Shown: positions 1 to 6,361 of the stretch, piece after piece | Position numbering within the stretch: the first letter of the stretch is position 1 | Layout: each line of letters starts with the position of its first letter | Virus record (IMG/VR): IMGVR_UViG_3300009092_000239 | Coordinates: 1-6,361 of that record | Direction: 5' to 3' (one strand) | DNA length: 6,361 bases | Origin: a virus | Notes under the pieces: generated by a model | Databases searched by the model: none | The model's input: only the letters and a program-made list of their open reading frames with translations | Told to the model about the DNA's origin: nothing | Program-made: the position numbers and the translations under genes

Positions 1-123
1 AAGATCATCTTTTGAAAATGCAGGGTGTTCATGGCATTCATCATAAATAAGGACTGCACCATTGGGTAAGTCACGCCAATCAAAAGGTTTATCCTGTGCT
101 GAAGTAATAGCAATTACGCCTGG
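1..123. repeat. Terminal redundancy copy 1, identical to 6239-6361 (circular-genome overlap, not a biological repeat)
   Basis: Base-by-base comparison by eye shows 1-123 equals 6239-6361. The repeat lies inside the Zot-like coding sequence. Confidence 0.95.
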
Positions 124-249
124 ATAAGTACAACCAATAATATTTGTATAGATCCTTCTATGAGGTTCTTTTTTTGAAATTTTATCTATGACCTGCATGC
201 AATACAGTGTTTTTCCTGTACGAATTGGCGCAGAAACTACAATACTCAT
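1..249 (-). CDS. pI/Zot-like morphogenesis ATPase, N-terminal 83 codons; continues across the circular junction into 6238..5165 for 440 aa in total
   Basis: The ATG is at 249 (minus) with SD GAGGGG at 263..258. Manual translation gives MSIVVSAPIRTGKTLYCMQVIDKISKKEPHRRIYTNIIGCTYPGVIAITSAQDKPFDWRDLPNGAVLIYDECHEHPAFSKDDL. It contains a Walker A (AxxxxGKT: APIRTGKT) and a Walker B-like motif (VLIYDECHE). 249 nt is exactly 83 codons, so the frame joins 6238 in phase with the tracked ORF. Confidence 0.88.
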   Translation of the reverse strand, partial: MSIVVSAPIRTGKTLYCMQVIDKISKKEPHRRIYTNIIGCTYPGVIAITSAQDKPFDWRDLPNGAVLIYDECHEHPAFSKDDL

Positions 250-261
250 AATTATTACCCC

Positions 262-350
262 TCTGTCACATCGTCAGCGTCGCGCGGGCGGCAGGACGCG
301 CTTGCGCACATCCCACCGACCCCCGCCACGCTATCCGCTGCGCCCGATGA
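262..350 (-). other. GC-rich (about 79% over 277-346) structured element between the pVI-like stop and the Zot-like start
   Basis: I counted 55 G+C in the 70 nt of 277-346, against an AT-rich remainder. An imperfect inverted repeat pairs 10 of 12 positions: GCGTCGCGCGGG (277-288) with CCCCCGCCACGC (320-331). On the minus-strand RNA, 311..296 can form AUGUGC-GCAA-GCGCGU, a GNRA-tetraloop hairpin. Confidence 0.6.
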
Positions 351-621
351 CTACACGTGCTGTTTTTATATATGCGGCTATTGCGTATGCAGACAAAACC
401 ACTGAAATAGCTTGATCAACCTTATAAAGTTGGATGAAAGCAAGCATGTACGAAGGAAGCCCAAAAAATGCATTTTGGACTTGGTCTCTAGCAGTCGAAA
501 CAAGTTCATTCACAAAATAAAATGAAATGATCGACAAGCCAGTTGAAACGAAAAGTCGGAAAATAAGACTAGAAATTAAGTAGCTTGCAAACCAAGCTAA
601 TAAAGGGCCTAAAGCTGGCAT
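331..621 (-). CDS. pVI-like minor coat / membrane protein (96 aa, very hydrophobic)
   Basis: It sits between the adsorption-protein and pI/Zot genes, as gene VI does in Ff. It has multiple hydrophobic segments. The ATG at 621 lies 1 nt after the pIII-like stop (TAATATG), with SD GAGGG upstream. The last roughly 8 codons run into the GC-rich patch. Confidence 0.6.
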   Translation of the reverse strand: MPALGPLLAWFASYLISSLIFRLFVSTGLSIISFYFVNELVSTARDQVQNAFFGLPSYMLAFIQLYKVDQAISVVLSAYAIAAYIKTARVVIGRSG

Positions 622-622
622 A

Positions 623-2155
623 TTAAGCCCTCACCACAATGCCCGCTGCCATCATGTAAGCAAAGGCTAAAACTAGATAACCAATCCAAGAAGATTGAGC
701 GCAAAGATTCGCAAATGAGATAGATTTGTTAATAGTTCCGAAAGGTGTAGACCAATTAATTGGATAATCGTCAGGACAAACAGACCCACCAGTAGTGATA
801 AGACCAGTATTAAAAGATTGATTATTTAATTCTTTGGTCTCAATTTTTTCATGCTCATCACGTGGCAACTCACCACCAGTTAAAAAGTTTTTAATATCTG
901 TTAAGAGGTCATTTGTAGGACCCATATTGACCGCAGTTCCACCACCACCGACAGGCTTATTGTTAATCGCATTAACAACTTCATTAAGTTTGTTAGCAGT
1001 CGAATTGGTATTCGTATCTACAGCAGATTTAACACTGTTCGTTGCCGCTGTATTCGCTTCTACAGCCGTTTTTACCGTAGTTGCATTGGCATCTACAGCA
1101 GCTTTAACTTTGTCGCCATTTGCATTAACAGCAGCCGTTGTGGCTTTTACAGATTCATTAACCGTATCAAGCTTTTGATTAGTTATACCTAAAATACGAG
1201 AAACATTATTTACAGAGTTAACAATCTCATCTTTAACCCAAGTCAGTTTGTTATTTACAGCGTTAACAGCATCAAGAATCGACCTCAAAATCGTATTACT
1301 CTCAGGTGGTAGAGCTGGAGGTGGAGACGAAGCTGGTGGAGGATTGTTAGGGTCAATCGGCGGAGGTTCTGATGCCGAAGGTGGTTGCGGTATCGGGTCT
1401 GTAGGCGGTGGATTACTGTTTTTTACACAGATTTGTTTACCGTTAAATGTGCCCGGCACGTAATTTGAGCCACAACCAGTAGGCGGCATGTCGCAATAAG
1501 TTGCATTGTTAGAACAACCCGATTGAATAGGAGGTGGTGGCGTACCTTCAGGACAGTAAATAGAACCGTCAGCCATACGGTTACAACCATCATCAGGTGG
1601 TTTATAACAACCGCCATAAGGGTCTTTAGGGTCACATGAAGACTTTGAAAATTCAGGTGTACACGATGTACTAGGTATTTCACTAACAGAAGCATGAGTA
1701 ATGCTTTGATACTGACTACCAGAAATAACAATAGGTCTATTCTTATCCCCAGTCCATTCAGTAATACAATAACTTCCTTCAGGAGTTTTACTGCAAGTAC
1801 GCAACGGCACAGGGGTATTTGGATCAAAATAAATAGGAATCGGCCAACCAGATGCAGGACATTTAGTTGGTTCTTTTAGCTTGGATGTAAAACCCGGCAT
1901 AAGTTCAGAGTAAGGCCCCAGAGTACCTTTCATGTAATAGACACTACATTGAGTACCAGAGACGATCTGAGACGTTCTATATGAAGTTGTTGAAGTATCC
2001 CAACGTTTTTTACCCACAAGTTCACAAGCTACGGCAGCATCAAAACTGCCAAGACTTTCACCATATAATGTTGAATAAAACCACGGTTGAGCAGCAAAAA
2101 CCGAACAAGAAAAAATCGTTATTATTATAAAAATCAAATATCTAAAATAATGCAT
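623..2155 (-). CDS. pIII-like adsorption / minor coat protein (510 aa from ATG 2155; the track starts it at GTG 2200)
   Basis: ATG 2155 is preceded by GGGGG 7-8 nt upstream and yields a classic signal peptide (MHYFRYLIFIIITIFSCSVFA/AQ). A domain with 14 Cys follows, then a Pro-rich linker (1301-1411), an Ala/Val/Asn/Thr-rich periodic region (956-1285), a GGGG hinge and a C-terminal hydrophobic anchor (WIGYLVLAFAYMMAAGIVV). It is the largest structural gene and lies directly after the major coat gene. Confidence 0.78.
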   Translation of the reverse strand: MHYFRYLIFIIITIFSCSVFAAQPWFYSTLYGESLGSFDAAVACELVGKKRWDTSTTSYRTSQIVSGTQCSVYYMKGTLGPYSELMPGFTSKLKEPTKCPASGWPIPIYFDPNTPVPLRTCSKTPEGSYCITEWTGDKNRPIVISGSQYQSITHASVSEIPSTSCTPEFSKSSCDPKDPYGGCYKPPDDGCNRMADGSIYCPEGTPPPPIQSGCSNNATYCDMPPTGCGSNYVPGTFNGKQICVKNSNPPPTDPIPQPPSASEPPPIDPNNPPPASSPPPALPPESNTILRSILDAVNAVNNKLTWVKDEIVNSVNNVSRILGITNQKLDTVNESVKATTAAVNANGDKVKAAVDANATTVKTAVEANTAATNSVKSAVDTNTNSTANKLNEVVNAINNKPVGGGGTAVNMGPTNDLLTDIKNFLTGGELPRDEHEKIETKELNNQSFNTGLITTGGSVCPDDYPINWSTPFGTINKSISFANLCAQSSWIGYLVLAFAYMMAAGIVVRA

Positions 2156-2171
2156 AAATGAACCCCCACAT

Positions 2172-2246
2172 TCATTTAAGCAATCGCGATAAAGCGACAC
2201 ACATCACCACGACAATGATCCAATTCATCAAAGATTCATTACTCAT
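2172..2246 (-). CDS. Candidate 24-aa hydrophobic peptide (MSNESLMNWIIVVVMCVALSRLLK), not in the ORF track
   Basis: Manual translation. It fills most of the otherwise unexplained 110-nt gap between the coat stop (2266) and the pIII-like ATG (2155). It has a hydrophobic core and a basic C-terminus. The SD-like AGGGGA lies about 11 nt upstream, which is long spacing. Confidence 0.3.
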   Translation of the reverse strand: MSNESLMNWIIVVVMCVALSRLLK

Positions 2247-2265
2247 AATGATGTGCGTCCCCTAA

Positions 2266-2481
2266 TTAACGACCGAAAATACTAATGAGTTTTCGACCGC
2301 CAAAGATGACAACAGCAATACCTAATGCCCATAAATAACCAGCATTAATTGTCTCTTCAGAACCAGAGCCAGCAGTTGCTGTATTTACATCGGCAGCAGT
2401 TAAAGCAAAAACACCAGTTGATGCAGCAAGAGCAAAAGCAGCTACTACAGCAATACCTACAACACTTTTATTGATTCCCAT
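2266..2481 (-). CDS. Major coat protein, pVIII-like (71-aa precursor; the tracked ORF 2266..2538 is over-extended)
   Basis: The internal ATG at 2481 has the strongest SD in the window (AGGAGA, 7 nt upstream). The protein is MGINKSVVGIAVVAAFALAASTGVFA / LTAADVNTATAGSGSEETINAGYLWALGIAVVIFGGRKLISIFGR. That is a signal peptide followed by an acidic N-terminus, a TM helix and a basic C-terminus, the canonical inovirus coat layout. Confidence 0.85.
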   Translation of the reverse strand: MGINKSVVGIAVVAAFALAASTGVFALTAADVNTATAGSGSEETINAGYLWALGIAVVIFGGRKLISIFGR

Positions 2482-2485
2482 TGTT

Positions 2486-2671
2486 TTATCTCCTATCGAA
2501 AATGGAAAGCACTCTTCTTGCAATAAACACCATTGCAAAAACCTTGATTACGTACTTGAGAATCTCGTCCCGTGCTTCATTACTCAACTGGAGTAAACTA
2601 GCTGACTCAACACAACTGACACCGTATTGAACAGAGTCTATTATTTGTATTGTTTCGCACAGGTAAGCCAT
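2486..2671 (-). CDS. 61-aa coat-like small membrane protein (acidic N-terminus, one TM, basic tail; no signal peptide)
   Basis: The ATG overlaps the upstream 33-aa ORF stop (TAATG). The stop lies 2 nt before the coat ATG. The C-terminal tail RRVLSIFDRR resembles the coat tail RKLISIFGR. Its position corresponds to gene IX or VII in Ff. Confidence 0.45.
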   Translation of the reverse strand: MAYLCETIQIIDSVQYGVSCVESASLLQLSNEARDEILKYVIKVFAMVFIARRVLSIFDRR

Positions 2672-2772
2672 TACTTAATAATCCGAGATGGTCGTGACGT
2701 AAAATATTTAACAATAAAGTAAACATTTGAAATTAAACCAGTTAATACTAAATACCAGACTAGTATTGTCAT
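2671..2772 (-). CDS. 33-aa hydrophobic ORF, pVII/pIX-like minor coat candidate (MTILVWYLVLTGLISNVYFIVKYFTSRPSRIIK), not in the ORF track
   Basis: Manual codon-by-codon translation. SD GGGGA lies 7 nt upstream of the ATG at 2772. The stop overlaps the next ATG (TAATG). Size, hydrophobic N-terminus, basic C-terminus and position between the ssDNA-binding and coat genes match Ff gene VII (33 aa) and gene IX (32 aa). Confidence 0.5.
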   Translation of the reverse strand: MTILVWYLVLTGLISNVYFIVKYFTSRPSRIIK

Positions 2773-2828
2773 TAAGATATCCCCTGTGCTAACATCAAAT
2801 ATATTCTAAGTTATTGATTTATTTACAT

Positions 2829-2841
2829 ATTATACATTATA
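2829..2841 (-). promoter_or_regulatory. Two tandem consensus -10 hexamers (TATAAT g TATAAT on the minus strand) in the AT-rich gap upstream of the coat-gene block
   Basis: The reverse complement of 2829-2843 is CGTATAATGTATAAT. It lies in the only sizeable non-coding gap (2773-2869) of the structural operon. I found no convincing -35. Confidence 0.35.
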
Positions 2842-2869
2842 CGAAGTATTGTATATTTAACACTTTGTT

Positions 2870-3196
2870 TTATATAGCTTTCTTCGCACTAAAATCTAAC
2901 GATACCAATACAGCCTTTGGCGCTTTGCCTGTGAAATCCCAATCAAAGATCATTGCAGCTTCGGCTGGTAATTTCTGATGAATGTAATCATTAAAGAACT
3001 GAGCGCCTTTAATTTTGTAGTCAGTCGATTTAAGACCGATTGCGCCTTGTTCTTTTTCTTTGGCTGAATATTCTTGCAGTACAGTTACGACCGTATTTGA
3101 AAACGTAATTTGTTTACCTGATGTCTGGTCACTGAAATCGCCAGCGGATTTACGGATGCCCGTAACTGTCATAATTGGATGTTGTGAATTGTTCAT
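2870..3196 (-). CDS. pV-like ssDNA-binding protein candidate (108 aa)
   Basis: It lies immediately downstream of the replication gene. SD AGGTGA overlaps the rep stop, and the ATG is 8 nt after that stop. It is small, soluble and has no TM segment. Position and size match gene V or RstB-type proteins. The call is positional; I recognise no motif. Confidence 0.5.
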   Translation of the reverse strand: MNNSQHPIMTVTGIRKSAGDFSDQTSGKQITFSNTVVTVLQEYSAKEKEQGAIGLKSTDYKIKGAQFFNDYIHQKLPAEAAMIFDWDFTGKAPKAVLVSLDFSAKKAI

Positions 3197-3204
3197 TTGC
3201 TCAC

Positions 3205-4443
3205 CTATGCGATTTTGTAGTTGAACTGCGAAACTGGCTCTTCATACCAGTTTGGCAATTGTTGGTTGAAGTCGATTTCTACGAGCTTTACGAATGGAAT
3301 GATGTTTGATGCCTTCTCATCATGAAGGTTTTGCAAATATGCCTTTGAAAAGCCACATTCACACAATTGGGAAATTAGGTTATAAAACTGAGACTTACCG
3401 TAATTATTTTTAATTTCATCAAATCCTTTTTCACGGATAAGACAAAACATCGCGAATAAATTACGTACTTTAGTGTGGGAAACCTTGCCAGATTTGGTCA
3501 TTACAACTTCTGAGCGTTCAATTGTTTCAAGTACACTTGTATCGTCTGTTAATTTCATAGTTTGACCTCGCAAGGCTTCAAAAATGCTATGAGTAGCTTT
3601 GTTCCAGAGTGTTTGAAGTAAATCAGGGTTAGAACGTTGAAAATTAATTAATTCAAAGAGATTGGTAGGAATTCCATTACGTTCAAGCCAACGTTTTTTT
3701 AAACGTGATTCGAAACGTAAAAGACCGACAGTCCAGTTAATCAAATCCGAATTGGACATGACATCGACAACTCTTTGAGCTGCTTTATCGTTCTTCTTTG
3801 CGAGCATTTTATACTCTTCAAATTGAGCAATAAATTCGTCATGCTTCATATAACACTTGTGATTCACAAGTCTTGAAGTTTGACCTCCCCAATAGACTGA
3901 ACTGTCGAAACGCTTGTTACTCAAACGAGTCTGGCCATTACTGACATTACTCAAGAAATCCAGAACTTTTTTAGCCGTGTTCTGGTCTTTCAATCGTGCT
4001 GAGTAAGTCACATCGATATGTGAAACCCATGCACGAGGCCAATCTAGCATTCTTGCAAGAAGCGGATACGCCTCATGTAAGAAGCCGATCATTTCCATAG
4101 CACCCTGCTCTATATTGTCGCTTCCAAAGACGTTATGACCTTGAAGTAACTTTGCAGGCGAAGCCTTGATCTGTACAAAAGGTTCGAAACTGGAATCAAA
4201 AAATACTTTCATTGCCATACCTGTGTAATGAGTCGGAACCGACTCAAACGGATGGAATAGCGCAGCAGCAGAAATTGAGCCATCGTCATTCTTATGAACA
4301 GAACGAGACGCAAGCGGAATCTCAATAGAATGCAGATCAATATCTACAAAAAAATAACGCCCTTCCGCATCTACTGAGTAGAAGCTGGACTCAAAAGGCG
4401 CATTTATGCAAATATGATCCAACATGGTGTGACACCGTTGCAT
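3205..4443 (-). CDS. Rolling-circle replication initiator, pII / RstA-like (412 aa; the alternative start at M7 is position 4425)
   Basis: It is the largest non-structural ORF, the first gene of the operon, and is followed by the ssDNA-binding candidate. It contains VSHIDVTYSA and HKCYMKHDEF motifs, reminiscent of the hhRhDhxxD and xYdK(x)E motifs of gene II/Rep_trans-type initiators. That comparison is from memory, not a search. There is no obvious SD at either start. Confidence 0.75.
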   Translation of the reverse strand: MQRCHTMLDHICINAPFESSFYSVDAEGRYFFVDIDLHSIEIPLASRSVHKNDDGSISAAALFHPFESVPTHYTGMAMKVFFDSSFEPFVQIKASPAKLLQGHNVFGSDNIEQGAMEMIGFLHEAYPLLARMLDWPRAWVSHIDVTYSARLKDQNTAKKVLDFLSNVSNGQTRLSNKRFDSSVYWGGQTSRLVNHKCYMKHDEFIAQFEEYKMLAKKNDKAAQRVVDVMSNSDLINWTVGLLRFESRLKKRWLERNGIPTNLFELINFQRSNPDLLQTLWNKATHSIFEALRGQTMKLTDDTSVLETIERSEVVMTKSGKVSHTKVRNLFAMFCLIREKGFDEIKNNYGKSQFYNLISQLCECGFSKAYLQNLHDEKASNIIPFVKLVEIDFNQQLPNWYEEPVSQFNYKIA

Positions 4444-4500
4444 GTGACTGTATGTGGCATTTGTATCACAGTTGCTTGTGACAATGCAACAGTGTCACAA
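4426..4500. promoter_or_regulatory. Cluster of five TGTGA(C/T)A / TGTCACA motifs spanning the rep start and the divergent intergenic region; candidate operators
   Basis: The motifs are GGTGTGACACC (4426-4436, palindromic), TGTGACT (4443-4449), TATCACA (4464-4470), and a perfect 8-bp inverted repeat TTGTGACA (4476-4483)-N9-TGTCACAA (4493-4500). Confidence 0.5.
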
Positions 4501-4509
4501 TGATAAAAT
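4501..4509 (+). promoter_or_regulatory. Candidate extended -10 promoter element TGATAAAAT for the 62-aa plus-strand gene
   Basis: TG-n-TAAAAT lies 32 nt upstream of ATG 4541 and directly abuts the inverted repeat 4476-4500. I found no good -35. Confidence 0.3.
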
Positions 4510-4540
4510 ATAAGAATCAACGAGTTTAGAGACGCGTGAA

Positions 4541-4729
4541 ATGTCAAAGACGTATAGAGTTAAAACCGAATATGTGTCACTGATACAAAAAACACACATA
4601 GATTTTATTGTAAAAACAAGATTGCCGATTGATGAGGCCGATATCGTCAATGCCCTAATTGCAAAACACTTAAAAGATTTAAAACCAGAAGATGTTATTG
4701 CTTGGCAGCAAGAGTACAAAGAGAAGTAA
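4541..4729 (+). CDS. 62-aa putative transcriptional regulator (repressor-position gene; possibly ribbon-helix-helix-like)
   Basis: It is the only plus-strand ORF not antisense to a better gene, and it is divergent from rep like RstR-type regulators. Its predicted pattern is a short N-terminal strand (YRVKT), helix, turn and helix (ADIVNALIAKHLKDL). The fold assignment is an inference. Confidence 0.5.
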   Translation: MSKTYRVKTEYVSLIQKTHIDFIVKTRLPIDEADIVNALIAKHLKDLKPEDVIAWQQEYKEK

Positions 4730-4732
4730 AAT

Positions 4733-4775
4733 TCCGAAATATCGGACTAGAGTCCACCATTAGAAGACGTGGACT
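4733..4775 (+). other. Two small hairpins just after the regulator stop: TCCGA-aata-TCGGA (4733-4746) and AGTCCAC-N11-GTGGACT (4751-4775)
   Basis: Complementarity was read directly. GGACT (4744-4748), AGTCC (4751-4755) and GGACT (4771-4775) allow alternative pairings. No T-run follows, so this is not a canonical terminator. Confidence 0.4.
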
Positions 4776-4791
4776 CCCCCAACCTTTCAAA

Positions 4792-4889
4792 GATTCGCAT
4801 AATGCAGATTGATGTTAAAAAGCCCCGTGAGACTGGATAATCTTCTCACTGGGGCTTAGTAACATAATCTAGTGTCTATTATGCGAACT
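4792..4889. other. Candidate XerCD-dependent attP: two inverted dif-like sites able to fold into a forked hairpin in ssDNA
   Basis: Site 1 (plus) is GATTCGCATAA-TGCAGAT-TGATGTTAAAA (4792-4820). Site 2 (minus) is AGTTCGCATAA-TAGACACTAGA-TTATGTTACTA (4889..4857). For comparison, E. coli dif is GGTGCGCATAA-TGTATA-TTATGTTAAAT. Pairings are 4794-4803 with 4878-4887 (10 bp), 4812-4817 with 4860-4865 (6 bp), and 4820-4832 with 4844-4857 (13 bp, one bulge). Confidence 0.6.
4815..4857 (-). terminator. Rho-independent terminator of the long minus-strand operon
   Basis: The minus-strand RNA reads AAGCCCCAGUGAGA-AGAUUAUCCAG-UCUCACGGGGCUUUUUAA. It has a GC-rich stem of about 12 bp with one bulged A, an 11-nt loop and a U5 tract. 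It is the first such structure downstream of the Zot-like gene and the 29-aa ORF. Confidence 0.6.
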
Positions 4890-4911
4890 TTCAGACGCTA
4901 AAAAATGCTCA

Positions 4912-5001
4912 TTACTTGCGTTTAGCAAAAGGAGCAGAAACTATCGTAAAAAGTATAAGAAAACAGAAAAATCCAAAACCCAATCTAATAATTAAATCCA
5001 T
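4912..5001 (-). CDS. Candidate 29-aa hydrophobic peptide (MDLIIRLGFGFFCFLILFTIVSAPFAKRK), not in the ORF track
   Basis: Manual translation. GAGG lies 8 nt upstream of the ATG at 5001. The ORF is on the same strand as the operon, between the Zot-like stop and the terminator. It has one TM-length hydrophobic stretch and a basic tail. Confidence 0.3.
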   Translation of the reverse strand: MDLIIRLGFGFFCFLILFTIVSAPFAKRK

Positions 5002-5018
5002 AAATAAGACCTCGAGTC

Positions 5019-5107
5019 AAAGTGTCTAGACTACGCCTTGAGACACGCAAAAGTATACAAAATTCAATGTTTTACGCGGTGTGTCTCAATTCCCCTGAAG
5101 ACACTTT
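5019..5107. repeat. Nested inverted repeats built on four alternating GTGTCT / AGACAC cores (candidate ori or packaging hairpins, or operators)
   Basis: The outer pair is AAAGTGTCT (5019-5027) with AGACACTTT (5099-5107), 9 bp. The inner pair is TTGAGACAC (5038-5046) with GTGTCTCAA (5081-5089), 9 bp. Alternatively two local hairpins form: 5022-5046 and 5081-5104. The second is followed by T6 on the plus strand. Confidence 0.5.
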
Positions 5108-5153
5108 TTTGCTAAATCTACGTTACATCAAATAGTCGGTTTTTGTAGTCAAA

Positions 5154-5182
5154 CAGCAAGGTTTTTAAATTAAACCTTGCTG
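5154..5182 (-). other. Perfect 11-bp inverted repeat enclosing the Zot-like stop codon
   Basis: CAGCAAGGTTT (5154-5164) pairs with AAACCTTGCTG (5172-5182) around a 7-nt loop that contains the stop (5165-5167). On the minus strand it is followed only by UUUG, so it is a weak terminator at best. Confidence 0.4.
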
Positions 5183-6361
5183 TTTTGCTGCCTGATACTT
5201 AGCGACAAATTCAGCATCAAATTGCTGAACAGCCTGTGGCGCTTGCTGTACTGGTTGTTGCATAGGTTGATTTTGTTGTTGCTGTTTTGCAAAGTAATTG
5301 AATGGTCTATCACCATCATCAATCAAACGTCTGCAATCTGAAGCAGGAACATTAAGACGTGTACCTTGCTGTGAGAATGCATAATATTTACCCTTATATT
5401 TCACGCAACCCGCAAAAACAGGTTGAGCCGTAGCAATGTACTGAGCGTTACCAGACGCGCTGTAAGGGTCATTAGGATCATAAGATACTGGATAAGCAGT
5501 TGCAGCTTGAACTTGCTGATTTAAGCGATTCTGACGCTCTGTGTTGTATTTTATGCACTGCTCAAGGTGTGAGTTCATTAAATCATTACAATCAACAGGT
5601 TTATTCTGTTCCTCTTTGGCAGCTTTAACTTGTGCATCGAGTTGCTTTTGTTGGTCAGCCATAGACATCTGTTCTTTTTTAACTTCTTCACCACCAAAAA
5701 ACTTATTAAAAAAAGGTGAATTTAATGAGTTTTTGAATGCAAAACCAAAAATAACAAGTGGCAAACATAACCAGAAAACCAATTGAAAAGGAATCTGTTT
5801 TGATGACTCATGCTCTTCAGCAGAAATATAGAATTTATATAACTGCTTAGGATATTTCCAGAACCTCCAAGTTAATGCGTTTTTCATAGTCGATAAACCG
5901 AACTGCTCTTGTAGTTCAGCAAATTGATATATGGTAGCCGCCTTAAGTTTAAATAAACGTCTTAAAATTATGTGTTCATTACATGAAGCCCTAACAGACG
6001 CATTTAATAAATATGGTTTTTGAGTAATAAAATAAATATCAATACCAAAGTGACCATGAAGGGTTAACGATCTACCGATATCTCTAATATCTTCCTTAGC
6101 TTTCTCTAAACGCATTTCCTGTTTTTTCTTTTCTTGGCGTACTAGCTCTTCTTTTTCTTTGACCTTTAAATTAGGGTCAATATTAATTTCAGCTACAGCC
6201 CTAATGTATTCCGAGTCATCAATTTCATAAGTCTTTAAAAGATCATCTTTTGAAAATGCAGGGTGTTCATGGCATTCATCATAAATAAGGACTGCACCAT
6301 TGGGTAAGTCACGCCAATCAAAAGGTTTATCCTGTGCTGAAGTAATAGCAATTACGCCTGG
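5165..6361 (-). CDS. pI/Zot-like morphogenesis ATPase, residues 43-440 (5' end cut by the window edge; the true start is at 249 in the circular molecule)
   Basis: The tracked ORF 5165..6115 extends upstream with no stop through 6361 in my manual translation (...LKTYEIDDSEYIRAVAEINIDPNLKVKEKEELVRQEKKKQEMRLEK...). It has a single TM segment (IPFQLVFWLCLPLVIFGFAF) after the cytoplasmic ATPase domain, then a periplasmic C-terminal domain. This is the typical pI/Zot topology. The gene follows the pVI-like gene, as in Ff and CTXphi. Confidence 0.88.
   Translation of the reverse strand, partial: PGVIAITSAQDKPFDWRDLPNGAVLIYDECHEHPAFSKDDLLKTYEIDDSEYIRAVAEINIDPNLKVKEKEELVRQEKKKQEMRLEKAKEDIRDIGRSLTLHGHFGIDIYFITQKPYLLNASVRASCNEHIILRRLFKLKAATIYQFAELQEQFGLSTMKNALTWRFWKYPKQLYKFYISAEEHESSKQIPFQLVFWLCLPLVIFGFAFKNSLNSPFFNKFFGGEEVKKEQMSMADQQKQLDAQVKAAKEEQNKPVDCNDLMNSHLEQCIKYNTERQNRLNQQVQAATAYPVSYDPNDPYSASGNAQYIATAQPVFAGCVKYKGKYYAFSQQGTRLNVPASDCRRLIDDGDRPFNYFAKQQQQNQPMQQPVQQAPQAVQQFDAEFVAKYQAAKQQGLI
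6239..6361. repeat. Terminal redundancy copy 2, identical to 1-123
   Basis: Same as copy 1; the offset is 6,238 bp. Confidence 0.95.

Follow-up and report, generated by a model that had tools for sequence, protein, structure and literature searches.

CTXphi has no integrase of its own. Its genome contains two dif-like sites, attP1 with a spacer of 12 bp and attP2 with a spacer of 5–7 bp, which are inverted with respect to each other and lie between the last late gene and rstR; during integration the folded plus strand provides a stem to which XerC and XerD bind, XerC swaps one strand with dif, and replication finishes the process (PMC4246890, PMC3089051). CTX-type IMEX has also been reported for YpfPhi and CUS-1Phi; the single-stranded hairpin route is understood in detail for CTXphi, whereas for a few enterobacterial phages it is no more than a proposal (PMC4246890, PMC3089051). 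The chromosomal target is well described in the literature: the dif site of E. coli reads GGTGCGCATAA TGTATA TTATGTTAAAT and that of Acinetobacter ADP1 reads GATTCGTATAA TGTATA TTATGTTAAAT. For phages of Acinetobacter, a literature search of incomplete coverage found no description of a hairpin attachment site, and the literature examined on filamentous phages of A. baumannii describes no attachment site, with one account merely suggesting that host machinery is involved.

The DNA considered here, referred to throughout as the window, is a stretch of 6,361 nucleotides from the IMG/VR virus record IMGVR_UViG_3300009092_000239. An earlier note on this DNA had read positions 4792–4889 as a CTXphi-style attP, and this reading now draws support from the conservation of the region in related phages, from the integration of those relatives at dif, and from the narrow interval in which crossover appears to take place. 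Taken together, the evidence makes it probable that 4792–4889 is a CTXphi-type attachment site, at which XerC would exchange the folded minus strand with dif.

The Phage Genome and Its Packaged Strand

The window is an Acinetobacter-type inovirus with a genome circle of about 6.2 kb (~6,238 bp, with bases 1–123 repeated at 6239–6361). The minus strand encodes Rep, a rolling-circle replication initiator of the gpII/Phage_CRI family (3205..4425; PF05144 with 3.8e-49, PF05155, phrog_702), a 108-aa ORF (3196-2870), small coat-type ORFs, a 510-aa adsorption-type protein, a DUF2523 protein, and a Zot-type ATPase that spans the circular junction of the window. A 62-aa ORF on the plus strand (4541..4729; phrog_5219, of unknown function) is divergent from Rep and directed toward the attachment site, which is the position held by rstR in CTXphi, and the region 4430–4717 lacks conservation among phages that are ~90% identical in Rep and attachment site. 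The domains PF05144, PF05155, PF05707 and PF10734, the PHROGs matches and an Ff-like origin were all found, which assigns the phage to the Inoviridae with a gpII-type initiator. The claim of the earlier note that no integrase is encoded held up when the ten largest or best-placed ORFs were compared with Pfam and PHROGs: none matched an integrase or transposase, the matches being to Rep, Zot, DUF2523 and coat or adsorption proteins.

The nearest named relative is Acinetobacter phage M02, with ~90% identity that is confined to the replication module at 2806–4905. A look-up with the 412-aa Rep ORF returned no match, and the 406-aa form of Rep was found on circular contigs of 5–6.4 kb only, which is the reason why an integration junction is absent for the exact phage. 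Among the loci scanned, this phage occurs on circular contigs of ~6.3 kb only, with no integrated copy found. In Rfam there was nothing at the attachment site and one match, by chance, elsewhere in the window.

An f1-type plus-strand origin is located at 4733..4777 on the minus strand, where a hairpin with the nick-site homologue is followed by a second hairpin. Here GGAGTCCACGTCTTCTAATGGTGGACTCTAGTCCGATATTTCGGA aligns with f1 GGAGTCCACGTTCTTTAATAGTGGACTCTTGTTCCAAACTGGAAC, and the score is 55 on the minus strand versus 26 on the other. The origin block is separated from the attachment site by 14 nt and is conserved in L005 and L006, two of the loci from related phages that are discussed below. 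Because the f1-like origin and the genes are both on the minus strand, their placement shows this strand of the window to be the one that would be packaged.

Two Inverted dif-Like Sites

The whole attachment site occupies 98 nt and consists of two dif-like sites whose XerD arms are separated by 36 nt. Site 1, on the plus strand, is made up of an XerC-type arm, GATTCGCATAA (4792..4802; 10/11 to the ADP1 dif arm GATTCGTATAA), a 7-nt central region, TGCAGAT (4803..4809), and an XerD-type arm, TGATGTTAAAA (4810..4820; 9/11 to TTATGTTAAAT). In the minus-strand fold it is the complement of site 1 that forms the lower strand of the stem, with the complement of its central region as the lower strand of a bubble and the complement of its XerD arm paired with the XerD arm of site 2. 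Site 2, on the minus strand, has the order 5′-XerC arm, spacer, XerD arm-3′, the polarity of the dif top strand. Its XerC-type arm, AGTTCGCATAA (4879..4889), with which the hairpin begins at its 5′ end on the packaged strand, agrees at 10/11 positions with AGTTCGTATAA, the arm found before TGTATA TTATGTTAAAT where the array in locus L007 ends on the right. It is followed by an over-long central region of 11 nt, TAGACACTAGA (4868..4878), which is largely unpaired in the fold, and by an XerD-type arm, TTATGTTACTA (4857..4867), that matches TTATGTTAAAT at 8/11 positions, the first 8 exactly; these first 8 bases are invariant in the alignment of related hairpins described below (A1).

On direct check, the motif positions, the 7-nt and 11-nt spacers and the XerD-like arms were all as claimed by the earlier note, and the consensus for the XerC arm that it had given is correct, since the published dif sites of E. 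coli and ADP1 agree with it. The motif TTCGYATAA occurs three times in the window against 0.17 expected, a number reached in 0/200 shuffles; no stretch of the window matches the 26 dif positions from TTCG onward with three or fewer mismatches.

When 4780–4900 is folded as DNA, the free energy is −27.7 kcal/mol for the plus strand and −26.9 kcal/mol for the minus strand, as compared with about −9 ± 2.3 kcal/mol for shuffled versions (z = −8.1 and −7.8, respectively; equalled by 0/200), so the folding proposed for this region is indeed that of a strong hairpin on both strands, with z near −8. Since both strands fold equally well, the choice of strand is not given by folding. The XerC arms of sites 1 and 2 are a perfect 10-bp inverted repeat, just as had been described. 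At the tip, the apical stem-loop (4821..4856, minus strand) has 12 bp with one bulged base (4821-4832 / 4844-4856) and an 11-nt loop; the stem had been counted as 13 bp, a figure to be corrected to 12 bp plus one bulge, the two sides measuring 13 nt and 12 nt. The 275-nt region from Zot to site 2 has no significant overall structure (z = −1.1).

A Predicted Terminator in the Hairpin Tip

Read on the minus strand, the apical stem leads into TTTTT, the complement of 4816–4820; as RNA the stem reaches −20.3 kcal/mol (z = −5.5), and U5 comes next. It is positioned at the end of the late, minus-strand operon, with the small plus-strand ORF converging on it, and is likely to be the intrinsic terminator of the late operon. 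The T-run is retained in the apical part of 37/50 hairpin variants from related phages, and lineages with unrelated, longer apical regions have a GC-rich hairpin followed by T5–T8 at the same place (e.g., GACCCCGCGATAGCGGGGTTTTTTG). The terminator role that the earlier note had assigned to the tip is thus in keeping with the RNA stem, the U5 and the conservation of the T-run, and the structure is best described as a predicted terminator. In the lineage of the window, the complement of the site-1 XerD arm supplies the T-run, so that terminator and site functions would share bases. A terminator scanner limited to loops of 8 nt missed the apical stem because of its 11-nt loop. The sole report of this scanner was a small hairpin at 4746–4733, which is part of the origin.

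Conservation of the Attachment Site among Related Phages

Relatives were obtained as four loci from a scan of species-representative genomes and 65 loci from a scan of IMG/VR, with Rep identities of 57–99%, and the inverted pair of sites is present in nearly all of their loci. Some 50 distinct hairpins, from related Acinetobacter/Moraxellaceae inoviruses in which Rep is 69–99% identical, all fold alike, the common order being an XerC-arm stem, an asymmetric bubble, an XerD-arm stem with one bulge, and an apical hairpin. The site-1-type spacer is 7 nt long in 49/50 variants and starts with TG, as does the dif spacer TGTATA, also in 49/50. The site-2-type spacer ranges from 7 to 13 nt (only 7 nt in some lineages, namely L005, L006 and L040), is most commonly the 13-nt TGTGATGCACAGA, and has an initial TGT in 35/50 variants; that of the window, TAGACACTAGA, is unique among the 50 variants and starts with TAG as opposed to the TGT of dif. 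Such a series of variants suggests rules that lend themselves to testing, namely a lower spacer of 7 nt that starts with TG and an upper spacer that is free to vary from 7 to 13 nt.

Covariation was assessed on alignment A1, which comprises 22 short-type hairpins. Paired bases occupy 91.4% of cells in this alignment versus 35–42% with slid partners, changes on both sides are found in 10 pairs, and the observed score was reached by 0/500 shuffles, a control that overstates significance because the sequences are related to one another. The slid controls, together with the wholly different apical stems seen in other lineages, point in the same direction as the shuffle result. All columns that are invariant across the 22 short-type hairpins have the same base in the window. 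The inverted pair and the fold that were originally noticed in a single sequence are therefore kept across ~50 variants, with compensatory changes in the stem.

Integration at dif, Tandem Arrays and Satellites

Relatives of the phage are found integrated at chromosomal dif, often as tandem arrays (L005, L007, L041, L069, L071, L072 and L026). The prophage of L005, a Moraxellaceae genome bin, is bordered by condensin-type genes on one side and by transporter/YcaO genes on the other; it starts with host flank, XerC arm, site-2-type spacer and hairpin, and it ends with a perfect dif. In L007, from A. geminorum, an 11-kb element array lies between chaperone-usher pilus genes and a perfect dif. The right dif flanks are homologous among L007, L026, L037, L069, L071 and L072, and the left flanks of L015 are homologous with those of L069, as are those of L007 with those of L041. 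An unoccupied dif is present in the metagenome contig L074, which reads TATATAATTG TTCGTATAA TGTATA TTATGTTAAAT AGAATAT and in which the left and right flanks of occupied sites are joined at a single dif. Prophages at dif, in tandem arrays and with junctions inside the region equivalent to 4792–4889, were what the earlier note had led one to expect, and in the relatives this expectation is borne out.

In addition to full-length phages there are satellites of 2.10–2.16 kb that contain a small divergent ORF, Rep, the 108-aa ORF and the folded attachment site only. These 2.1-kb elements are found as circles or tandem repeats and also in arrays that adjoin full prophages, and in both L041 and L071 the order is host, full phage, replication-only element, dif. 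The CTXphi design is the usual one across a large family of Acinetobacter/Moraxellaceae inoviruses, for which ~50 natural variants, many arrays and an empty site are now available. Accurate prophage borders are of importance in a genus of clinical relevance, since prophage predictors are confused by tandem arrays and satellites.

Position of the Crossover

Upstream flanks of the XerC arm provide a record of past exchanges. The sets AAACAC, TAACAC, TACCAT, CACCAT, TGATAG, ACTGAT and CAGCAT are joined to alternative partners, which may be a site-2 spacer with its hairpin, a third dif-like site, or a true dif followed by host DNA. On the Zot side the flank is TGAAAG; all 21 complete sites that carry it continue into a site-2 spacer and show the C form of the arm. 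At the end of contig L059, TGAAAG and its arm lead into TGTATA, the spacer of dif, which is how the right junction should look after integration of one full-length phage. The left flanks contributed by hosts (TAATTG, TGACTG) are found next to site-2 spacers in every case. The C/T marker of the XerC arm moves with the flank, and spacers that differ from TGTATA at base 2 remain on the hairpin, or phage, side; because the marker follows the flank and the spacer follows the hairpin, the exchange can be placed within ~5 nt at the border of XerC arm and spacer, which according to the Xer literature is the position of XerC cleavage. Site 2 is thus predicted to be the exchanged site, with XerC cleaving at 4879|4878 on the minus strand.

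The third of the TTCGYATAA matches, absent from the list of sites in the earlier note, belongs to a third dif-like site, ACTTCGTATAA TGTATA ATATGTAAATA (2820..2847, minus strand), which has the polarity of site 2 and is situated at the far end of the replication module. Its XerC arm matches, its spacer is exactly TGTATA, and its XerD arm matches at 7/11 positions. The homology of the window to its relatives begins at 2806–2834, near this site, and the flank upstream of it (AAACAC/TAACAC) is elsewhere joined to the site-2 spacer or to true dif. In both M02 and L014 the position of the third site is occupied by a perfect 28-bp dif along with dif-adjacent DNA.

A Model for Integration and Its Alternatives

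In the model that we favor, the two inverted sites of the packaged strand would pair to produce an XerC-arm stem of at least 10 bp and an imperfect XerD-arm stem of ~11 bp, with an asymmetric bubble formed by the spacers (11 nt on top and 7 nt below), such that the stem would resemble a dif duplex with 7-nt spacing. XerC and XerD of the host would bind this folded stem, XerC would swap the site-2 strand with the top strand of chromosomal dif at the cleavage point given above, and the intermediate would become a prophage via replication. The left junction would consist of the host XerC arm, an 11–13-nt spacer and the phage XerD arm; this junction is expected to be dead as a duplex, and therefore the prophage should not excise. 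The right junction would consist of the phage XerC arm, TGTATA and TTATGTTAAAT; this would be a working dif, and therefore further elements could integrate there and arrays would grow towards the right. Phage production would rely on rolling-circle replication that starts at the origin in one copy and stops at that of the next copy or of a satellite; since the origin is located so close to the attachment site, such origin-to-origin replication would restore a complete genome with a hybrid, intact attachment site. The arrays in L041 and L071 have the arrangement that origin-to-origin replication requires. With regard to the biochemistry, we infer XerCD binding, catalysis by XerC only, a single-stranded substrate and irreversibility.

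For the exact phage, the predicted left junction is TTCGYATAATAGACACTAGATTATGTTACTAAGCCCC with a non-phage left flank, and the predicted right junction is TGAAAGTTCGCATAATGTATATTATGTTAAAT. The TAG start of its site-2 spacer might lower integration under the compatibility rule known for CTXphi. Relatives with non-TGT spacers do occur in recombined contexts, as seen for a spacer starting with TCA at the left junction with chromosomal DNA in L005 and for spacers starting with TTT or TAC, which in L023 adjoin the AAACAC end of a replication module, and for this reason the exact phage would be expected to integrate, perhaps less efficiently, or into a host with a different dif spacer.

Several other uses of these sites can be envisioned. 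Duplex site 2 could recombine alone with dif from the replicative form, in which case site 1 and the fold would be irrelevant to integration; the junction sequences would be identical under either route, and the reaction would perhaps be workable where the spacer is only 7 nt (L005, L006 and L040). We nevertheless consider this route unlikely given that the spacer is 11 nt in the window and 13 nt in most relatives, that the equivalent 12-bp spacer of CTXphi attP1 has been reported to be unsuitable for Xer recombination, and that the close inverted partner, its 7-nt spacer and the compensatory changes in the arm and flank pairs would be left unexplained. The alternative that the earlier note had itself raised, where duplex site 1 would act as a VGJphi-type attachment site, finds some encouragement in the VGJ-like 7-nt spacer that starts with TG, the good XerC arm and the 9/11 XerD arm. 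In 73 loci, however, none of the junctions was seen to involve a site-1-type sequence (the origin block follows most of these sequences, and the others resemble other phage sequence by inspection only), and the orientation of prophages relative to dif is opposite to that predicted, which together make this use of site 1 highly improbable.

A different kind of explanation holds that the hairpin of the exact phage serves solely as a terminator and/or a minus-strand origin, the likeness to dif being an inherited relic in a phage with a purely episomal life. The exact Rep is indeed found on circular contigs only, the site-2 spacer is atypical, and the stem followed by U5 is a credible terminator. 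In f1, hairpins of the minus-strand origin are located just upstream of the plus origin, and the hairpin described here has that same location. However, a relic should decay, and the window has kept the XerC arms and XerD cores of both sites intact and matches all of the invariant columns; moreover, function as an attachment site is compatible with a terminator or priming role, so a relic is quite improbable. The third site (2847–2820) could in turn be regarded as the working duplex attachment site or as a site for multimer resolution, with the inverted pair as secondary, since its XerC arm matches, its spacer is exactly TGTATA and a perfect 28-bp dif is found at the same place in M02 and L014. 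We give this very little credence: its XerD arm agrees at only 7/11 positions, no site of its type is flanked by host DNA, and the left flanks from the host are invariably joined to spacers of the site-2 type.

It is conceivable, although we see this as somewhat doubtful, that the block 2820–4889, which combines replication, immunity and attachment, is a mobile cassette that exploits Xer. Such a cassette would exist alone as the 2.1-kb satellite and would use the hairpin route to enter chromosomal dif or a phage-borne dif mimic, the third site, and XerCD would in this way shuffle replication modules among unrelated structural modules and at times capture dif-adjacent DNA. Several observations are consistent with this idea: the flank at the module end is joined to a site-2 spacer, a third site or a true dif; homology breaks off at 2806–2834 and at ~4905; L063 is 82–88% identical to the window in structural genes and 75% in the replication module; and perfect dif with dif-adjacent DNA occupies the third site of M02 and L014.

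Comparison with Known Xer-Dependent Elements

By every criterion that can be applied at the level of sequence, the system described here is CTX-type IMEX. As in CTXphi, there is no integrase; the inverted dif-like sites have one over-long spacer (12 bp in CTXphi and 11–13 nt here) and one of ~7 nt; the attachment site lies between the end of the late operon and a divergent small gene beside Rep; the plus strand folds with the arms paired; and prophages of relatives are found at dif, with dif regenerated on one side, and in tandem arrays. There are also clear differences. The hosts are Acinetobacter/Moraxellaceae, and it is the Acinetobacter dif that the arms match; the site is more compact, spanning 98 nt with the XerD arms 36 nt apart, where the figures for CTXphi are ~150 nt and ~90 nt; a terminator-like hairpin forms the tip and has its T-run inside an XerD arm; and it is the short spacer, not the long one, that is consistently dif-like at its start (TG). 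In addition, 14 nt separate the attachment site from an f1-type origin, and the system is known here from sequence alone.

The 2.10–2.16-kb elements recall the RS1 satellite of CTXphi in that they combine replication and attachment functions, occur as circles or tandems and share arrays with full prophages; unlike in RS1, no rstC-like antirepressor was identified in the 2.1-kb elements. The resemblance to VGJphi-type IMEX lies in a filamentous phage without an integrase that uses dif, and in the likeness of site 1, with its 7-nt spacer, to the 29-bp site of that system; here, however, the junctions are at the long-spacer site 2, and it is a pair of sites, not a single site, that is conserved. 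TLC-type IMEX would call for a site devoid of an XerD arm, for XerD to act first, and for the activator DUF3653 (XafT), which was not found in nine ORFs compared with Pfam; the crossover here is on the XerC side. With the Ff phages (f1/M13) the window shares a Rep of the gpII family and a closely similar core of the plus-strand origin, whereas Ff phages have neither integration nor dif-like sites. The pdif modules of Acinetobacter plasmids have the same arms (TTCGTATAA ... TTATGTTAAAT) in inversely oriented pairs, but those pairs flank plasmid cargo genes and have 6-nt spacers, in contrast to the 36-nt hairpin, the 7/11-nt spacers and the phage replicon found here. The likeness nonetheless links these phages to the XerC/D-site biology that is known to move resistance genes on Acinetobacter plasmids.

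Modular Organization of the Phage

The replication module of this inovirus is bracketed by Xer-type sequences at both ends, with the folded attachment site, an inverted pair of dif-like sites (4792-4820 and 4889-4857), on one side and a third dif-like site at 2820-2847 on the minus strand (ACTTCGTATAA TGTATA ATATGTAAATA) on the other. This third site lies immediately past the 108-aa ORF in the same polarity as site 2 of the attachment site, and it combines a matching XerC-type arm and a spacer identical to that of dif with a degenerate XerD arm. It is also the point at which homology between the window and its relatives starts. In one of these relatives, L063, the structural genes are 82-88% identical to those of the window and the replication module only 75%, while Acinetobacter phage M02 shows the reverse pattern, its replication module being closer than its structural genes. 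The two modules have had separate histories.

The replication module is also found in elements of 2.10-2.16 kb, which make up the whole of contigs L018, L034, L058 and L065 and are present at 396-4476 of L015, with terminal repeats or in tandem. In the L034 element, the one that was checked, the only ORFs are the small divergent ORF, Rep and the 108-aa ORF, accompanied by a folded attachment site, and these elements look like satellites of the RS1 type known from CTXphi.

Within the module, the region covering the small divergent ORF and its gap to Rep (4430-4717) is not conserved in phages that are about 90% identical in Rep and the attachment site, which recalls the heteroimmune variants of rstR in CTXphi. 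The inverted repeats found at 4428-4499 have the look of operators. At 4733-4777 the minus strand carries a nick-site hairpin and a second hairpin, which together form a close homologue of the core of the f1 plus-strand origin. This sequence is also kept in relatives L005 and L006, and its nick, if placed as in f1, would be expected near 4762/4761. The 275-nt non-coding stretch from Zot to the attachment site shows no significant structure when taken whole (z = -1.1); it contains nested long-range inverted repeats at 5019-5107 (AAAGTGTCT/AGACACTTT and TTGAGACAC/GTGTCTCAA) that may be a packaging signal or a minus-strand origin.

dif-Like Sites in Relatives and Chromosomes

A perfect 28-bp dif (ACTTCGTATAA TGTATA TTATGTTAAAT) is contained within two phage records, M02 (5918-5945) and L014 (6606-6633). 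The sequence after it matches chromosomal DNA adjoining a second dif-like site (L026, L074), and the third site comes again about 0.4-0.8 kb further on, a succession which suggests that dif-adjacent DNA has been captured by the phage in these records. The second dif-like site itself (AAGTCGCATAA CTTCATT TTATGTTAAAT; L026:4157-4185, L071:11774-11802, L074:3768-3796, with a variant at L037:6250-6277) is located rightward of true dif, at a distance of 1.6-2.1 kb. After it, L037 and L071 carry a second copy of some of the host right flank, about 130-150 nt long, and the site may represent a different small Xer-exploiting element on the XerD side.

In a lineage with 72-80% Rep identity, TTCGCATAA CTTACGA TTATGTTAAAT (L040:2099, L044:3414, L052:2856, L053:118, L054:2856, L062:1250) is found on the strand opposite to Rep with host-like flank coming next, which implies a different integration geometry, possibly with exchange on the XerD side.

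Two copies of one 66-nt phage end flank a run of Ns in the A. geminorum assembly (L007:17298-17394), one leading into a site-2 spacer and the other into true dif. A tandem repeat was probably collapsed here by the assembler, so the actual length of the prophage array may exceed that of the assembled one.
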